In this document: positions 1 to 64,000 of the stretch, piece by piece
Layout: every line of letters begins with the position of its first letter
How positions within the stretch are numbered: position 1 is the first letter of the stretch
NCBI GenBank assembly: GCA_963771355.1
Contig: CAVYTA010000005.1
Coordinates: 352,001-416,000 of the forward strand
Source: an uncultured Candidatus Rokubacteria bacterium
Lineage (GTDB): Bacteria > Methylomirabilota > Methylomirabilia > Rokubacteriales > CSP1-6
Length of the DNA stretch: 64,000 nucleotides
Direction: 5' to 3'
Notes under the pieces: generated by a model
Databases searched by the model: none
The model's input: only the letters and a program-made list of their open reading frames with translations
Told to the model about the DNA's origin: nothing
Translations under genes and position numbers: made by a program

Positions 1-851
1 TCGCTGATGAGATCGGCCATGCCCTTCCAGTCGCCCTCCAGCGATTTCGCGTGCAGCCGAGGAGAGAGATCGTCGAGGCCGTGGGCGGCGAGCACAGCGG
101 CATAGGTGCGGGTGGACGCGTAGAAGGCGATCTGCTGCTTCACCGCCTGCTTCTGCTGCTCGATCTCCTCTCGCGTGTCGCCCACGATGACCATGGTCGA
201 GGCGCGGAAGGTGAAGTCGAGCCGCGAGCGGCCGGCGCGGTGCAGGCCCTCCGCCACCGCGGGGTGCAGGATCTCGCGGAGGTATTTGGCCGAGTGGAAG
301 GAGTGGATGTGCAGCCCCTCCGCCACCTCGCCGGCCAGCCGTGCCATGTACGGATTCACTCCCGCGAGGTAGATGGGGATATGCGGGTGCTCGATGGGTC
401 CGGGATCGAAGAACGGCGTCATGAGATCGAAGCGGTACCACCGGCCATGGTAGTTCAGCGGCGCCTTGGTCTGCCACGTGTGCCAGATGGCCCGCAGCGC
501 CTCCACCATCTCGCGGAGCCGCGGACCCGGCGGCTCCCACTTCACCGAGAAGCGCCGCTCGTTGTGGGCCTTGACCTGGGTGCCCAGCCCCAGGGTGAAG
601 CGCCCGCCGGAGGCCTTCTGGAGATCCCAGGCGATCTGGGCGAGCACCATGGGGCTTCGCGCGAAGGCGATGGCGATGGCGGTGCCGAGCGCGATGCGCG
701 AGGTGGACGTGGCGGCCACCGCCAGGGGCAAGAACGCGTCGTGCTTGGTCTCGGCGGCCCACAGCGCGCCGAACCCGAGCTCCTCCGCGCGACGCGCGTA
801 GTCGGGGACGGCGCGCAGGTCGAAGGAGAGGAAGCCGGTGTCGAGCCGCAT
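1..851 (-). CDS. LLM-class F420-dependent oxidoreductase (TIGR03617-like), runs off window start
   Basis: Manual translation from ATG 851: MRLDTGFLSFDL...AEELGFGALWAAETKHDAF...GTAIAIAFARSP...GRFTLGLGTQVKAHNERRF; not in ORF track. Confidence 0.85.
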   Translation of the reverse strand, partial: MRLDTGFLSFDLRAVPDYARRAEELGFGALWAAETKHDAFLPLAVAATSTSRIALGTAIAIAFARSPMVLAQIAWDLQKASGGRFTLGLGTQVKAHNERRFSVKWEPPGPRLREMVEALRAIWHTWQTKAPLNYHGRWYRFDLMTPFFDPGPIEHPHIPIYLAGVNPYMARLAGEVAEGLHIHSFHSAKYLREILHPAVAEGLHRAGRSRLDFTFRASTMVIVGDTREEIEQQKQAVKQQIAFYASTRTYAAVLAAHGLDDLSPRLHAKSLEGDWKGMADLIS

Positions 852-867
852 GGGGTCGCCTCCGCGC

Positions 868-1755
868 TCAGGCCGTGCGTGTCCGGGGATCGAGCAGATC
901 GCGGACGGCGTCGCCGACCAGGTTGAGGGCCAGCACCATCACGAAGATCGCGAAGCCCGGCAGGAGCACCACGTGCGGGCTCAGGATGACGAATTGCCGG
1001 CCGGTGGCGAGCATGCTCCCCCAGTCCGCCGTCGGGGGCTGGGTGCCCAGCCCGAGGAAGGACAGCCCCGCGGTGGTGAGGATCTTGGCGCCGACATCCA
1101 GACTGAATGCCACCACGACGGGCGAGAGCAAGTGGGGCACCACGTGGCGGGCGAGGATGTGCCGGTCGGGGCTGCCCAGCGCGCGCGCCGCCTCCACGAA
1201 CTCGCGCTCGCGCACCGAGAGCACCACCCCGCGCACCAGCCGCGCGTAGATGGGGAAGCCCACGATGGCGATGGCGATCATGGCGTTGCGGAGCCCGGGG
1301 CCCAGCCCGGCCACGATGGCGATGGCGAGGAGGATGAAGGGGAAGGCCATCAGGATATCGGTGAACCGCATGATGAGGGACTCGACCCAGCCACGGTAGT
1401 AGCCGGCGAGGAGCCCGAGGCTCACGCCCATCAGCATCGCCGCCGCCGCGGTGCCGACCCCCGCGAGCAGCGAGACCCGCGCGCCCCAGACCAGGCGGCT
1501 GAGGAGATCGCGGCCGAACTCGTCGGTGCCCAGGGAATGCCCGGGCGTGCCCGGCGGCCTGAGCCGGCTCGGCGTGTCCACCGTGTCGGGGTCGGGGAGC
1601 GGGAGCCAGGGCGCGGCGAGCGCGGCCGTGATGGCCAGCGCGATGGCGGCCACGGCGACGACGGCGAGGCGGTTACGACGGAGCGCGTGGACGAGCGGCG
1701 AATCTGATCTACGGTCGTCGCGAGCAACGACCTCTGTAAGGTGGCTTCGCCTCAT
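868..1755 (-). CDS. Peptide/nickel ABC transporter permease (DppC-like)
   Basis: LGTDEFGRDLLSRLVWGAR, EAARALG loop, GLSFLGLG. Confidence 0.92.
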   Translation of the reverse strand: MRRSHLTEVVARDDRRSDSPLVHALRRNRLAVVAVAAIALAITAALAAPWLPLPDPDTVDTPSRLRPPGTPGHSLGTDEFGRDLLSRLVWGARVSLLAGVGTAAAAMLMGVSLGLLAGYYRGWVESLIMRFTDILMAFPFILLAIAIVAGLGPGLRNAMIAIAIVGFPIYARLVRGVVLSVREREFVEAARALGSPDRHILARHVVPHLLSPVVVAFSLDVGAKILTTAGLSFLGLGTQPPTADWGSMLATGRQFVILSPHVVLLPGFAIFVMVLALNLVGDAVRDLLDPRTRTA

Positions 1756-2705
1756 TTATTGAACTTGATCCGGGGATCCAGCCACGCATAGAGCGTGTCC
1801 ACCGCGAGGTTGACCAGCACGAACGAGAGCGCGATGACCAGCACGCCCCCCTGCACGAGCGGCATGTCGCGCGCCAGGATGCCCTGGACCACCAGGGTGC
1901 CCACGCCGGGCCAGGCGAAGACGGTCTCGGTGAGGACGGCACCGCCGAGCAGATAGCCGGCCTGCACGCCCACCACGGTGACGATCGGGATGAGGGCGTT
2001 CTTGAGCGCGTGCCGCCAGACCACCATGCGCTCGCCCAAACCCTTGGCGCGCGCGGTGCGGACATAGTCCTGGCCGAGCGTGTCCAGCATGGTGGCGCGC
2101 GTGAGCCGGGCGATGATGGTGACCGACGCCGCCGCGAGCGTCACCGCGGGCAGGACGAGATGGGCGAGGAGGTCTCCGAGCCCGCCCCCGCCATAGGGCG
2201 CGTACATGCCCGAGGCCGGCAGCCAGCCCAGCCAGAGGGAGAAGATCACCATCAGCACGATTCCCAGCCAGAACACCGGCATGCTCGCCCCGAAGAGGGA
2301 GGCGACGCCGGAGAGGCGGTCGAGGAGGGAGTTGGCGCGCGTGGCCGAAGCGATGCCGAGCGCGATGCCGCCGAGGGTGGAGAGGAGGAGCGCGCTCCCG
2401 GTGAGGAGGAGCGTGGCCTTGAAGCGCTCGAGCACCTCGCCCAGCACCGGCCGCTTCATCCACAGCGAGCGGCCGAGGTCGCCCTGGACCACCTGGCCGA
2501 TCCAGTGCAGGTACTGGACGTGCAGCGGCTGGTCCAGCCCGAGCTGGGTGCGGAGGCGGTCGAGATCCTCCTTGTTGGCATTGGCGCCCAGCATCACCTC
2601 GGCGGGATCGCCCGGCGCCAGGTGCAGCACCATGAACACGATCACCGACACCCCGAGCAGCACGGGCCCCAGATGCAGGAGCCGGCGCGCGAGGAAGGGA
2701 CCCAC
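1752..2705 (-). CDS. Peptide/nickel ABC transporter permease (DppB-like)
   Basis: APGDPA, QDYVRTARAKGL, ETVFAWPG; 4-bp overlap with next gene. Confidence 0.92.
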   Translation of the reverse strand: MGPFLARRLLHLGPVLLGVSVIVFMVLHLAPGDPAEVMLGANANKEDLDRLRTQLGLDQPLHVQYLHWIGQVVQGDLGRSLWMKRPVLGEVLERFKATLLLTGSALLLSTLGGIALGIASATRANSLLDRLSGVASLFGASMPVFWLGIVLMVIFSLWLGWLPASGMYAPYGGGGLGDLLAHLVLPAVTLAAASVTIIARLTRATMLDTLGQDYVRTARAKGLGERMVVWRHALKNALIPIVTVVGVQAGYLLGGAVLTETVFAWPGVGTLVVQGILARDMPLVQGGVLVIALSFVLVNLAVDTLYAWLDPRIKFNK

Positions 2706-2723
2706 GGAGAGGGGCGCCGTTCG

Positions 2724-4286
2724 CTACCGGAGGCTGATCGTCTCCACGCGGAGGTCGAAGCTCGGGTGAAGCTTGAAGCCCTGCACGCGCTTCGAGGTCG
2801 CGGCGATCTGGATCTCGTGGTCCACGAAGACCCAGGGGGCGTCCTCGATCAGGATGCGCTGGGCCTCGCGGTACAGCGCCGCCCGCTTGGCCTGATCGGT
2901 GACCTGGCGCGCCTCCGCGAGGAGGGCGTCGAACTTCTCGTTCTTGTACATGGCCCGATTGGGTCCGTTGGGCGTCCACTGGCTCGAGTGGAAGAGCGGA
3001 TACATCACCATGTCCGGGTCCTCGGACCCGGCGGCCCAGGAGAGCGCGAAGAGATCCTGCTCCTTGGTGCGGAGCTTGGCGATGTAGGCGCCCCATTCCA
3101 TGGTCTGCAGCGTGACGTTCACGCCCACCGCGCGCAGGTTCGACTGCATGACCACCGCCATGGCCACCGGCGACTGCATGCCGGAGCCCGACTCCGGCAC
3201 CCACATGGTGGTCGAGAAGCCGTTGGGGTAGCCCGCCTCGGCGAGGAGCTTCTTGGCCTTGGCGGGATCGTAGGCATAGGCGGGGAGATTGGGATCGGCG
3301 CCCCAGGTCCCGGGCAGCACGGGGCCGCGCGAGACGGCCCCCGTGCCCTTGAGCACGTCCTTGACGATGGCGTCCTTGTTCACCGCGTAGTTCAGGGCCT
3401 GGCGCACGCGCTTGTCGTCGAGCGGCTTCTTGGTGTTGTTGATACCGAGGTACCAGACATGCGCGCCCACCTGCTTGAGGAGATTCGCCTTGGGGCTTCC
3501 CTCGAGCTGGGCCACGAAGTCGGGGGGCACGCCCACGATGAGGTCGAGGGTGCCGGTGAGGAGCTCGGTCAGGCGTGCCTGGTCCTCCACGATGGGCCGG
3601 TAGACCACGCGGTCGAACTTCACCGCGCCCTTCCAGTACTCGGGGAACTTCTCGAGCACCACCGACTGCCCGCGCGCCCACGAGCCGTAGCGGAAGGGGC
3701 CGGTGCCCACGGGGGCGAGGGCGAAATCTACGCCGGCCTTGGTGGCGGCGGTGGGGCTCACCATGGAGGCGGCGGCCGCGGCCATGACGACGAGGAAGGA
3801 GGCGCGCGGCTCCTTCAAGACGAAGCGGACAGTGGAATCGTCCATCGCCTCGATGGCCTTCACGTTGCCGAAGAAGTAGTTGGCGAAAGGGTACTTCCCC
3901 AGCTTGTTGGCGGGATGCTCGGGGTTGATCTGGCGCTCGATGGAGAACTTCGCGGCGGCGGCGTTGAAGGGAGTGCCGTCGTGGAACTTCACTCCCTTGC
4001 GGAGCTTGAAGGTGTACTGGAGCCCGTCGGGCGAGATGGTCCAGGACTCGGCCAGGCCGGGCACGATCTGGGTGGTCTCTTCCGCGAACGTCACCAGCGG
4101 CTCCACGATGCGCCGGCCGACCCGGTTGGAGTTGAAGTCCGTCACCTGCGCGGGATCCAGATTCACCGGCTCCGCCACCAGCCCGACCACGAGCGTGCCG
4201 GCGGGCTGGGCCGTGGCCGACCCGCCGCCCAGGGTCAGCGCGAGCGGGAGGAGCAGAGCGAGGATGCCGAGGCGTCCGATCTTCAT
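2724..4286 (-). CDS. Peptide ABC transporter substrate-binding protein (family 5)
   Basis: Signal peptide from ATG 4286 with GGAGG RBS; PGLAESW, FKLRKGVKFHDG, PVGTGPF. Confidence 0.92.
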   Translation of the reverse strand: MKIGRLGILALLLPLALTLGGGSATAQPAGTLVVGLVAEPVNLDPAQVTDFNSNRVGRRIVEPLVTFAEETTQIVPGLAESWTISPDGLQYTFKLRKGVKFHDGTPFNAAAAKFSIERQINPEHPANKLGKYPFANYFFGNVKAIEAMDDSTVRFVLKEPRASFLVVMAAAAASMVSPTAATKAGVDFALAPVGTGPFRYGSWARGQSVVLEKFPEYWKGAVKFDRVVYRPIVEDQARLTELLTGTLDLIVGVPPDFVAQLEGSPKANLLKQVGAHVWYLGINNTKKPLDDKRVRQALNYAVNKDAIVKDVLKGTGAVSRGPVLPGTWGADPNLPAYAYDPAKAKKLLAEAGYPNGFSTTMWVPESGSGMQSPVAMAVVMQSNLRAVGVNVTLQTMEWGAYIAKLRTKEQDLFALSWAAGSEDPDMVMYPLFHSSQWTPNGPNRAMYKNEKFDALLAEARQVTDQAKRAALYREAQRILIEDAPWVFVDHEIQIAATSKRVQGFKLHPSFDLRVETISLR

Positions 4287-4346
4287 CGCGCGACCTCCAG
4301 ATTCGAGGGAAGGAATCGACACGTTACCGCGACATCGTATACTATT

Positions 4347-4458
4347 TTTCCGCTCGCCTCGCCTTCGGCTGCAGCTCGCCAAGCTCGAACTTTCCGCTCG
4401 CCTCGCCTTCGGCTGCAGCTCGCCAAGCTCGAACTCTCCGCTCGCCTCGCCTTCGGCT
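4347..4458. repeat. 44-bp tandem repeat, about 2.5 copies, intergenic
   Basis: TTTCCGCTCGCCTCGCCTTCGGCTGCAGCTCGCCAAGCTCGAAC at 4347 and 4391; partial copy at 4435. Confidence 0.92.
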
Positions 4459-4462
4459 CGAG

Positions 4463-5380
4463 TCATGGCACCTGGAGCCGGCCCTCGATGAGGGGCACCA
4501 CGCTGCCGCCCACCTCGATCTCGGCGAGATGGCCGTCGCGCGCGACTCCACGAATGTGCAACCGGCTCGGCCTTCCCATCTTCACGCCCTGGTCGCTCAC
4601 GATCTCGACCTTGCCGCTCGCGTTGACGAGCCGGTGCCGCACGAGATACGCGCCGAGCGGTCCACTGGCCGAGCCGGTGGCCGGGTCCTCGGGAATGCCC
4701 GACGTGTGCGGGGCGAACATGCGCGAGTGAACGCGGCCGGCGGCGGGATCGGGGCCGGGGGCGAAGATGAAGATGCCCACCAGCGGCTGGTCTCCCAGCG
4801 CTTTGATGATCTTCGGCACGTCGAGGAGGGCACGGTCGACCGTGGCCCGGTCGCGGAGCGGCACGAAGAGGAACCGCGAGCCGGTGGAGCCGGACTGGAT
4901 GGGGGCGCCGGGCACCAGGTCGGCCTCGGCCAGGCCGAGCGCCGCCGCCACCTCGGCACGATTGGCCAGCTCCGGCCCCCACTCCGGCTCGCGATGGCGC
5001 ATCCAGAGGAAGCTGGGCCGGGCGGGATCGCCCTCGAGCGTCACCGGCACGGGGCCGATGCCTTCCTCCAAATTGAACGCGGAGGCGTTTTCCGGCAGGA
5101 GCCCGTGGGCGGCCAGCACCCAGGCGGTGCCGATGGTGGGATGCCCGGCGAACGGGAGCTCGCGGGCGGGGGTGAAGATCCGGACGCGCGCCGTGCAGTC
5201 CCCGCGGGTGGGCGGCAGGATGAAGGTCGTCTCGGAGAGGTTCATCTCCTTGGCGATGGCCTGCATCTCGCCGTCCGTCAGGCCGGTGGCCTCGAACACG
5301 ACCGCGAGGGGATTGCCCCCGAAGACGCGATCGGTGAAGACGTCGACGTGGACGAAGCGGTACTCGCGCGCCGCGCTCAC
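4463..5380 (-). CDS. PhzF-family epimerase/isomerase
   Basis: VDVFTDRVFGGNPLAVV, EMNLSET, FAGHPTIG, EDPATGSA; GTG start at 5380. Confidence 0.9.
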   Translation of the reverse strand: MSAAREYRFVHVDVFTDRVFGGNPLAVVFEATGLTDGEMQAIAKEMNLSETTFILPPTRGDCTARVRIFTPARELPFAGHPTIGTAWVLAAHGLLPENASAFNLEEGIGPVPVTLEGDPARPSFLWMRHREPEWGPELANRAEVAAALGLAEADLVPGAPIQSGSTGSRFLFVPLRDRATVDRALLDVPKIIKALGDQPLVGIFIFAPGPDPAAGRVHSRMFAPHTSGIPEDPATGSASGPLGAYLVRHRLVNASGKVEIVSDQGVKMGRPSRLHIRGVARDGHLAEIEVGGSVVPLIEGRLQVP

Positions 5381-5396
5381 CCCGCCGCGCCGCCGC

Positions 5397-7035
5397 TCAC
5401 GAGTACATCGAGAAGTCCACCGCCTTCTCGGTGATGAACTCGAGCAGCGCGGGCTTCCCCTCCTGCGTCTGCTTGATCGCCCGCTTGATGGCGGGCACGA
5501 TCTCGCCGGGCTCGGTGACGCGCTCACCGTGGCCCCCGAAGGCCTTGGCCATGTCGGCGTAGTTGCCGCTGATGTCGGTGCTCCGGAACTTCTCCGTCGC
5601 CACCGCCATCACCTTGAGCTCGATGGCCATGGAGAAGTTGTTGAGGAGCACCGAGAGGATGGGGATGCGCTCCCGCACCGCGGTCTCGAAATCCATGCCG
5701 GTGAAGCCGATGGCGGCATCGCCCCAGAGGTTGATGCAGAGCTTCTGGGGGGCGGCGAGCTTGGCGCCCATGGCCAGCCCGAGCCCGTAGCCGAGCTGGG
5801 TGGTCTTCCCCCAGCCGATATAGGACAGCGGCGTCACCGTCTCCCAGAAGGGCGAGAGCTGGTCCCGGGGGCTGCCCGCGTCGTGGGTGATGATGGTGTT
5901 CGTGAGGTCCACCGTCTGCATGAGGTCCCAGATCACGCGGTAGGGCGACAGCGGCTTGGTGTTCTGGGTCAGCCGCGGCATCCACTGGTTGAGCCACTCC
6001 GACTTCACCGTCTTGATGCCGTGCGGTAACCTTGTCGAGCCGGCCGCGGGGCGCGCCCTTGATCCGATCCTTCACCTCGACGATGAGGGCATCCAGCACG
6101 AGCCCCGCGTCGCCGATGAGCGCGTGGTCGGCGGGCACGTCCTTGTTGAGGTCGAGCGGATCGAGGGTGGAGTGGATCATCACCTTGCCCTTCGGGAAGG
6201 TGATGCCGTAGTTCGTGGTGGAGAAGCTGCAGCCCACCCCGAAGATGACGTCGGACTCCTGGAGGAACTGGTGGACGGCCTTGGGCAGCGACCGCCCGCC
6301 CGAGCCGAGCGACAGCGGGTGGCTCTCCGGGAACGCGCTCTTGCCCTCGAGGCTGGTGGTCACCGGGCACTCGAGCAGCTCGGCGAGCTGGCGGAGCTGC
6401 GGCCAGGCCTGGGCGTAGTGCACGCCCTGGCCCGCGTAGATCACGGGGCGCTCGGCGGCCACCAGCACGCGCGCGGCCTCCGCCACGTCCTTCGGGTCCG
6501 GCGCGATGCGGGTGCGCGGCGTCGCCTTGTACACCAGGGGCTCCGGCACCTCCTCCATCATCATGTCCACCGGGATCTCCACCAGCACCGGGCGCGGCCG
6601 GCCGTTCTTCACCTGGGTGAAGGCCCGGCGCATGGCGTCGGGCACGTCCACCGCGCGGATCACCCACTCCGCCCACTTGGTGACGTGCCGGTAGTTGAGC
6701 GTGGAGGAGAAGTTGGGCGTGATGCCGGCGATCTTCCGCGGATAGCCGCCGGGGATCACCACGATGGGCACCGAGTCGCCGAAGGCCTGAGCCACGCCGC
6801 CGAAGGCGTTCTCGGTGCCGGGCCCGTGCTGCATCGCGAAGACGCCGATCTTCCGGCCCGACGTGATCCGGCTCACCGCGTCCGCCATGTGCAGCCCGGT
6901 GCGCTCCTGCCGCACGATGATGGTGCGGATGTCGGCGGCGGCGGCGGCCTCGAGCACGTGGTTGACGGGATAGCCGATCAGGAACTCGACTCCCTCGCGC
7001 TTCAGGATCTCGGCGATCGCATCGATGACCTTCAT
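5397..7035 (-). pseudogene. Thiamine-diphosphate-dependent enzyme (acetolactate synthase-like) with one frameshift near 6020 (pseudogene or sequence error)
   Basis: N-part MKVIDAIAEILKREG...RQERTGLHMADA; C-part in another frame with WGDAAIG...LLNN ThDP motif. Confidence 0.8.
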
Positions 7036-7120
7036 GACGCCTCCTTGGTTGGAATAGCCGAGAGAGTACACCAATTCACCGGGCCGCGGGCGGGCCGCTC
7101 GGCGCGCCCCCTTTTCGCGC

Positions 7121-7149
7121 TTGACCCGCCGCCCGGCCCTCCTTAGGGT
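7121..7149 (+). promoter_or_regulatory. Putative sigma70 promoter
   Basis: TTGACC-17bp-TAGGGT upstream of ridA-like gene. Confidence 0.4.
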
Positions 7150-7197
7150 GCTGGTGTTCGACGGTTCATGGCGGCGAACCCCCACGGGAGGGCGAAC

Positions 7198-7653
7198 ATG
7201 GCGAAGCGAGCGAAGCGCGGGCGGGCAGTGAAACGGTCGGCACGGCCGAAGCGGGCGAGCCGTCCCCACCGGCAAGAGCTCCGCGTCCCCGGGATGTCGG
7301 AGCCGATCAGCCACTTCACCCACGTGGTGCGGGCGGGCAACATCGTCTTCGTCTCGGGCTGCGTGGCTTCCGACGAGCACGGCCGCACCGTGGGCGGGGA
7401 CGACGCCACCGCCCAGGCGCGCAAGGCACTGGACAACATCAAGGCCTGCCTCACTGCCGCCGGCGCCACCTTCGCCGACGTCTGCAAGGTGACGGTGTTC
7501 CTCAAGAACATCGCCGATCGCGAGAAGGTCAACGTGGCGCGCAAGGAGTACTTCGGCGCCCACCGGCCCGCCAGCACCCTGGTGGAGATCTCCCAGTTCG
7601 TGCGGCCCGACATCCTGGTGGAGATCGAGGCCACGGCGGTGGTGGCGAGGTGA
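7198..7653 (+). CDS. RidA/YjgF family protein with Arg/Lys-rich N-terminal extension
   Basis: GNIVFVSG, KVTVFL, RPASTLVEI, VEIEATA; GGGAGG RBS before ATG 7198. Confidence 0.9.
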   Translation: MAKRAKRGRAVKRSARPKRASRPHRQELRVPGMSEPISHFTHVVRAGNIVFVSGCVASDEHGRTVGGDDATAQARKALDNIKACLTAAGATFADVCKVTVFLKNIADREKVNVARKEYFGAHRPASTLVEISQFVRPDILVEIEATAVVAR

Positions 7654-8852
7654 GCGTGGAGACCGCGGACGTCGTCATCGTCGGCGGCGGCGTCCACGGG
7701 TGTAGCCTCGCCTACGCGCTGGCCGCGCGCGGGGTGAAGCGGGTGATCCTGCTCGAGCAGGGTGCGCTGGCGCACGGCGCATCGGGGCGCTCGAGCGCGC
7801 TCGTCCGCATGCACTACACGAACGAATGGGACGCGCGCCTGGCGTGGGCGAGCTTTCCGGTGTTCCGCCACTGGGCGGAGCTCATGGGCGGTCCGCCCGT
7901 CTTCACCCATACCGGCTTCGTCAACGTCGTCGCGCCGGAGTACGCGGAGGCGCTCAGGAGGAATGTCGAGATGCTCCGCGGCCTCGGCATCAATACCAGC
8001 GTGCTCTCTCCCGCCGACCTCCGGGACCTCCAGCCCTTCGCGGCGGTGGACGACCTCGGGGCGGCCGCCTACGAGCCCGACTCGGGCTACGCGAGCCCCG
8101 TGGACGTGGTGGAAGGATTCGCGCGCCGCGCCCGTGAGCTCGGCGCGGCGGTGCGGCCGTGGACGGCGGTGACGGCGGTGCGGCGGTCGGGCCGTCGGGT
8201 CACCGGCGTGGAGACGGCGGCGGGGGCCATCGACGCGGGCGCGGTGGTGGTGGCGGCGGGAGCCTGGGCGCCGCGCCTCTGCCGCGAGCTCGGGGTGACG
8301 CTCCCCGCGCGACCCAAGGCTATCGACACGGTGGCGGTCACGCGGCCGCCCGCGCTCGCGCAGGGCCACATGGTCTTCATCGACAACGTCCAGGGCAGCT
8401 ACTTCCGTACCGAGGCGGGCGGCCTCACGCTGGTGGGAGTGCCGTGCCAGGAGTGGGACATCGATCCCGACACGGCCAGTACCGGGCTGCCGCCCCACGC
8501 GGCGGGGGAAGGCGCGCGCATCCTCACGCGGCGCATCCCCGCCATGGAGAGCGCCACCCTCGCGCGCGGCTATCGCGCCTTCGACGGCTACAGCGGTGAC
8601 CGCCACGCCATCCTGGGGCCGGTGGACGGCGTGGATGGCCTCTATCTCGCCACCGCCTTCAGCGGCTCCGGCTTCAAGATCGCGCCCGCGGTGGGCCAGT
8701 GCATGGCCGAGCTCATCACCGAGGGGCACGCCAAGACGGTGGACATCACGGCCTTCGGCCTCCGCCGCTTTGCCGAGGGCCGCTCGCCGCAGGGCCCGTA
8801 CCCCTACGCCCCGCGGCATGATCAGGTGGAGCCTGCGCGGGGAGCGCGGTGA
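7650..8852 (+). CDS. FAD-dependent oxidoreductase (DAO/sarcosine oxidase beta family)
   Basis: DVVIVGGGVHG, GASGRS, AFSGSGFKIAP. Confidence 0.9.
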   Translation: MSVETADVVIVGGGVHGCSLAYALAARGVKRVILLEQGALAHGASGRSSALVRMHYTNEWDARLAWASFPVFRHWAELMGGPPVFTHTGFVNVVAPEYAEALRRNVEMLRGLGINTSVLSPADLRDLQPFAAVDDLGAAAYEPDSGYASPVDVVEGFARRARELGAAVRPWTAVTAVRRSGRRVTGVETAAGAIDAGAVVVAAGAWAPRLCRELGVTLPARPKAIDTVAVTRPPALAQGHMVFIDNVQGSYFRTEAGGLTLVGVPCQEWDIDPDTASTGLPPHAAGEGARILTRRIPAMESATLARGYRAFDGYSGDRHAILGPVDGVDGLYLATAFSGSGFKIAPAVGQCMAELITEGHAKTVDITAFGLRRFAEGRSPQGPYPYAPRHDQVEPARGAR

Positions 8853-9121
8853 GCGACGCGGAGAAGCTGGACCGCATCGCGCGGCTGCTCGAGGAGATCC
8901 GCGACGGTCAGAAGGCCCAGCTCGAGCGGCAGGCGGACACCCTCGCCCTGCAGAAGGAGCAGTTCGAGCGGACGCACAAGCTGCAGGAGCGCGCGGAGGC
9001 GATCCAGGATCGGAGCGCCCGGCTCGTGGGCCGCGTGCAACGGTTCGTGCCGTTCGCGATGGCGGTGGTGGTGATCCTGATCGGATACGTGTCGTGGCTG
9101 CTGTTCCGATTCTATCGCTGA
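8849..9121 (+). CDS. Small hypothetical protein, coiled coil plus C-terminal TM helix
   Basis: GTGA-coupled to upstream gene; charged helical region then VPFAMAVVVILIGYVSWLLF. Confidence 0.75.
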   Translation: MSDAEKLDRIARLLEEIRDGQKAQLERQADTLALQKEQFERTHKLQERAEAIQDRSARLVGRVQRFVPFAMAVVVILIGYVSWLLFRFYR

Positions 9122-9143
9122 GAGCCCCGGGAGGAGCGACGGC

Positions 9144-10181
9144 ATGCAGTTCGCGATCCAGAATCTCCTGTCGTGGCGGGACTGGCAGAGCCATCCCGAG
9201 GTCTACGCCAACTCGCTGGAAGAGTGCCGGCTCGCCGACGAGCTGGGCTTCCATGCGGTGTGGCTGGCCGAGCATCACTTCTCGCCCTATGGCATCTGCC
9301 CGAACCTCGCCGTCTTCGGCGCCGCCGTCGCGCGGGAGACGAAGCGCGTGCGCATCGGCACCGCGGTGGTGATCGAGCCCTTCAGCCATCCGGTGCGCAT
9401 CGCCGAGGAGTTCGCCATGCTGGACATCCTCTCCGGCGGCCGGCTCGACTTCGGCATGGGGCGCGGCTATCAGCCGAAGGAGTTCATCGGGCTGGGGGTC
9501 TCCATGGAGCGGACGCGCGAGCGCTTCGACGAGGGTCTGGAAGTGATCCGGCGCGCGTGGACCCAGGAGAGCTGGACCTTCGAGGGCGAGTTCTACAAGT
9601 TCCGCGACCTCACCGTCCTGCCCCGGCCGGTGCAGAAGCCGCACCCGCCGCTCTGGACGGCGGCGGTATCGCCCGACACCTATGCCCTCGCCGGGCGCCG
9701 GGGCCTTCGCATCCTCACCTCGCCGTCGTTCACGCCCTTCGACATCCTGCGGCGCAACTACGACGCGTACCGGGCCGAGTACCGGACCACCCACGGCGGC
9801 GAGGGGGAGATCTGCCTCAACAAGATCATCCACGTGGCGGAGACGCGGCAGCAGGCGCGCGACAATCTACGCGAGCCCATCCGCTGGTTCTTCCAGACCC
9901 AGGCCGGGCTCATCGCCGATCCCTCCGGCGTGCCGCCCGACCAGTACAAGTTCTACCGGCGCGTGCGGGAGAACCTGCTCTCGCTGTCCGAGGAGCAGGC
10001 CCTCGACCAGGCGGCCATCGTGGGGGAGCCGGAGGAGGTCGCGGACAAGATCCGCCAGCACGCGGAGGCCCTGGGCATCACGTATTTCATGGGCGCCTTC
10101 TCGCGCGGCGGCCTTCCCCAGGAGGCGGTGCGGCGGTCGCTGCGCCTCTTCGGCGAGAAGGTCATGCCCCGCCTCGGCTGA
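9144..10181 (+). CDS. LLM-class flavin-dependent oxidoreductase
   Basis: WLAEHHF, HPVRIAEEFAMLDILSGGRLDFGMGRGY, PRPVQKPHPP. Confidence 0.92.
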   Translation: MQFAIQNLLSWRDWQSHPEVYANSLEECRLADELGFHAVWLAEHHFSPYGICPNLAVFGAAVARETKRVRIGTAVVIEPFSHPVRIAEEFAMLDILSGGRLDFGMGRGYQPKEFIGLGVSMERTRERFDEGLEVIRRAWTQESWTFEGEFYKFRDLTVLPRPVQKPHPPLWTAAVSPDTYALAGRRGLRILTSPSFTPFDILRRNYDAYRAEYRTTHGGEGEICLNKIIHVAETRQQARDNLREPIRWFFQTQAGLIADPSGVPPDQYKFYRRVRENLLSLSEEQALDQAAIVGEPEEVADKIRQHAEALGITYFMGAFSRGGLPQEAVRRSLRLFGEKVMPRLG

Positions 10182-10187
10182 GAGATC

Positions 10188-10253
10188 GTGCGGCCCCGGA
10201 CCGCGGACGTCGTCGTCACCGGCGTGGACGCCATCGGCGCCTCCATCGCCTAG
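10188..10253 (+). pseudogene. Vestigial N-terminus of an FAD-dependent oxidoreductase
   Basis: VRPRTADVVVTGVDAIGASIA* resembles TADVVIVGGGVHGCSLAY of the gene at 7650. Confidence 0.5.
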
Positions 10254-10273
10254 CCCCTCAAAGGAGAAGGCCC

Positions 10274-11329
10274 ATGCGCGGCATCACCTTCCTCGGCGAC
10301 CGTGAGCTCGAGATCCGTGACTTCCCCGACCCCAAGCCGGGGCCCGGTGAGGTCATCCTCCAGATGAAGGCCTCCGGCATGTGCGGGAGCGACCTGCACG
10401 CCTATCGCGCCTCGCGCAAGGGCGGGGGCATGGCCGCCTCGCTGGGACTGGGCGGCGACGCCGGGCCCGTCATCGCGGGGCATGAGCCCTGCGGGGTGGT
10501 GGCCGAGCGCGGCGCCGGCGTGACGGAGGCGGAGGCGCCCATCGGCCAGCGCGTGATGCAGCATCACTACAAGGGCTGCGGCCTGTGCAAGCACTGCCGC
10601 ACCGGCTGGTCCCAGCTCTGCGGCAAGGGCATCACGGTGTATGGCGTCACCGGCCACGGCGGCCATGCGCCCTACATGAAGGCACCCGCCTTCACGCTGG
10701 TGCCGCTGCCCGACGAGCTGTCCTTCGAGGAGGGCGCGGCGGTGTCCTGCGGCACCGGCACCGCCTACGGCGCGCTCCGCCGCATCGACATCTCCGGCGT
10801 CGACACTCTCGCCGTCTTCGGCCAGGGCCCGGTGGGCCTCAGTGTCACCATGCTGGGCGCGGCCATGGGCGCGCGCGTGATCGCGGTGGACATCGCGCCC
10901 GAGCGGCTCAAGCTCGCCCGCGACTTCGGCGCCGAGGCGGTGATCAACTCGAAGGAGACCGACCCCATCGCCGCGCTCAAGCAGCTCACCCATGGCGAGG
11001 GCGTGGACGCGGCCATGGACTGCACCGGCCACGCGGACGCGCGGGCCGCCGCGGTCCGCAGCACGCGCACCTGGGGCCGGGTGTGCTTCGTGGGCGAGGG
11101 CGGGCAGGTAACGCTCGACGTGAGCCCGGACATGTTGCGCCGCCAGCTCACCATCGTGGCCTCGTGGACGTTCAACACCGTGGGCCAGGCGGAGTGCGCG
11201 CGCTTCATCGCCGACCGCAAGGTGCCGCTCTCGCGGCTCCTCACCCACCGCTACGCGCTGGACCAGGCGACGGACGCCTACCGGCTCTTCGATACCCAGA
11301 CCACGGGGAAGGGCGTGTTCGTCTTCTGA
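10274..11329 (+). CDS. Zinc-binding alcohol dehydrogenase (MDR family)
   Basis: GMCGSD, GHEPCG, CGLCKHC...C, GQGPVG; AAGGAG RBS. Confidence 0.93.
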   Translation: MRGITFLGDRELEIRDFPDPKPGPGEVILQMKASGMCGSDLHAYRASRKGGGMAASLGLGGDAGPVIAGHEPCGVVAERGAGVTEAEAPIGQRVMQHHYKGCGLCKHCRTGWSQLCGKGITVYGVTGHGGHAPYMKAPAFTLVPLPDELSFEEGAAVSCGTGTAYGALRRIDISGVDTLAVFGQGPVGLSVTMLGAAMGARVIAVDIAPERLKLARDFGAEAVINSKETDPIAALKQLTHGEGVDAAMDCTGHADARAAAVRSTRTWGRVCFVGEGGQVTLDVSPDMLRRQLTIVASWTFNTVGQAECARFIADRKVPLSRLLTHRYALDQATDAYRLFDTQTTGKGVFVF

Positions 11330-12865
11330 GCGACGATCGGGCGACGATCCGCAGCGCGCTGGTCCGCTCCGCGGTACCCCAGAACCTGCTGGGGGCGGTG
11401 CTCACCTTCGTGTATTTCCGCTACGTGGACCCGTCCCGGAGGGGATCGGGACGCGGTCCGGGATGGATCGAGCTCACGTTTTCAGTGGTGGCCTTCGCGG
11501 TGCTGGCCGGCCTCGGGTACTGGATGGGCCGGCGCTGGACGCGGCGGCTCCAGCCAGCCGGGGACGGGGCGGCGGATCCTGGCGATCCGCCGGCGCGCGC
11601 TGCTGGTGCCCTTCCTCCTGGGCGGGATCACGCTTGTGGGCTGGGTGCTCGCGGGCGTCATCTGGGGCGTCGTGCTGCCGTGGCTGCTGGGCGGCCTGAG
11701 CTGGCCCCTCGCCCTGCGCACCATGTTCGGCACCACCGTGGTGGCCGGCACCGTGGCCGCGTTCTACGCCTTCCTCTCCGCCGAGCGGCGATGGCGCCTC
11801 ATCCTTCCCGCCTTCTTTCCGGAGGGTGGCCTTGCCCTCGTGCCCGGGGTGCCGCGCCTCCGCGTGCGCTCGCGGCTGCTCATCGTCTTCCTCCTGATCA
11901 GCGTCCTGCCCATGTCGGTGCTCGGGGTGGTGTCCTATACGCGCGCGCGGTTGCTCGTGGGCGCGGACGCGGGCGCGGCGGGCTCGCTCGCGACCGACGT
12001 GCTCGTTCTCATCGGCTTCGTGATGGCGGTGGGCATCGCCGCCGCCGTGGGGCTGGCGATCTCGGTGTCGCGGAGCGTGGCGGAGCCGCTGGGCGCCCTG
12101 GCCGGCGCCATGGCTCAAGTGGAGGAGGGGCGACTGGAGACCCGCTGTCCGGTGGTCTCCAACGACGAGATCGGCGAGGTGACCTAAGGCTTCAACCGGA
12201 TGGTCCAGGGGCTCCAGGAGCGCGAGCGCGTGACCGAGATCTTCGGCAAGTACGTCTCGCGAGAGGTGCGCGACGAGATCCTCGCCGGCCGCGTGGCCCT
12301 GGAGGGCCAGCAGCTGGAGGTGACCATCCTCTTCTGCGACCTCCGCGACTTCACGCCGTGGGTCGAGGCCGCCGACCCCCGTGAAGTCGTGCGCGATCTC
12401 AACGGCTACTTCGGCGAGATGGAGGCGGCCATTCGCGGTCAGCGCGGACTGGTGCTCCAGTACATCGGCGACGAGATCGAGGCGGTGTTCGGGGCGCCGG
12501 TGGCCCATGCCGATCATGCGGAGCAGGCGGTGCGGTCGGCGATGGACATGCGGGCGAGGCTGGCCGCGTGGAACCGGGACCGCGAGCGCGCGGGCAAGAC
12601 GCCCCTCCGCCACGGCATCGGCGTCCATACCGGGACGGTGCTGGCGGGGAGCATCGGCAGCCGCGAGCGCCTCTCCTATGCGCTGGTGGGCGATGCCGTC
12701 AACCTGGCCTCGCGCATCCAGGGCCTCACCAAGGAGCTGGGCGGCGACATCCTCGTGAGCGGCACCACCCACGCGCGGCTGGGCGGACGCATCCCGCTGA
12801 TCCGCGCGGCCGCCGCTCACGTGAAGGGGCGCGCCGCCGAGGTGGAGGTGTACCGGCTGGCCTGA
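11326..12865 (+). pseudogene. Membrane HAMP + class III adenylate/guanylate cyclase, disrupted by a frameshift (about 11580) and in-frame TAA (12185-12187); start uncertain
   Basis: TM helices; HAMP end NDEIGEVT*GFNRMV; cyclase motifs ILFCDLRDFT, YIGDEI, GDAVNLASR. Confidence 0.82.
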
Positions 12866-12878
12866 GCGGGGGGCGCGC

Positions 12879-13127
12879 CTAGTGGAACAGTCCGAGCGCC
12901 CTCAGGATGACGATGAGCAGCACCGCGCCCACCACCGAGACGATCAGCCGCGCCGCCGCGCCGTAGGCGGCCATCCCGATGACGCCGGCCAGGAAGTGGC
13001 CGAGGGCGGAGCCGACGATGCCGACCACGATATTGGCGATGATCCCCATCTGCGCGTCGGTCTTCATGATGAGGCTGGCCAGCCAGCCGATGATGCCGCC
13101 GATGATGAGGGAGAGGAGCAAGCCCAT
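12879..13127 (-). CDS. GlsB/YeaQ/YmgE (transglycosylase-associated) small membrane protein
   Basis: IIGGIIGWLASLIMK...NIVVGIVGS; AGGAGG RBS. Confidence 0.9.
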   Translation of the reverse strand: MGLLLSLIIGGIIGWLASLIMKTDAQMGIIANIVVGIVGSALGHFLAGVIGMAAYGAAARLIVSVVGAVLLIVILRALGLFH

Positions 13128-13274
13128 GGTCGGTCCTCCTGAGTGTTTCGCCGCGCGGACAGTCCGTCAGGAGACTGACGTCCTCGGGGCGGTGGAAGAG
13201 GCCCTCTACCGCTAGCGCACACCGATGTGGTTGACCTGCAAGGGCGTTTTTCGCCGAGGGTCCCGGGCCGAGCC

Positions 13275-13290
13275 TGGCATCCCAGTTGCT
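13275..13290 (+). promoter_or_regulatory. Putative sigma54 (-24/-12) promoter
   Basis: TGGCATCCCAGTTGCT, exact GG-N10-GC, 70 bp before ATG 13360. Confidence 0.65.
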
Positions 13291-13359
13291 CCTCCTCCCT
13301 GTGGCGCGGCCGTGTCCCGGATTCCCGGGCGTTGGAAGGCCCCGCTCGAGGAGGCTTAT

Positions 13360-14079
13360 ATGGACCGTGTGACCATTCGCCGCGCGCTGCGCGCGGCTCT
13401 CGATCTCAAGTATCTCACCGTGGCGACCGCGGTCACCATCGCGCTCGGCTGCGGTGGATTCGCGGCGGCGGCGCCGGCGGACGAGGCCATCGGCACGCCG
13501 GATCAGTACAATAGCGCGAAAGCGCGGACGCTGGCGAGCACGCACCATGCCCAGCTCGTCGGTCTCTACGAGAGCATCAGCACCTGCCTGCCGTGGGTGA
13601 ACGTGAATACCCGCGGCATCGGCTTCCGCAAGCCCAAGTGGGCCAAGGAGGACGAGCGCTATCTCACCACCTGGATCCTCATCGACCAGAAGGACGATGG
13701 GCGCTTCGGGGCCTTTCCGGTGGAGCGGCGCGCCTCCGCGATGTTCTCGCGCTACGGCGTGGATCTGCTCCGGCGCATGACCGCGCTCAAGGGCGTGGCC
13801 GGCGACGCGGGCCTCCAGGGCTACGGCGTGGTGCTGTCGTGGACCAAGCCCGGCTCCGACCAGAAGGTGAACGAGAGCCTGGTGTTCTGGGTGGACAAGG
13901 CCACCGCGCAGGGCTTCGTCACGCGGCGCGTGCCCGCGACGGAGCTGGTGAGCCGCGCCAAGCTCAACTACTTCGACGGCACCGAGGAGCACGGGCGCAT
14001 CGCGCTCGAGGTGTGGGAGGACAACTTCACCACCACCTTCAAGGTGAAGGACGCCGCGCCCAGCGCGCAGACCTGCTGA
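13360..14079 (+). CDS. Hypothetical exported protein
   Basis: GAGGAGG RBS, signal-like hydrophobic stretch, typical codon bias; no family recognised. Confidence 0.75.
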   Translation: MDRVTIRRALRAALDLKYLTVATAVTIALGCGGFAAAAPADEAIGTPDQYNSAKARTLASTHHAQLVGLYESISTCLPWVNVNTRGIGFRKPKWAKEDERYLTTWILIDQKDDGRFGAFPVERRASAMFSRYGVDLLRRMTALKGVAGDAGLQGYGVVLSWTKPGSDQKVNESLVFWVDKATAQGFVTRRVPATELVSRAKLNYFDGTEEHGRIALEVWEDNFTTTFKVKDAAPSAQTC

Positions 14080-14099
14080 CCTCCGCTCCGTAGCACCGG

Positions 14100-14139
14100 C
14101 CGGCGCCGCCGCGGGGAAGCGCTCCCGCGGCGGCGCCGG
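14100..14139. terminator. 16-bp perfect hairpin between convergent genes (probable terminator)
   Basis: CCGGCGCCGCCGCGGG-8nt-CCCGCGGCGGCGCCGG; no U-tract. Confidence 0.65.
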
Positions 14140-14166
14140 AACCAAGCTCTCCCCTCCGGGCCTGCC

Positions 14167-15309
14167 TTACCAGAGCTCGCGCGACGCCAGGCGAGCCCCC
14201 TCGGCCAGGCTGCCCAGCTTGGCCCACACGATGTCCGGATCCACCGCGGCCTGGCCCACCCAGGTGCCGAAGCCGCAGTCGGTGCCCGCCATGACGTTCT
14301 CGCGGCCCACCAGGCGCGCGTAGCGGGCGATCCGCTCCGCCACCAGGAGCGGGTGCTCGATGAAGTTCGTGGTGGAATCGATGACGCCCGGGATGATGGT
14401 CTTGCCGTCCGGCACCCGCACCGTCTCGAACACGCGCCACTCGTGCGCGTGCCGCGGGTTGGCGCCCTCGAAGGAGACGGCGGTGGCGCGGGCGGCCAGC
14501 ACCAGGTCGATGATGTCCGCCAGCGCCACGTCGAAGTGGTGCGGCCCCTCGTAGTTGCCCCAGCACACGTGCATGCGGATCTGCCCGGGGGGGACGTTGG
14601 CGAGGGCATGGTCCAGCGCCTCGATGTGGAGCCGGGCCATCTTGCGGAACTCCTCGATACCGAGGTCCGCGAACTGGATATGCCGGCCCATGCCGAGGTC
14701 GGGGCAGTCGATCTGCAGGACGAAGCCCGCGCGCGCCACCGTCTCGTACTCGTGCTTCATCGCCTCCGCGATGGCGAAGAGGTAGGCCTCGTGGCTGGGA
14801 TAGTGCTCGTTCTTGAAGAAGAGCGAGATCACCCCCGGAGAGGCGGCGGTGAGGAACGCCTCGCGCGCCCGGGCCCGCGCGGGCGCCGCCTGAAGATTGG
14901 CGACGTCGGTGCGGGCGGCCTCGGGATCGCGCAGCGCCACCGGCTCCGTGCAGGCGGGAGTCTTCCGGCGGGCCCGGCCCGGGTCCCCGAAGACGCGGCG
15001 GGCCATGCCGGGGAAGTCCACCAGGTCGCGGTACTGGAGGGGCTCGGACTTGCCCTTGAAGCCGTGGAGCCGGTCCTTCACGTAGGTCGCGTAGCTGGGC
15101 TTGCTGTACTCGCCGTCGTCCACCACATCGATGCCCGCCGCCACCTGCTTGCCCACCACCTCCGCCACCGCCGCCTCGATGCGTGCGGCGAGGGCGGCCG
15201 CATCCACCGGCACGCCCTCTTCCTTCGCGAACATGGTCTTGGTGAGGTCCTCGGGCCGGGGCAGGCTGCCGGTATGCGTGGTGAGGATGCGGTCGGTGCT
15301 GCGCTGCAC
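14167..15309 (-). CDS. Cobalamin-independent methionine synthase II family protein (single-barrel MetE-like)
   Basis: RILTTHTGSLPRP, HVCWGNYEGPH, AGTDCGF; GTG start with AGGAGG RBS. Confidence 0.9.
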   Translation of the reverse strand: MQRSTDRILTTHTGSLPRPEDLTKTMFAKEEGVPVDAAALAARIEAAVAEVVGKQVAAGIDVVDDGEYSKPSYATYVKDRLHGFKGKSEPLQYRDLVDFPGMARRVFGDPGRARRKTPACTEPVALRDPEAARTDVANLQAAPARARAREAFLTAASPGVISLFFKNEHYPSHEAYLFAIAEAMKHEYETVARAGFVLQIDCPDLGMGRHIQFADLGIEEFRKMARLHIEALDHALANVPPGQIRMHVCWGNYEGPHHFDVALADIIDLVLAARATAVSFEGANPRHAHEWRVFETVRVPDGKTIIPGVIDSTTNFIEHPLLVAERIARYARLVGRENVMAGTDCGFGTWVGQAAVDPDIVWAKLGSLAEGARLASRELW

Positions 15310-15317
15310 TGTCCCTC

Positions 15318-16475
15318 CTAGCGCTGGTTGGCGAGCACGAGGGTGCCCGCGGCCGAGAGCATCCCGCCCATGCCGTTGACCAGGGAGAGCTTGCAGTTCG
15401 GCACCTGGCGCGCGCCGCATTCGCCGCGGAGCTGGCGGGTGGACTCGATGATGGGGAAGATCCCGTACATCCCGGTATGCGTGTACGAGAGTCCCCCGCC
15501 GTTGGTATTGATGGGCAGGGTCCCGCCCGGCGTCGAGCGCCCCTCCTCGAAGAAGTGCACGCCCTCGCCGCGCTTGGCCAAGCCCAGCGACTCCAGCATG
15601 ATGGGGGGGCCCGAGGTGAAGGCGTCGTAGAGCATGACGTGGTCGAAGTCCTTCGGCGCCACCCCCGCCATGCCGAAGGCCTTCTCGCCCGACATCCGCG
15701 TGGCCTCGCTGTAGGTGAGGTCGCGCATCTGGGTGACCATCACGTGCTCGGTGGCCTCGCCGGCGCCGCGGACGTAGACGGGCGCTTTCGCGCAGTCCTT
15801 GGCGCGGTCCGCGCGGGTGAGGACCACCGCGCCGCCGGCGTCGGTGACGAGGCAGATATTGAGCAGGTTGAAGGGGTAGCAGACCGGGCGCGAGCTGAGC
15901 ACGTCGGCCACCGTGATGGGCTCCCGGTTGCGCGCCTTGGGATTGAGCGCCGCCCACTTCCGGGTGGATACCGCCACCTGCGCCCACTGCTCGAGCGTGG
16001 TGCCGTGCTCGTGCATGTGGCGCGTGGTGATCATGCCGAAGTAGGTGGGCGCGCCCGCGAAGCCGTAGGGGATCTCGAACTGACCGGAGAGGCTGGTGTC
16101 CCGGCTGCGGGTGACGCCCACCCCGGAGCGCCCCGACTCGCCGTGGGAGACCACCGCCACGTCGCAGAGACCGTGATGCAGCGCGGCCACCGCGTGACCG
16201 ACCATCATGATGAAGGAGCAGCCGCCCACGGTGGTCCCGTCCACGTAGCGGGGCGTGACCCCGAGGGCCTCGCCGAGCAGCGACGGGGAGTGCTGCCCGG
16301 CGGTGAAGATGCCGTCCACGTCCCGGACCTTGAGGCCGGCGTCCCGCACCGCGTTGGTGATGGCTTCCAGGTGCAGCGCGAGCTGGCTCTTGTTCGGGAG
16401 GATGCCGATCTCGTCGCTCTCGTCCACGCCGACGATGCAGGCCGAATTGGAAAGCTCCTTCATGGTCCCGCTCAT
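15318..16475 (-). CDS. Thiolase-superfamily protein (SCP-x/Ltp2-like)
   Basis: CLVTDAGGAVV, LYDAFT, INTNGGGLSYTH; ATGA-coupled to DUF35 gene. Confidence 0.88.
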   Translation of the reverse strand: MSGTMKELSNSACIVGVDESDEIGILPNKSQLALHLEAITNAVRDAGLKVRDVDGIFTAGQHSPSLLGEALGVTPRYVDGTTVGGCSFIMMVGHAVAALHHGLCDVAVVSHGESGRSGVGVTRSRDTSLSGQFEIPYGFAGAPTYFGMITTRHMHEHGTTLEQWAQVAVSTRKWAALNPKARNREPITVADVLSSRPVCYPFNLLNICLVTDAGGAVVLTRADRAKDCAKAPVYVRGAGEATEHVMVTQMRDLTYSEATRMSGEKAFGMAGVAPKDFDHVMLYDAFTSGPPIMLESLGLAKRGEGVHFFEEGRSTPGGTLPINTNGGGLSYTHTGMYGIFPIIESTRQLRGECGARQVPNCKLSLVNGMGGMLSAAGTLVLANQR

Positions 16476-16918
16476 CGCGCCGCTCCCGCGCCGGCGGATC
16501 CCGCCGGCTTGAACAGGGGCACGGTGAACTCGTCGTTGAGCTTCTCGTAGACGACCTCCACCGGCATGTCGCAGCGGATGAGCTTGGGATCGGGGGCGAT
16601 CCCCACGAGGTTGGACAGGAGACGCGGCCCCTCTTCGAGCTCCACCATGGCGAGCACGTAGGGCGGCTTCACCTTGAACGCCTTGTTGAGCGGCTGGTAG
16701 GAGATCTCGAAGGAGAAGAGGCGGCCCCGGCCGCTGGACTGGACCCAGCCGATCCGGCGCGAGTGGCACTGCGGGCAGACGACGCGCGGGTAGAAGAAGC
16801 AGTGGCCGCAGTCCTGGCACTTCGGCAGCATGAGCTTCTGCTCGCGGAGGCCGTCCCAGTAGGGCTTGGCCTCCGGCGTGATGGGCTGGGGCAGGGGACG
16901 CTCGAGCTCGGGACTCAT
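16472..16918 (-). CDS. DUF35 Zn-ribbon/OB-fold protein
   Basis: PYWDGL, CQDC...CPQC, SGRGRL, PYVLAMVELEEGPRL. Confidence 0.92.
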   Translation of the reverse strand: MSPELERPLPQPITPEAKPYWDGLREQKLMLPKCQDCGHCFFYPRVVCPQCHSRRIGWVQSSGRGRLFSFEISYQPLNKAFKVKPPYVLAMVELEEGPRLLSNLVGIAPDPKLIRCDMPVEVVYEKLNDEFTVPLFKPAGSAGAGAAR

Positions 16919-17029
16919 GGGTGAGGGCGGGCTCCTTTCGCGTGGAGACTGCGTGACGACCCGCCGAGAGTAGTCGCATGCGCCCGACTCGTCAAGGCGG
17001 GAACTTATGCTAACGTCGGGCGGTCGGCG

Positions 17030-18178
17030 ATGCGCACCGTATCGTTCCGCCTTCTTGTCCTGCTCGTGCTCGTCGCGGGCGCGACGCCCGCTCCCGGGCA
17101 GGAGGCCCTGCACCTCGTGAAGACGGGCACCTCCGCGGAGGATCTCTACCTGGCCGGCGCGCGCATCGAGTTCCGCGGCGAGGCGGACGGTGACCTCGCC
17201 GCCGCCGCGCGGAGCCTCTCCATCGAAGGCCTCGTCCGTGGTGACGTGGCGGCCGCTGCGGGCTCGGTGTTCGTGGCGGGCCGCGTGCTGGACGACGTGC
17301 GCGTGGCGGGGCAGCTGGTGGTCCTCGCCGGCGAGGTGGGCGACGGGTTCCTCGCCGCCGGCGAGGTGGTGCGGATCACCGGTCCCTCCCAGGTGGGCGG
17401 CTCCGCCTGGATTCTCGGCCGGCGGGTCGACGTGTCGGGACGGGTGCGGCGCGAGCTGCGGGTGACCGCGGTGCGGGTGCGCATCGAGGGGATCGTGGAG
17501 GGCGATGTCTATCTCGCCGCCCGGGACATCGAGATCCTCCCCGGCGCCCGCATCACGGGAAGCCTCAGCTACTGGAGCGGCCAGGAGGCGCGCATCGCGC
17601 CGGAGGCCCGGATCGCCGGCCGGGTGATCCAGCACCAGCCCCGGTTCTTCGACCGCGCCGGCCGCGTGCTCACCGTGCTCGAGCTGGTGACGCGGACGCT
17701 GGTGGTGGTGAATCTCTTCGTCAGCGGCGTGGTGCTCTTCCTCCTGTTCCCGCGCTTCACGGTGGCGGCCGCGCGCACGGCGGAGCGCCGGCCGTGGACG
17801 AGCCTCGGCACCGGCGTCGCCGTCCTCGTGCTCACGCCCCTCGCGGCGGTGTTCCTTGCCCTCACCGTCATCGCGATCCCGCTCGCGCTGGCTCTGGCCG
17901 CCCTCTACGTCCTCGCCCTCTTGCTGGGCTTCATCATCGCCGCCTTCGCTCTGGGTGATGTCGGCGCGCGCGCCTTCCGGCTCGGCGCCGCTCACGGCCG
18001 CGGGGCACGCATCGCCCGGCTGGCCCTGGCGGTGCTGGCGCTCGCTCTCGTCCGCTTCGTGCCGGTGGCGGGGCCGCTGATCCTGCTCGTCGCGCTCGCG
18101 CTGGGCGTCGGTGCCTGGACGCGGCGGCTCTACCGCGGCTATCTCGGAATTCCCGAAGAGGAAGGAGTCTTCCCATGA
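17030..18178 (+). CDS. Membrane protein with polymer-forming (bactofilin-like) beta-helix repeats
   Basis: Signal peptide, repeated G-x-V-x-G-D-V motifs, C-terminal multi-TM region. Confidence 0.75.
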   Translation: MRTVSFRLLVLLVLVAGATPAPGQEALHLVKTGTSAEDLYLAGARIEFRGEADGDLAAAARSLSIEGLVRGDVAAAAGSVFVAGRVLDDVRVAGQLVVLAGEVGDGFLAAGEVVRITGPSQVGGSAWILGRRVDVSGRVRRELRVTAVRVRIEGIVEGDVYLAARDIEILPGARITGSLSYWSGQEARIAPEARIAGRVIQHQPRFFDRAGRVLTVLELVTRTLVVVNLFVSGVVLFLLFPRFTVAAARTAERRPWTSLGTGVAVLVLTPLAAVFLALTVIAIPLALALAALYVLALLLGFIIAAFALGDVGARAFRLGAAHGRGARIARLALAVLALALVRFVPVAGPLILLVALALGVGAWTRRLYRGYLGIPEEEGVFP

Positions 18179-20154
18179 CCGTCACCGCGCTCGAGATCAC
18201 CACCCGCGCCCCCATTCTCGCCGGCCGCCCCTTCGGCGACGCCGGGCCCTACGAGAAGATCGCCGGCCGGCTGCGCTTCGAGGTCGACCCCGTCCATCCG
18301 CAGCACCGCGCGATCACCGACCTCGAGCTGGCGCCGCGGAACGGCGCGGGGCGGGTGGAGTTCAGCGCGGACTTTTATCTCCTGCAGCCCGTCCAGTCCA
18401 CGCGGGGTCGCCTGCTGGTGGACGTGCCCAACCGTGGCCGCAAGGTGGCGCTCGGCATGTTCAACAGCACGCCGCGCGCCGCCGATCCCACCACCGCGGA
18501 GGACTTCGGCAACGGCTTCCTCATGCGCTGGGGCTACACGGTGGCCTGGGTGGGCTGGCAGCCGGACGTGCCGCGCCAGGACGGGCTGATGGCGCTGGAC
18601 TCGCCGCGGGCGCGCGGGGCGGAGGGTCCCGTCACCGGCCGGCTCCGCTGCCAGTGGCGGCCGAGCGCGAAGGTGGACACCCTGCCCCTGGCCGACCGGT
18701 ATCACATCCCGTATCCCGCCGCCTCGCTCGAGGACGCGGAGGCGGAGCTGACCGTGCGCGAGCACGGAGGCGCGCCCCGCCTGCCGGTGGCGCGCGCCGC
18801 GTGGCGCTTCGCCCGCCGGGAGGCCGACGGGCGCGTGTCGCCGGACGCCTCGTATCTGCATCTCCCCGGCGGCTTCGAGCCGGGTCGGATCTACGAGTTC
18901 ATTTACCGCTCCCAGGATCCGACCCTGGTGGGCCTCGGTCTGCTGGCCGTCCGCGACGTGGGCGCCTGGCTGCGCTTCGGGTCCGCGGCGGCGGGAAATC
19001 CCAGCGCGGGGCGGCTCGACCGCGCCTATGCCTTCGGCGTCTCGCAGACCGGGCGCTTCCTCCGCCACCTCCTCTATCTGGGGCTCAACGAGGACGAGAG
19101 CGGGCGCCAGGTCTACGACGCGGTGTTCCCGCACGTGGCGGGCGGCCGGCGGGGCGAGTTCAACATGCGCTTCGGCCAGCCCTCGCTCAATGCGACCCAG
19201 AGCGTGGGCAGCCTCTTCCCGTTCACCGACTCGGAGCAGCTGGATCCGGTGACCGGGCAGCGTGACGGGCTGCTGTCGCGTCTGGCCGCCGGCGGCAAGA
19301 TGCCGAAGATCTTCACCGTGAACACCTCCGCCGAGTACTGGCGCGGGGACGCCTCGCTCGTGCACACCGACATCGAGGGCCGCGCCGACGTGGAGCCGCC
19401 CGACCATGTCCGGATCTATCTCTTCGCGGGCACCCAGCACACACCGGGGGCGCTGCCGCCGCCGGCGGCGGATCCCAATACCGGCGACCGCGGCCGCGTC
19501 CCGTTCAATACGGTGGACTACGCGCCGTTGCTCCGCGCCACCCTCGTCAACCTCGATCGCTGGGTCAGCGACGGGACCGCGCCACCGCCCAGCGCGGTGC
19601 CGCGACTGGCCGATGGCACCGCGGTGGCCGCGGAGTCGACGGCGGCCACCTTCGCGCGCATCCCGGGCGTGCGCTTCCCGGATCGCCTGAGCCGGCCCGT
19701 GCGGCTCGACTGGGGCTCCGACTGGGCGCGCGGCGTCGTCTCCAACCTGCCGCCCAAGGCGGGCCCGGCCTATGTGAGCCATGTCTCGGCGGTGGACGCC
19801 GACGGCAACGAGGTGGCGGGTATCCGGCCGCCGGAGCTGCTGGCGCCGCTGGCCACCTTCACCGGCTGGAACCTCCGGCATCCGTCCCAGGGCGCTTCCG
19901 GAGACCTCATGAGCATGATGGGCTCGACCTTCCCGCTCGCCGCCACCGCCGCCGCGCGGGAGGCGGCGGGCGATCCGCGCGCGTCCATGGCCGAGCGCTA
20001 CGGCGACCGGCCGGGTTATCTCGAGCGGGTGCGCGCGGCGGCGCAGGCGGCGGTGGAGCGGCGTCACCTGCTCGCCGAGGACATTCCCGCCATCGTGGCG
20101 CGCGCGGGCGCGCAGTGGGACCTCTTCCAGGCAGGGCTCGGGGGGGCGGAGTGA
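18175..20154 (+). CDS. Alpha/beta hydrolase domain protein (Abhydrolase_10-like)
   Basis: VPNRGR, GWQPD, nucleophile elbow FGVSQTGRFLR, EYW, DADGNEVAGI. Confidence 0.82.
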   Translation: MTVTALEITTRAPILAGRPFGDAGPYEKIAGRLRFEVDPVHPQHRAITDLELAPRNGAGRVEFSADFYLLQPVQSTRGRLLVDVPNRGRKVALGMFNSTPRAADPTTAEDFGNGFLMRWGYTVAWVGWQPDVPRQDGLMALDSPRARGAEGPVTGRLRCQWRPSAKVDTLPLADRYHIPYPAASLEDAEAELTVREHGGAPRLPVARAAWRFARREADGRVSPDASYLHLPGGFEPGRIYEFIYRSQDPTLVGLGLLAVRDVGAWLRFGSAAAGNPSAGRLDRAYAFGVSQTGRFLRHLLYLGLNEDESGRQVYDAVFPHVAGGRRGEFNMRFGQPSLNATQSVGSLFPFTDSEQLDPVTGQRDGLLSRLAAGGKMPKIFTVNTSAEYWRGDASLVHTDIEGRADVEPPDHVRIYLFAGTQHTPGALPPPAADPNTGDRGRVPFNTVDYAPLLRATLVNLDRWVSDGTAPPPSAVPRLADGTAVAAESTAATFARIPGVRFPDRLSRPVRLDWGSDWARGVVSNLPPKAGPAYVSHVSAVDADGNEVAGIRPPELLAPLATFTGWNLRHPSQGASGDLMSMMGSTFPLAATAAAREAAGDPRASMAERYGDRPGYLERVRAAAQAAVERRHLLAEDIPAIVARAGAQWDLFQAGLGGAE

Positions 20155-21248
20155 TGGCGCGGAAGGCACCCACCGTCGGCATCGTCGGGCTCGGCTTCGG
20201 CCGCGCCCATATCCCGGCCTTCCAGGCCAATGGGTGCGAGGTGGTGGCGGTGTGCCAGCGCGACGAGGCGACCGCGCAGAAGATCGCCGGTCGCTACGGC
20301 GTGCCCCAGACCTTCACGCGCTGGGAGGAGATGCTCGACCGGGCGCGGCCCGAGGTCGTGGTCATCGCCGCGCCGCCCGCGCTGCACAAGCCCATCGCCC
20401 TGGCCGCGTTCGAGCGGGGCGCCCACGTGCTCTGCGAGAAGCCGCTGGCGATGGACGCCGAGGAGGCGCGCGCCATGATCGAGGCCGCGGCCCGCGCCAA
20501 GCGCGTGGGGATGACGGCGTTCAACTGGCGATTCTCCGCCTCCATGCTGCGCTTTCACGACATGGTCCAGGCGGGTCATGTGGGCCGGCCCTTTCACCTG
20601 GGCGGCCGCTGGCTGGGCGCCCGCTGGGCCGACGAGTCGGCAGCCTCGACCTGGCGCATGGACCGCGCGCAGGCCGGCCATGGCGCCATGGGGGACATGG
20701 GCGTGCACCTGGTCGACCTCGTGCGCTGGAGCTTCGGCGAGTTCCGGCAGGTGGCGGCGCTGGGCCGCGTGGCCCATCCCTCGCGCACCGTGCCCGGCGG
20801 CGAGCGAGCTGCGGACGCGGAGGACTACTGCGCGGTGCTGGGCGAGCTCGCCTCCGGCGCCACCGTCACGCTCCAGGCAAGCCGCGCGGCGCGCGGCGCC
20901 AACGAGAATTCGCTGGAGGCCTACGGTGACAAGGGCGCGCTCGTCTACCGCATGAATCGCGAGGCCCCGCGGTGGTGGCACGCCGAGCTGCGCGCCACTC
21001 AGAACGGCGGCGGTCTGCAGCCGGTGAAGGTGCCGGCAGTGGTGCCGCGCTCGGCGGGCGACGGGGACGCCATGGAGTCGGTGGGCAAGGCCACCATCGC
21101 GCCCCTGGTGAAGCGGCTGCTCGCCGCCATCCGCAAGGGTGAGAGTGCGAGCCCGTCCTTCGAGGACGGCATGCGGGCGCAGGCGGTGCTGGACGCGGTG
21201 CTGGAGTCGGAGCGGCGCGGGGGCTGGGTCACCGTCGCCGGCGGCTGA
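20154..21248 (+). CDS. Gfo/Idh/MocA family oxidoreductase
   Basis: GIVGLGFG, HVLCEKPLA, GAMGDMGVH. Confidence 0.92.
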   Translation: MARKAPTVGIVGLGFGRAHIPAFQANGCEVVAVCQRDEATAQKIAGRYGVPQTFTRWEEMLDRARPEVVVIAAPPALHKPIALAAFERGAHVLCEKPLAMDAEEARAMIEAAARAKRVGMTAFNWRFSASMLRFHDMVQAGHVGRPFHLGGRWLGARWADESAASTWRMDRAQAGHGAMGDMGVHLVDLVRWSFGEFRQVAALGRVAHPSRTVPGGERAADAEDYCAVLGELASGATVTLQASRAARGANENSLEAYGDKGALVYRMNREAPRWWHAELRATQNGGGLQPVKVPAVVPRSAGDGDAMESVGKATIAPLVKRLLAAIRKGESASPSFEDGMRAQAVLDAVLESERRGGWVTVAGG

Positions 21249-21259
21249 GCGGCCGGAAG

Positions 21260-22645
21260 TCAGAGCTTGTTGAACCCGTTCAGCGCGGCGACCTTGTAGG
21301 CCTCGGCCAAGGTCGGGTAGTTGAAGACCGTGTCGCGGAAGTAGTCGATGGTGCCGTCCAAGGTCAGCACCGCCTGGCCGATATGGATGATCTCGGACGC
21401 GCCCTCTCCGATCACGTGGACGCCCAGCACCTTCCGCGTCAGCGGATCAAAAAGGATCTTGAGGAAGCCGATGTCGTCCCCGATGATCTGCCCGCGCGCT
21501 AGCTCGGCGTACTTCGCCATGCCGACCTCGTAAGGGATGCGCGCGCGGGTGAGCTCCTGCTCGGTCCGCCCCACCATGGAGATCTCCGGCACGCTGTAGA
21601 CGCCGTAGGGCAGCAGCTCGGGGCGGCTCACGCAGGGAAGGCCAAACATGTGGCAGGCGGCGAGCCGCCCTTGCTCCATGGAGGTCGAGGCGAGCGAGGG
21701 GAAGCCGATCACGTCACCGGCCGCGTAAATGTGCGGGACCGCGGTCTGGCCGGCGCCGTTGACGGCGATCCGTCCCCGCGAGTCGGCCTGGAGGCCCGCT
21801 GCCTCGAGGGCGAGCCCCTCGGTATTGGCCTGCCGGCCCACCGTGTAGAGGAGGGCATCCCCCTGCACGGTCTTGCCGCTTTCGAGGCGCGCCAGCACCC
21901 GGCCGCGCGCGTCGCGCTCGACGCCGATGACGGTCTCGCCGAGGCGGAAGGTCGCCCCCTGACGCCGCATGTGGTACGACAGCGCCTCGATCATCTCCTG
22001 ATCCAGGAAGTCGAGGATGGTAGGCCGCTGGTCGATCACGGTCACCGTGTGCCCCAGGGCGGTGAGCATGGACGCGTATTCCAGGCCGATAACGCCCGCG
22101 CCCACCACGATCGTCTGCTTGCCCAAGCTGTCCACGGTGAGGAGCTGGTCGGAGTCGAAGATGTGACGGCCGTCAAGCGGGATGCCCGCGCTATGCGCGG
22201 GGCGCGTGCCGCAGGCGATGAGGATCCGCTCGGCGGCCAGAGGAACCCCGCCACTGGGTGTCTCGACGACGAGGGTATGCGGATCGGCGAATCGCGCGGT
22301 GCCGTGGACGGTTTCGATGCCGTTGCGCTTGAGCTGGCTGCGGACAATCTCGGTCTCGCGGTCCAGCACGGTTCGCACCCGCGACACGAGGTCCGCCACC
22401 GAGATCCGGTCCTGCAGGGTGTAGTCGCGGCCATAGAAGGTCCGCTGACGGAAGCCCGAGAGATAGAGGATGGCTTCCCGGAGGGCCTTGCTGGGGATGG
22501 TCCCGGTATGGATGCAAACGCCCCCGATCATGTCGCGGCGGTCTACCACGGCCACACGCTTGCCGAGCTTGGCCGCGGCCACCGCCGCCTTTTGGCCGGC
22601 GGGGCCACTTCCGATCACGGCGAGGTCATAGAGGATATCGGGCAT
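21260..22645 (-). CDS. sthA: Soluble (Si-specific) pyridine nucleotide transhydrogenase
   Basis: IGSGPAG, GGVCIHTGTIPSKALRE (CxxxxT), STSMEQGR, C-terminal FNYPTLAEAYKVAALNGFNKL. Confidence 0.93.
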   Translation of the reverse strand: MPDILYDLAVIGSGPAGQKAAVAAAKLGKRVAVVDRRDMIGGVCIHTGTIPSKALREAILYLSGFRQRTFYGRDYTLQDRISVADLVSRVRTVLDRETEIVRSQLKRNGIETVHGTARFADPHTLVVETPSGGVPLAAERILIACGTRPAHSAGIPLDGRHIFDSDQLLTVDSLGKQTIVVGAGVIGLEYASMLTALGHTVTVIDQRPTILDFLDQEMIEALSYHMRRQGATFRLGETVIGVERDARGRVLARLESGKTVQGDALLYTVGRQANTEGLALEAAGLQADSRGRIAVNGAGQTAVPHIYAAGDVIGFPSLASTSMEQGRLAACHMFGLPCVSRPELLPYGVYSVPEISMVGRTEQELTRARIPYEVGMAKYAELARGQIIGDDIGFLKILFDPLTRKVLGVHVIGEGASEIIHIGQAVLTLDGTIDYFRDTVFNYPTLAEAYKVAALNGFNKL

Positions 22646-22722
22646 GGGCATCTCCAAAACGTCGGGTCGCGGCGGATGTTACCAGAATCGCACCGCTTCG
22701 TTTATGAAGGGTCAAGCATCTC

Positions 22723-22751
22723 TTGACAAATCCGACCGGGAAACGTCTAAT
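22723..22751 (+). promoter_or_regulatory. Putative sigma70 promoter of the reductase operon
   Basis: TTGACA-17bp-TCTAAT; the -35 lies in palindrome GTCAAG-N5-CTTGAC (22711-22727). Confidence 0.55.
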
Positions 22752-22760
22752 ACCGTTGTC

Positions 22761-22832
22761 ATGAGCCGATCTTCCATGGAATCGTGCTGTAAGTGCTTGC
22801 GATGTAAAGCGGAGTGGCTTCTCATAGCGTAG
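22761..22832 (+). CDS. Putative Cys-rich leader peptide (23 aa)
   Basis: MSRSSMESCCKCLRCKAEWLLIA*; 4 Cys in 7 codons, between promoter and terminator. Confidence 0.62.
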   Translation: MSRSSMESCCKCLRCKAEWLLIA

Positions 22833-22855
22833 CTTGTGGGCTGAGGCAGATGACC

Positions 22856-22887
22856 AAGCCGGGGAGCCCGTCCCCGGCCTTTGTGTT
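22856..22887 (+). terminator. Intrinsic terminator/attenuator in the 5' leader
   Basis: GCCGGGGA-GCCCG-TCCCCGGC followed by CTTTGTGTT, just before the reductase RBS. Confidence 0.7.
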
Positions 22888-22920
22888 CCTGGGTAGATTC
22901 GCAAGACGAGGGAGATGACC

Positions 22921-24642
22921 ATGGCCGAGGGCAATGGGGTTGTCGTGACGCCGGTGCCGCCCAAGGAAACCAAGGCTCAGCGGGCCGAGCGGCTCAAGGG
23001 CGCGCTCAATCCATGGACGGCCTACGCGGAGATCGAGCGGTTCGCCCGCGATGGCTTCGACTCGATCCCGCCGGAGTGGCTGAATACCTATTTCCGCTGG
23101 TGGGGCCTTTACACCCAGGGCGACGGCATCGGGGCGGTGGGCGGGACCGGCGGCGAGGGCAAGGCGCTCCGCTACTTCATGCAGCGGATTCGCATCCCGA
23201 ACGGCTTCCTCACCGCGACCCAGCTCCGCGCCATCGCCGGTCTCACCGAGCGTCATGCCCGCGGCGTGGCCGACCTCACGGTGCGCCAGAACATCCAGCT
23301 CCACTGGGTGCAGGTGGAGAGCCTGCCCGAGATCGTCTCGACCCTGTCCCGCGTGGGCATCACCACGATCGGCACCTGCGGCGACGTCACCCGCAATATC
23401 ACGGGCTGCCCGGTGGCCGGGGTCGACGCCGACGAGATCGCGGACGCCTCGCCCCTGGTGGAGGCCGCCACCGCCATGCTCAACGGAGCGCCCGAGTTCT
23501 ACAATCTGCCGCGCAAGTTCAAGGTCTCCATCGCCGGCTGCCGTGTGTGGTGCTCGTACCCGGAGATCAACGACGTGGGGCTCACCGCCATCCGCCATCC
23601 CGACTCCGGCGAGACGGGCTTCTCGCTGCGCGTGGGCGGCGGGCTCTCCACCGATCCGCATCTCGCCCCGCGCCTCGACGTCTTCGTGCGCTGGGACCAG
23701 GCCCTGGCGGTGTTGAAGGCGGTGGCCGAGATCTTCCGGGACAGCGATGTCCTCCGCGAGCACCGCGAGAAGGCGCGGCTCAAGTTCCTGTTCCTCCGCC
23801 ATGGCTGGACGGCGGAGCGGTTCCGCGCCGAGATCGAGGCGCGGCTGGGCCACGACCTGGCGCCCGCCGTACCCGAGACGCCGCCGGACGACGTGTATCG
23901 TGACCACGTGGGGCTGCACCAGCAGCGGCAGCCGGGCCTGACCTATGCGGGCTTCCCCATCCTCCGCGGGCGCCTCGATCCGGACACCATGCGGGCGGCG
24001 GCGGACCTCGCCGAGCGCTTCGGCTCCGGCGCGCTCCGCACCACCCACATGCAGAACCTGGTGATCCTCGACGTGCCGCGCGAGCGGGCGGCCGCGCTCA
24101 CCGCGGAAGCAGAGGCTGCCGGACTCGCCCTGTCCGCCTCGCCGTTCCGGCGTGGCACCGTGGCCTGCACGGGCACGGAGTTCTGCAAGATCGCGCTCAC
24201 CGAGACCAAGGGCTTCGCGCGGCACCTGGTGGAGGAGCTGGAGACGCGCCTGCCGGGCTTCGACCGGCACGTGAAGATTCACGTGACAGGCTGCCCGAAT
24301 TCCTGCGGCCAGCACTGGATCGCCGACATCGGGCTCGAGGGCAAGAAGGTGAAGGGCCCGGCCGGTCTCGAAGACGCGTACTACATCTGCGTGGGCGGGG
24401 GGCTGGGCCGGCACGCCTCGGTCGCGCGCCCGGTGGGCTTCCGCGTGCCCGCGCGCGAGACGCCCGCCGCCCTGGAGCGCCTGCTGCGCGCGTACCTGGA
24501 CCTCCGCGCGCCCGGCCAGAGCTTCCGGGACTTCGCGGCCGCACGCACCGACGACGACCTGCGGGCGCTCCTTGCGGGCGGGGCGGTGGGGGCCGTCGCC
24601 CGCGACCTGCCCGTGGCCGCCACCCCTCACAATCTCGAATAG
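22921..24642 (+). CDS. sir: Siroheme nitrite/sulfite reductase (ferredoxin-type, Sir/NirA family), probably sulfite reductase
   Basis: TVRQNIQ, CGDVTRN, LPRKFK, ACTGTEFC and GCPNSC cluster/siroheme ligands; siroheme genes follow. Confidence 0.88.
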   Translation: MAEGNGVVVTPVPPKETKAQRAERLKGALNPWTAYAEIERFARDGFDSIPPEWLNTYFRWWGLYTQGDGIGAVGGTGGEGKALRYFMQRIRIPNGFLTATQLRAIAGLTERHARGVADLTVRQNIQLHWVQVESLPEIVSTLSRVGITTIGTCGDVTRNITGCPVAGVDADEIADASPLVEAATAMLNGAPEFYNLPRKFKVSIAGCRVWCSYPEINDVGLTAIRHPDSGETGFSLRVGGGLSTDPHLAPRLDVFVRWDQALAVLKAVAEIFRDSDVLREHREKARLKFLFLRHGWTAERFRAEIEARLGHDLAPAVPETPPDDVYRDHVGLHQQRQPGLTYAGFPILRGRLDPDTMRAAADLAERFGSGALRTTHMQNLVILDVPRERAAALTAEAEAAGLALSASPFRRGTVACTGTEFCKIALTETKGFARHLVEELETRLPGFDRHVKIHVTGCPNSCGQHWIADIGLEGKKVKGPAGLEDAYYICVGGGLGRHASVARPVGFRVPARETPAALERLLRAYLDLRAPGQSFRDFAAARTDDDLRALLAGGAVGAVARDLPVAATPHNLE

Positions 24643-24707
24643 ACCGCAGGAGACGACGATGAGCGCGAGCCTTGGCGATCTCGCCCCCTGATGTCGGAGC
24701 CGGACCG

Positions 24708-25349
24708 GTGAGCGTTCCCTATCCGATCTTTCTCGACCTCGTGGATCGCCCCTGCCTGGTAGCCGGCGGCGGCCCCGTGGCCGAGGCCAAGGTGCGCGGG
24801 CTCCTCGCCGCGGGCGCGCGCGTCACCGTGGTGAGCCCGACGCTCACGCCCGCGTTGACCGCGCTCGCGGCGGAGGGTCATCTCACGCATCAGGCCCGCG
24901 AGTACGCGCCGGGCGATCTCGCGGGCTCTGCGCTGGCCTTCGCCGCCACCGGGGATCGCGCGGTGAGCCGGGCCATCCGGGCGGAGGGCCGGGCGCGCGG
25001 CGTCTGGGTCAACGCGGCCGATGACGCCGAGCACTGCGACTTCCTCCTGCCCGCGGTCTTGCGCCGGGGGGCGCTCGCGGTGGCGGTGTCGAGCGGCGGG
25101 GCCAGCCCCGCGCTCACGCGCGCCGTGCGTGACGAGCTGGAGCGTTATTTCCCGGCCGACTTCGGCGGCTTCGTGGAGGTGGTGGCCGCGCTGCGCCGCG
25201 AGCTCCGCGAGCGGGGCGCGCCGGTCACGGCCGAGGGCTGGCGGTCCGCGCTGGAGGACGAGCTGCGCGCGTGGTCGAACGGGAGCGGGGTGGGCGACGG
25301 GGCGCTCGGCGCCGGCGCGCGCCTCCGCTCGCGGCTGGAGGGCACGTGA
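24708..25349 (+). CDS. Precorrin-2 dehydrogenase/sirohydrochlorin ferrochelatase (CysG N-terminal type)
   Basis: YPIFLDL, LVAGGGPVAEAK, VNAADD, VSSGGASP; true start may be 24659. Confidence 0.9.
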   Translation: MSVPYPIFLDLVDRPCLVAGGGPVAEAKVRGLLAAGARVTVVSPTLTPALTALAAEGHLTHQAREYAPGDLAGSALAFAATGDRAVSRAIRAEGRARGVWVNAADDAEHCDFLLPAVLRRGALAVAVSSGGASPALTRAVRDELERYFPADFGGFVEVVAALRRELRERGAPVTAEGWRSALEDELRAWSNGSGVGDGALGAGARLRSRLEGT

Positions 25350-26209
25350 TCCGCGGGGAGCGCCCGGGGCCAGCGGAGCACGGGATGCCGGCGGAGCCAG
25401 CGAAGACAGTGGGGCGCGTGGCGCTGGTCGGCGCGGGGCCGGGTGATCCCGGCCTCATGACGGTGCGCGGACTCGCGCTGCTCCAGGCCGCCGAGGCGGT
25501 GGTCTACGATCGCCTCGTCGCGCCCGCGCTGCTCCTCGAGGCGCCACCCGCGGCGGAGCGCGTCTACGTCGGCAAGCGCCCAGGCGCCCACGAGGTGTCC
25601 CAGCCCGAGATCAACGCCATCCTGGTGGCGCTGGCGCGGCGGGGCCTCCAGGTGGTCCGGCTCAAGGGCGGCGATCCCTTCGTGTTCGGGCGGGGCGGCG
25701 AGGAGGCGGCGGCCCTGGCCGCGGCGGGGATTCCCTGCGAGGTGGTCCCCGGCGTGAGCGCGGCGCTGGCCGCCCCCGCCGCCGCCGGCATCCCGGTCAC
25801 CCACCGCGGCGTCGCCGCCTCGTTCGCGGTGATCACGGGCCACGAGGACCCTGCCAAGGGCGAGCCGACGGTGAACTGGAACGCGCTCGCCCACGCGGTG
25901 GATACGCTGGTGGTGCTCATGGGCACGGAGTCGCTGCCCGGTATCGCGCGAACCCTGATCGCGCGGGGCCGCCCCGGCGACACGCCCGTGGCGCTCATCC
26001 ATCGCGGCACGACGCCGGAGCAGGAGACCGTCGTCTCGACGCTCGATGCGCTCGCCGCGCTTTCCGGGCCCGTACCGCTCCCCCCACCCGTCACCGCGGT
26101 CATCGGCGACGTGGTGTCGCTGCGCGCCCACCTCGGCATCGCGCGTCAGGATAGTGATACCGTGTCTTTCCACCCTGATGCGCTCGTGACGCGTATCGAA
26201 AGGATGTGA
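25346..26209 (+). CDS. cobA: Uroporphyrinogen-III C-methyltransferase
   Basis: VGAGPGDPGLMT, RLKGGDPFVFGRGGEE, GIPVTHRG. Confidence 0.94.
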   Translation: MIRGERPGPAEHGMPAEPAKTVGRVALVGAGPGDPGLMTVRGLALLQAAEAVVYDRLVAPALLLEAPPAAERVYVGKRPGAHEVSQPEINAILVALARRGLQVVRLKGGDPFVFGRGGEEAAALAAAGIPCEVVPGVSAALAAPAAAGIPVTHRGVAASFAVITGHEDPAKGEPTVNWNALAHAVDTLVVLMGTESLPGIARTLIARGRPGDTPVALIHRGTTPEQETVVSTLDALAALSGPVPLPPPVTAVIGDVVSLRAHLGIARQDSDTVSFHPDALVTRIERM

Positions 26210-26211
26210 CC

Positions 26212-27315
26212 ATGAACCGTCGACAGCTCCTCAAGCTCGGCTTCGTCGCCAGCGGCACCTTCGCTGTTGGAGGGCTCGCGCGGCTCGGCACGCGGACGGC
26301 CTCGGCTCAGATCGGCTCCGTGCCCACGGTGGACCGGCTGGTCCTCACCAATGTCGTGGACAATATCTACGACGTCTTCGCCAAGGCGGGCCGGCTCGAC
26401 ACCATCACGGTGCAGCGCACGCCGGTGGGGCCCGCCCCGCTGCTCGCCGAGCACGGGCTCGCGTATCACATCGAGTCGCATCGCGGCGCCGAGCAGCGCC
26501 AGATCCTGCTGGACTTCAGCCTCACCGACATCAACCTGTTCAACAACTACCAGTCGCTCAAGGTGGATCCCTACGCGGCGGACGCCCTCATTCTGAGCCA
26601 CGGCCACCGGGACCACTACGGCGCGCTACCGACGCTGGCGCGGCTGGGGCAGGGGAAGTTCAGGACCGGCACCACCGTGTACGCGGGCGGCGAGGACACT
26701 TTCTGCGCGCGGGTGGTGGTGACCAACGCCGGGAACCTCGACCAGGGTCGGCTCGACGCGCCGGCGCTGGAGGCCCTGGGCCTGCGGGTCGCGCTCGCCA
26801 AGCAGCCGACGATCGTGGCCGGCCATGCCTTCACCTCGGGCCAGATCGCCCGTGTCACCGACTTCGAGCGGCCGCCGGGGTCGGCGCGGCTCGTCGCCGG
26901 GCCGCCGGACTCGGCCTGCGCGGTCACGCATTTCGGGCTCACCCAGGTGGTGGCCAATCCGGGCGAGCTGGTGCCCGATACCTTCCAGGGGGAGCATGCG
27001 ACCGCCTTCCACGTCCGGGACCGCGGACTGGTGGTGATCACCTCCTGCGGTCATGCCGGCGTGATCAACTCGGTGCGGCAGGTCCAGAAGGCTACCGGGA
27101 TCGACAAGGTCCACGCCGTCGTGGGTGGCTTCCATCTCGCCCCCGCCTCCGATGAAGTGGTGGCCAGGACGGTCGCCGCCTTCAAGGCCATCAACCCCGA
27201 CTACATCATTCCCATGCACTGCACCGGGCTCAACACCATCTTCGCCGTCCAGCGCGAGCTGCCGGCCAAGCTCGTGATGCCCTCGACCGGCACCCGGGTG
27301 CTCTTCGGCGCCTGA
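26212..27315 (+). CDS. Tat-exported MBL-fold metallo-hydrolase
   Basis: MNRRQLLK Tat motif; EHGL, SHGHRDH, SCGHAG, GGFHL, PMHCTG. Confidence 0.85.
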   Translation: MNRRQLLKLGFVASGTFAVGGLARLGTRTASAQIGSVPTVDRLVLTNVVDNIYDVFAKAGRLDTITVQRTPVGPAPLLAEHGLAYHIESHRGAEQRQILLDFSLTDINLFNNYQSLKVDPYAADALILSHGHRDHYGALPTLARLGQGKFRTGTTVYAGGEDTFCARVVVTNAGNLDQGRLDAPALEALGLRVALAKQPTIVAGHAFTSGQIARVTDFERPPGSARLVAGPPDSACAVTHFGLTQVVANPGELVPDTFQGEHATAFHVRDRGLVVITSCGHAGVINSVRQVQKATGIDKVHAVVGGFHLAPASDEVVARTVAAFKAINPDYIIPMHCTGLNTIFAVQRELPAKLVMPSTGTRVLFGA

Positions 27316-27318
27316 GCG

Positions 27319-27567
27319 TCACTTCGTTCCTTCGGTCACCACCTGCTCGAGGCGGGCGCGCATGCCGCGCTCGCGCTCCAGATCGCCGCGGGTGACCTGG
27401 AGCTCCTCGCGCGCCTTCGCGAGCGCTTCGTCCGCCGCCTCCGCGCGGTGGCGCGCCTGCTCCAGCTCGCCGGCCTGCCGTCCGGCCGGCACGCCCCACC
27501 AGAGATATCCCGCGGTACCTCCCACGAGCAATGCCACCATGGTGACGACGACCACGATGCGGGTCAT
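27319..27567 (-). CDS. Small membrane-anchored coiled-coil hypothetical protein
   Basis: AGGAGG RBS; N-terminal TM helix then charged helix. Confidence 0.7.
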   Translation of the reverse strand: MTRIVVVVTMVALLVGGTAGYLWWGVPAGRQAGELEQARHRAEAADEALAKAREELQVTRGDLERERGMRARLEQVVTEGTK

Positions 27568-27642
27568 GGCGCTTCCTCCTGTGTCTTATAATCCCTCCAT
27601 CGTGCGGCGCGGGGAACCCGGAAAGTCGCGGAGGATCTATCG

Positions 27643-28266
27643 GTGATCGTGACGCGATGGGGCCGCGCGATCCGCACCGCGGGGGCGGCGCTGCTCCTGG
27701 CCGGATGCGCGTCCGCCGTCGACGTCATCGCCACGAGCCCGTCCGCCACCAGTCAGCTGCTCGTGTTCCGCGCTCTCGAGCGGGCCGTCGCCGACCTCGA
27801 TCTGACGCGGCTGCGAGGCCGCCGGGTGGCCCTCGAAGTCATCTCTCAGCTCGGCGAGCTCGGCCTGGAAAAAGAGCCGAAATTCGCCGCCGCATATCTC
27901 GAGACGTGGCTGCGCACCAAGGGCGTCGAGGTGGGCGCCGACCATCCGGAGCTCCGCCTGCACGCTTATCTGCTGACCCTGGGATCGGATCGCGGCCAGA
28001 CTTTCGTGGGCATTCCCGCGTTCCAGGTCCCCGTGCTCACCATCCCAGTTCCGGAGATCGCGCTCTTCAAGTGGGTGCGAAACCGGGGCCGGGCGGACCT
28101 CCGTGTCTACGCGTTCGACGCCACGCAGAGAACCTTTGTCGAGGTGCTCCCCGACACGACCGGACGCTCGAAGTTCGACGACTTCACGATCCTGCTGGTG
28201 GCGGGCTTCACGGTGACGGACCTCGAGGAGCCCCTCCCGGGCACGCCGCCGCGCAAGCAGCCCTGA
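27643..28266 (+). CDS. Hypothetical lipoprotein
   Basis: Lipobox LAGC; SATSQLL...RAV region; no firm family. Confidence 0.7.
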   Translation: MIVTRWGRAIRTAGAALLLAGCASAVDVIATSPSATSQLLVFRALERAVADLDLTRLRGRRVALEVISQLGELGLEKEPKFAAAYLETWLRTKGVEVGADHPELRLHAYLLTLGSDRGQTFVGIPAFQVPVLTIPVPEIALFKWVRNRGRADLRVYAFDATQRTFVEVLPDTTGRSKFDDFTILLVAGFTVTDLEEPLPGTPPRKQP

Positions 28267-28296
28267 CGGCTCGCCGCTCGCCCCGCCCGCTTCCGC

Positions 28297-29289
28297 CTAC
28301 TTCTCCTCGAAGCTCGACTGCCAGAAGCGCACGCCCTTGCCCAGATCCTTCCATTCCGCGGCGGGGCGTTTGTCCAGCGACTTGCCGAAGTCGATCGCGG
28401 GTGGCATGCGCAGGTCGTGACCGAGCGTTTCCGGGAAGAGCTTCACCAGCTCCGCGGGCTCGAAGCGATGGTCTGCCTCCAGGCGCCGGATGGCCTGCGG
28501 CTGGGCGAGGAGAGTATAGCCGTAGCCGAAGGAGTGAAAGGCCTGCCCATTGACGTGGGCGGCGGCGTCGCTGGCGAGAAAGACCACCAGGGGCGCCACG
28601 TTGTCGGGATCGCGCTCGGTGCCCTTGGCCTGCTCGCTCGGCCACTTGCCGGTCTGCTCGAAGACCGCACGCCCGCGTGGCGTGGAGTCGATCATGCGCG
28701 TGGCACCGCTGGGCAGGATGGCGTTGCTGGTGACCCCGTACTTGCCCAGCGCGTGCGCGGTGGACCAGGTGAGCCCGAGGATGCCCGCCTTGCCGGCGGC
28801 GTAATTCGGCTGGCCCGGGGAGCCCAGCGCCGACACCGAGGACATGTTGACGATGCGCCCGGCCTTGGCCTCTCGCATGTGGACGGAGGCGGCGCGGATG
28901 GTGTTGAACGTGCCCTTGAGGTGGACGGCCAGCACGATGTCCCACTCTTCCTCGGTCATGTTGAAGATCATGCGGTCCCGGAGGATGCCCGCCACGTTCA
29001 CCACGATGTCGATGCGGCCCCACTCGCGCACCGCCTGCTCCACCATGTCGGTGGCCTGGCCGAAGTCGGACACCGAGCCGAAGTTCGGCACCGCCTGGCC
29101 GCCGGCCTTGACGATCTCGTCCACCACCTGCTGGGCGGGCGACTTGTCGGTACCCTCACCGCCCAGCGCGGCGCCGAGATCGTTGACGACGACCTTGGCC
29201 CCTTCCTTCGCCAACGCGATCGCGATGCCGCGCCCGATGCCGCGGCCCGCCCCGGTCACCACCGCCGTCTTGCCGTCGAGGAGTCCCAT
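28297..29289 (-). CDS. SDR family oxidoreductase
   Basis: TGAGRGIG, VNDLG, AGILRD, NYAAGK. Confidence 0.93.
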   Translation of the reverse strand: MGLLDGKTAVVTGAGRGIGRGIAIALAKEGAKVVVNDLGAALGGEGTDKSPAQQVVDEIVKAGGQAVPNFGSVSDFGQATDMVEQAVREWGRIDIVVNVAGILRDRMIFNMTEEEWDIVLAVHLKGTFNTIRAASVHMREAKAGRIVNMSSVSALGSPGQPNYAAGKAGILGLTWSTAHALGKYGVTSNAILPSGATRMIDSTPRGRAVFEQTGKWPSEQAKGTERDPDNVAPLVVFLASDAAAHVNGQAFHSFGYGYTLLAQPQAIRRLEADHRFEPAELVKLFPETLGHDLRMPPAIDFGKSLDKRPAAEWKDLGKGVRFWQSSFEEK

Positions 29290-30203
29290 CAGGAGCCCTT
29301 CTCCTTTCGTCCGTTCGTGCTGCGTTTGGCCGCGCCGGCGGTGGTCCGCCGAGCGGTTCTCCTGGCCCCGTGCCGAGCGGCCCGATAGTCGCCGAAGCGC
29401 CCGTCGCGCTGGTCGAGCGCGCGCTTGAGGTTGGCCCGCACTTCTTTCCGATACGCCACCGACTCGGGCTGGTGAAAGGCCAGCGCCTGGAGCTCGGTGC
29501 CCGCGCGGATGGCCGCGCGCATGCCCATGATCTCCATCGCGCGATGGACGGAGCGCTTGTTGATCTGCTGCAGCGAGGTGGGGATCTTGGCCACCCGCTC
29601 CGCGATCTCGAGCACACGCGCCTCGAGGCGGGTGGCCGGATAGGCGCGATTGGCCAGCCCGATGCGCGCGGCCTCAGCGCCCGACACCGGATCGCCGGTG
29701 AGCATCAGCTCCATGGCGTGCCGCATGCCTGCGAGCCAAGGGTGGAACTGAGTGTCGGGCGGGCTCATGAGGCGCACCGGCGGATAGCCGATCTGCGCGT
29801 CCTCCGCCACGTAGACGAGGTCGCAGGCGGCGGCCAGCTCGCTGCCGCCGGCGAGGCAATAGCCGTGTACCTGGGCGATCACCGGCTTGGCAAGGTCCCA
29901 GATCTGGAACCAGCCGTCCACCACGTGGCGCGGCCAGTGCCCGTCGCCCCCCGCCGTCGGATAGGGCCGTCCCTGGGTGAGGTCGGCCCCGAGGTCATAG
30001 CCCGCGGAGAAGCAGACCCCGGCGCCACGCACGATGGACACCCGCACGGCGTCGTCCCCGTCGGCGCGGCGGAGGGCGTCGAAGAGCTCGCCGCGCAGCT
30101 CGTTGCTGAGCGCATTGCGCTTCTCGGGCCGGTTGAGCGTCACCCGGCGCACGCCGGGCCGCGGGGAGTCCACCACGATGAAGCGATACGGCGCGCCGGG
30201 CAT
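29289..30203 (-). CDS. Enoyl-CoA hydratase/isomerase family protein
   Basis: LNRPEKRNAL, FSAGYDL, KPVIAQVHGYCLAGG. Confidence 0.92.
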   Translation of the reverse strand: MPGAPYRFIVVDSPRPGVRRVTLNRPEKRNALSNELRGELFDALRRADGDDAVRVSIVRGAGVCFSAGYDLGADLTQGRPYPTAGGDGHWPRHVVDGWFQIWDLAKPVIAQVHGYCLAGGSELAAACDLVYVAEDAQIGYPPVRLMSPPDTQFHPWLAGMRHAMELMLTGDPVSGAEAARIGLANRAYPATRLEARVLEIAERVAKIPTSLQQINKRSVHRAMEIMGMRAAIRAGTELQALAFHQPESVAYRKEVRANLKRALDQRDGRFGDYRAARHGARRTARRTTAGAAKRSTNGRKEKGS

Positions 30204-30208
30204 CGCGG

Positions 30209-30988
30209 TCAGGCGGAGTCAGGCGGCAGCGCGGCGAGGAACTCGCCCAGCACGCGGTTGAACGCCTCGGGCTGGTCGAGATTGGCCGAGTGCCCGGCCC
30301 CCGCGATCACCTCGAGGCGGGCGCCGGGGATCTTGCCCGCCATGTACCGGCAGGGCGCGAGGAAGGGCTCGTCCTGGTCGCCCACGATGATGAGGGTGGG
30401 CACGCGGATGGCGGGCAGGGTCTCGATGACGCGGCCGTCGTGCTGGGCGAGCATGCCCCGGGCGGCGTGCGCCAGCCACTTCGCCGAGCGATGGTGGCGG
30501 ACCGCATCGCGCATCTCCCGGCTCGAGCCGGCCAGCACGCCGAGGCCGCTGGTCTCCAGCTCCGCGGCCCGGCGGAAGGCGCGCTCGTTCCACGCCGCGC
30601 GTGCCTCCGCGTTCCGGTAGCCGGGGCCCGAGTCGCAGATCACCAGCGCGCGCACCATTTCCGGATACGCCGCGTGGAAGGCGAGGGAGACGTAGCCACC
30701 CAGCGAGAGGCCGCCGACGATCGCCCGCCGTATTCCGAGGTGGACGAGAAGAGCCCGCATGTCGGCCACGGTGTGGTCGGCGGAGTAGTGGGCGGGATCA
30801 TCGGGGCTCTCCGTCTCGCCGTGGCCCCGCATGTCCCAGGTGATCACCTGCCAGCGATCGGCGAGGGCACGGCGCTGGCCGTCCCACATGCGGCCGGTAG
30901 CGCCGAAGCCGTGCGACAGGAGCAGCGCGGGCCCCGCGCCGTCGACGTCATAGTGCAGGCCAGCGCCGTCGACCGCCGCGGTAGACAC
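30209..30988 (-). CDS. Alpha/beta fold hydrolase
   Basis: HGFG, WDMRGHG, GLSLGG, GDQD, AGHSAN. Confidence 0.9.
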   Translation of the reverse strand: MSTAAVDGAGLHYDVDGAGPALLLSHGFGATGRMWDGQRRALADRWQVITWDMRGHGETESPDDPAHYSADHTVADMRALLVHLGIRRAIVGGLSLGGYVSLAFHAAYPEMVRALVICDSGPGYRNAEARAAWNERAFRRAAELETSGLGVLAGSSREMRDAVRHHRSAKWLAHAARGMLAQHDGRVIETLPAIRVPTLIIVGDQDEPFLAPCRYMAGKIPGARLEVIAGAGHSANLDQPEAFNRVLGEFLAALPPDSA

Positions 30989-31003
30989 CGCTATTCTCTT
31001 CCG

Positions 31004-31119
31004 GTGCCGAGTCGAGTGACGAGCCAGACGAGGGCCGAGGGAGGCGTGGGCGCGAAGCGTACGTGAGTGTACGTTGAGCGACCGAGAACGAAGTCTGGCG
31101 ACGTCAATCGGCTCGGCAC
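31004..31119. repeat. 116-bp element with about 27-bp imperfect terminal inverted repeats (MITE/REP-like)
   Basis: GTGCCGAGTCGAGTGACGAGCCAGAC (31004-31029) pairs with GTCTGGCGACGTCAATCGGCTCGGCAC (31093-31119). Confidence 0.7.
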
Positions 31120-31144
31120 TACTTGGCGGCTCGGCACTACTTGG
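31109..31144. repeat. Perfect 18-bp tandem duplication spanning the SDR stop codon
   Basis: CGGCTCGGCACTACTTGG x2. Confidence 0.9.
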
Positions 31145-31925
31145 CGCCCGGCGGAGCGCCCATGTCCCGCGCCACCGCGATCTCCCGGCTCTGGTCGCGC
31201 GAGCGCGTGGGGCTGATCACGATCTCCTCGATCACGGTGCGCGCGGGCAGGGTGACGCAGAGGAGGATGGCCTCGGCCACGTCCTCCGGCATCATCATGG
31301 TCGCGCGGGCGGCGGCGTCCGGCGGCATCGGGCGGTTGTCGAGGATGGGCGTGTCCACCTCGGCGGGCATGATGGTGGTGGCGCGGATGCCCTTGTCGCG
31401 GAGCACGGTGTGCACGTGCCCCATCATGTTGCGCTGGGCCGCCTTGGCGGCGCCGTACACCGAGCCGCCGATGAGGCCGGGCTTCAGCGCTGCATAGGAG
31501 GAGACGGTCACGATGGTGCCTCCGCCGCGCTCGATCATGCTGGGCAGCACCGCCTGGGTGAGGAGATAGGCGCCGGTGACGTTGACCGCCATCACCTTTT
31601 CCCACTCCTCCAGCCCGATCCAGCGGAGGTTGCGGACCTTGCTGGAGTGCCCGGCATTGTTGATGAGGACGTCCACCTTGCCGAACTGCGCGAGCGTCCA
31701 CTGGGCCAGCTCCTGGGCCTCGGCGGGCCGGGACACGTCGCCGGGATGCGCCACCGCCTGGCCGCCGGCGCCCGTGATCTCGGCCACCACGTCCTCCAGC
31801 GGCGGCTTGCGCCGCCCGCTGATCACCACGCGCGCCCCTTCCTTCGCCAGCATGAGGGCGGTGCAGCGGCCGATGCCGGTGCCGCCGCCGGTGACGATCG
31901 CGACCTTGCCGTCGAGGCGGGCCAT
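31137..31925 (-). CDS. SDR family oxidoreductase
   Basis: TGGGTGIG, INNAG, YGAAK. Confidence 0.93.
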   Translation of the reverse strand: MARLDGKVAIVTGGGTGIGRCTALMLAKEGARVVISGRRKPPLEDVVAEITGAGGQAVAHPGDVSRPAEAQELAQWTLAQFGKVDVLINNAGHSSKVRNLRWIGLEEWEKVMAVNVTGAYLLTQAVLPSMIERGGGTIVTVSSYAALKPGLIGGSVYGAAKAAQRNMMGHVHTVLRDKGIRATTIMPAEVDTPILDNRPMPPDAAARATMMMPEDVAEAILLCVTLPARTVIEEIVISPTRSRDQSREIAVARDMGAPPGAK

Positions 31926-31934
31926 GGCGCGCGC

Positions 31935-32726
31935 CTAGTAGCCCGGCAGCTTGCCGGCCTTCACGCCCGTCTTCTTGACCGCGGCCGCTTCCTCCGCGGC
32001 GCGCTGGGCGAGGAAGCGGCTGTCGCTGGCGAGGGTGACGAACTGATAGCCGGCCTCGATCATCTTGAGCGAGTAGGCGGACGTGCTGTTGTGGATGCCC
32101 GCGATCACTCCATGCTTCTTGCACGCCTCCACGATCTTCTGCTGGGCCTCCACCACCGGCGCATCGGTCTGGTCGAGGCGGGGCTTGCAGCCGAGTGCGA
32201 GGGAGAGATCGGAGGGGCCCACGTAGATGGCGTCCACCCCAGGCACGCTGAGGATGTCGTCGAGGTTCTTGAGCGCCTCCGCGGTCTCGATCATGGGCAT
32301 GACCACGATGTCGTCGTTGGCATGGTCGCCGTAGTCGGCGCCCGCGTAGATGGAGGCGCGCACGGGACCCCAGGAGCGGTGGCCGCGGGGCGGATACTTG
32401 CAGTGGCGCACCAGCGCCTCCGCCTCCTCGCGCGTGTTGATCATGGGGCAGATGACGCCATAGACGCCGGCATCGAGAATCTTCATGAGCCGCGCCGGAT
32501 CATTCCACGGGACGCGCGCCATCGGGACCACGTCGGTGGTGGAGATGGCCTGGAGCATGGTCACCGCCACCTGGTAGTCGACGACACCGTGCTGCATGTC
32601 CACCACGAGGGAGTCGAAGCCCTGATGGGCCATCACCTCGGCGGAGAACGCGCTGGGAATGGCCAGCCAGCCGTTCACCACCGCCTCGCCGCGCGCCCAG
32701 ATCTTCCGGAGGGTATTCTCTCTCAC
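31935..32726 (-). CDS. HpcH/HpaI aldolase family protein
   Basis: VDMQHG, LDAG, YPPRGHRS, MIET, YVGPSDL; GTG start with AAGGAG RBS. Confidence 0.92.
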   Translation of the reverse strand: MRENTLRKIWARGEAVVNGWLAIPSAFSAEVMAHQGFDSLVVDMQHGVVDYQVAVTMLQAISTTDVVPMARVPWNDPARLMKILDAGVYGVICPMINTREEAEALVRHCKYPPRGHRSWGPVRASIYAGADYGDHANDDIVVMPMIETAEALKNLDDILSVPGVDAIYVGPSDLSLALGCKPRLDQTDAPVVEAQQKIVEACKKHGVIAGIHNSTSAYSLKMIEAGYQFVTLASDSRFLAQRAAEEAAAVKKTGVKAGKLPGY

Positions 32727-32839
32727 TACGGTCTCCTTTGGCCGGGATGACAGGGCCGGGACGGCCGGGACCACGATGACCAGCGCAACCTAGCACGCGC
32801 GCCGGGGCTCGGCAACCGGCCCCGACCCGCGGTCGGCGG

Positions 32840-34009
32840 TCAGCGGGGCCGACGGCGGAAGGCGTCCCGCATGCGATCGAGGCCCTCGGTGAGCAGGGCG
32901 CGGGGACAGCCGAAATTCAACCGCGCGAAACCCTGGCCGCCGGGGCCGAAGGTGACCCCGTCGTTGAGCGCCACGCGCGCCTGGTCCAGGAAGAAGGTGT
33001 AGGGATCGTTGCCGGAGATTCCCGCCCCCCGGAAGTCGAGCCAGGCGAGGTACAGGCCTTCGGGCGGATGGACCACGACGCCGGGGAAGTGCTCGCGCAC
33101 GTACGCCACCGTGTAGTCGCGGTTGGCCTCGAGATAGACCATGAGGGCGTCGAGCCAGGGACCGCCGTCGCGATAGGCGGCGTGCGCGGCGGCGAAGCCG
33201 AAGACGTTGGGATTGGCCACCAGGTCCACCTTGGTGGCGAGGAATTTTTCGCGGAGCGCGGCGTCGGTGACCACCGCGATGGCGCACTTGAGGCCGGCGA
33301 GGTTGAACGTCTTGGAGGGCGACATGAGGGTGACGGTGCGGGCCGCCACTTCGGGGCCCAGCGAGGCGATGGGCACGTGCCGCTGCCCCGCGTAGATCAG
33401 ATCACAGTGAATCTCGTCGGCGATGATCGCGACGCCGCGCCGCCCGCAGATCTCCGCCATCCGCGCCAGCTCCTCGCGCGTGTAGACGCGGCCGGTCGGA
33501 TTGTGCGGGTTGCACAGGATGAAGGCGCGGGTGCGACTGTGGATCGCGCGCTCGAACGCCTCCCAGTCCACCTCGTAGCGGCCGTCCGCGCGGCGCGCCA
33601 GCGGTGCCTCGTCGCGGGTGAGGCCCATGTTGCCCGGGCAGCGCAGGATGGGCGGGTAGACCGGCACCTGCTCCAGAAGGCCGTCGCCCGGCGAGGCGAA
33701 GACGCGCGCCGCCATGTTCAGGCCCGCGATCACGCCCGGCAGCAGCACCACCGCCTCGGGGCCGACGCGCCAGCCGTAGCGCTTCTGGAGCCGATCCGCC
33801 ACCACCTCGAAGAACTCCGGCTCCTCGTACACATAGCCGTACACGCCGTGCTCGGCGCGCTCGCGCAGCGCGCGAACGACCGGCTCGGGGGAGGCGAAGT
33901 CCATGTCCGCGACCCAGAGCGGCAGGACGTCCTTGTCGAACTTGCGCCACTTGTTGCTCGCGGTGGGACGCCGGTCGATGAGGCGATCGAAGTCGAACGT
34001 CGGGGCCAT
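32840..34009 (-). CDS. patB: MalY/PatB family PLP-dependent C-S lyase (cystathionine beta-lyase-like)
   Basis: LPLWVADMDF, CNPHNPTGRV, DEIH, SPSKTFNLAG, RLNFGCPR. Confidence 0.9.
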   Translation of the reverse strand: MAPTFDFDRLIDRRPTASNKWRKFDKDVLPLWVADMDFASPEPVVRALRERAEHGVYGYVYEEPEFFEVVADRLQKRYGWRVGPEAVVLLPGVIAGLNMAARVFASPGDGLLEQVPVYPPILRCPGNMGLTRDEAPLARRADGRYEVDWEAFERAIHSRTRAFILCNPHNPTGRVYTREELARMAEICGRRGVAIIADEIHCDLIYAGQRHVPIASLGPEVAARTVTLMSPSKTFNLAGLKCAIAVVTDAALREKFLATKVDLVANPNVFGFAAAHAAYRDGGPWLDALMVYLEANRDYTVAYVREHFPGVVVHPPEGLYLAWLDFRGAGISGNDPYTFFLDQARVALNDGVTFGPGGQGFARLNFGCPRALLTEGLDRMRDAFRRRPR

Positions 34010-34082
34010 GGAAGTCCTCCGGCCGATTATACTGGGCTCGAAGCCGCGATTTGTCCATCCCACCACTCGAGGAGGCGCGCGC

Positions 34083-34496
34083 ATGCCGTATCGGATCAAC
34101 CACATCCACCTGAAGTCTCCCGACCCGCTCAAGACCGCGCAGTGGTACGTCACGGCTTTTGGCTTCACGATCAACTCGGATGAGGTGCGAGTATTCGGCG
34201 ACCGATTCATCCGGTGCTCCAGCGCGGAAGGCGGCGTCAACGTGAACATCTCCGGCGCCCGCAGCGGCGAGACGCTGGGCCCCGGCGACGCCTCCGCGCA
34301 TCACGGGCTCGAGCACTTCGGCCTGGACTCCACCGACATCGAGGCCGATATCAAGCGGCTGGTGGGGCTGGGCGCTCAGACGCTCGAGGGGCCGATCAAT
34401 ATGGCGAACGGCGGGCGCATCGCCTTTCTTCGCGGTCCCGACGATACGCGGCTCGAGCTGGTCCAGGCTCCCCGCAAAGGCAAGGACCCCTGTTGA
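34083..34496 (+). CDS. VOC (glyoxalase) family protein
   Basis: INHIHLK, GLEHFGL, AFLRGPDDTRLEL; GAGGAGG RBS. Confidence 0.9.
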   Translation: MPYRINHIHLKSPDPLKTAQWYVTAFGFTINSDEVRVFGDRFIRCSSAEGGVNVNISGARSGETLGPGDASAHHGLEHFGLDSTDIEADIKRLVGLGAQTLEGPINMANGGRIAFLRGPDDTRLELVQAPRKGKDPC

Positions 34497-34540
34497 GAGC
34501 GTGAGTGACGACCGACGAAGACCGGCGCCTGCGCTCGAGC

Positions 34541-35344
34541 TCAGGCCGCGCGGCCCTTCACCGCCCAGGCGCGCGCGATCAGCGCGAGGCTACCGTCGGG
34601 ACGGATGGGAAGGGCCGCACGGAGCCGCTCCCGTAGCGTCGCCCGGTGCTCCTCGCTGAGCGACATGCAGTACGCGGGTGCCGGGCCCTGACCCCCGAGA
34701 AACGGCGTCCAGTAGTCGTCGAAATCCGGAAACGTGGTGGCGACGTCCACGGACCGCGTCGTGACCTCGTCGAGCCCCGCCGCGCGAGCCAGCTCGGCGA
34801 GCGGCCCCGGCCGGCACAGGGGAAAGCGCAGACCTTCGGCGAGGTCCCGCGCCGCGGGGTCCAGCTCCGCCGCCACGTCCCAGAAGTAGCGCATGAGCTG
34901 CATCTCCCCCGCGTAGTCCCACACGTACACCGCCACCACGCCGCCGGGCTTTACCACCCGGCGCATCGCGCCCATCATCCGGGCGGGCTCCGGAACGAAA
35001 TTGAGCACGAGACCGGACACGGCGGCGTCGAAGGCGGCGTTCTCGAAGGGGAGCGCCTGCGCGTCGCCCACCTGGAACGACGCACGCGGGTCGGAGGCAA
35101 GGCTCCGGGCGTGATCGACGAACCCCGCGGATGCGTCGATGCCGACGATGGTCGAAGGGGCGCTGTGCTCGAGGATGGTCCGGCTCAGCGCGCCCGTGCC
35201 ACAGCCCACGTCGAGCCAGCGCCGGCCCGCGGGCACGGCGAGCCAGCCGAGGAAGTCGCGCGCGACGAGCCGGCTCCAGCGGCCGATATAGCGCTCGTAC
35301 GCGCTCCCGATTGCCCATACGCCGCCGGGGTTCCCGGTGGTCAT
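34541..35344 (-). CDS. Class I SAM-dependent methyltransferase
   Basis: WLDVGCGTG, GDAQALPF, VKPGG. Confidence 0.92.
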   Translation of the reverse strand: MTTGNPGGVWAIGSAYERYIGRWSRLVARDFLGWLAVPAGRRWLDVGCGTGALSRTILEHSAPSTIVGIDASAGFVDHARSLASDPRASFQVGDAQALPFENAAFDAAVSGLVLNFVPEPARMMGAMRRVVKPGGVVAVYVWDYAGEMQLMRYFWDVAAELDPAARDLAEGLRFPLCRPGPLAELARAAGLDEVTTRSVDVATTFPDFDDYWTPFLGGQGPAPAYCMSLSEEHRATLRERLRAALPIRPDGSLALIARAWAVKGRAA

Positions 35345-36648
35345 GCGCGATCCGGGCCGGCGAGGGCTTCCACCAATGGCGGTGCTTCGGCGCCGGGGAG
35401 CTCCACGCCCAGCAGCCGCGCGGCGGTAGGCCCCAGCGAGAGCATGGACACGTCCCCCACCGTCGCCCCCGCGCGCACGCCCGGCCCCGCCAGCACGAGC
35501 GCGGCGCCCAGCCGCGGCAGATCGGGCATGTGCCCGTGCCCCGCCACATACGCGGGCGCCGCGGCGGCGGCCTCCAGCGTCGCGTGGCCGGTGAAGAAGG
35601 TGCCGTCCTCCGCCGCGACCATCAGGTCACCCTGCGTCGAGCCGGGGCCGGGCAGGGGCAGCCCCAGCTCGGCGAAGCGCTCGCGGCCGATCACGTCGAC
35701 GCCCGGGAGCGCGGCGAAGCGCTCGCGCAGCCGAGCCACGGTGGTGCGCGGCGCGCCGTCCAGCGCGTAGACATGCGCCGAGCCGCCATTGCCGGCGGCC
35801 CAGGCGAGGCGACGGGTGACGGCCCCGCGCGCGTCCAGCTCCAGCAGCCGCTCCTCGAGGAGGATCTGATTGAGGTGATGCGTGCGCTGGATGTCGGCGA
35901 ACCCATGATCGCCGAACACCATGAGGGCGGTGGTCTCCGCGCGGCCCAGCTCCGTGAGCGTGTCGAGGAGGCGCCCCACCAGGGCGTCCATCTGGAGCAG
36001 CGCCCAGCGGGCCTCGGGGCTGTCGGTGCCGAAGTCGTGCTGGTACGAGTCGAGCGTGAGGAAATGGAGCAGCAGCAGGCGCGGCGGGCGGACGGCGAGC
36101 ACGTGCCGTGCGGCCTCGAGCGTGAGCCAGTCCTGCATCGGTCCCAGCGGATGCGCGGCGCTCCACGGCCCGTAGCGGCTCACCGGCAGCCCCCGCGACG
36201 CCAGCTCGGTCCACAGCGGGCGCGAGGCATAGCGCTCGAACAGCTCCTGCTCGTAGAACTCCGGAATATTGTCCGGGATCGTCGCGACCCCGCGCGTCTT
36301 GGGCCAGCAGAGGCTGGCCGTCCGCTCACCGCGCGCGTGGAGGCGATCCCACAGGGTCTCCGCCTCGATGCCGCGCTCGGTACGGTCCCCGTAGTGCTCC
36401 ACCACCGTCCCGGTGTCGCGGTCGAACGTCACGTTGCCGACCACGCCGTGCCGCGCGGGCGACACGCCGGTGACGATGGACGTGTGACAGGGCCAGGTCA
36501 CCGTCGGGAAGATGCAGGTGAGGCGCCGCGCCCGAACGCCGCGGGCGGCGAGGCCGCGTAGCGCGGGCAGGTGGAGGCGCGGATCGTCCACGTAGCCGGC
36601 GGCGAGGCCGTCGATGCTGAGCATGATGAGGAGATCGGGCCGCGCCAT
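35341..36648 (-). CDS. Alkaline-phosphatase-superfamily nucleotide pyrophosphatase/phosphodiesterase
   Basis: SIDGL, FPTVTWPCH (Thr nucleophile), DSYQH, GDHG, GHGH; no signal peptide. Confidence 0.9.
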   Translation of the reverse strand: MARPDLLIMLSIDGLAAGYVDDPRLHLPALRGLAARGVRARRLTCIFPTVTWPCHTSIVTGVSPARHGVVGNVTFDRDTGTVVEHYGDRTERGIEAETLWDRLHARGERTASLCWPKTRGVATIPDNIPEFYEQELFERYASRPLWTELASRGLPVSRYGPWSAAHPLGPMQDWLTLEAARHVLAVRPPRLLLLHFLTLDSYQHDFGTDSPEARWALLQMDALVGRLLDTLTELGRAETTALMVFGDHGFADIQRTHHLNQILLEERLLELDARGAVTRRLAWAAGNGGSAHVYALDGAPRTTVARLRERFAALPGVDVIGRERFAELGLPLPGPGSTQGDLMVAAEDGTFFTGHATLEAAAAAPAYVAGHGHMPDLPRLGAALVLAGPGVRAGATVGDVSMLSLGPTAARLLGVELPGAEAPPLVEALAGPDRA

Positions 36649-36723
36649 CGTCACGATCCTGGTGTGTAGCACGCGCGAACCGTAACGCGCAAGCAATGGG
36701 GGCGCGCTATAATCGCCGCCGCC

Positions 36724-38184
36724 ATGACGGCCCGTGTTCTGCTCGGGGTGGACGTCGGCACCACGTCCGCCAAGGGCGCCGCCTTCGACCTCGACGGACG
36801 CCTGCTCGCGCAGGAGACCATCGCCTACGCGCATCGTGTCCCCGCGGCGGGTTGGGCGGAGGCCGATGCGGACTCCTGGTGGGACGCGGTGCGCCGCATC
36901 CTTGGTGGCCTCGCTGCCGCCGCCGGGGGGCGCGTGGAGGCCGTCGGCGTCACCGGGCAGGCCCCCACGCTGCTGGCGGTGGACGCGGACGGCCGCCCGC
37001 TCGCTCCCGCCATCCTCTGGCTGGACGTCCGCGCCGAGGCGGAAGCGACGGCGCTCGCCGACGCGATGGGCCCACGCGCCGAGGCCATCGGAGGCAATCG
37101 ACTGCACGCGTACTATCTCGGACCCAAGGCCGTCTGGCTCCGGCGGCACGCCCCCGAGGTCTGGGCGCGGACCGCCACCTTCTTGCAATCACACAGCTTT
37201 CCGGTGCTGCGGCTCACCGGCGAGCGCGTCACCGATCCCTCCTCGGCCGCGCTCTGCGCGCCGCTCTACGACGCGCGGGCCCGCGCCTGGTCGGCCGAGG
37301 GCGCGGCGGCGACGGGCGTGGAGGTGGCGCGGCTGCCCGCGCTGCGCCCCGCCCGGGCGGTGGCGGGAGCGGTCACCGCGGCGGCGGCCCGCGACACGGG
37401 GCTCGCGCCCGGTACGCCGGTGGTGGTGGGCGGCGCGGACTTCGCCGCCTCCACGCTGGCCGCCGGCGTCACCGAGCCCGGCGAGGCCTGTCTCATGCTC
37501 GGCACCTCCGGCAATCTCATCGTGCCGCAGGCGCGTCCCGACTTCGACACGCGCCTCATCAACGCGCATCACGTGGGCTGCGACCGCTATCTCGCGCTGG
37601 GCGCCACGCTGTGCGGCGCGGTGCTGGAGTGGTTCCGCAGCGTCTTCGCGCGAGGCGTGCCCTTCGACACGCTGGATGCGGAGGCCCGGGCGGTGCCGGC
37701 GGGGGCGGAGGGCCTGCGGCTCCTGCCCTATCTCCAGGGCGAGCGCACCCCGCTCTGGGATGCGAGCGCGCGCGGCGCCTTCGTGGGGCTGTCCCTCGCC
37801 CACGGCCGCGGTCATCTCTATCGAGCCGTCCTGGAGGGCATCGCGCTGTCCCTGCGGCATAGCCTGGAGGTACTGCGCGAGCACGGCGCCACGCTCGACG
37901 AGGTGGTGGCGGTCAACGGTGGCGCCCGGAGCGCGCTGTGGCGGCAGATCCTCTGCGACGCGCTCGGTGCGCCGCTGGCCTATCTTCCTGACGGCGAGGG
38001 TGCTCCGGCGGGGGCCGCGCTGCTCGCCGGACTCGGCGCGGGCGCGCTCGCCGGCGTGGCGGCGGCCAAGGCCTGGCGCGGGCGACTGGTGCGCCACACG
38101 CCCGACCCCGAGCGCGGCGCGATGTACACCGCCATGCTCGCGGAGCGGCTGACCCTCTATCCCGCGCTCCGGCGCGTCGCCTGA
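36724..38184 (+). CDS. FGGY-family carbohydrate kinase (xylulokinase-like)
   Basis: GVDVGTTS, AILWLDVR, PYLQGERTP, RAVLEGIA. Confidence 0.92.
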   Translation: MTARVLLGVDVGTTSAKGAAFDLDGRLLAQETIAYAHRVPAAGWAEADADSWWDAVRRILGGLAAAAGGRVEAVGVTGQAPTLLAVDADGRPLAPAILWLDVRAEAEATALADAMGPRAEAIGGNRLHAYYLGPKAVWLRRHAPEVWARTATFLQSHSFPVLRLTGERVTDPSSAALCAPLYDARARAWSAEGAAATGVEVARLPALRPARAVAGAVTAAAARDTGLAPGTPVVVGGADFAASTLAAGVTEPGEACLMLGTSGNLIVPQARPDFDTRLINAHHVGCDRYLALGATLCGAVLEWFRSVFARGVPFDTLDAEARAVPAGAEGLRLLPYLQGERTPLWDASARGAFVGLSLAHGRGHLYRAVLEGIALSLRHSLEVLREHGATLDEVVAVNGGARSALWRQILCDALGAPLAYLPDGEGAPAGAALLAGLGAGALAGVAAAKAWRGRLVRHTPDPERGAMYTAMLAERLTLYPALRRVA

Positions 38185-39242
38185 TGGCTCACATCGCCAT
38201 CCTCGGCGCCGGCTACATGGGGAGCGCCCTCACCGTGCCCGCCACCGACAACGGGCACTCGGTGGCGCTCTGGGGCACCGCGCTCGACGGCCGCCTGGTG
38301 GCGGCGGTGCGCGCGGGACGCCCGCACCCCCGGCTGGGCCTGCGCTTGTCGCGCGCGGTGGCGCCCTTTCCCGCGGACGAGCTGGGCGCGGCGCTGGCCG
38401 GCGCCGACCTCGTGGTGAACGCGGTGACCTCGGACGCGGCGGTGTCCGTGCTGCGGCAGGCGGCGCGCCACCTTCCCCCCGGCGTGCCGCTGCTCTCCGT
38501 GTCCAAGGGGCTCACGCGCAGCCGCGGGCGCATCGTGACCCTGTCCACCGCGGTGGCGGAGGCGACAGGCCTTCGCATCGTGACGGTGGGCGGCCCCTCG
38601 AAGGCGATGGAGCTCGCGCGCCGCGTGCCCACCGCCGTGGTGTACGCCTCGCCGGACGCGCGCGCGCGCGGCCGGTGGCGCCGCGCGCTGGCCACGCCCT
38701 ACTACGCCATCACCGAGACGGCGGATCAGCGGGGGCTCGAGCTGTGCTCCGCGCTGAAGAATGCCTATGCCATCGCGGTCGGGCTCTGCGACGGTCTCGT
38801 CGAGGCGGGCCGGGCGGAGGCGATGTACAACACCAAGTCGCTCATCTACACCCAGGCGGTGGCGGAGATCGCGCGGCTCGGTCGTCGGGTGCGGGCACGA
38901 CCGGAGACCGTGTACGGGCTGGGGGGCGTGGGGGATCTCCACGTCACCGCGGTGGCCGGGCGCAACCGCATCTTCGGCGAGCTGCGCGGCGCCGGGCTCG
39001 CCACGCGCACCGTGGTGCGGCGCCTCGCGCGCCGGGACCAGCTCACCGAGGGCTACGCCGCCATCCGCTGGTGCTGGCGCTTCGCCGCCGGGCGCGGGGT
39101 GGAGGTCCCGCTGCTGCGCGCGCTTCATCGCATCGTCTACGGCGGACGCGACGTCGAGCGCGAGCTGCGCGCCGCCTGCTGGAGCATCACACCGAAGTCC
39201 AACGTCAAGCCCGATGCCCAAGCTCAAGGAGGTCGCCGATGA
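38184..39242 (+). CDS. gpsA: NAD(P)H-dependent glycerol-3-phosphate dehydrogenase family protein (GpsA-like)
   Basis: GAGYMG, SKG, GGPS, ALKNAYAI, GVGDL, GRNR. Confidence 0.8.
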   Translation: MAHIAILGAGYMGSALTVPATDNGHSVALWGTALDGRLVAAVRAGRPHPRLGLRLSRAVAPFPADELGAALAGADLVVNAVTSDAAVSVLRQAARHLPPGVPLLSVSKGLTRSRGRIVTLSTAVAEATGLRIVTVGGPSKAMELARRVPTAVVYASPDARARGRWRRALATPYYAITETADQRGLELCSALKNAYAIAVGLCDGLVEAGRAEAMYNTKSLIYTQAVAEIARLGRRVRARPETVYGLGGVGDLHVTAVAGRNRIFGELRGAGLATRTVVRRLARRDQLTEGYAAIRWCWRFAAGRGVEVPLLRALHRIVYGGRDVERELRAACWSITPKSNVKPDAQAQGGRR

Positions 39243-40519
39243 GACGGACCCTGGCCGTGCTGCTGGCCGCCGGGCTCCTCGCGGGGGCGCAACCCGCCGC
39301 CGCGCAGGGCCCCCTCACCACCCAGTTCTGGTACTCCTTCGGGGGCAAGAACCGGGAAGTGACCGAGGCGCACATCAAGAAGTTCAACGAATCGCAGACG
39401 AAGTACCGGATCGAGGGCACGTTCCAGGGCGACTACTTCCAGGCCCTGGCCAAGATCCGCGCCGCCGCCGCTACCAAGACCGCGCCCGCCGTCTTCCACG
39501 TGGTGGGCGAGGCGATGCCGCAGCTGTGGCAGGCCGGCCTCTTCGAGCCGCTGGATGCCTACGCGGCGGGGCCCAACGGGACCAACCTGGCCGACTATCT
39601 TCCCGGCCAGACCCAGCACACCTACTTCGACTATCTGGGCAAGCCGCAGCCGCCGACCTTCGCGCTGCCGTTCTTCCGCAGCACCCCCATCCTCTACTAC
39701 AACGCGGACATGCTGGCGGCCAAGGGCATCAAGGTGCCCGGCACCTGGGATGAGTTCCGCGCCGCCGCCGACAAGCTCACCGTGCGCGAGGGCGCCGAGG
39801 TCAAGGTGTATGGCTTCGAGGTGCCGGTCGACTGGTGGTTCTGGTACGCGCTGCTCCACGAGGCCGGCGGCAGCCTCTTGAGCCCCGACGGCAAGAAGGC
39901 GGCGTTCCGCGAGAAGGGGACGGAGGCGCTGCAGTTCTGGGTGGACCTCGTCAACAAGGACAAGACCATGAAGCGGCCGCCCGGCAAGGACTACAGCGCC
40001 TGGGAGGTGACCAATACCGACTTCCTCAACGGCAAGGTGGCGATGATCTTCACCTCCACCGCCTTCCTCAACTACATCACCGAGAACGCGAAGTTCAAGG
40101 TGGGCACGGCATTCCTGCCCGGCAAGGCGAGGCAGGCGGTGCCCACCGGCGGCACCTTCTTCGTGATCGCCAAGGACGCGCCTCCCGCCGAGAAGGAGGC
40201 GGGCTGGGCCTTCATCAAGTGGATGACGGAGCCCGCGCAGACCATCTCGCTCTCCAAGGCCACCGGCTACATGCCCATCCGCACCTCCGCGGTCGCCTCG
40301 GCGGAGATGCAGGACTTCTACCGGCAGAATCCCAACTACAAGACCGCCATCGACCAGCTGCGCACCGCGCAGCGCTTCCCCTTCTCACCCGCGCTCTTCG
40401 AGATCCAGCGGGAGGTCATCCAGCCCAACCTCGAGGCCGCCGTGCTCGGCATCAAGACGTCCGCCGAGGTCATGCAGGCCGCGGAGGCCAAGGCCAACGA
40501 GATCCTCGGCAAGTACTAG
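39239..40519 (+). CDS. ugpB: Carbohydrate ABC transporter substrate-binding protein (UgpB-like)
   Basis: Signal peptide, LPFFRSTPILYYN, PTGG, TGYMPIR; AAGGAGG RBS. Confidence 0.85.
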   Translation: MRRTLAVLLAAGLLAGAQPAAAQGPLTTQFWYSFGGKNREVTEAHIKKFNESQTKYRIEGTFQGDYFQALAKIRAAAATKTAPAVFHVVGEAMPQLWQAGLFEPLDAYAAGPNGTNLADYLPGQTQHTYFDYLGKPQPPTFALPFFRSTPILYYNADMLAAKGIKVPGTWDEFRAAADKLTVREGAEVKVYGFEVPVDWWFWYALLHEAGGSLLSPDGKKAAFREKGTEALQFWVDLVNKDKTMKRPPGKDYSAWEVTNTDFLNGKVAMIFTSTAFLNYITENAKFKVGTAFLPGKARQAVPTGGTFFVIAKDAPPAEKEAGWAFIKWMTEPAQTISLSKATGYMPIRTSAVASAEMQDFYRQNPNYKTAIDQLRTAQRFPFSPALFEIQREVIQPNLEAAVLGIKTSAEVMQAAEAKANEILGKY

Positions 40520-40542
40520 CGGGCGCCGCGGGCGGCGGGGGC

Positions 40543-41402
40543 GTGAGGCCCGGCTCGGCTGGGCCCTCGCGGCCCCGTCGCTCGCCCTGTTCGCCCTCGT
40601 CTATCTCTACCCCGTCGCCTATTCGGCGTGGGTGAGCTTCTACGAATGGGACCTCGCCGGCCCCGCCCGCTGGGTGGGGACGGCGAACTACCGCGCGCTC
40701 GCCACTCCCGAGTTCCTCGAGGTGGTGACCAATACCGCCAAGTACTCGGGTGGGGTGGTCGTGCTCTCCCAGGCGCTCGGGCTCCTCCTCGCCATCTTCC
40801 TCAACGATCGCACCCGGCTGGGCGCGCTCTTCCGCGCCTCGATCTTCTCCTCCTATGTCGTCTCCTGGGTGGCGGTGTCGCTGCTCTGGATCTGGCTCCT
40901 CGACCCGCAATACGGCCTGGTGGCCTGGCTGCTCGGGCTGGTGCGGCTCCCCGCGGTCAACTGGCTGGGCGACCATCGCATCGCGCTCTGGAGCCTCGTG
41001 CTGGTGACGGTGTGGAAGACGGTCGGCTACCCGATGGTGATCTACCTGGCCGGGCTCCAGGCCATTCCCGGCGATCTGTACGAGGCGGCCGCCCTGGACG
41101 GCGCCGGGGGCTGGCAGCGCTTCCGCCACATCACCTGGCCGCTGCTGACCCCCACCACGCTCTTTCTCCTGGTCACGCTCACCATCGCGAGCTTCCAGGG
41201 CTTCGACATCGTGAAGATCATGACCCAGGGCGGGCCGGTGACCTCGACCATGATCTACGTGTACTGGATCTACGAGCAGGCCTTCCAGTACTTCAAGCTC
41301 GGCAAGGCCTCCGCGGGGGTGGTGGTGTTCTTCGTGCTGATCGTCCTGCTCACGCTCGTCCAGTGGCTCCTCTTCCGGCGGCGGGTGCACTACACGACAT
41401 GA
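40543..41402 (+). CDS. ugpA: Carbohydrate ABC permease (UgpA-like); likely GTG start at 40543 with one missing base near 40547
   Basis: YLAGLQAIP, LYEAAALDGA, MTQGGP; first TM helix is in frame upstream of the ORF-track start. Confidence 0.85.
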
Positions 41403-42229
41403 GGCGCCGCTCCCATCCGCTCCTGCGGGCCCTCACCGTGGGCGTGCTCGCCCTGGTGGCGCTGGTGGAGGTGTTTCCCTATCTCTGGATGGTGTCCACC
41501 TCGCTCAAGGACCTCGCGGAGGTGACGCGGTTCCCGCCCACCTTCTGGCCGAGCCCCGCCCGCTGGGACAACTACGCCAAGGCCTGGGCCTCCGGCCCGT
41601 TCCTGCGCTACGCCCTGAACAACGCGGTGCAGACGGTGGCCATCCTCGTGCTCCAGCTCTTCTTCGGCTGCCTGGCCGGCTTCGCCTTCAGCAAGCTCCG
41701 CTTCCGCGGGCGCGACGCCTGCTTCCTGATCGTCATCGCCTGCCTCATCGTGCCGCCCCAGGTGCGCTTCGTGCCGCTGTACATGCTGTTCAGCAAGGTG
41801 GGCCTGCTCAACACCTACGCCTCCCTGGTGCTGCCCTACGCGGTGTCCGCCCTGGGCACCTTCCTCATCCGCGAGGCCTTCATGCAGATCAGCGACGACA
41901 TCGTGGACGCCGCCCGCGTGGACGGCGCCGGCACCTTCACCCTCATCTTTCGCATCCTCGCTCCCATCGCGCGGCCGACCCTGGTGGCCTTCTCGCTCTT
42001 CAGCGTGGTGTATCACTGGAACGACTTCTTCTGGCCGCTGGTGATGACGACCACGGACGCGGTGCGCACCCTGCCCATCGGGGTGGCCATGCTGCGCGAG
42101 GAAGGCACCGGCGCGCGCTGGCACATCATCATGGCGGGCAGCATGTTCGTGGTGGCGCCGGTGCTGGTGGTGTTCGTGGCGGCGCAGCGGCACATCATCC
42201 GCGCCTTCACCTTCACGACCCTGAAATGA
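41399..42229 (+). CDS. ugpE: Carbohydrate ABC permease (UgpE-like)
   Basis: WMVSTSLK, DAARVDGA, WNDFFWPL; ATGA coupling. Confidence 0.88.
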   Translation: MRRRSHPLLRALTVGVLALVALVEVFPYLWMVSTSLKDLAEVTRFPPTFWPSPARWDNYAKAWASGPFLRYALNNAVQTVAILVLQLFFGCLAGFAFSKLRFRGRDACFLIVIACLIVPPQVRFVPLYMLFSKVGLLNTYASLVLPYAVSALGTFLIREAFMQISDDIVDAARVDGAGTFTLIFRILAPIARPTLVAFSLFSVVYHWNDFFWPLVMTTTDAVRTLPIGVAMLREEGTGARWHIIMAGSMFVVAPVLVVFVAAQRHIIRAFTFTTLK

Positions 42230-42626
42230 AGTCCTCGGGCGTGGACGGGCGGAAGACGAGATCGAAAGCCAGCCAGAGGAGCTTGCTGAAGGGGAAGAGA
42301 ATGAGGGGCGCCACGATCATGGCGATGATGCTCCCCCACTGGAGGGTGGCCCAGGGGGGATCGGGCCAGGTGAGGACGAGGACCGTCACCAGGCCCGCCG
42401 CGAAGAGCGTCTCGGCGGCGATGAGGTTGAAGAGCATCGCCCCCAGCCAGTAGTCCGGCTCCCCGCGGTCGAGCCGGAGGCCGCAGTTCGGGCAGGCCGG
42501 GCGCAGGATCAGCCAGCGCTGAGTGACTTTCCCCGCGCCGCAGCGCGGGCAGCGGCGGCGCAGCGCCCGCCACGCCGAGAGCAGCGCCGCGCGGGCGCGC
42601 GAGGAGCCACCGGACGTCCCCGCCAT
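42213..42626 (-). CDS. DUF983 family membrane protein
   Basis: RCPRCG...CPNCG Zn knuckle, two TM helices, PFSKLLWLAFD. Confidence 0.82.
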   Translation of the reverse strand: MAGTSGGSSRARAALLSAWRALRRRCPRCGAGKVTQRWLILRPACPNCGLRLDRGEPDYWLGAMLFNLIAAETLFAAGLVTVLVLTWPDPPWATLQWGSIIAMIVAPLILFPFSKLLWLAFDLVFRPSTPEDFISGS

Positions 42627-42689
42627 TGAACTCTCCCCGCGCTGATTGACCCGGTCGGCCGGTCGGGGTGATTCAGGCCGTGGTGTCTC

Positions 42690-44318
42690 TCAGCGCTGGT
42701 ACTTGGTGGGCGCCTTCCGCGGCGGGAAGAACATGGGCGTGGGCATGCGGCCCACCGGCACCTCGATGAGCACCGGCCGGTCGAGCTGGATGGCCTCGCG
42801 GACGAGGGCGCCCACCTGGGTGGGCTCCTTGGCGCGCATGCCATGGACGCCGAAGGCATCGGCCAGCTTCATGAAGTCGGGGTTGTGCAGCGCCGCGCCG
42901 TAGCTCCCGCCCCACCAGTCGTCGAGATCGCGGGCCACGTTGCCGAAGGCGTTGTCGTTGAACACCACCGCGATCACGTTGATCTTCTGCTGCACGGCGG
43001 TGGCGAGCTCCTGGACGTTGTACATGAAGCCGCCGTCCCCGATCACCGCGATGACCGGCCGCTGCGGGCAGGCCACCTTGGCGCCGAGGGCCACCGGATA
43101 TTCGTAGCCGAGATTGCCCGAGTACGAGGACGACAGATAGGTCCGGGCCTCGTACGTCGGCCAGCACGGGCGCGAGTAGTAGCCGATCTGGGTCATGCCG
43201 GCGATGAAGATGGCGTTCTCCGGCGTGCCCTCGCGCAGGCTCTTGAGGATGCCGGCCTGGGGCTCCTGGACCAGCGCCGCCGTCTCTGCACGCAATGCCT
43301 CGCGCTCGGCCTTACGTGAGGAGCGCGGGGGAGTGGCCTTACGAACGCTCTCCACGATGGCATCCAGGGTGGCGCGGGCGTCGCCGACGAGCCCGAGCGA
43401 CTTCCGGTGGTTCCGGCCGATCTCGTCCGGATCGATGTCGATGTGAATGACCTGCTGATCGGCCTTGGGCACCGCGAGCGCGAAACGGGTCCCCACCGCG
43501 AGGATCAGGTCGGCCTGGAGCAGGTGATTGCGCACCGGCGAGTTCGGCCAGACGGTGGCGCCGAGCGAGAGGTCGGAGTGGTCGCTGATCGCACCCTTGC
43601 CTTCGGCGCTGGTGATCACGCCGGCCTGGAGATATTCGGCGAGCGCGGTGAGCGACTCGCCGGCCCCGCCGAACACCGCGCCCCCGCCCGCGTAGATGAC
43701 GGGCCGCTGGGCGGCGACGAGCAAGTCCACCGCGCGGCTCACGTCGGCGGCCGCGGCGGCGGCGCGCACCGGCCGCACCGGGTCGATCAGCACCGCCTCG
43801 CCTTCCTCCTCCATGGTCTCGGGCGGCATCTCGATCTCCACCGGGCGCGGCCGGCCGGTGGTGAGGTGATGCATGGCCGCCCGCACCGCCGCCGGCACAT
43901 CGGCCACTTCCAGCACGCGCCGCCGCCACTTGGTCACCGGCCGGATGCACTCGAGCTGGTCATTGACCTCGTGGAGCACGCCGATGTCCTTGCCGATCTG
44001 ATTCTTCGGCACCTGGCCGGAGATCATGAAGACGGGCGAGGAGGCGGAGTACGCGGTGCTGAGCCCGGCGGAGGCATTGAGGAGCCCCGGTCCCGGCACC
44101 ACCAGAGCAGTGCCGACGCCGCCGCCGGCGCGGGCGTAGCCGTCCGCCATGTAGGAGGTGGCTTGCTCGTGCCGCGTCTGGATGAAGCGGATGCGCGGCT
44201 CCTCGCGCAGCGCGGCCATCGCGCCGTAGAGCTGGACGCCGGGGAGCCCGAAGACCACGCGAATGCCTTCGTGATAGAGCTGCTTGACGAGTGCTTCGCC
44301 ACCGGTCATCCGGGCCAT
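42690..44318 (-). CDS. Thiamine-diphosphate-binding enzyme (acetolactate synthase-like)
   Basis: FGLPG, TRHEQ, MADGYAR, GDGGF...FND. Confidence 0.92.
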   Translation of the reverse strand: MARMTGGEALVKQLYHEGIRVVFGLPGVQLYGAMAALREEPRIRFIQTRHEQATSYMADGYARAGGGVGTALVVPGPGLLNASAGLSTAYSASSPVFMISGQVPKNQIGKDIGVLHEVNDQLECIRPVTKWRRRVLEVADVPAAVRAAMHHLTTGRPRPVEIEMPPETMEEEGEAVLIDPVRPVRAAAAAADVSRAVDLLVAAQRPVIYAGGGAVFGGAGESLTALAEYLQAGVITSAEGKGAISDHSDLSLGATVWPNSPVRNHLLQADLILAVGTRFALAVPKADQQVIHIDIDPDEIGRNHRKSLGLVGDARATLDAIVESVRKATPPRSSRKAEREALRAETAALVQEPQAGILKSLREGTPENAIFIAGMTQIGYYSRPCWPTYEARTYLSSSYSGNLGYEYPVALGAKVACPQRPVIAVIGDGGFMYNVQELATAVQQKINVIAVVFNDNAFGNVARDLDDWWGGSYGAALHNPDFMKLADAFGVHGMRAKEPTQVGALVREAIQLDRPVLIEVPVGRMPTPMFFPPRKAPTKYQR

Positions 44319-44401
44319 GGGGATCTCCCGAGCGTTGAGGTTATGCGTCGACAACCGCCGCCATTGCGGGAAAGCCTAACACGGCCGGGGGCGGCCGCGC
44401 T

Positions 44402-45613
44402 TCACGGCGTCGCGATGGCGCCGGTCTCACGCAGCGCCTCCACGCGCGCCGATGGATAGCCGAGCAGGTCCTCGAGCACCGCGCGCGTGTGCTCGCCGAT
44501 ACGATACGGCGCCGGGCCCGCCGGCCCCACCGCGCCGCCGTCCAGGTGAAAGGGGGTGCCGGTGACGCGGACCTTGCCGCGGGTGGGATGCGGCACCGTG
44601 GGAAAGAACTCGCGCGCGGCCAGGTGCGCATTCTCGCGGACCTCGCGGGGCGCGAGGACGGGTGCGCAGGGGATGCGCGCGGCGGTCAGGGCCTCGATCG
44701 CCGCGTCCACGGTGGCGAAGCGGCGGATCCACGCGCCGATGATCTCGCCGAGCGCGAGGCGATTCTCGCGGCGGGCCAGGGGCGTGGCGAACCGCGGGTC
44801 CGCGGCCAGCTCCGGGCGTTCCAGGAGCGCGACCAGGCGGGGCCAGAGCGCGGGGGCCCCCGTGGTCTGGAGCGCCACATGGCGCCCGCCGATCTCGTAC
44901 ACCCACATGCCGGGCCGCGGCGCTCCCATCTCGTCGCCGCCGTTGAGCACGGACCCGAAGCTCACGTCGTCGCAGGCGATGAGGGCTTCCAGCATGGAGA
45001 CGTCCAGGTAGGCGCCGGCCCCGGTGCGCGCGCGGCGCCACAGGGCGGCCATGATGGCGCCGAAGGCGTGCGTGCCCGCGAGCACGTCGGCGGCCTGGAT
45101 ATTCGCGGAGTGGGGCGCCGGCGCATCCCCCCGCTCGAGGTGCATCATGCCCGACGCGGCATTGACGATGTGGGCGAAGGCGGCGCGTCCACGCCAGGGC
45201 CCGGTCTGACCGAAGCCGGAAATGGAGCAGTAGACGAGGTCCGGCTTCACCGCCGACAGCGCCGCCCAGTCACAGCCCAGGCGCGCGATGACCCCCGGCA
45301 CGAAGTTCTCCACCGCGACGTCGGACCGACGCGCGAGGTCGAGGACCACCTCGCGCGCGGCGGGATGGGCCAGGTCCAGGGCCAGGCTCTCCTTGCCGGT
45401 GTTGATGCGCGTGAAGTAGGTGCTCTGGTCGTCCCGACCCTCTTCGAGCTGCAGGTGCGCCCGGCGCATCTCGTCGCCCTCGCCCGGACGCTCGATCTTG
45501 ATCACGCGCGCGCCGAGGTCGGCGAGCAGGCGCGTGCAGTAGGGGCCGGCGAGGACGCGGGTGAAATCCAGCACGACGAGGCCGTCGAGCAGGGCGGGAC
45601 CGGGCGCGCTCAC
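44402..45613 (-). CDS. Family III CoA transferase (CaiB/BaiF)
   Basis: DFTRVLAGPY, LADLGARVIKIE, ENFVPG, SISGFGQTGP. Confidence 0.9.
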   Translation of the reverse strand: MSAPGPALLDGLVVLDFTRVLAGPYCTRLLADLGARVIKIERPGEGDEMRRAHLQLEEGRDDQSTYFTRINTGKESLALDLAHPAAREVVLDLARRSDVAVENFVPGVIARLGCDWAALSAVKPDLVYCSISGFGQTGPWRGRAAFAHIVNAASGMMHLERGDAPAPHSANIQAADVLAGTHAFGAIMAALWRRARTGAGAYLDVSMLEALIACDDVSFGSVLNGGDEMGAPRPGMWVYEIGGRHVALQTTGAPALWPRLVALLERPELAADPRFATPLARRENRLALGEIIGAWIRRFATVDAAIEALTAARIPCAPVLAPREVRENAHLAAREFFPTVPHPTRGKVRVTGTPFHLDGGAVGPAGPAPYRIGEHTRAVLEDLLGYPSARVEALRETGAIATP

Positions 45614-45638
45614 CGGCGCAGTATAGCAAGCCGCGCCA

Positions 45639-45668
45639 TTGACAGTCGCCGCGCCGCGGGCCTACACT
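45639..45668 (+). promoter_or_regulatory. Putative sigma70 promoter
   Basis: TTGACA-18bp-TACACT upstream of ATG 45711. Confidence 0.5.
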
Positions 45669-45710
45669 CCCGCCGATCGCTGCCGTGCCCTTCAACCTCG
45701 CGAGGACACC

Positions 45711-46850
45711 ATGGCCTTCCCCCTGACCCTCTCCGATCCGTCGTCGCTGGGCCTCGATCCTCAGGCGCTCGAGCGCCTCGTCGAGATCATCGCGGGGCAC
45801 ATCACCGAGGGCCGCTATCCGGGCGCCCAGATCGCGGTGGCCCGGCGCGGCCAGCTCGCACTCTTCAAGTCGCTGGGCGAGGCGCGGACGGAAGGAACCC
45901 GCGGGCCCGCGCGCGACGACACCCTGTGGCTCCTCTACTCCAATACCAAGGTCATCACCGCGAGTGCGCTGTGGATCCTCGCCGAGCGCGGCGCTCTGCG
46001 CTTCACCGACCGGGTGGCCGACCACGTGCCCGGCTTCGAGGCCAACGCCAAGGGCGAGGTCACGATCATCCAGCTCCTGTCCCACCAGGGGGGCTTCCCC
46101 AACGCCGACGTGCCGACCGCGGCGTGGGAGGACCACGATCTCCTGCGGAAGACGGTGTGCGGGTTCACCCTCGAGTTCACGCCCGGCTCACGCGTGCACT
46201 ACCACGGCCGCGCTGCCCACTGGACGGCGGCGGTCCTCATCGAGGCGCTCACCAAGACGGACTACCGTGCCTTCATCCGCGAGAACGTGATCGAGCCGCT
46301 GGGGCTTGGCGGCGACCTCTTCGTGGGACTGCCTGACGCGCACCACGCGCGGACGGTGGACATGCACGAGCCGTCGGCCGATTGGCGTCGACAGAATCGG
46401 CGGGCGGAGGAGAACCACGCGGCCTTCTACCGCGCGGGCACGCCGGGCGGCGGCGGCTATGCCAGCGCCCGGGCCATGGCGGCCTTTTACCAGATGCTGG
46501 TGCAGGGCGGCACGCTGAACGGGACGCGCCTGTTCTCCCCGCGCATGGTCCGGTACGTCACGCGCAACTTCACCGGCGACCGCGTGGACGCTTACATGGG
46601 GATGCCCATGCACCGCGGCCTCGGTCCCCACTCGCGCGGCACCACCGATAGCATCCGCGGCCTGGGCTCGCTCGCCTCGCCGCGCACCTTCGGCCACGGA
46701 GGCGTCGGCTCGTCCTACTGCTGGGGCGATCCGGAGTCGGGGGTGTCCTTCTCCTACCTGACCAACAGCCGGGTGCCGGATCCCTGGCACAGCGCGCGGC
46801 TCGACGTGGTCAGCAACTGCGTGCACTCCGCCATCAACGCGGAGGCCTGA
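45711..46850 (+). CDS. Serine hydrolase (beta-lactamase fold, esterase-like)
   Basis: SNTK (SxxK), LLSHQGG, YHG, FGHGG. Confidence 0.9.
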   Translation: MAFPLTLSDPSSLGLDPQALERLVEIIAGHITEGRYPGAQIAVARRGQLALFKSLGEARTEGTRGPARDDTLWLLYSNTKVITASALWILAERGALRFTDRVADHVPGFEANAKGEVTIIQLLSHQGGFPNADVPTAAWEDHDLLRKTVCGFTLEFTPGSRVHYHGRAAHWTAAVLIEALTKTDYRAFIRENVIEPLGLGGDLFVGLPDAHHARTVDMHEPSADWRRQNRRAEENHAAFYRAGTPGGGGYASARAMAAFYQMLVQGGTLNGTRLFSPRMVRYVTRNFTGDRVDAYMGMPMHRGLGPHSRGTTDSIRGLGSLASPRTFGHGGVGSSYCWGDPESGVSFSYLTNSRVPDPWHSARLDVVSNCVHSAINAEA

Positions 46851-46894
46851 CGCGACCGCGTCTTGCGCTGACGCCCGGTTCGAGCATTCGCTCC

Positions 46895-46920
46895 CGGGAC
46901 CCCCCGGTTAGGGGGTCCCG
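46895..46920. terminator. 10-bp hairpin downstream of serine hydrolase
   Basis: CGGGACCCCC-CGGTTA-GGGGGTCCCG. Confidence 0.45.
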
Positions 46921-46981
46921 ACCCCTCGATTTGACGTCCGTTGTCCTCCGCCCCGGCCCTTCCCAGCCCGCTGTCCGTCGG

Positions 46982-47009
46982 TTGACAAGTCCGCCTTCGT
47001 ACATATACA
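46982..47009 (+). promoter_or_regulatory. Putative sigma70 promoter for the cfa-like operon
   Basis: TTGACA-16bp-TATACA in an AT-rich patch. Confidence 0.45.
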
Positions 47010-47028
47010 AAACATTGAGGACGTCGAC

Positions 47029-47376
47029 ATGCCCTCACTTCTTCGGCCCCGCCCGAGCGCCCGTGTCGCCGCGCCCCTCCTGGGCGAGGTTTTCAAGGGT
47101 CTGCGGCACCCCCTCGCCTTCCGGTTGTGGGACGGCACCGAGGTCCGGCTCGGTCAGGGCGAGCCGGCCTGTAGCGTCGTCATCCACGCGCCGGAGACCT
47201 TCATCGCCCTCATCCGCGATCCCAGCCCGGGCCACTTCGCCGAGGCGTATGCCTCCAACGCCATCGACATTCAGGGCAATCTCTTCGACGCCATGCGCGT
47301 GGCCAACGAGGTCGAGGAGATCAAGGTGACCCCCGGCCAGCGGCTGCGCATCTTGCTTTCCCTCTGGAAGTCCTGA
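47029..47376 (+). CDS. Stand-alone N-terminal (lipid-binding-like) domain of Cfa-type methyltransferases
   Basis: FRLWDG and FAEAYASNAIDIQGNL resemble the LWDG and GEAY..G..D..GD motifs of Cfa N-termini; GAGG RBS. Confidence 0.72.
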   Translation: MPSLLRPRPSARVAAPLLGEVFKGLRHPLAFRLWDGTEVRLGQGEPACSVVIHAPETFIALIRDPSPGHFAEAYASNAIDIQGNLFDAMRVANEVEEIKVTPGQRLRILLSLWKS

Positions 47377-47379
47377 GTC

Positions 47380-48507
47380 GTGGCCGTCCACGACGTCCTC
47401 GTGGTGGGAGGCGGCCCCGGCGGGAGCACCGCGGCCTGGCAACTGGCCCGCGCCGGCCTGCGCCCGCTGGTGCTGGACGCCGCCGTCTTCCCCCGTCAGA
47501 AGATCTGTGCGGGCTGGGTGACGCCCACCGCGCTCGCCGACCTCGAGATCGAGCCCGACAAGTACCCGCTCACCATCCAGGGCTTCGCCGCCTGCGCGCT
47601 GGCATTCGAGGGTGCGCGCCATGACACGCACTGGCGGCGGCCCGCCTCCTACGGCATCATCCGCCGCGAGTTCGATCACTTCCTCCTCGAGCGCGCGGCG
47701 ACCGCGGGAGCGGAGGTGCGCGAGGGCGTCCGCGTCAAGGCGGTCACCTCCGGCCCCTCGGGTGCGCGCGTCGAGACCGAGCAGGGCGACTTCGAGGCGC
47801 CCCTGGTGATCGGGGCCGGCGGCCACCGCTGTCCCGTGGCCCGCGATCTCGGCGCGGTGTCCGCGCGCGAGGAGGTCGTGGCGGCGCAGGAGACCGAGAC
47901 GCGGTTACTCCCTCAGTGGCGGGCGCGGATCGAGCGCTTCATGGACGCGCCCGAGATCTACGTGGAGCCCGACCTGCGGGGCTACGGCTGGTTCTTCCCC
48001 AAGGGCGACTTCATCAACGTGGGCATCGGCATCACGGGGGGCAACGACGGGAGCCTGCCGAAACGGCGTGACGCGCTGCTCGCCATGCTGCGCGCCACCG
48101 GCCGAGTGCCCGAGGGGATGCCGCTCGACCCCTTCAAGGGGCACGCGTATGTCGTGCGCCGCCAGGCGCCGCGGCGCCTCGCCGGCCCCGGCTTCTGCCT
48201 CGTGGGTGACGCGGCGGGGCTGGCCCGCGATCTCTCCGGCGAAGGCATCGGGCCCGCGATTCGCAGCGGCATCCTCGCCGCCGCGGCGGCCCACCGGCTC
48301 CTCCGCGCCGGTGGCTCCCTCGATGGCTATGCGCGCGAGGTGGTGGCGCTCTACGGGCCCGGTGAGCCCTCCTGGATCGGGCGGCAGATCGGCCGGCTCC
48401 CGGACGTGCTGGCACGGCTGGCGGTGCGCGTGGTGCTCGGCTCGGAGCGCGCGCGGCGCCGCGTGGTCTTCGACTCGATCTTCGGCATGAAGGAGGCCAC
48501 TTCATGA
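47380..48507 (+). CDS. Geranylgeranyl reductase-family FAD-dependent oxidoreductase
   Basis: VVGGGPGG, FPRQKICAG, RREFD, GYGWFFPKG, VGDAAG, SGEGI. Confidence 0.88.
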   Translation: MAVHDVLVVGGGPGGSTAAWQLARAGLRPLVLDAAVFPRQKICAGWVTPTALADLEIEPDKYPLTIQGFAACALAFEGARHDTHWRRPASYGIIRREFDHFLLERAATAGAEVREGVRVKAVTSGPSGARVETEQGDFEAPLVIGAGGHRCPVARDLGAVSAREEVVAAQETETRLLPQWRARIERFMDAPEIYVEPDLRGYGWFFPKGDFINVGIGITGGNDGSLPKRRDALLAMLRATGRVPEGMPLDPFKGHAYVVRRQAPRRLAGPGFCLVGDAAGLARDLSGEGIGPAIRSGILAAAAAHRLLRAGGSLDGYAREVVALYGPGEPSWIGRQIGRLPDVLARLAVRVVLGSERARRRVVFDSIFGMKEATS

Positions 48508-49403
48508 GGCGGAGCAAGAAGCGGGACGCCGAGGCCATCTCGTACCACTACGACCAGTCCAACGAGTTCTACGCCCTGTTCCTCGACCCGCTCATGGTCT
48601 ACACGTGCGCCTACTACCGGGACCCCGACGGCAAGCTGGAGCAGGCCCAGGCGGACAAGCTGGACCTGGTGTGCCGCAAGCTGCGGCTCAAGCCCGGCGA
48701 GACCCTGCTCGACATCGGCTGCGGGTGGGGGAGTCTCGCCATCTGGGCCGCCCAGCACTATGGCGTCCGGTCTCACGGCGTGACGCTGTCCCGCGCCCAG
48801 GCGGAGTTCGCCGCCGCGCGCATCGAGCGGGAGGGGCTCACCGGGCGCTGCCTGGTGGAGTACCGCGACTTCCGTGACCTGCCCGCCGATGCGCGCTACG
48901 ACAAGATCGCCGCCATCGGCATCATCGAGCACGTGGGCCTCGCCAACTATCCGGCGTTCTTCGGCCGCGTGCGAACGATGCTCAACGACGGCGGCTACTA
49001 CCTCAATCACGGCATTACCCACGAGTTTCACTGGAAGCCCACCACCCAGACGGACTTCCTCTACAAGTACGTCTTTCCCAATGGGGAGCTGGCGGGGCTC
49101 ACCGAGACCATGACCGAGCAGGAGCGGGCGGGCTGGGAGATCGTGGACGTCGAGGGGCTGCGGCTCCACTACGCGCGGACCTGCCGCGAGTGGGTGGAGC
49201 GGCTCGAAGCGCGGGCCGACGAGGCGCGCGCCCTCGTGGGAGAGCGGATCTACCGCATCTGGCGCCTCTACCTCACCTGCTCGTCGGTGGCGTTCCAGGA
49301 AGGGCATATCGGGCTCTACCAGGTCCTCATGCGCAAGCAGTGGGATGGCACGTTCGACGTGCCCACCACACGCGAGGACCTCTATGGTAAAGATTACCGA
49401 TAG
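48504..49403 (+). CDS. cfa: Cyclopropane-fatty-acyl-phospholipid synthase family methyltransferase (catalytic domain only)
   Basis: HYDQSNEFY, MVYTCAY, LLDIGCGWG, EHVG, YVFPNGEL, HYART. Confidence 0.9.
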   Translation: MRRSKKRDAEAISYHYDQSNEFYALFLDPLMVYTCAYYRDPDGKLEQAQADKLDLVCRKLRLKPGETLLDIGCGWGSLAIWAAQHYGVRSHGVTLSRAQAEFAAARIEREGLTGRCLVEYRDFRDLPADARYDKIAAIGIIEHVGLANYPAFFGRVRTMLNDGGYYLNHGITHEFHWKPTTQTDFLYKYVFPNGELAGLTETMTEQERAGWEIVDVEGLRLHYARTCREWVERLEARADEARALVGERIYRIWRLYLTCSSVAFQEGHIGLYQVLMRKQWDGTFDVPTTREDLYGKDYR

Positions 49404-49483
49404 ATGTCGGAAAAACTTACGGTTCCCGTAACAGGCTTGCGACCCTCGGCTTGATCCTGGCGGAATTGTTTGGGTTCCGGTAG

Positions 49484-49499
49484 AGGCAGGGAACTTGCT
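49484..49499 (+). promoter_or_regulatory. Putative sigma54 promoter
   Basis: AGGCAGGGAACTTGCT, GG-N10-GC, 20 bp before ATG 49519. Confidence 0.5.
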
Positions 49500-49518
49500 A
49501 CCTGCGTCGGGGGTGGAC

Positions 49519-49770
49519 ATGGTGCGCTATCTGTTCGTCGTTTCGAAGTCCAGACCCGATCTCGCTGACTACCTCGTGCGGCATTTTTCCGATGAAGAGG
49601 ACGTGCTGGTGACCATCGATCGGCGGCGCGGCGAGCGGCGGCGGCGTCTGACCGATACGGATTCAGAGCGGCGGCACGGACATCGCCGCTGGCGGCCTGA
49701 AAATGACGAGTCGCTGGCGTCCGTGGGGGCCTTCATGGTCCCTCTGGACGCGCCCGAACCCGTCGCCTGA
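49519..49770 (+). CDS. Small hypothetical protein with DRRxxERR motifs
   Basis: MVRYLFVVS...IDRRRGERRRR...ERRHGHRR. Confidence 0.72.
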   Translation: MVRYLFVVSKSRPDLADYLVRHFSDEEDVLVTIDRRRGERRRRLTDTDSERRHGHRRWRPENDESLASVGAFMVPLDAPEPVA

Positions 49771-49820
49771 CCCTCGCTTTCCCTCCCGGCGCGCCCCAAC
49801 CCGTCGGCTGACCTTTCGCT
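49739..49820. repeat. Imperfect tandem duplication of about 41 bp
   Basis: 49739-49778 vs 49780-49820, 34/41 identical by hand alignment. Confidence 0.7.
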
Positions 49821-49916
49821 ACGCCCAGGCAAAGTCTTCCTGCCCTTCGGGTACTTCCCTTCTTCACTTCGACCCTCTGCTGCGGGTAACTGAGCGAATC
49901 TGTTATCCGCGATCGG

Positions 49917-49932
49917 TGGCACTTCGATTGCT
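49917..49932 (+). promoter_or_regulatory. Putative sigma54 promoter
   Basis: TGGCACTTCGATTGCT matches TGGCAC-N5-TTGCW. Confidence 0.72.
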
Positions 49933-49960
49933 AGATCCCCTCGGTAAGGGGGGCTTGGCC

Positions 49961-50101
49961 ATGAAGACCTTGATCGGGATGGCAGCGGTGGCAATGCCGA
50001 TGACCATGGCGGTCTCGGGCGACTTCTCGGCCGGGCTCCTTGCGGTGTCGGGCGCGGTGGCCGGTGGCTGCTGGATGATCAGCGGCTGGCTCTCGCACTA
50101 G
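49961..50101 (+). CDS. 46-aa hydrophobic small protein
   Basis: MKTLIGMAAVAMPMTMAVSGDFSAGLLAVSGAVAGGCWMISGWLSH; AAGGGGGG RBS; promoter upstream. Confidence 0.62.
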   Translation: MKTLIGMAAVAMPMTMAVSGDFSAGLLAVSGAVAGGCWMISGWLSH

Positions 50102-50199
50102 GCTCGCGAAGGGGGCAGGGGGCTTGCGCCGGCCGACGTGCCCGGCGATCATCGCGGCACTCGACAGCGCATCGACCCCTGCCGCCCGGAGGAGCCCCG

Positions 50200-50994
50200 A
50201 TGACCCAGGATCTGCTCGAAGTCCTCAAGGACCGCGTTGCCGTCCTCACTCTCAATCGCCCCGACCGGCTCAATGCCATGTCGCGGGACATGCTGGATGC
50301 CCTCCTCGAGACCCTTCCCCGCCTGGCCAATGACCCCGACGTCGGCGTGGTCGTCATCACCGGCGCGGGCCGCGGTTTCTGCGCCGGTGGCGACGTGAAG
50401 GCCATGGCGGAAGGGCGCGAGGGCGATGGCGCCAGCCTGGAGGACAAAGCCCAGGCGCTCCGGTCCCGCATGGAGGTCTCGCGCTTCCTCCACGAGATGC
50501 CCAAGCCCACCATCGCCATGGTGCGGGGACCGGCGGCGGGGGCGGGGCTTTCCCTGGCCCTGGCCTGCGACATGCGGATCGCCTCGGACAATTCGAAGTA
50601 CGGCACCGCCTTCGCGCGCGTGGGCTACTCCGGGGATTTCGGCGGCAGCTACTTCCTCACCCAGCTCGTGGGCACCGCGAAGGCCCGCGAGCTCTACCTC
50701 ACCGCGGATCTCGTGGACGCCGCGCAGGCGCTCGCCCTGGGAATGGTCAACCGGATCGTGCCGGACGCCCTGCTGGAGACGGAGACCATGGCCCTGGCCC
50801 AGCGGCTGGCCAAGGGCCCGGCGGTGGCCTATCGCTACATGAAGCGCAATCTCAACGCGGCGGAGTCCGGATCCCTCGCCGACGTGTTCGACCTCGAGGC
50901 CTGGGGCCATACCCGGAGCGGCATGACGGAGGACTGGCGCGAGGCCACCCGCGCCTTCGTGGAGAAGCGCGAGCCCGTCTTCAAGGGCCGCTGA
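50200..50994 (+). CDS. Enoyl-CoA hydratase/isomerase (PaaG-like)
   Basis: LNRPDRLNA, FCAGGDV, GPAAGAGLSLALACD, FVEKREP. Confidence 0.92.
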   Translation: MTQDLLEVLKDRVAVLTLNRPDRLNAMSRDMLDALLETLPRLANDPDVGVVVITGAGRGFCAGGDVKAMAEGREGDGASLEDKAQALRSRMEVSRFLHEMPKPTIAMVRGPAAGAGLSLALACDMRIASDNSKYGTAFARVGYSGDFGGSYFLTQLVGTAKARELYLTADLVDAAQALALGMVNRIVPDALLETETMALAQRLAKGPAVAYRYMKRNLNAAESGSLADVFDLEAWGHTRSGMTEDWREATRAFVEKREPVFKGR

Positions 50995-51018
50995 CCCCGC
51001 GCGGCGCCGGGCGCCCGC

Positions 51019-53313
51019 CTAGCTCGCCAGCGCCCGGCGCAGCGCCTCCCCCGTGATGGGCAGCTCGGTGAGCCGCGCTCCGATCGCGTCGCGGATGGCA
51101 TTGGCGATGGCGGCGGGGGCGGCGATCACGGGGGGCTCACCGACGCCCTTGGCGCCATAGGGCCCCAGCTCCGACGGCACCTCGACCAGGATGGTGTCCA
51201 CCGGCGGCACCTGGTCGCTCTGGGGCAGGGCATAGTCCATGAAGGTCGCCGACAGGAGCTGCCCCGCCTCGTCGTAGGCCATTTTCTCGAAGAGCGCCCA
51301 GCCGACGCCCTGCGCCACCGCGCCCTGGATTTGCCCTTCGATCGCGGCCGGATTGATGGCCCGCCCCACGTCCTGGACGACCAAGTGGCTGATCACTCGT
51401 GTGCGTCCGGTGTCGGTATCCACCTCCACCTCGGCGAGATGAGCGGCGAATGCCGGCGCCCGTTGCACGGTGGCACTGGCGCCGCGGCCCAGCACCGGCT
51501 CGTACTTGGCCCCGAACTGCATGGAGAGCTTGGCGAGCGCGGCGACCTCCACGCCCCCGTCGGGCACGCCGCGCACGCGGATCTTCTTGTCCACGAGCTC
51601 GAGGTCGGCGACCGAGGCTTCGAGGTGGTCGGCGGCGATGCGGAAGAGCTGCTCGCGCGCGTCGCGCGCCGCCTTCTCCACCGCGGCGCCCACGGTGTAG
51701 GTGATCTTGCTACCGCCGCTCGAGCCCGCGTAGGGCGCGGACTCCGAGTCGGGGTTGACCACGCGGATCGAGTCCACCGGCAGTCCGAAGGCCTCCGCGG
51801 CGATCTGGCCGAACGCGGTGTTGGTGCCGCTGATGTCCACCGTGCCCAGCACGATGGTGAGCGTCCCGTCGCGATCGAGCCGGCAGACCGCATTGGCGGG
51901 CTCGATGCCGCCCATCCAGCCTCCCACCGCCAGCCCGACCCCACGGCGCAGCTTGCCGCCGGACGACGGCGTCCCCGGCGCGGGGCGGCGGGTGTCGCGC
52001 GCCTCGCGCAGGCGCTCCAGCACCTGCCGGAGACCGATGCGCGGCCAGGTGCGGCCGTTGTTCATGGGGTCACCCTCGACCACGCAGTTGCGGATGCGGA
52101 AGTCGAGGGCGTCGATCCCCAGCGCGCGGGCCATCTCGTCCATCTGCGACTCGATGGCGAAGGACGCCTGCACGGCGCCGGGCGCGCGGTACGCGCCCTG
52201 GCCCACCTTGTGGGTGAGCACCTCGTAGCCCTTGATGTCCATGTGCTCGAAGCGGTAGTACCCGCCCAGCATCAGCGCGGCGATCATCACCGGCGCGCCC
52301 GGGAAGGCACCCGCGTCGAAGACGATGCGGCCTTCCACCGCGGCCAGGGTGCCATCCTGGCGGGCGCCCGTCTTCACCTCGATGCGGCACTGCGGGGCGG
52401 GCGTGGCGGCGAGGAACTCCTCCGTGCGCGTCATCACCGCGCCCACCGGCCGGCGCAGCTTGAGCGCCAGCGCGGCCACCAGGGGCTCCAGCAGGATGAA
52501 CTTGCCGCCGAATCCGCCCCCCAGCGGCGTGGCGATCACGCGCACCTGATGCTCGGGCAGTCCCAGCGCCTCCGCCACCTCGGAGCGCGTGTAGAAGAGC
52601 GCCTGGGTCGTCGTCCATACCGTGAGCTGGCCGGTGGGCTCGACATTCGCGACCGCGGCGCGCGGCTCGAGATAGCCCTGATGCACCACCGGCGTCGTGT
52701 AGGTGCGCTCCACGATCACCGCGGACTCGGCGAACCCCTTGGCCACGTCCCCGCGGGTGAAGTGCGTCGTGCTGAACACGTTCGGGCCGGTCTTCTCCTT
52801 CACCGCCTGCGCGGCGCCGCCCGCCCCGTGCATGGCCAGCGCTTCCTCGCCGCTGCCGCCCTCCGCCACGCGGACGCGCGGGGCGTCCATGGCCATCGCC
52901 CCCAGCGGCTCCACCGCCGCCGGCATCTCCTCGTAGTCCACCTCCACCAGCGCCGCGCCGTCCTCGGCGGCGGCTTCCGTCTCCGCCACCACCGCCGCCA
53001 CCGGATGGCCCACGAACTGCACGCGGTCGAGCGCGAGCGGGCAGCGGTTGCGGTCGGCCGGATCCGTATTCGCGAGCGGGAGATCGCGCGCGGTGTAGAC
53101 GCCGATGACGGCGGGCAGCGCGGCGGCGGCCTTCCCGTCCACCCGGCGAATGCGGGCATGGGCGTACGGGCTGAGCACGAGCCGGCAGTGCAGCATGCCG
53201 GGCAGACGGATGTCGGCGGCAAAGCGAGTCGCGCCGGCCACCTTCTCCCCGCCGTCGGGGCGGGGCAGCGAGCGGCCGACGGCGCTGAAGACTTGGGCAG
53301 GGGCTTCGGGCAT
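51019..53313 (-). CDS. Xanthine dehydrogenase-family molybdopterin-binding (large) subunit
   Basis: GGGFGGK, GAYRAPG, EGQIQG, GAKGVGE. Confidence 0.92.
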   Translation of the reverse strand: MPEAPAQVFSAVGRSLPRPDGGEKVAGATRFAADIRLPGMLHCRLVLSPYAHARIRRVDGKAAAALPAVIGVYTARDLPLANTDPADRNRCPLALDRVQFVGHPVAAVVAETEAAAEDGAALVEVDYEEMPAAVEPLGAMAMDAPRVRVAEGGSGEEALAMHGAGGAAQAVKEKTGPNVFSTTHFTRGDVAKGFAESAVIVERTYTTPVVHQGYLEPRAAVANVEPTGQLTVWTTTQALFYTRSEVAEALGLPEHQVRVIATPLGGGFGGKFILLEPLVAALALKLRRPVGAVMTRTEEFLAATPAPQCRIEVKTGARQDGTLAAVEGRIVFDAGAFPGAPVMIAALMLGGYYRFEHMDIKGYEVLTHKVGQGAYRAPGAVQASFAIESQMDEMARALGIDALDFRIRNCVVEGDPMNNGRTWPRIGLRQVLERLREARDTRRPAPGTPSSGGKLRRGVGLAVGGWMGGIEPANAVCRLDRDGTLTIVLGTVDISGTNTAFGQIAAEAFGLPVDSIRVVNPDSESAPYAGSSGGSKITYTVGAAVEKAARDAREQLFRIAADHLEASVADLELVDKKIRVRGVPDGGVEVAALAKLSMQFGAKYEPVLGRGASATVQRAPAFAAHLAEVEVDTDTGRTRVISHLVVQDVGRAINPAAIEGQIQGAVAQGVGWALFEKMAYDEAGQLLSATFMDYALPQSDQVPPVDTILVEVPSELGPYGAKGVGEPPVIAAPAAIANAIRDAIGARLTELPITGEALRRALAS

Positions 53314-53414
53314 GGTGACCTCCGGTCTGGATGGTGGAGCGCAGGTATTGTACTCTCAAGCCCTCGGCCTTCACCTTCCGGCACCCGTGCCTGATGTCTC
53401 GAGGAGGAGCCTTC

Positions 53415-53729
53415 ATGATCACCGCGCTGGTCCAGTTCCCCCTGCCCGCCTCGGTGTCCCGCGACAAGGCCGCCGAGCTCTTCAAAGGGTCGGCCCCGAA
53501 GTACCGGGACCTGCCCGGACTCGTCCGGAAGTACTATCTCTACAGCGCGGAGACCAAGACCGGCGGCGGTATCTACCTCTGGAAGTCGCGCGAGGACGCC
53601 GAGCGCACCTATACCGCCGAGTGGAAGCGGATGATCCGCGAGCGGTACGGCGCCGACCCCCTCATCACGTATTTCGACACGCCGGTCGTGGTGGACAACG
53701 CGACGGGTGAGATCAGCAGCGACGCGTAG
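53415..53729 (+). CDS. YdhR-like monooxygenase family protein
   Basis: PGLVRKYY, GGGIYLW; GAGGAGG RBS. Confidence 0.8.
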   Translation: MITALVQFPLPASVSRDKAAELFKGSAPKYRDLPGLVRKYYLYSAETKTGGGIYLWKSREDAERTYTAEWKRMIRERYGADPLITYFDTPVVVDNATGEISSDA

Positions 53730-53771
53730 TCACCGAACCGCAACCGCAAACCCACGGCGACGGGAGGGATC

Positions 53772-54548
53772 ATGGCGCTCGATCTGGGGCTCACGGGCAA
53801 GGTGGCGATCATCAGCGGGGGGAGCGAGGGGCTGGGCCGCGCGGCGGCGGAGCGGCTGGCGCGCGAGGGCGCGAAAGTGACCATCTGCGCGCGGCGCAAG
53901 GACGTGCTCGAGGCCGCGGCCAAGGGCATCAAGGAGGCCACCGGCAACGAGGTGCTGGCGCTGCCGGCGGACGCCACCAAGGCGGCGGACATCGAGAACG
54001 TGGTGCGCGCCACCGTGGAGCGCTGGGGCGGGGTGGATATCCTCCTCAACAACGCGGGCACCTCGGCGGCGGCCGCCTTCGAGAAGGTGGACGACGACAC
54101 CTGGCACGAGGACTTCGAGCTGAAGGTGATGGGGGCCATCCGCTTCTGCCGGCTCGTCATCCCGCAGATGAAGAAGCGCGGCGGCGGCCGCATCGTCAAC
54201 GTGACCACGGTGGGCGGCAAGGCGCCGGCGCCGCGCTCGCTTCCGACCAGCGTCTCGCGCGCGGCGGGCATCAACCTCACCAAGTCCCTCGCCCACGAGT
54301 ACGCCGCGGACAAGATCCTCGTGAACACCATCTGTATCGGTCTCGTCCGCAGCGCGCAGATCGACCGACGCGCCAAGGACGGCGACCTCGAGGGCCACTA
54401 TCGCGAGCTGGCCAAGCGCATCCCGCTTGGCCGCGTGGCGCATGCCTCCGAGTTCGGCGATCTCGTCGCCTTCCTCGTTTCCGATCGCGCCGCCTACATC
54501 ACCGGCACCGCCATCAACTTCGACGGCGGCATGGCCGCGACCGTCTAG
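53772..54548 (+). CDS. SDR family oxidoreductase
   Basis: SGGSEGLG, LNNAG, YITGTAINFDGG; atypical catalytic site (TSVSR). Confidence 0.9.
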   Translation: MALDLGLTGKVAIISGGSEGLGRAAAERLAREGAKVTICARRKDVLEAAAKGIKEATGNEVLALPADATKAADIENVVRATVERWGGVDILLNNAGTSAAAAFEKVDDDTWHEDFELKVMGAIRFCRLVIPQMKKRGGGRIVNVTTVGGKAPAPRSLPTSVSRAAGINLTKSLAHEYAADKILVNTICIGLVRSAQIDRRAKDGDLEGHYRELAKRIPLGRVAHASEFGDLVAFLVSDRAAYITGTAINFDGGMAATV

Positions 54549-54560
54549 CGGGGAGGCTCC

Positions 54561-55580
54561 ATGCCCAGCACCGTCAATCGCCAGGTCCTGCTCGCCGCCC
54601 GTCCGGCGGGCGCGCCCAAGTCGAGCGACTTCACGCTCGTCGAGACCACGATCCCCGAGCCCGGGCCGGGCGAGGTGCTCGTCCGCAACATCTACATGTC
54701 GGTGGATCCCTACATGCGCGGCCGCATGAACGACCGCCGCTCGTACGCCAAGCCCTGGGAAGTCGGGCAGCCCGCGGATGGCCGCGCGGTCGGCGAGGTG
54801 GTGAAGTCCAACGATCCCCGATTCAAGCCGGGCACTCTCGTCTCGAGCATGCTGGGCTGGCGCGAGTATTTCGTCTCCCCCGGCGAGGGCCTCACGCCGC
54901 TGGACCGCTCGCTGCCGCTGGCGAGCTATCTGGGGGTCCTCGGCGTGCCCGGCTTCACCGGATGGTACGGTCTCACGGAGATCGGGCAGCCCAAGCCGGG
55001 CGAGACGCTCGTGGTCTCGGGTGCCGCGGGCGCGACCGGCTCGCTCGTCGTCCAGCTCGGCAAGCTCCTCGGCTGCCGCGTGGTGGGCACCGCGGGCACG
55101 GACGACAAGTGCAAATGGCTCACCGGCGAGCTGGGCGCGGACGCCGCCATCAACTATCGCCGGGCGCCGGATCTGTTCGAGGCGCTGCGCGACGCCTGCC
55201 CGAAGGGGGTGGACATCTACTTCGAGAACGTGGGCGGTCCCATGCTGGACGCCGTCCTCCGCCTCGTGAACCCGTTCGCCCGCATTCCGCTCTGCGGGAT
55301 GATCTCCCAGTACAACCTGGAGACCCCCGAGCCCGGCCCGCGCTACATGATGAACATGGTGGGCAACCGCGTCCGCATGCAGGGCTTCATCATCTCCGAC
55401 CACTTCGACCGCTATCCGGCGTTCCTCGCGGAGGTCGGGAGCGCGGTCAAGGCGGGCCGCATCAAGCACGAGGTGACGGTGGTGGAGGGGATCGAGAACG
55501 CGGTGAAGGCCTTCCTCGGGCTCTTCTCAGGCGACAACCTCGGCAAGATGGTGGTGAAGCTCGGTCCCGAGCCCCGCTGA
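54561..55580 (+). CDS. NADP-dependent alkenal/prostaglandin reductase-like oxidoreductase (CurA family)
   Basis: SVDPYMRGRM, SGAAGATG, YFENVGG, CGMISQYN. Confidence 0.92.
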   Translation: MPSTVNRQVLLAARPAGAPKSSDFTLVETTIPEPGPGEVLVRNIYMSVDPYMRGRMNDRRSYAKPWEVGQPADGRAVGEVVKSNDPRFKPGTLVSSMLGWREYFVSPGEGLTPLDRSLPLASYLGVLGVPGFTGWYGLTEIGQPKPGETLVVSGAAGATGSLVVQLGKLLGCRVVGTAGTDDKCKWLTGELGADAAINYRRAPDLFEALRDACPKGVDIYFENVGGPMLDAVLRLVNPFARIPLCGMISQYNLETPEPGPRYMMNMVGNRVRMQGFIISDHFDRYPAFLAEVGSAVKAGRIKHEVTVVEGIENAVKAFLGLFSGDNLGKMVVKLGPEPR

Positions 55581-55597
55581 AGCTCCTCGCACGGACC

Positions 55598-55993
55598 TCA
55601 GGGCTTGCGGTCGAGGAGATCGGTCGCGAGCTTGGTGAGCTGCTCCATGTGGAAGGGCTTGTAGAGGATGGGAACGCCCGTCGCCTCGAGGAACTCCTCC
55701 ATGTTGCCGGTCTGGGCGCTGCCGGTCACGAAGGCAATCCGGGTGAGGAGGTCGGGGCGCCGGCGCTGGAGCTCGCGGTAAAGGCCGGGGCCGTCCAGCT
55801 CCGGCATGCGGAGATCGCTGAGGATGAGGTCGTACTCGTTGCGCTCCACCCGCGCCAGCGCGGCCAGGCCATTGGGGGCCGTGTCCACGCGATGCCCATC
55901 GGCGGAGAGAATCTCGGCGATGAGGATGGCCAGGGGGGCCTCGTCGTCTACCACCAAAATCCGTTTGCCACTCAGCGTCTCGGTGCCGGACAT
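55598..55993 (-). CDS. Stand-alone response regulator receiver
   Basis: RILVVDDE, SDLRMPELDG, FVTG, KPF. Confidence 0.9.
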   Translation of the reverse strand: MSGTETLSGKRILVVDDEAPLAILIAEILSADGHRVDTAPNGLAALARVERNEYDLILSDLRMPELDGPGLYRELQRRRPDLLTRIAFVTGSAQTGNMEEFLEATGVPILYKPFHMEQLTKLATDLLDRKP

Positions 55994-56024
55994 GATCGTC
56001 GATGACCTCCTGACCCTGGTGGAT

Positions 56025-56040
56025 TGCAAGGCCGGGGCCA
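56025..56040 (-). promoter_or_regulatory. Putative sigma54 promoter
   Basis: Minus strand TGGCCCCGGCCTTGCA, GG-N10-GC; 17-bp A/T tract upstream at 56065-56081. Confidence 0.55.
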
Positions 56041-56171
56041 GAGGCCATCGACTCCAAGTACCTGTTTAAATTATATTTTTACTATCACGCCCCTGATGTA
56101 TCTACAATTTTGGAAGGGATGTTCCTCTCGCATAGTCGCTCCCATCAAATGTGGGGAGACCTTCAGAACCC

Positions 56172-57521
56172 CTACCGGCCTCGGTTCGAAGCCCCGGCCC
56201 AGTAGCCTCGGCCTCGGCTGCCCGCGCCGCTCCGGGCCGGCGGGTGCGCCGGGCCCTGACCACGCCCTTGACCCGCCGCGTGGGCCGGACCCTGCCGGGC
56301 GGCCTTGTCACGGGCGCGGGCTCGCTCGGAGGCCTTCTGGGCCCGGAGGGCGGCGATGCGCTCCGCCAGCGGGATCTCCAGCCGCTCGGCCGGCCGCTGC
56401 GCGTAATCGAAGCCCTCGAGCTTGAGCCGCGGGAGGGGATTGCCGACCGCGCGCTCGATGGCCTTGAGATCACCCATCTCGTCGGGCGCCACGAAGGTGA
56501 CGGCCTCTCCGACCGCGCCCGCCCGCGCAGTGCGCCCGGCGCGGTGGATGTAATCGTCGGGCACGTTGGGGACGTCGAAGTTCACCACGTGGGAGAGCTC
56601 GTCGATGTCGATGCCACGCGCCGCGATGTCGGTGGCGACCAGCACGCGGTACTTGCCGCGCTTGAAGCCCTCCAGGGCATGGGTGCGCTGGGCCTGGCTC
56701 CGGTTGCCGTGGATGCGGTCCGTGGCAATGCCCCGCTTGGCGAGCTGCTCGGCCAGGCGGTTGGCGCGGTGCTTGGTGCGGGTGAAGACGAGCACGCTGC
56801 GCATCTCCTCCCGCTTGAGGAGCGCCGCGAGCAGCCCGCCCTTGAGATCCTGCGCCACCGCGTAGACGGAATGCGTGATGCCGATGGCCGGCGCCGCCTG
56901 CCGCTCCTGGTTGATCGGCACCGGGTTCCGCAGGAACTCGCGCGCGAGGGCGGCGATGGGCGCGGGCATGGTGGCCGAGAAGAGGAGGGTCTGCCGCTGC
57001 TTCGGGAGCTTCCCGAGGATGCGGCGGATGTCGGGGAGGAAGCCCATGTCCAGCATGCGGTCGGCCTCGTCGAGCACCAGCACCTCGAGGGCGTCGAGGC
57101 GGACATAGGGATGCTGCATGTGGTCGAGGAGCCGGCCCGGCGTGGCGACGATGATGTCCACGCCACGGCGGAAGGCGGTCTCCTGCGGGCCCATGCCGAC
57201 GCCGCCGAACACCGCGGCGCCCTTGACGGGCGTGAACCGGGCGAGATCGCGGAGATCGGCCTCGATCTGCGCGGCCAGCTCACGCGTGGGCGCGATCACG
57301 AGCGCGCGCACGGCGCCGCGCGGCTTGTCCATCAGGCGCTGCGCGATGGGGAGAAGGAAGGCGGCGGTCTTGCCGCTGCCGGTCATGGCGCAGGCGACCA
57401 CGTCACGGCCGGCAAGCACGGGCGGAATGGCGTCGCGCTGGATCGGCGTGGGCGTCGTGAAGCCGAGGGCCTCGACGGCGCGCAGGAAGGCGGAGTGGAG
57501 ATTCAGGGCAGCGAAGGACAT
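56172..57521 (-). CDS. rhlE: DEAD-box RNA helicase (RhlE-like)
   Basis: PTPIQ, TGSGKT, PTRELA, DEAD, SAT, ARGID, HRAGRTAR. Confidence 0.9.
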   Translation of the reverse strand: MSFAALNLHSAFLRAVEALGFTTPTPIQRDAIPPVLAGRDVVACAMTGSGKTAAFLLPIAQRLMDKPRGAVRALVIAPTRELAAQIEADLRDLARFTPVKGAAVFGGVGMGPQETAFRRGVDIIVATPGRLLDHMQHPYVRLDALEVLVLDEADRMLDMGFLPDIRRILGKLPKQRQTLLFSATMPAPIAALAREFLRNPVPINQERQAAPAIGITHSVYAVAQDLKGGLLAALLKREEMRSVLVFTRTKHRANRLAEQLAKRGIATDRIHGNRSQAQRTHALEGFKRGKYRVLVATDIAARGIDIDELSHVVNFDVPNVPDDYIHRAGRTARAGAVGEAVTFVAPDEMGDLKAIERAVGNPLPRLKLEGFDYAQRPAERLEIPLAERIAALRAQKASERARARDKAARQGPAHAAGQGRGQGPAHPPARSGAGSRGRGYWAGASNRGR

Positions 57522-57783
57522 GGAGATTCGACCTCTGTCGAGCGGGCTTCTCGCCGGGCAAGGAACCGCGCTACTGTGTGTCCGGCGTGATTTGGGAAGA
57601 ACGGGGGGATTTGCCGGGGGAAACCGCCGTTCGGGCTCTCTGAAACGCTTCGAGAACGTCATGAGTATCGCACGGGGATGGTGATTCGCCTAGCGATTCG
57701 TCGCCGGCCGTCGAGGCTGCGCCACCTGGGGTATCTTCGGAGGCCAAGGGAGGCGGCCCGAGGCGAATGGACACCGTGCTCGC

Positions 57784-57876
57784 CTGATCGGGTCTCACCT
57801 CAATGCCAGGCTGATCGGGCGGGTGGCCGGAGTGGGCTTCATTGCCGTGGGCGTCTGGACCTTGTGGAGAGCGTAG
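57784..57876 (+). pseudogene. C-terminal remnant of a TMEM165/GDT1 (UPF0016)-like membrane protein
   Basis: LIGSHLNARLIGRVAGVGFIAVGVWTLWRA*; no start, upstream frame unrelated. Confidence 0.45.
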
Positions 57877-57880
57877 AGCG

Positions 57881-58222
57881 ATGAGCTTGTTGTTCTCTGT
57901 TCAGGGCCGGATCGGCCGGTCTACCTATTGGCTCAAGTTCTGCCTGCCCTATCTCGCGATCTACCTGCTGCTGTTGGCGGCCGACTGGAGGCTGGGAACC
58001 TACGACCCCGACGAGAAGACCGTCGGCCTCCTGTCCGGAATCTTCGTGGCGGTGGCGCTCTACTCGTCGATCGCGGTCAACGTGAAGCGGTGCCACGACC
58101 GGGATCATTCCGGATGGTTCCTGCTGCTGGGACTCATTCCCATCCTGAACCTGTGGCCGTTCATCGAGCTCGGGTTCCTGGCCGGCACCGACGGGCCCAA
58201 CGGGTACGGGGACCCCGAGTAG
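57881..58222 (+). CDS. DUF805 family membrane protein
   Basis: FSVQGRIGRSTYW, VKRCHD, GTDGPNGYG. Confidence 0.9.
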   Translation: MSLLFSVQGRIGRSTYWLKFCLPYLAIYLLLLAADWRLGTYDPDEKTVGLLSGIFVAVALYSSIAVNVKRCHDRDHSGWFLLLGLIPILNLWPFIELGFLAGTDGPNGYGDPE

Positions 58223-58286
58223 GCATGGCGCGCCGGGGAAGGGGCTCCGCTTCGTCGCCGAGCCGCTCAAATAGAGCAGGCGAGTC

Positions 58287-58658
58287 ATGACACACCGCTA
58301 CCAGGCCATCAACTTCCAGGACAAGCTCGCCCGCTTCAGCGATCACTGGGCGCCGAAGGTGGTGGCCCAGATGAACGACTACCAGCTCAAGCTCGTGAAG
58401 ATCCAGGGTGAGTTCGTGTGGCATAGCCATGCCGACACCGACGAGGTGTTCATCGTGCTGGACGGCCGGATGCGAATCGAGCTGCGGGACGGCGGAGTGG
58501 ACCTCGGGCCGGGGGAGATGTTCGTGGTCCCGAAGGGCGTCGAGCACAAGCCGTCCGCGCCGGACGAATGCCGGATCCTGTTGGTGGAGCCGAAGGGCGT
58601 CGTCAATACCGGCGATGCGGGTGGGGCCAAGACCGCTCCGAACGACGTCTGGATCTGA
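58287..58658 (+). CDS. Cupin domain protein
   Basis: [14 protein letters not shown]...[12 protein letters not shown]. Confidence 0.92.
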
Positions 58659-58750
58659 AAGGAGGGGGCGATGGACGCCGGCAACGGGCTGATCGTCACG
58701 CTCTGGGAGAACGCCCGACGCCCTGCACGCGAGCGAGAAGCCCGCCTGCC

Positions 58751-59205
58751 ATGAGACGCGAGCTGACACGCCGGCAGATGGTGAAAGGGGTAGTCCAGAT
58801 CGCCGGAGCGATGGCCCTGACGGGTGCGGACACCTCGCGGCGGCGGCGGCGACGCCACCCGCGGAGCGCTCCCGGTTCATGGCGCGCGCGTTCGAGATGC
58901 GACGCATCGCGGTGGAGCGCGGCGACCAGGCCTATGGCGCCGTCATCGTGCGGGACGCTCAGGTCGTCGGCGAAGGAGTGAGTGCGGTCCTGACGACGCC
59001 CGATCCGACCGCCCACGGCGAAATCCAGGCGATCCGGGACGCCGCGCGCCGCCTCGGCACGCCCCAGCTGGCCGGCTGCGAGCTCTACACGACGTTTCGC
59101 CCGTGCCCCATGTGCGAGACCGCCGCCTACTGGGCCGGAGTGGCGCGGATCTACCACGGGGAGGCGGTCACCGACGCCGGCGCGCCTCGTTTTCCCAGGT
59201 GTTGA
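58751..59205 (+). CDS. Nucleoside deaminase (TadA/GuaD-like) with a Tat signal separated by a 1-bp frameshift near 58826
   Basis: DPTAHGE, PCPMC; upstream MRRELTRRQMVKG in adjacent frame. Confidence 0.8.
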
Positions 59206-59338
59206 GCGCATCCAGCGGACGAGGAGGATCTCGCGGGCTCCCAGGACTCGCATTCGCATGGCAGTATCGTGGTCGAGTCGTCGTCTGCCCCGCGCACAGG
59301 CCGTGCCTTGATGGTGAGCTCGACGGAGGTGAAGGGTC

Positions 59339-59704
59339 ATGGAATCAGACATCGATGGCTCGCTGACGACACCGGTGGGGCCGCGCGAGCCCTCGCGCCC
59401 GCGGCAGGCGATCCGGCAGCTGCGCATCGGCCACCAGGCCATCGGCTCCAGCGCGATGGGCGCGCAGGTGTCCGGCTCGCTGGCGGTGGGCGCGGTTGCC
59501 CTGGGCGCCATGGCCGTCGGGGCACTGGCGCTGGGCACGCTCGCCATCGCCCGCCTCGTGATCGGGCGGGTGCGGATCCGTCACGCGCGCATTCAGGGCC
59601 TCGAGATCGAGGACCTGAAAGTGGCGCGCTTGCTGGTCCGCGAGCTCCGCGTGGTCGAGAAGCTCGTCACCCCCGCCGACCCGAAGGGGAGTCGGCCGGC
59701 GTAG
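59339..59704 (+). CDS. Hypothetical protein with five-residue repeats
   Basis: GSLAV-GAVAL-GAMAV-GALAL-GTLAI...; GGAGGT RBS. Confidence 0.7.
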   Translation: MESDIDGSLTTPVGPREPSRPRQAIRQLRIGHQAIGSSAMGAQVSGSLAVGAVALGAMAVGALALGTLAIARLVIGRVRIRHARIQGLEIEDLKVARLLVRELRVVEKLVTPADPKGSRPA

Positions 59705-59764
59705 AGAGACAGGCCATTCCCGGCCTACCCTGAAGCGACCGATCACGGGCGTGCAGATTCGCTC

Positions 59765-60538
59765 TCAGCGCCGCGGCGCGGGCGCGCCATGGCGGCCCTC
59801 GCCGGCAGCGAAGCGCGCGGCGCCCTCGCGGCTCTCGCCCGAGTCGCGGGTGACCCGACCCAGCGCGTACTCGCGCGCGAGGGCGGCGTCGAGATCCATT
59901 CCCCAGCTTTCGTAGGCCGACCGTCGGTCGCTGCGCAGACAGAGCGGCGGCAGCTCGGCCAGCGAGCGCGCCAGCGCTTCCGCGTCCTCCCGCGCCCGGC
60001 CCGCGGGCACCACCCGATTGGCGAGACCGATGTGCAGGGCCTCCTGCGCATCCACCGCGCGCCCGGTGAGGATGAGGTCCAGCGCGCGGCTCATGCCGAT
60101 GAGGCGGGGCAGCCGTACCGTCCCGCCGTCGAGCAGGGGCACCCCCCAGCGCCGGCAGAAGACGCCGAAGGTGGCCGTCTCTTCCATCACGCGGAGATCA
60201 CACCAGAGGGCCAGCTCGAGCCCGCCCGCCACCGCATAGCCGGCGACGGCGGCGATCACGGGCTTTCCGAGCAGCATGCGCGTGGGCCCCATGGGCCCAT
60301 CTCCGGTAGCCTCGACACGAAGCCCGCGCTCGGTGCCGAAGGACTTGAGGTCGGCGCCGCCGCAGAAGGTTCCCCCGGCGCCCCAGAGCACTGCCGCGCG
60401 CGCGTCCGGATCGGCCTCGAAGGCGCGAAAGGCCTCGGTCAGCGCCCGCGCGCTCGGCCCATCCACCGCATTGCGTGCCTCGGGACGGTCCATGATCACG
60501 GTCGTCACCGCGCCCTGCTTCTCCACTCGGATCGCCAT
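59765..60538 (-). CDS. Crotonase/enoyl-CoA hydratase family protein
   Basis: RPEARNAVD, FCGGADL, GGLELALWCD, FCRRWGVPL. Confidence 0.93.
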   Translation of the reverse strand: MAIRVEKQGAVTTVIMDRPEARNAVDGPSARALTEAFRAFEADPDARAAVLWGAGGTFCGGADLKSFGTERGLRVEATGDGPMGPTRMLLGKPVIAAVAGYAVAGGLELALWCDLRVMEETATFGVFCRRWGVPLLDGGTVRLPRLIGMSRALDLILTGRAVDAQEALHIGLANRVVPAGRAREDAEALARSLAELPPLCLRSDRRSAYESWGMDLDAALAREYALGRVTRDSGESREGAARFAAGEGRHGAPAPRR

Positions 60539-60581
60539 GGCTGGGCTCCTCCCCGAGGCAGCTTACAGTAGAATGACCCGC

Positions 60582-62534
60582 ATGAGCCTCGACGACGTCG
60601 TCTGGCGCCCCGATCCCGCCGTCGCCGCCCGCACCCGCATCGCCCGCTTCATGGCCGCGCACAGTATCGACTCGCTGGCCACGCTGCAGCGCCGGTCCAT
60701 CGACGATCCCGAGTGGTACTGGGACGCGGTGCTGCGCGACCTCGGCTTCGTCTGGAGCAAGCCGTACACGAAGGTGCTGGACGACTCACGCGGCATCATG
60801 TGGCCGTCGTGGTTTCCCGGCGGCGCCATGAACCTGACCGTGAACGCGCTGGACCGGCACGTGAAGGCGGGACGGGGTGAGAAGCCCGCGGTGGTCTGGG
60901 AATCCGAGAGCGGGGAGGTCGTCACCCTCAGCTACGCCACGCTGGCGCGCGAGGTGAACCGCCTCGCCAATGCCCTGCGCCGGCTCGGAATCCGCGAGAA
61001 CGACACCGTCGGCATCTTTCTCCCCATGAGCGCCGAGGCGGTGATCGCCACGCTCGCCGTCAACCGGATCGGCGCCATCTACACGCCGTGCTTCTCGGGC
61101 TATGGCGGCGCCGCGGTGGCGGCGCGCCTCCAGGGCTGCGACGCCAAGGTGCTCATCACCGCCGACGGCTTCTATCGGCGCGGGCAGGTGGTGCCGATGA
61201 AGCGCACCGCGGATGAGGCGGTGGCGGCCTCGCCCACGGTGAAGCACGTGATCGTCTTGCGTCGGCTGGGCGGGAAGGCACCCGAGCCCGCGCCGTGGAC
61301 ACCCGGCCGTGACCACTGGTGGCAGGAGCTGGTCCTCGCGGAGTCGCCCGACTGCCCGGCGGCCGCGGTGCCGGCGGACCACCCCGCGCTCATCATCTAT
61401 ACCTCGGGCACCACCGGGAAGCCCAAGGGCACCGTGCTCACCCATGGCGGCTTCTCGCTCAAGAACGCGCACGACTTCGCCTACTGCTTCGACATCGGCG
61501 AGGGCGACCGCGTCTTCTGGGTCACCGACCTCGGGTGGCTCATGGGGCCCATGCTCATCTGCGGCGCGCTGCTGCTGGGCGCCACCGCCGTGCTCTTCGA
61601 GGGCACGCCCGATTACCCGCAGCCGGACCGGCTCTGGGCGCTGGTGGCGAAGCATCGCATCACCCACATGGGCATCTCGCCCACCGCGGTGCGCGCGCTC
61701 ATGCCGCATGGCGATGCCTGGTGGAAGAAGCACGACCGCTCCTCGCTCCGCATCGTGGCCTCCACCGGCGAGCCCTGGAATCCCGAGCCCTATCGCTGGC
61801 TCTTCGAGGCCATCGGCGCGGGCCGCGTGCCCATCATCAACTACACCGGCGGCACCGAGATCTCGGGCGGCATCCTCTCCTGCTTCCCCATCGCGCCCAT
61901 CAAGCCCTGCTCCTTCGCGGGGCCGATTCCCGGCATGGCCGCCGAGGTCTTCGGCGACGACGGCCGGCCCGTGCGCGAGCAGGTGGGCGAGCTCGTGATC
62001 ACGCGCCCGTGGCCCGGCATGACCAAGGGCTTCTGGCAGGATGCCGCGCGCTACGAGGAGACCTACTGGTCGCGCTGGCCGGGCGTGTGGACGCATGGCG
62101 ACTGGGCCTTCGTGGACGAGGACGGCTTCTGGTTCATCCACGGCCGCTCGGACGACACGCTGAAGATCGCCGGCAAGCGGGTGGGGCCCGCCGAGGTGGA
62201 GTCGGTGCTGGTCGGTCATCCGGCGGTCGCGGAGGCGGCCGCCATCGGCGTGCCGCACGAGATCAAGGGCGAGACGGTAGTCTGCTTCGCGGTGCTGCGC
62301 CCGGGGCAGGCGCCCTCGGAGCCGCTGCGCGCCGAGCTGATCGAGAAGGTGGTGCAGGCCATGGGCAAGGCCATCAAGCCCGAGCGGGTGCTCTTCGCCG
62401 CGGAGCTGCCCAAGACCCGCAGCGCCAAGATCATGCGCCGGGTGATCCGCGCGACCTATCTGGGCAAGGAGCCCGGCGACCTCTCCTCGCTGGACAATCC
62501 GGGCGGCCTGAAGGCGATCGCGGAAGCGACCTAG
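60582..62534 (+). CDS. Acetyl-CoA synthetase-like AMP-forming acyl-CoA ligase
   Basis: YTSGTTGKPKG, STGEPWN, GRSDD, LPKTRSAKIMRR. Confidence 0.92.
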   Translation: MSLDDVVWRPDPAVAARTRIARFMAAHSIDSLATLQRRSIDDPEWYWDAVLRDLGFVWSKPYTKVLDDSRGIMWPSWFPGGAMNLTVNALDRHVKAGRGEKPAVVWESESGEVVTLSYATLAREVNRLANALRRLGIRENDTVGIFLPMSAEAVIATLAVNRIGAIYTPCFSGYGGAAVAARLQGCDAKVLITADGFYRRGQVVPMKRTADEAVAASPTVKHVIVLRRLGGKAPEPAPWTPGRDHWWQELVLAESPDCPAAAVPADHPALIIYTSGTTGKPKGTVLTHGGFSLKNAHDFAYCFDIGEGDRVFWVTDLGWLMGPMLICGALLLGATAVLFEGTPDYPQPDRLWALVAKHRITHMGISPTAVRALMPHGDAWWKKHDRSSLRIVASTGEPWNPEPYRWLFEAIGAGRVPIINYTGGTEISGGILSCFPIAPIKPCSFAGPIPGMAAEVFGDDGRPVREQVGELVITRPWPGMTKGFWQDAARYEETYWSRWPGVWTHGDWAFVDEDGFWFIHGRSDDTLKIAGKRVGPAEVESVLVGHPAVAEAAAIGVPHEIKGETVVCFAVLRPGQAPSEPLRAELIEKVVQAMGKAIKPERVLFAAELPKTRSAKIMRRVIRATYLGKEPGDLSSLDNPGGLKAIAEAT

Positions 62535-63160
62535 CGGAAGATCTTCTTCACCGCGTTCACGCCTTCGTCCACGGCCTTGCCGATCTCCTTGGTGGGCGAG
62601 GCACCGCCGCCGGAAGTGCCCGCGGCCGGGCTGGCGGGGGTGGGGGCCGCGCCCGCCGAGGTCGAAGGGCGCGGGGTCAGCCGCACGCGGATGTCCGCGG
62701 TATTTCCCGCGATCACGTAAATGGTGCGCGCCTCGGTGTTGAAGCGCGGATGGCTGACCCGCAGCCGGTAGGAACCTTCCTTGATGGAGTGCCGCGCGCG
62801 GCCGCTGGCGTCCGGCGTGAGCGTGGTCACCAGCGCGTCCTTGAGCGTGAACACTTCCAGGGTGGCGTCGGCAATCGTCTTTTCCGTGCGCGCGTCCACC
62901 GCGGCCGCGATCACGTCGCCGCGCGTCGGAACCACGGGCGCGGTGACCCAGAAATAGGAGTAGGCGAACCCGCCGATGGACAGGAGGCCCGCCAGGAGGC
63001 CCACGATCGTCTGCATGTGGGGCAGGGAGGGATGCTGGAGCCAGGCGGCGATGCGGTCGGAAACCGTCCCGGGCGCGCCCGCCGGTGTCCGGGCCGGCGG
63101 GGGGACGGGCGACGCGGGCGGCTTCTGGGGCACCTCGGTCTCGGAAATCGGCTGGGCCAT
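62531..63160 (-). CDS. Membrane-anchored protein with carboxypeptidase-regulatory-like beta-sandwich domain
   Basis: Pro-rich N-terminus, one TM helix, DARTEKTIADAT...GSYRLRVSHP. Confidence 0.65.
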   Translation of the reverse strand: MAQPISETEVPQKPPASPVPPPARTPAGAPGTVSDRIAAWLQHPSLPHMQTIVGLLAGLLSIGGFAYSYFWVTAPVVPTRGDVIAAAVDARTEKTIADATLEVFTLKDALVTTLTPDASGRARHSIKEGSYRLRVSHPRFNTEARTIYVIAGNTADIRVRLTPRPSTSAGAAPTPASPAAGTSGGGASPTKEIGKAVDEGVNAVKKIFR

Positions 63161-63361
63161 TGCTCCCAGAGTAACAGGAGTCGCGGAGAGGGGACAACCG
63201 AATGCCCCCGCGCGGGGCGGGGCGAGGTGCTTGGTTATGAGGCCCGCGCCGGCGGGGGCACGCGGATGCGGACGGAGTGTTATCATCTCCCCGCCCCCGC
63301 TCCCTCGACGAGGGCGGGGCAGCCGGGGAGAGCATCCGCGTTCAACGAGAGGAGAGCCCGC

Positions 63362-64000
63362 ATGAGGCACGCGAAGTGGCCAGCGAAGTTGATAGTCGCG
63401 GTGGTGGGAGTGGTCGCAATGGCGCTGGGGGTCGGCGCGTTCGTTCAGGCGCAGCAGGGACTCAGCGGTGAGTACAAGATCGGGGTCCTCGAGCCCCTGA
63501 CCGGCAACCTCGCCGCCGAGGGAAAGCGGCATCTCGAAGGCATGGAGATCATGCGCGACCTCATCAACGAGCGCTTCGGCGGCGTGATGGGCAAGAAGCT
63601 CACCTTCGTCGTGGGCGATGCCGTCGATCCCACGGTCGCCGCCTCCGAGGCCACCCGCCTGGCCACGCGGGAAGGGGTCAAGATCATCACCGGCACCTTC
63701 TCCTCCACGCTGTGCGGCGCCGCCAGCGAGGCGGCCGCGCGCCAGAACGTCATCTACTGGGAGACCTCCTGCGTGGACCCGCGCCTCACCCGCCGCGGGC
63801 TCAAGAACGTGTACCGCACCGAGATCGACGGCACCGGGTTCGGCTGGTACAACATCGAGTTCATCGCCAAGCACCTGGCCCACCGTCTGGGTAAGAAGCC
63901 GAACGAGCTGCGCATCGCCTACCTCTCCGAGGATTCCTCGTACGGCCAGAGCGTGACGGAGACGGCGCGCCAGCGGGCGAAGCAGGAGTTCGGGATGCAG
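63362..64000 (+). CDS. Branched-chain amino acid-type ABC substrate-binding protein, runs off window end
   Basis: Manual translation: signal peptide, YKIGVLEPLTG, GGVMGKKL, ITGTFSS; AGGAG RBS. Confidence 0.88.
   Translation, partial: MRHAKWPAKLIVAVVGVVAMALGVGAFVQAQQGLSGEYKIGVLEPLTGNLAAEGKRHLEGMEIMRDLINERFGGVMGKKLTFVVGDAVDPTVAASEATRLATREGVKIITGTFSSTLCGAASEAAARQNVIYWETSCVDPRLTRRGLKNVYRTEIDGTGFGWYNIEFIAKHLAHRLGKKPNELRIAYLSEDSSYGQSVTETARQRAKQEFGMQ

Follow-up and report, generated by a model that had tools for sequence, protein, structure and literature searches.

Introduction

Cysteine-responsive, leaderless poly-Cys open reading frames (ORFs) have been shown in mycobacteria, and the locus dissected there acts on translation, according to the accessible part of the report (Canestrari et al., 10.1101/834739). 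Like the leader in the window (by which we mean the whole 64,000-nucleotide stretch of Rokubacteria DNA analysed here), for which a nearly leaderless start is predicted, the mycobacterial ORFs in that part of the preprint are leaderless or nearly so, carry Cys codons near their 3' ends and precede sulfur or cysteine genes, with stalling relieving attenuation; they differ in having runs of consecutive Cys codons and, at the dissected locus, no terminator route, whereas the window leader features one invariant Cys codon, a terminator-like hairpin and a likely descent from a zinc-ribbon protein (10.1101/834739). For the Rhodobacterales, the available portion of one paper predicts a Cys-coding upstream ORF with an intrinsic terminator, uORFC-8-2, before cysS; the proposed logic equals that considered here, but its Cys codons are tandem, mostly UGC, and belong to a cysS leader of Alphaproteobacteria, as opposed to a UGU-biased leader of a sulfite reductase gene in Methylomirabilota (PMC8632094). 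Candidate cys leaders of Actinobacteria, too, are short ORFs ahead of cys operons with their Cys codons close to the stop, but in the accessible text they lack a conserved terminator hairpin, which the window leader has, and their authors suggest Rho-dependent termination (PMC1262725). The accessible part of PMC4833913 holds nothing on cysteine attenuation.

A first-pass annotation of the window, made from the sequence alone, had proposed a cysteine-sensing attenuator of the trp/his type before a reductase-siroheme operon. Classical trp, his and thr attenuators place their sensing codons near the leader stop, have an ORF-end strand that competes with the terminator, and end in a GC-rich hairpin with a U tail; they are also led by a Shine-Dalgarno (SD) sequence, carry runs of the sensing codon, and possess well-conserved 1:2, 2:3 and 3:4 helices. 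The window locus resembles them in the position of the predicted sensing codon, a candidate competing strand at the ORF end and the hairpin with its tail, but its ORF is predicted to be nearly leaderless, and it has one invariant Cys codon and a competing helix with modest support. The annotation knew of no earlier description for such an organism and operon, and our literature search likewise found no Cys attenuator in this lineage and no zinc-ribbon leader (most subscription journals lay outside its scope, and the supplements of PMC8632094 and of the preprint may list more), although the combination of a Cys-coding upstream ORF with an intrinsic terminator had been predicted elsewhere, to judge from the available part of that paper (PMC8632094).

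Anatomy of the locus

The features of the locus are collected in Table 1. The promoter-like site read by the first-pass annotation is present at its head, and the -35 element with a TCCGA-type spacer motif is kept in 10/10 leaders of the genus. The -10 element is non-canonical, missing the A at position 2, and it is for this reason that a sigma-70 scan, which called 0 promoters, passed over this site as well. When a matrix built from 73 homologous sites is run across the genome, the window site is the best match, with 34.7 bits against 24.0 for the runner-up. The spacer motif (22729-22745) is partly palindromic here and in homologous promoters, with consensus CCGATnGA, and is a possible repressor operator. 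Between hemB and a cysK-like gene of the same genome (G000:C6, about 1149440-1150000; L236) lies what we take to be an Rrf2-like gene, a candidate regulator acting at this promoter motif.

Table 1. Positions of the leader, its control elements and the downstream genes in the window
Feature	Position	Strand	Basis or remark
Promoter-like site	22723-22751	+	TTGACA 22723-22728, 17-nt spacer, TCTAAT 22746-22751
TCCGA motif in promoter spacer, possible operator	22731-22735		conserved in genus
Leader ORF, 23 codons, predicted nearly leaderless, 4 Cys	22761-22832	+	KCxRCKA matches C-terminal CxxC of zinc-ribbon leader of relatives
CGA-TGT (Arg-Cys), predicted sensing codon	22800-22805	+	9 codons 5' of stop; invariant in 10/10
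Predicted antiterminator 5' strand, last leader codons	22816-22825	+	pairs with 22861-22868 or 22850-22860
Spacer after leader stop	22833-22857	+	GGC 22845-22847 and GAC 22852-22854, remnant of long-leader GGC-GTC-GAC-GCC motif
Intrinsic-terminator-like hairpin (22858-22878) and U-rich tail	22858-22888	+	only consensus helix of genus alignment, 9 pairs
NirA/SirA-type siroheme reductase, likely sulfite reductase	22915-24642	+	likely start 22921; below all curated cut-offs
Siroheme synthase N-terminal domain (dehydrogenase/ferrochelatase)	24672-25349	+	TIGR01470 above cut-off
Uroporphyrinogen-III C-methyltransferase	25271-26209	+	TIGR01469 above cut-off; likely start GTG 25346 overlaps upstream stop
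Metallo-hydrolase-like ORF	26206-27315	+	weak match; overlaps previous stop; probably last gene of operon

The leader ORF reads as first annotated: its peptide and four Cys codons (TGC 22785, TGT 22788, TGC 22794, TGT 22803) are confirmed, with the UAG stop at 22830. An early ORF with at least four Cys codons also arises in 530/20000 dinucleotide shuffles of 22752-22857; the window locus alone is only modestly beyond chance, and conservation carries the case. Across the genome, TGT makes up 13.6% of Cys codons and CGA 7.2% of Arg codons. The genome encodes no tRNA-Arg(UCG) and a single tRNA-Cys(GCA), with which UGU is decoded by wobble. Such a wobble-read codon would plausibly be more sensitive to starvation, a property on which the literature search found no report. 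With only sub-threshold chance matches in Rfam for the window leader and 10 homologous loci, a riboswitch or T-box was rejected for lack of a covariance-model match. A crude scan found no other terminator-linked poly-Cys leader, and none was seen before three cysK-like genes. Contigs of four metatranscriptome runs leave 22769-22932 uncovered, an uninformative result, as contigs cannot show RNA ends.

The terminator that had been annotated before the reductase ribosome-binding site is likewise present, if with a weak tail. The window hairpin has 8 pairs, 7 of them G-C, followed by CTTTGTGTTC, with 5 T in 8; the region 22000-23500 has 2 terminator-like sites including this one, against 0.5 +/- 0.8 in shuffles. 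All ten genus leaders retain a G-C hairpin with U-rich bases behind it (about 30 nt 5' of the SD in the window), and long U runs are present in many homologues.

Conservation within the genus

The leader is carried by the seven genus genomes that have the reductase (G000, G002-G007) and by four metagenome contigs; another genome of the genus, G001, gives no reductase match. Ten leaders were aligned, L058 being omitted as a duplicate of L003. At a mean identity of 68%, the columns without variation comprise the -35 and its TCCGA-type spacer, CGATGT, TAG and the terminator stem. Throughout the ten, 9-10 codons separate the last Cys codon from TAG, and 9/10 have an in-frame start codon close to the predicted +1; in L002 the ATG is shifted 2 nt out of frame, for which an assembly error is possible. 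The start codon lies 0-4 nt from the +1, itself a prediction, in eight of the nine in-frame leaders and 13 nt from it in L005. From the frame, Cys codon and stop kept in 9/10 we infer that the leader is translated.

What the first-pass annotation had taken for the sensing element, a cluster of four Cys codons, is on the other hand not conserved. The genus leaders have from 1 to 4 Cys codons, of which only the last TGT is invariant. Consecutive Cys codons occur in the window and in L056 but are absent from 7/9 in-frame leaders, and L025 has a single Cys codon, whereas tested attenuators have two consecutive ones. The residues 3' of the invariant Cys are not conserved. Alignment of orthologues thus upholds one Cys codon and the terminator stem, but neither the Cys cluster nor the antiterminator originally proposed.

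In that antiterminator, 22816-22825 was to pair with 22850-22860, at the base of the terminator's 5' arm. All of these pairs are valid in the window. Together with an inner helix they make up the minimum free energy structure for 22816-22870, at -18.8 kcal/mol and with a pair probability of about 0.41; two other pairings come almost level with it. Across the ten genus leaders, however, 54% of cells are paired, a value reached in 228/500 shuffles. Pairing of 22816-22823 with 22861-22868 reaches 77.5%, a value equalled in 17/500 shuffles, and in 3 pairs both partners have changed, for a helix that was picked after inspecting folds, on 10 related sequences, and that fits L025 poorly. With this modest support, the ORF strand more likely pairs with the top of the terminator arm than with its base. 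Folds also allow 22832-22843 to pair with the arm. The predicted competing strand begins 13 nt past the T that opens the last Cys codon, and the footprint of a stalled ribosome would put its edge at about this point.

Folding under a ribosome footprint moves in the expected direction: masking the window leader to its stop weakens terminator-arm pairing from -9.1 to -3.0 kcal/mol, and the effect has the same sign by at least 1 kcal/mol in 9/10 genus leaders. Against shuffles of the same segment, however, 0/10 leaders reach p<=0.1 (median 0.55), and a second measure gives a gain of >1 kcal/mol in only 6/10, likewise not above shuffles. Because shuffled segments weaken arm pairing equally, the folding energies are no specific evidence. 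The unconstrained leader fold has a z of -0.09.

A zinc-ribbon leader in related genera

In most other genera sampled among the Rokubacteria and Methylomirabilota, the same position is occupied by an ORF of 55-75 codons with the pattern CxxC-x31-CxxC and a conserved KCxRCKxWVEVPL-type end, lying directly 5' of the reductase in 23/23 loci. Its profile matches 733 proteins. Within the phylum it has matches in 82/251 genomes, which belong to several of the families in the class, but in 0/7 genomes of the window genus (g1), and no full zinc-ribbon gene is found in the window's own genome. A pN/pS of 0.42 over 59 cores indicates protein-level constraint, with 0.26 at the C-terminal residues versus 0.59 in the N-terminal half. 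The AlphaFold model is an all-beta ribbon with pLDDT 95. No family name emerges from the searches made: 0/7 long leaders reach a Pfam cut-off, structure searches give a best E of 0.46 (Foldseek) and a best Z of 3.2 (VIA), and the ESM Atlas returns clusters without names and a Mut7-C lead.

The window peptide, through its KCLRCKA (KCxRCKA), aligns with the C-terminal half of this protein, a relationship that the first-pass annotation had not seen. In hhalign the match to the long-leader profile has a probability of 45.6 and an E of 2e-4 over 11 columns. Truncation of a zinc-ribbon leader ORF of about 60 aa, the ancestral state in the class, is the likely origin of the short leader. Codon choice in the long leaders follows the same halves: TGT stands at the two positions of the C-terminal CxxC in 42/64 and 47/64, as opposed to 8/63 and 1/63 at the N-terminal CxxC and 13.6% in the genome. 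The Arg codon of the Arg-Cys motif is mostly CGC (46/64).

Behind 59/64 dereplicated long leaders stands an RNA motif, GGC-N3-5-GTC-loop-GAC-N3-4-AGCCG, the GCC of which is the terminator base. In the window GGC and GAC are retained before AAGCCG, while GTC and the loop are lost, and no intact motif was found in its genome. A ribosome bound at the stop of a long leader would barely cover the motif, with a mean gain of 0.9 kcal/mol and one of at least 2 in 14/58. The outer helix is unsupported in long leaders (34/58 better than swapped flanks), and the 1:2 helix has no support in them.

Leader exchanges and targets

Among 107 GTDB genomes with a match, 99 loci were classified, partly by eye, and the counts are descriptive, as kin are not independent. 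A Cys-containing leader with a terminator pattern is present at 65/99: 45 long, 12 short Arg-Cys, 4 poly-Cys, 3 C-half and 1 N-half. Six have a leader without a terminator (5 long, 1 N-half), the five long ones near the reductase start; 17 have neither, and 5 are Sat fusions. The remaining 6 show a terminator pattern only; two of these, L144 and L192, look real by eye, such that real-looking terminators stand without a Cys leader in 2/67. In L144 and L164, leader deletions leave an ORF that runs across the terminator hairpin, and translation of this ORF would likely put the hairpin out of action.

A reductase tree was built from 62 of 63 chosen sequences (L110 was dropped as too short; FastTree local support, with deep nodes weak). 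Short or swapped leaders are scattered on it among long-leader neighbours, in the window genus, g15 (two places), g9, g14 (C-half) and g46. This distribution suggests that the long leader was cut to a short form about five times and swapped for a poly-TGT leader once. The independent short leaders in g15 and g9 retain the RCKA codons. The RNA motif is decayed in the window genus and in 3/4 g15 short forms, and retained in L055, L185 and L201.

The swap is seen in four g46 genomes, where a poly-Cys leader stands in place of the zinc ribbon, with 16/16 Cys codons TGT and no CGA in the run. These leaders share their GTC..GAC..AGCCG terminator with 7 congeners that have the zinc-ribbon ORF, and in 4/4 the top of the terminator arm is complementary to GGCCUUC at the ORF end, the layout proposed for the window. 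Poly-Cys leaders with intrinsic terminators also precede an orthologous reductase in a distant lineage, in which 13 loci were flagged (loci of this lineage are L081, L100, L101, L106, L108, L110, L112, L113, L120, L124, L127, L128, L134 and L135). Here 41/60 Cys codons are TGT (11 loci), and most loci have AAGGC..GAC just 5' of the terminator, resembling the Rokubacteria motif.

The long leader also heads other genes: CysH (L225), siroheme synthase plus reductase (L222) and an ORF without assigned family (L224). In L226 (710-1360) a peroxiredoxin gene lies directly behind a zinc-ribbon leader and terminator, and in other genomes a similar gene lies next to the reductase in divergent orientation. 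In g35, where 0/15 genomes have a reductase match, the leader, with a terminator, stands before a beta-carbonic anhydrase in 4/7 fetched loci (L216, L217, L219, L220). The 163-aa enzyme (L216:3632-4120) is most like Rv1284 and also resembles carbonyl sulfide hydrolase; it possibly serves sulfur scavenging from carbonyl sulfide.

The downstream operon

The reductase SD, GAGGGAG (22908-22914), suits the second ATG better than the one at 22915. The nearest solved structure is M. tuberculosis NirA (1zj8, E 2e-99), which we take to reduce sulfite, and the K-x-K motif that marks sulfite reductases is present. Orthologues are fused to Sat or adjoin CysH and rhodanese genes. Sulfite, the substrate first suggested, is thus the likely one in the window as well. 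In-frame fusions of a Sat-like ORF with the reductase, about 970-1030 aa long, occur in several Rokubacteria (L013, L017, L026, L060-L067, L209-L215). A nitrite reductase was considered and rejected, as paralogues L029 and L030 (36-41% identical) have a different leader and the window enzyme retains K-x-K. The leaders of these two, probably nitrite reductases, are hairpins that we presume to be ANTAR-like.

After the reductase, an SD-led ATG opens a 10-codon ORF (24659-24691) in a different frame from that of the siroheme synthase N-terminal ORF, which probably starts at GTG 24708; L002 has a similar out-of-frame ATG. No match to PAPS/APS reductase (PF01507, CysH) was found in the 99.8% complete genome G000, which does have cysK-like genes, and sulfite in this organism may therefore come from sources other than sulfate.

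Proposed mechanism and alternatives

We regard the window element as a cysteine-sensing, ribosome-mediated transcription attenuator, with a probability of roughly 0.7. From the observed anatomy, conservation, codon bias, leader swaps and targets we infer its successive steps: translation, stalling at UGU, a competing helix, and termination and its direction. Transcription would begin near 22757, with a ribosome loading at 22761. If charged tRNA-Cys is short, this ribosome would pause at the Cys codons, above all at UGU 22803 behind the rare CGA, covering the RNA to about 22815 and leaving 22816-22823 free for the 5' arm of the terminator. Once on that arm, the free strand would delay termination, and RNA polymerase would enter the reductase and siroheme genes. 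If cysteine is ample, the ribosome would instead reach UAG 22830 and cover the competing strand and the first bases past the stop, whereupon 22858-22878 would fold and transcription would end near 22885. The operon would in this way be transcribed only when cysteine is scarce. What stands of the attenuation first proposed is carried by the Cys-to-stop distance, the TGT bias, the poly-Cys swap and the sulfur genes; its four-Cys cluster and its version of the antiterminator are not supported.

The classical attenuator model fits the short and poly-Cys leaders, and the long leaders less well. The poor coverage of the RNA motif on long leaders and their unsupported outer and 1:2 helices, along with constraint over the full length of the protein and a motif that has decayed in several truncated lineages, make it conceivable that the folded protein has a role. 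We tentatively entertain a dual use of the ancestral leader, in which the C-terminal UGU codons would sense Cys-tRNA while a 54-residue zinc-ribbon protein would bind the GGC-GUC/GAC-GCC RNA, or act in trans, to enforce termination; the window genus would then have dropped the fold and the RNA site, keeping CGA-UGU as a minimal sensor.

Three other readings compete with cysteine-sensing transcription attenuation. Leader translation could govern the terminator in response to something other than Cys-tRNA, be it an Arg-Cys arrest peptide, slow decoding of CGA (reporting arginine or the general translation rate), or a thiol or metal signal to which the Cys residues respond. In the genus CGA varies no more than TGT does, the genome has no tRNA-Arg(UCG), L025 makes do with a single Cys, and the strongest constraint on the long leaders falls on their C-terminal residues (0.26 vs 0.59), as it does in arrest peptides. 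We nonetheless consider this unlikely, given that residues past the Cys vary in the genus, that the g46 swap is a plain TGT run, and that 46/64 long leaders use CGC. A little less likely still, the ORF would be a decaying remnant of the zinc ribbon, the hairpin a constitutive partial terminator or one controlled by a protein in trans, and sulfur control would be exerted at the promoter motif. That motif does occur at loci without any leader, Sat-reductase fusions included, an Rrf2-like gene precedes cysK in the genome, relatives have often lost the leader or the terminator in part or altogether, and the folding tests are non-significant. A mere remnant would, however, be hard to square with a frame, stop and Cys-to-stop distance that persist while flanking codons diverge, with the RCKA codons kept by independent truncations, or with terminators standing without a Cys leader in just 2/67.

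The least probable of the three has the leader sense cysteine but control translation initiation of the reductase by SD masking, as at mycobacterial Ms5788, and not termination. This is the mode of the one dissected Cys attenuator, as far as the accessible part of that report goes (10.1101/834739), and it would suit the weak U tail and the persistence of five terminator-less long leaders near the reductase start. The G-C hairpin with U-rich bases that 10/10 genus leaders keep, about 30 nt before the SD, and the long U runs of many homologues argue instead for termination.

Significance

A terminator-based cysteine attenuator has so far been a prediction, and the only dissected cysteine attenuator that we found acts on translation, going by the accessible part of its report (10.1101/834739). 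What sets the present case apart is its likely derivation from a folded zinc-ribbon leader, together with the reduction to one invariant codon that is predicted to do the sensing. Natural variants on one terminator, with a folded, a one-Cys or a poly-Cys leader, make three questions testable: the minimum number of codons for an attenuator, the preference for UGU, and the birth of leader peptides from protein genes. Should the dual use of the ancestral leader prove true, an attenuator leader would also be a folded regulatory protein, one repeatedly simplified into a classical attenuator. For an abundant uncultured soil lineage there is a gain in annotation as well: sulfite is the likely substrate of the reductase, and the leader-headed CysH and carbonyl sulfide hydrolase-like genes hint at the sources of its sulfur.

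Follow-up and report, generated by a model that had tools for sequence, protein, structure and literature searches.

A split Cfa-type methyltransferase around a TmpA-subfamily flavoprotein gene in Rokubacteria: a candidate operon for methyl-branched lipids

INTRODUCTION

Two described operon types are the closest counterparts of the genes reported here. The first, tmpBA (ten-methyl palmitate), is found in Desulfobacter, Desulfobacula, Marinobacter, and Thiohalospira (Blitzblau 2021, PMC7791843) and consists of one full-length methyltransferase gene followed by tmpA. The donor species make 10-methyl-16:0 (PMC7791843, supplement 1), and expression of tmpBA operons in E. coli led to 10-methylene-16:0 in four of five cases (PMC7791843). 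Neither in E. coli nor in yeast did TmpA yield a product, and in the accessible text of that report it is only a putative reductase (PMC7791843). The second type is bfaAB/tmsAB of Actinobacteria (Machida 2017, PMC5660069; Blitzblau 2021), whose flavoprotein, BfaA, is stated to be non-homologous to TmpA (PMC7791843).

The methyltransferases of both systems are relatives of cyclopropane synthase. In E. coli Cfa, the N-terminal domain binds lipid, and the two domains remain associated when they are expressed apart (PMC9851988). Splitting the E. coli protein nonetheless lowers activity significantly (PMC11387697, citing Hari 2018), and the linker of the single-chain enzyme matters for activity. 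The same source names the bicarbonate ligands as Glu239, His266, and Tyr317 (PMC11387697). In soils, 10Me16:0 is taken to indicate Actinomycetales (PMC5754377).

Here, we describe a locus within a 64,000-nucleotide stretch of the genome of an uncultured soil bacterium of Candidatus Rokubacteria (GenBank assembly GCA_963771355.1, contig CAVYTA010000005.1, positions 352,001 to 416,000), referred to as the window. Like tmpBA, the locus has a TmpA-subfamily flavoprotein gene adjoining a gene for a Cfa-type methyltransferase without Phe before the bicarbonate Glu. It differs from tmpBA in that its methyltransferase is encoded in two genes around tmpA, in that this methyltransferase comes from a Cfa lineage other than that of either published TmpB type, and in that a desaturase gene is appended in one subclade of the split layout. 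The two-step chemistry proposed for bfaAB/tmsAB is proposed here as well, and the catalytic domain falls in BfaB's broad tree group. However, the partner belongs to the geranylgeranyl-reductase (GGR) family, to which BfaA is unrelated, and BfaB is one two-domain chain, whereas the window enzyme is split. On these sequence comparisons, a tmp-like route with a split methyltransferase of separate origin is the most likely reading; by gene structure and by TmpB orthology, the locus would not be tmpBA.

RESULTS

Three intact, closely spaced genes

The locus comprises the following features, with positions counted from the first nucleotide of the window:

47017..47021, + strand: GAGGA, 7 nt before the ATG of the small gene; from its sequence, a likely ribosome-binding site
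47029..47376, + strand: gene for the 115-aa Cfa N-terminal domain, ATG start; predicted lipid-binding subunit with an SCP2-like fold
47380..48507, + strand: gene for the 375-aa TmpA-subfamily flavoprotein, GTG start; predicted methylene reductase
48491..48496, + strand: AGGAGG, 7 nt before the ATG of the catalytic gene; from its sequence, a likely ribosome-binding site
48504..49403, + strand: gene for the 299-aa catalytic domain of a Cfa-type SAM methyltransferase, without N-terminal domain

All three open reading frames are intact and on the plus strand. Three nucleotides separate the stop codon of the small gene from the GTG of the reductase gene, and the reductase and catalytic genes overlap by an ATGA. 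The AGGAGG that would serve the catalytic gene sits within the 3' end of the reductase gene, and a purine-rich stretch occupies that position in 15 of 15 such junctions among those listed. Compared with six relatives, dN/dS was 0.13 to 0.27 for the small gene, 0.12 to 0.17 for the reductase gene, and 0.04 to 0.10 for the catalytic gene; all three are under purifying selection. A frameshift or pseudogene is ruled out by the intact frames, the order kept in relatives, and the low dN/dS, in agreement with an earlier note on this DNA that had described three intact genes. Chance or an assembly error is likewise ruled out by the dN/dS values, the recurrent gene order, and the small protein's 66 relatives, which mostly measure 113 to 118 aa.

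The genome containing the window is 99.8% complete, and a search of it with the small protein found a single copy, at the window locus. A promoter consensus scan of the upstream region found none, although TTGACA is present at 46982 to 46987. Contigs from soil and rhizosphere RNA libraries span all three genes and both junctions, and also the upstream intergenic stretch. Past the operon lies a 91-aa open reading frame (49495 to 49770, plus strand) whose central part is rich in arginine and which matches nothing in Pfam.

The small protein is a free-standing Cfa N-terminal domain

The resemblance to the Cfa N-terminal domain that had been noticed in the 115-aa protein holds up by several measures. 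It matches Pfam DUF7884 (E 2.4e-9, above the cut-off) and covers positions 6 to 82 of the 393-position CfaB model with 34.1 bits. Profile comparison with the N-termini of unsplit CfaB-like proteins gave 99.8% probability over 107 columns, so that the homology check proposed for this protein came out positive. The AlphaFold model (pLDDT 79) has as its best fold match residues 4 to 93 of L. acidophilus Cfa (Z 7.5, rmsd 2.8, 86 aligned), followed by SCP2 lipid carriers at Z 5 to 6.6; Z scores at this level are middling, and the profile comparison carries more weight. By homology, then, the protein is the N-terminal, SCP2-like domain of Cfa; soluble lipid carriers and UbiJ have this fold as well.

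The middle gene encodes a TmpA-subfamily flavoprotein

The protein encoded between the halves passes the cut-off of the GGR-family model TIGR02032 (172.4 versus 158.8 bits). It carries five of five motifs picked by eye from five published TmpA proteins (PMC7791843, supplement 3); all five also occur in 76 of 120 close homologues, and other GGR paralogues have none or one. In a quick tree of 48 rows, split-type reductases form one group (98%), and together with Marinobacter-type and Desulfobacter-type reductases they form one clade (98% SH-aLRT) apart from nine other GGR-family rows; the tmpBA reductases in this tree are Acidobacteriota stand-ins, the published Tmp proteins having been compared by eye and motif. 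On this family evidence, the middle gene is a TmpA-subfamily reductase gene, with methylene reduction as its predicted activity, and the GGR-family assignment made in the earlier note is thereby sharpened. That note had also treated such enzymes as established flavin reductases. The family match stands; the demonstrated activity does not, as TmpA was inactive in every assay of the one paper on it (PMC7791843).

The closest solved relative of the flavoprotein is the archaeal digeranylgeranylglycerophospholipid reductase (PDB 3OZ2), which reduces double bonds of membrane lipids. The relationship is distant (E 2e-21), and 3OZ2 acts on an isoprenoid substrate and, unlike the window protein, is without a methyltransferase partner. 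The TmpA-type enzyme could in principle be an isomerase, hydratase, or oxygenase that turns the methylene lipid into another end product, given that the fold family includes halogenases and monooxygenases and that reductase activity was never shown in the accessible text of PMC7791843. We regard this as improbable, in part because the nearest protein of solved structure reduces double bonds in lipids. Desulfobacter species are sulfate reducers and strict anaerobes. Desulfobacter is among the 10-methyl-16:0 producers in which the tmp operon was identified (PMC7791843), and the operon's presence in such an anaerobe argues against an oxygenase. The predicted methylene reductase is the reading we retain.

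TmpA-type genes also occur elsewhere. Among 401 genomes of Acidobacteriota, 25 have one, and in 24 of the 25 a Cfa-type gene adjoins it. A search of a plasmid collection for a TmpA orthologue found none.

The methyltransferase derives from a CfaB-like lineage

The 299-aa protein matches Pfam CMAS (E 3e-92, 309 bits versus a cut-off of 27) and covers positions 99 to 393 of the CfaB model with 358.7 bits. The curated cut-off of that model, NF040703, is 650 bits; a split protein cannot be scored whole against it, and the halves score 358.7 and 34.1 bits. For both halves, the cyclopropane synthase CfaB is the best NCBIfam match. The SAM motif (D70-G72-G74) is present, and the bicarbonate ligands are kept as E142, H169, and Y223, which correspond to E. 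coli Glu239, His266, and Tyr317. In domain content, SAM motif, bicarbonate ligands, and SCP2-like N-terminal domain, the enzyme thus resembles CfaB and E. coli Cfa. Those are single chains, unlike the window enzyme, whose N-terminal domain is encoded separately 1.1 kb upstream.

The split catalytic domains group in a single clade (100% and 99% in two trees), located within a group that contains CfaB-like proteins and BfaB (93% in one tree and 99% in the other) and apart from the Marinobacter-type clade. The identity to Marinobacter/Thiohalospira-type TmpB stand-ins, assigned by the motifs EAGCGWG and IFPGAYPP, is 37 to 42%, in separate clades. An AU test with 39 of 91 rows and the simpler LG+G4 model, set up after a quick 91-row tree had been viewed, rejected a single clade of split catalytic domains with Marinobacter-type TmpB (P = 0.006). 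Together, the separate clades and the AU test rule out a split TmpB; the published Desulfobacter TmpB looks E. coli-like by eye. The methyltransferase of the earlier note stands as a Cfa-type catalytic domain without its N-terminus, and belongs to a CfaB-like lineage rather than being orthologous to TmpB. The phylogeny with TmpA, TmpB, TmsB, and Cfa that had been called for, as run with stand-ins for the Tmp proteins, divides in the same way, with the reductase inside the TmpA clade and the methyltransferase outside that of TmpB.

The origin of the small gene was examined separately. The three full-length Cfa proteins that match the small protein best, P0189 to P0191, are also the closest to the catalytic domain among 25 longer matches (50 to 53%), and because these relatives coincide, a single gene severed at the linker is the likely source of both halves. 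A chimera of a TmpB N-domain and a CfaB-like C-domain is disfavored, as CfaB-like N-termini score highest with both small-gene profiles (medians of 72 and 57 bits, versus 27 and 24 for the TmpB type). Four of the six CfaB-like rows in that scoring had been found with the small protein itself; the two found via the catalytic domain alone also outscore every TmpB-type row. These comparisons indicate that both halves likely derive from a CfaB-like lineage and that the methyltransferase is not a split TmpB. The 25 longer matches included no fused form of N-domain, reductase, and C-domain and no re-fused form, which is weak evidence. P0187 and P0188, for their part, look like assemblies with a frameshift or a chimeric join.

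The residue before the bicarbonate Glu

The position of E. coli Phe238, immediately before the bicarbonate Glu, is Ile141 in the window catalytic domain. It is Phe in the Cfa proteins of E. coli, L. acidophilus, and Aquifex and in CmaA1. Six BfaB and five TmpB sequences (PMC7791843, supplement 3) have T, L, or M there, with Phe in 0 of 11. Reductase-adjacent rows, from about five lineages and with the window protein included, lack Phe in 87 of 87 cases; these are 80 TmpA-adjacent rows, 3 BfaA-adjacent rows, and 4 re-assigned rows (L032, L135, L139, and L171) that a score threshold had placed under "no reductase" yet that adjoin a TmpA gene. L171, spotted via its Met, is a Desulfobacter-type tmpBA. 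The other 63 rows include 31 from an E-A motif subfamily (5 with Phe), which were set aside, and 32 with no reductase in the locus, 20 with Phe and 12 without. All of these counts include kin, so the rows are not independent. Loss of Phe accompanies the reductase in about five lineages. It is not sufficient alone, because 12 of 32 comparable enzymes with no reductase in the locus are also non-Phe. From this alignment pattern, the non-Phe residue is a candidate product signature. In searches that covered mainly literature outside subscription journals, we found no account of Phe238 as a product switch or of the split layout.

The nearest unsplit relatives of the window enzyme are CfaB-like, are 50 to 55% identical to it, and are annotated as cyclopropane synthases. 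That closeness, the CfaB matches of both halves, and the retention of all three bicarbonate ligands would suit a split but otherwise ordinary cyclopropane synthase, with the flavoprotein acting elsewhere or on the ring afterwards. We consider this unlikely. BfaB and TmpB keep the same ligands as the window protein, and the split lineage departs from its unsplit kin both in its reductase neighbor and at the Phe position: of those nearest relatives, 78 of 80 carry Phe, and their 80 metagenome loci (42 of them at least 6 kb long) yielded neither a TmpA or BfaA motif nor a reductase match. Moreover, the reductase is held between the halves across two phyla, at about 50% identity. A methylene-forming enzyme acting with its reductase neighbor thus remains the preferred reading.

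Distribution and gene neighborhoods

The layout was surveyed in sets of loci that overlap and consist of kin. Around 22 small-protein loci, the order N-domain, reductase, C-domain was found in 19, two of them with frame breaks in the reductase, and in the other three the reductase comes after a full-length cfa. Around 22 catalytic-domain loci (at least 73% identity), the reductase is upstream in all 22 and the small gene is visible in 20; a contig end truncates one of the other two, and the small gene of the second shows up in a longer stretch. The reductase query had matches in 97 of 158 genomes of the window's Rokubacteria family, one of which is a 35% paralogue only, leaving 96. A second phylum (named members: Nitrospinaceae, Nitrospinota or Tectomicrobia) has the reductase orthologue in 41 of 51 genomes; 30 of the 41 were examined, with all three genes in 28 and contig ends cutting the other 2. 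The suggested survey of gene order thus shows the three-gene arrangement recurring in the Rokubacteria family and beyond it. One genome, G010, has three copies of the block on three contigs (L007, L008, and L013), by duplication or bin mixture.

Among the matches listed, 21 genomes have a DesA-like desaturase match 786 to 1,110 nt beyond the reductase on the same strand, and four more show the desaturase in sequence, for a total of at least 25 Rokubacteriales genomes. In 12 genomes checked in sequence, it lies directly 3' of the catalytic gene. The window genome has no desaturase at the locus and two DesA-like desaturases on another contig. A 352-aa gene with a weak UPF0047 match follows the desaturase at L202:5595-6653, a possible fifth operon gene, and relatives of it occur in seven of the eight loci L200 to L207. 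In loci of the second phylum (e.g., L210:849-4953), genes for an ETF subunit, an Mrp/ApbC-like Fe-S carrier, and an EamA-like protein lie a few kilobases upstream; this group occurs in about 10 of 12 loci and is either a lead to the electron donor or plain synteny. At L297:2402-4310 (G039:C171), a Marinobacter-type tmpB remnant and a partial tmpA have a DesA-like desaturase directly after them, the second instance of a desaturase coupled to TmpA.

A different arrangement was found in one acidobacterial genome, G548 (L122:1486-3934, G548:C8), where a divergent stand-alone catalytic Cfa domain comes first, an SCP2 protein of 144 aa (Pfam E 2e-10) second, and a TmpA-type gene third. This single case suggests that a free lipid-binding domain can accompany methyl-branch chemistry more than once. 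With G548 included, TmpA-type genes are paired with at least four Cfa lineages.

Elsewhere in the window genome, a divergent full-length gene resembling Cfa and a further Cfa-like match, 28% identical to the catalytic domain, lie within about 3.5 kb at L194:3450-7018 (G000:C3), with no reductase in the stretch. Apart from FabA/FabZ, for which a search at 99.8% completeness gave no match, the genome has FAS II, with fabH, D, G, F, acpP, and plsX; lpxD runs straight into lpxA (C6, near 932600 to 934400). The FabZ/FabA family is present in only 9 of 41 relatives and in 0 of 7 in the genus. The dehydratase of the window genome may be of another type.

No support for a link to Methylomirabilis

10-Methyl-16:0 has been called putatively diagnostic for Ca. 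Methylomirabilis in sediments (bioRxiv 2021.11.24.469942), and the earlier note had connected the locus with that lipid. The connection fails in a 20-genome genus taken as Methylomirabilis from pmoA in 10 of the 20. The reductase query found orthologues in 0 of 20 genomes (seven candidates scored per genome), and a CMAS/Cfa-family gene is present in 1 of 20, divergent and with no reductase within 1.5 kb. In five genomes of 99 to 100% completeness, the best CMAS scores were E 7e-10 or weaker, and the GGR-family genes fell outside the TmpA clade when placed in the tree. One candidate, a weak CMAS match near a GGR-family gene in four genomes, was rejected as another methyltransferase beside a type III PKS-like gene. 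In those loci (L069:6158-10453 in G113:C1, and L070 to L072), a methyltransferase gene and a flavoprotein gene cluster with the type III PKS-like gene, and a further methyltransferase gene adjoins the group.

DISCUSSION

The three genes probably act on a cis-unsaturated fatty acid of the membrane and give it a mid-chain methyl branch, most likely yielding 10-methyl-16:0. The methyl-branched lipid pathway put forward in the earlier note is thus still the best reading, as a prediction from family placement and neighbors. Anatomy, conservation, family placement, and gene neighbors were read directly; from them we infer the chemistry, the subunit contacts, and the branch position, the last because the position of the double bond is itself inferred. 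A DesA-like desaturase would supply the cis double bond. The small SCP2-like subunit would dock on the catalytic subunit and present the phospholipid, and the catalytic subunit would pass a SAM-derived methyl on to the lipid. The bicarbonate base would then leave an exo-methylene group rather than a cyclopropane ring, and the flavoprotein would reduce the methylene to a methyl group with an electron donor. The arrangement may have arisen by a single fission of a CfaB-like gene at the interdomain linker, with tmpA inserted in the gap.

The enzymes might instead act on an isoprenoid lipid or on one bound to a carrier, the freed domain serving as a shuttle. The SCP2-like fold is common to soluble lipid carriers, Cfa relatives without the N-terminal domain such as CmaA exist (PMC11387697), and GGR-family enzymes act on isoprenoids. 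Still, the neighboring desaturase is of the membrane DesA type and both halves descend from two-domain Cfa proteins of the phospholipid type, and we consider such a substrate very improbable next to a membrane phospholipid.

A more far-reaching version of the phospholipid pathway would make the locus a third independently recruited route, run by a complex of three subunits whose freed SCP2-like domain hands the lipid from the methyltransferase on to the reductase; Rokubacteria would be a major unrecognized source of soil 10-methyl-16:0, and the pre-Glu residue would be a cyclopropane/methylene switch that predicts function across the Cfa family. Taken as a whole, this version is doubtful. If its carrier reading is true, a missing carrier or donor could explain the failure of TmpA in heterologous hosts.

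The operon is a natural split Cfa, whereas the engineered split was impaired. Its TmpA comes from hosts with DesA-type desaturases and is possibly oxygen tolerant, which would be of interest for branched-oil production. The comparison of Ile141 with Phe238 gives rise to a one-residue hypothesis for cyclopropane versus methylene formation. Finally, if the operon makes 10Me16:0, a large uncultured family of Rokubacteria would contribute to the soil marker signal.
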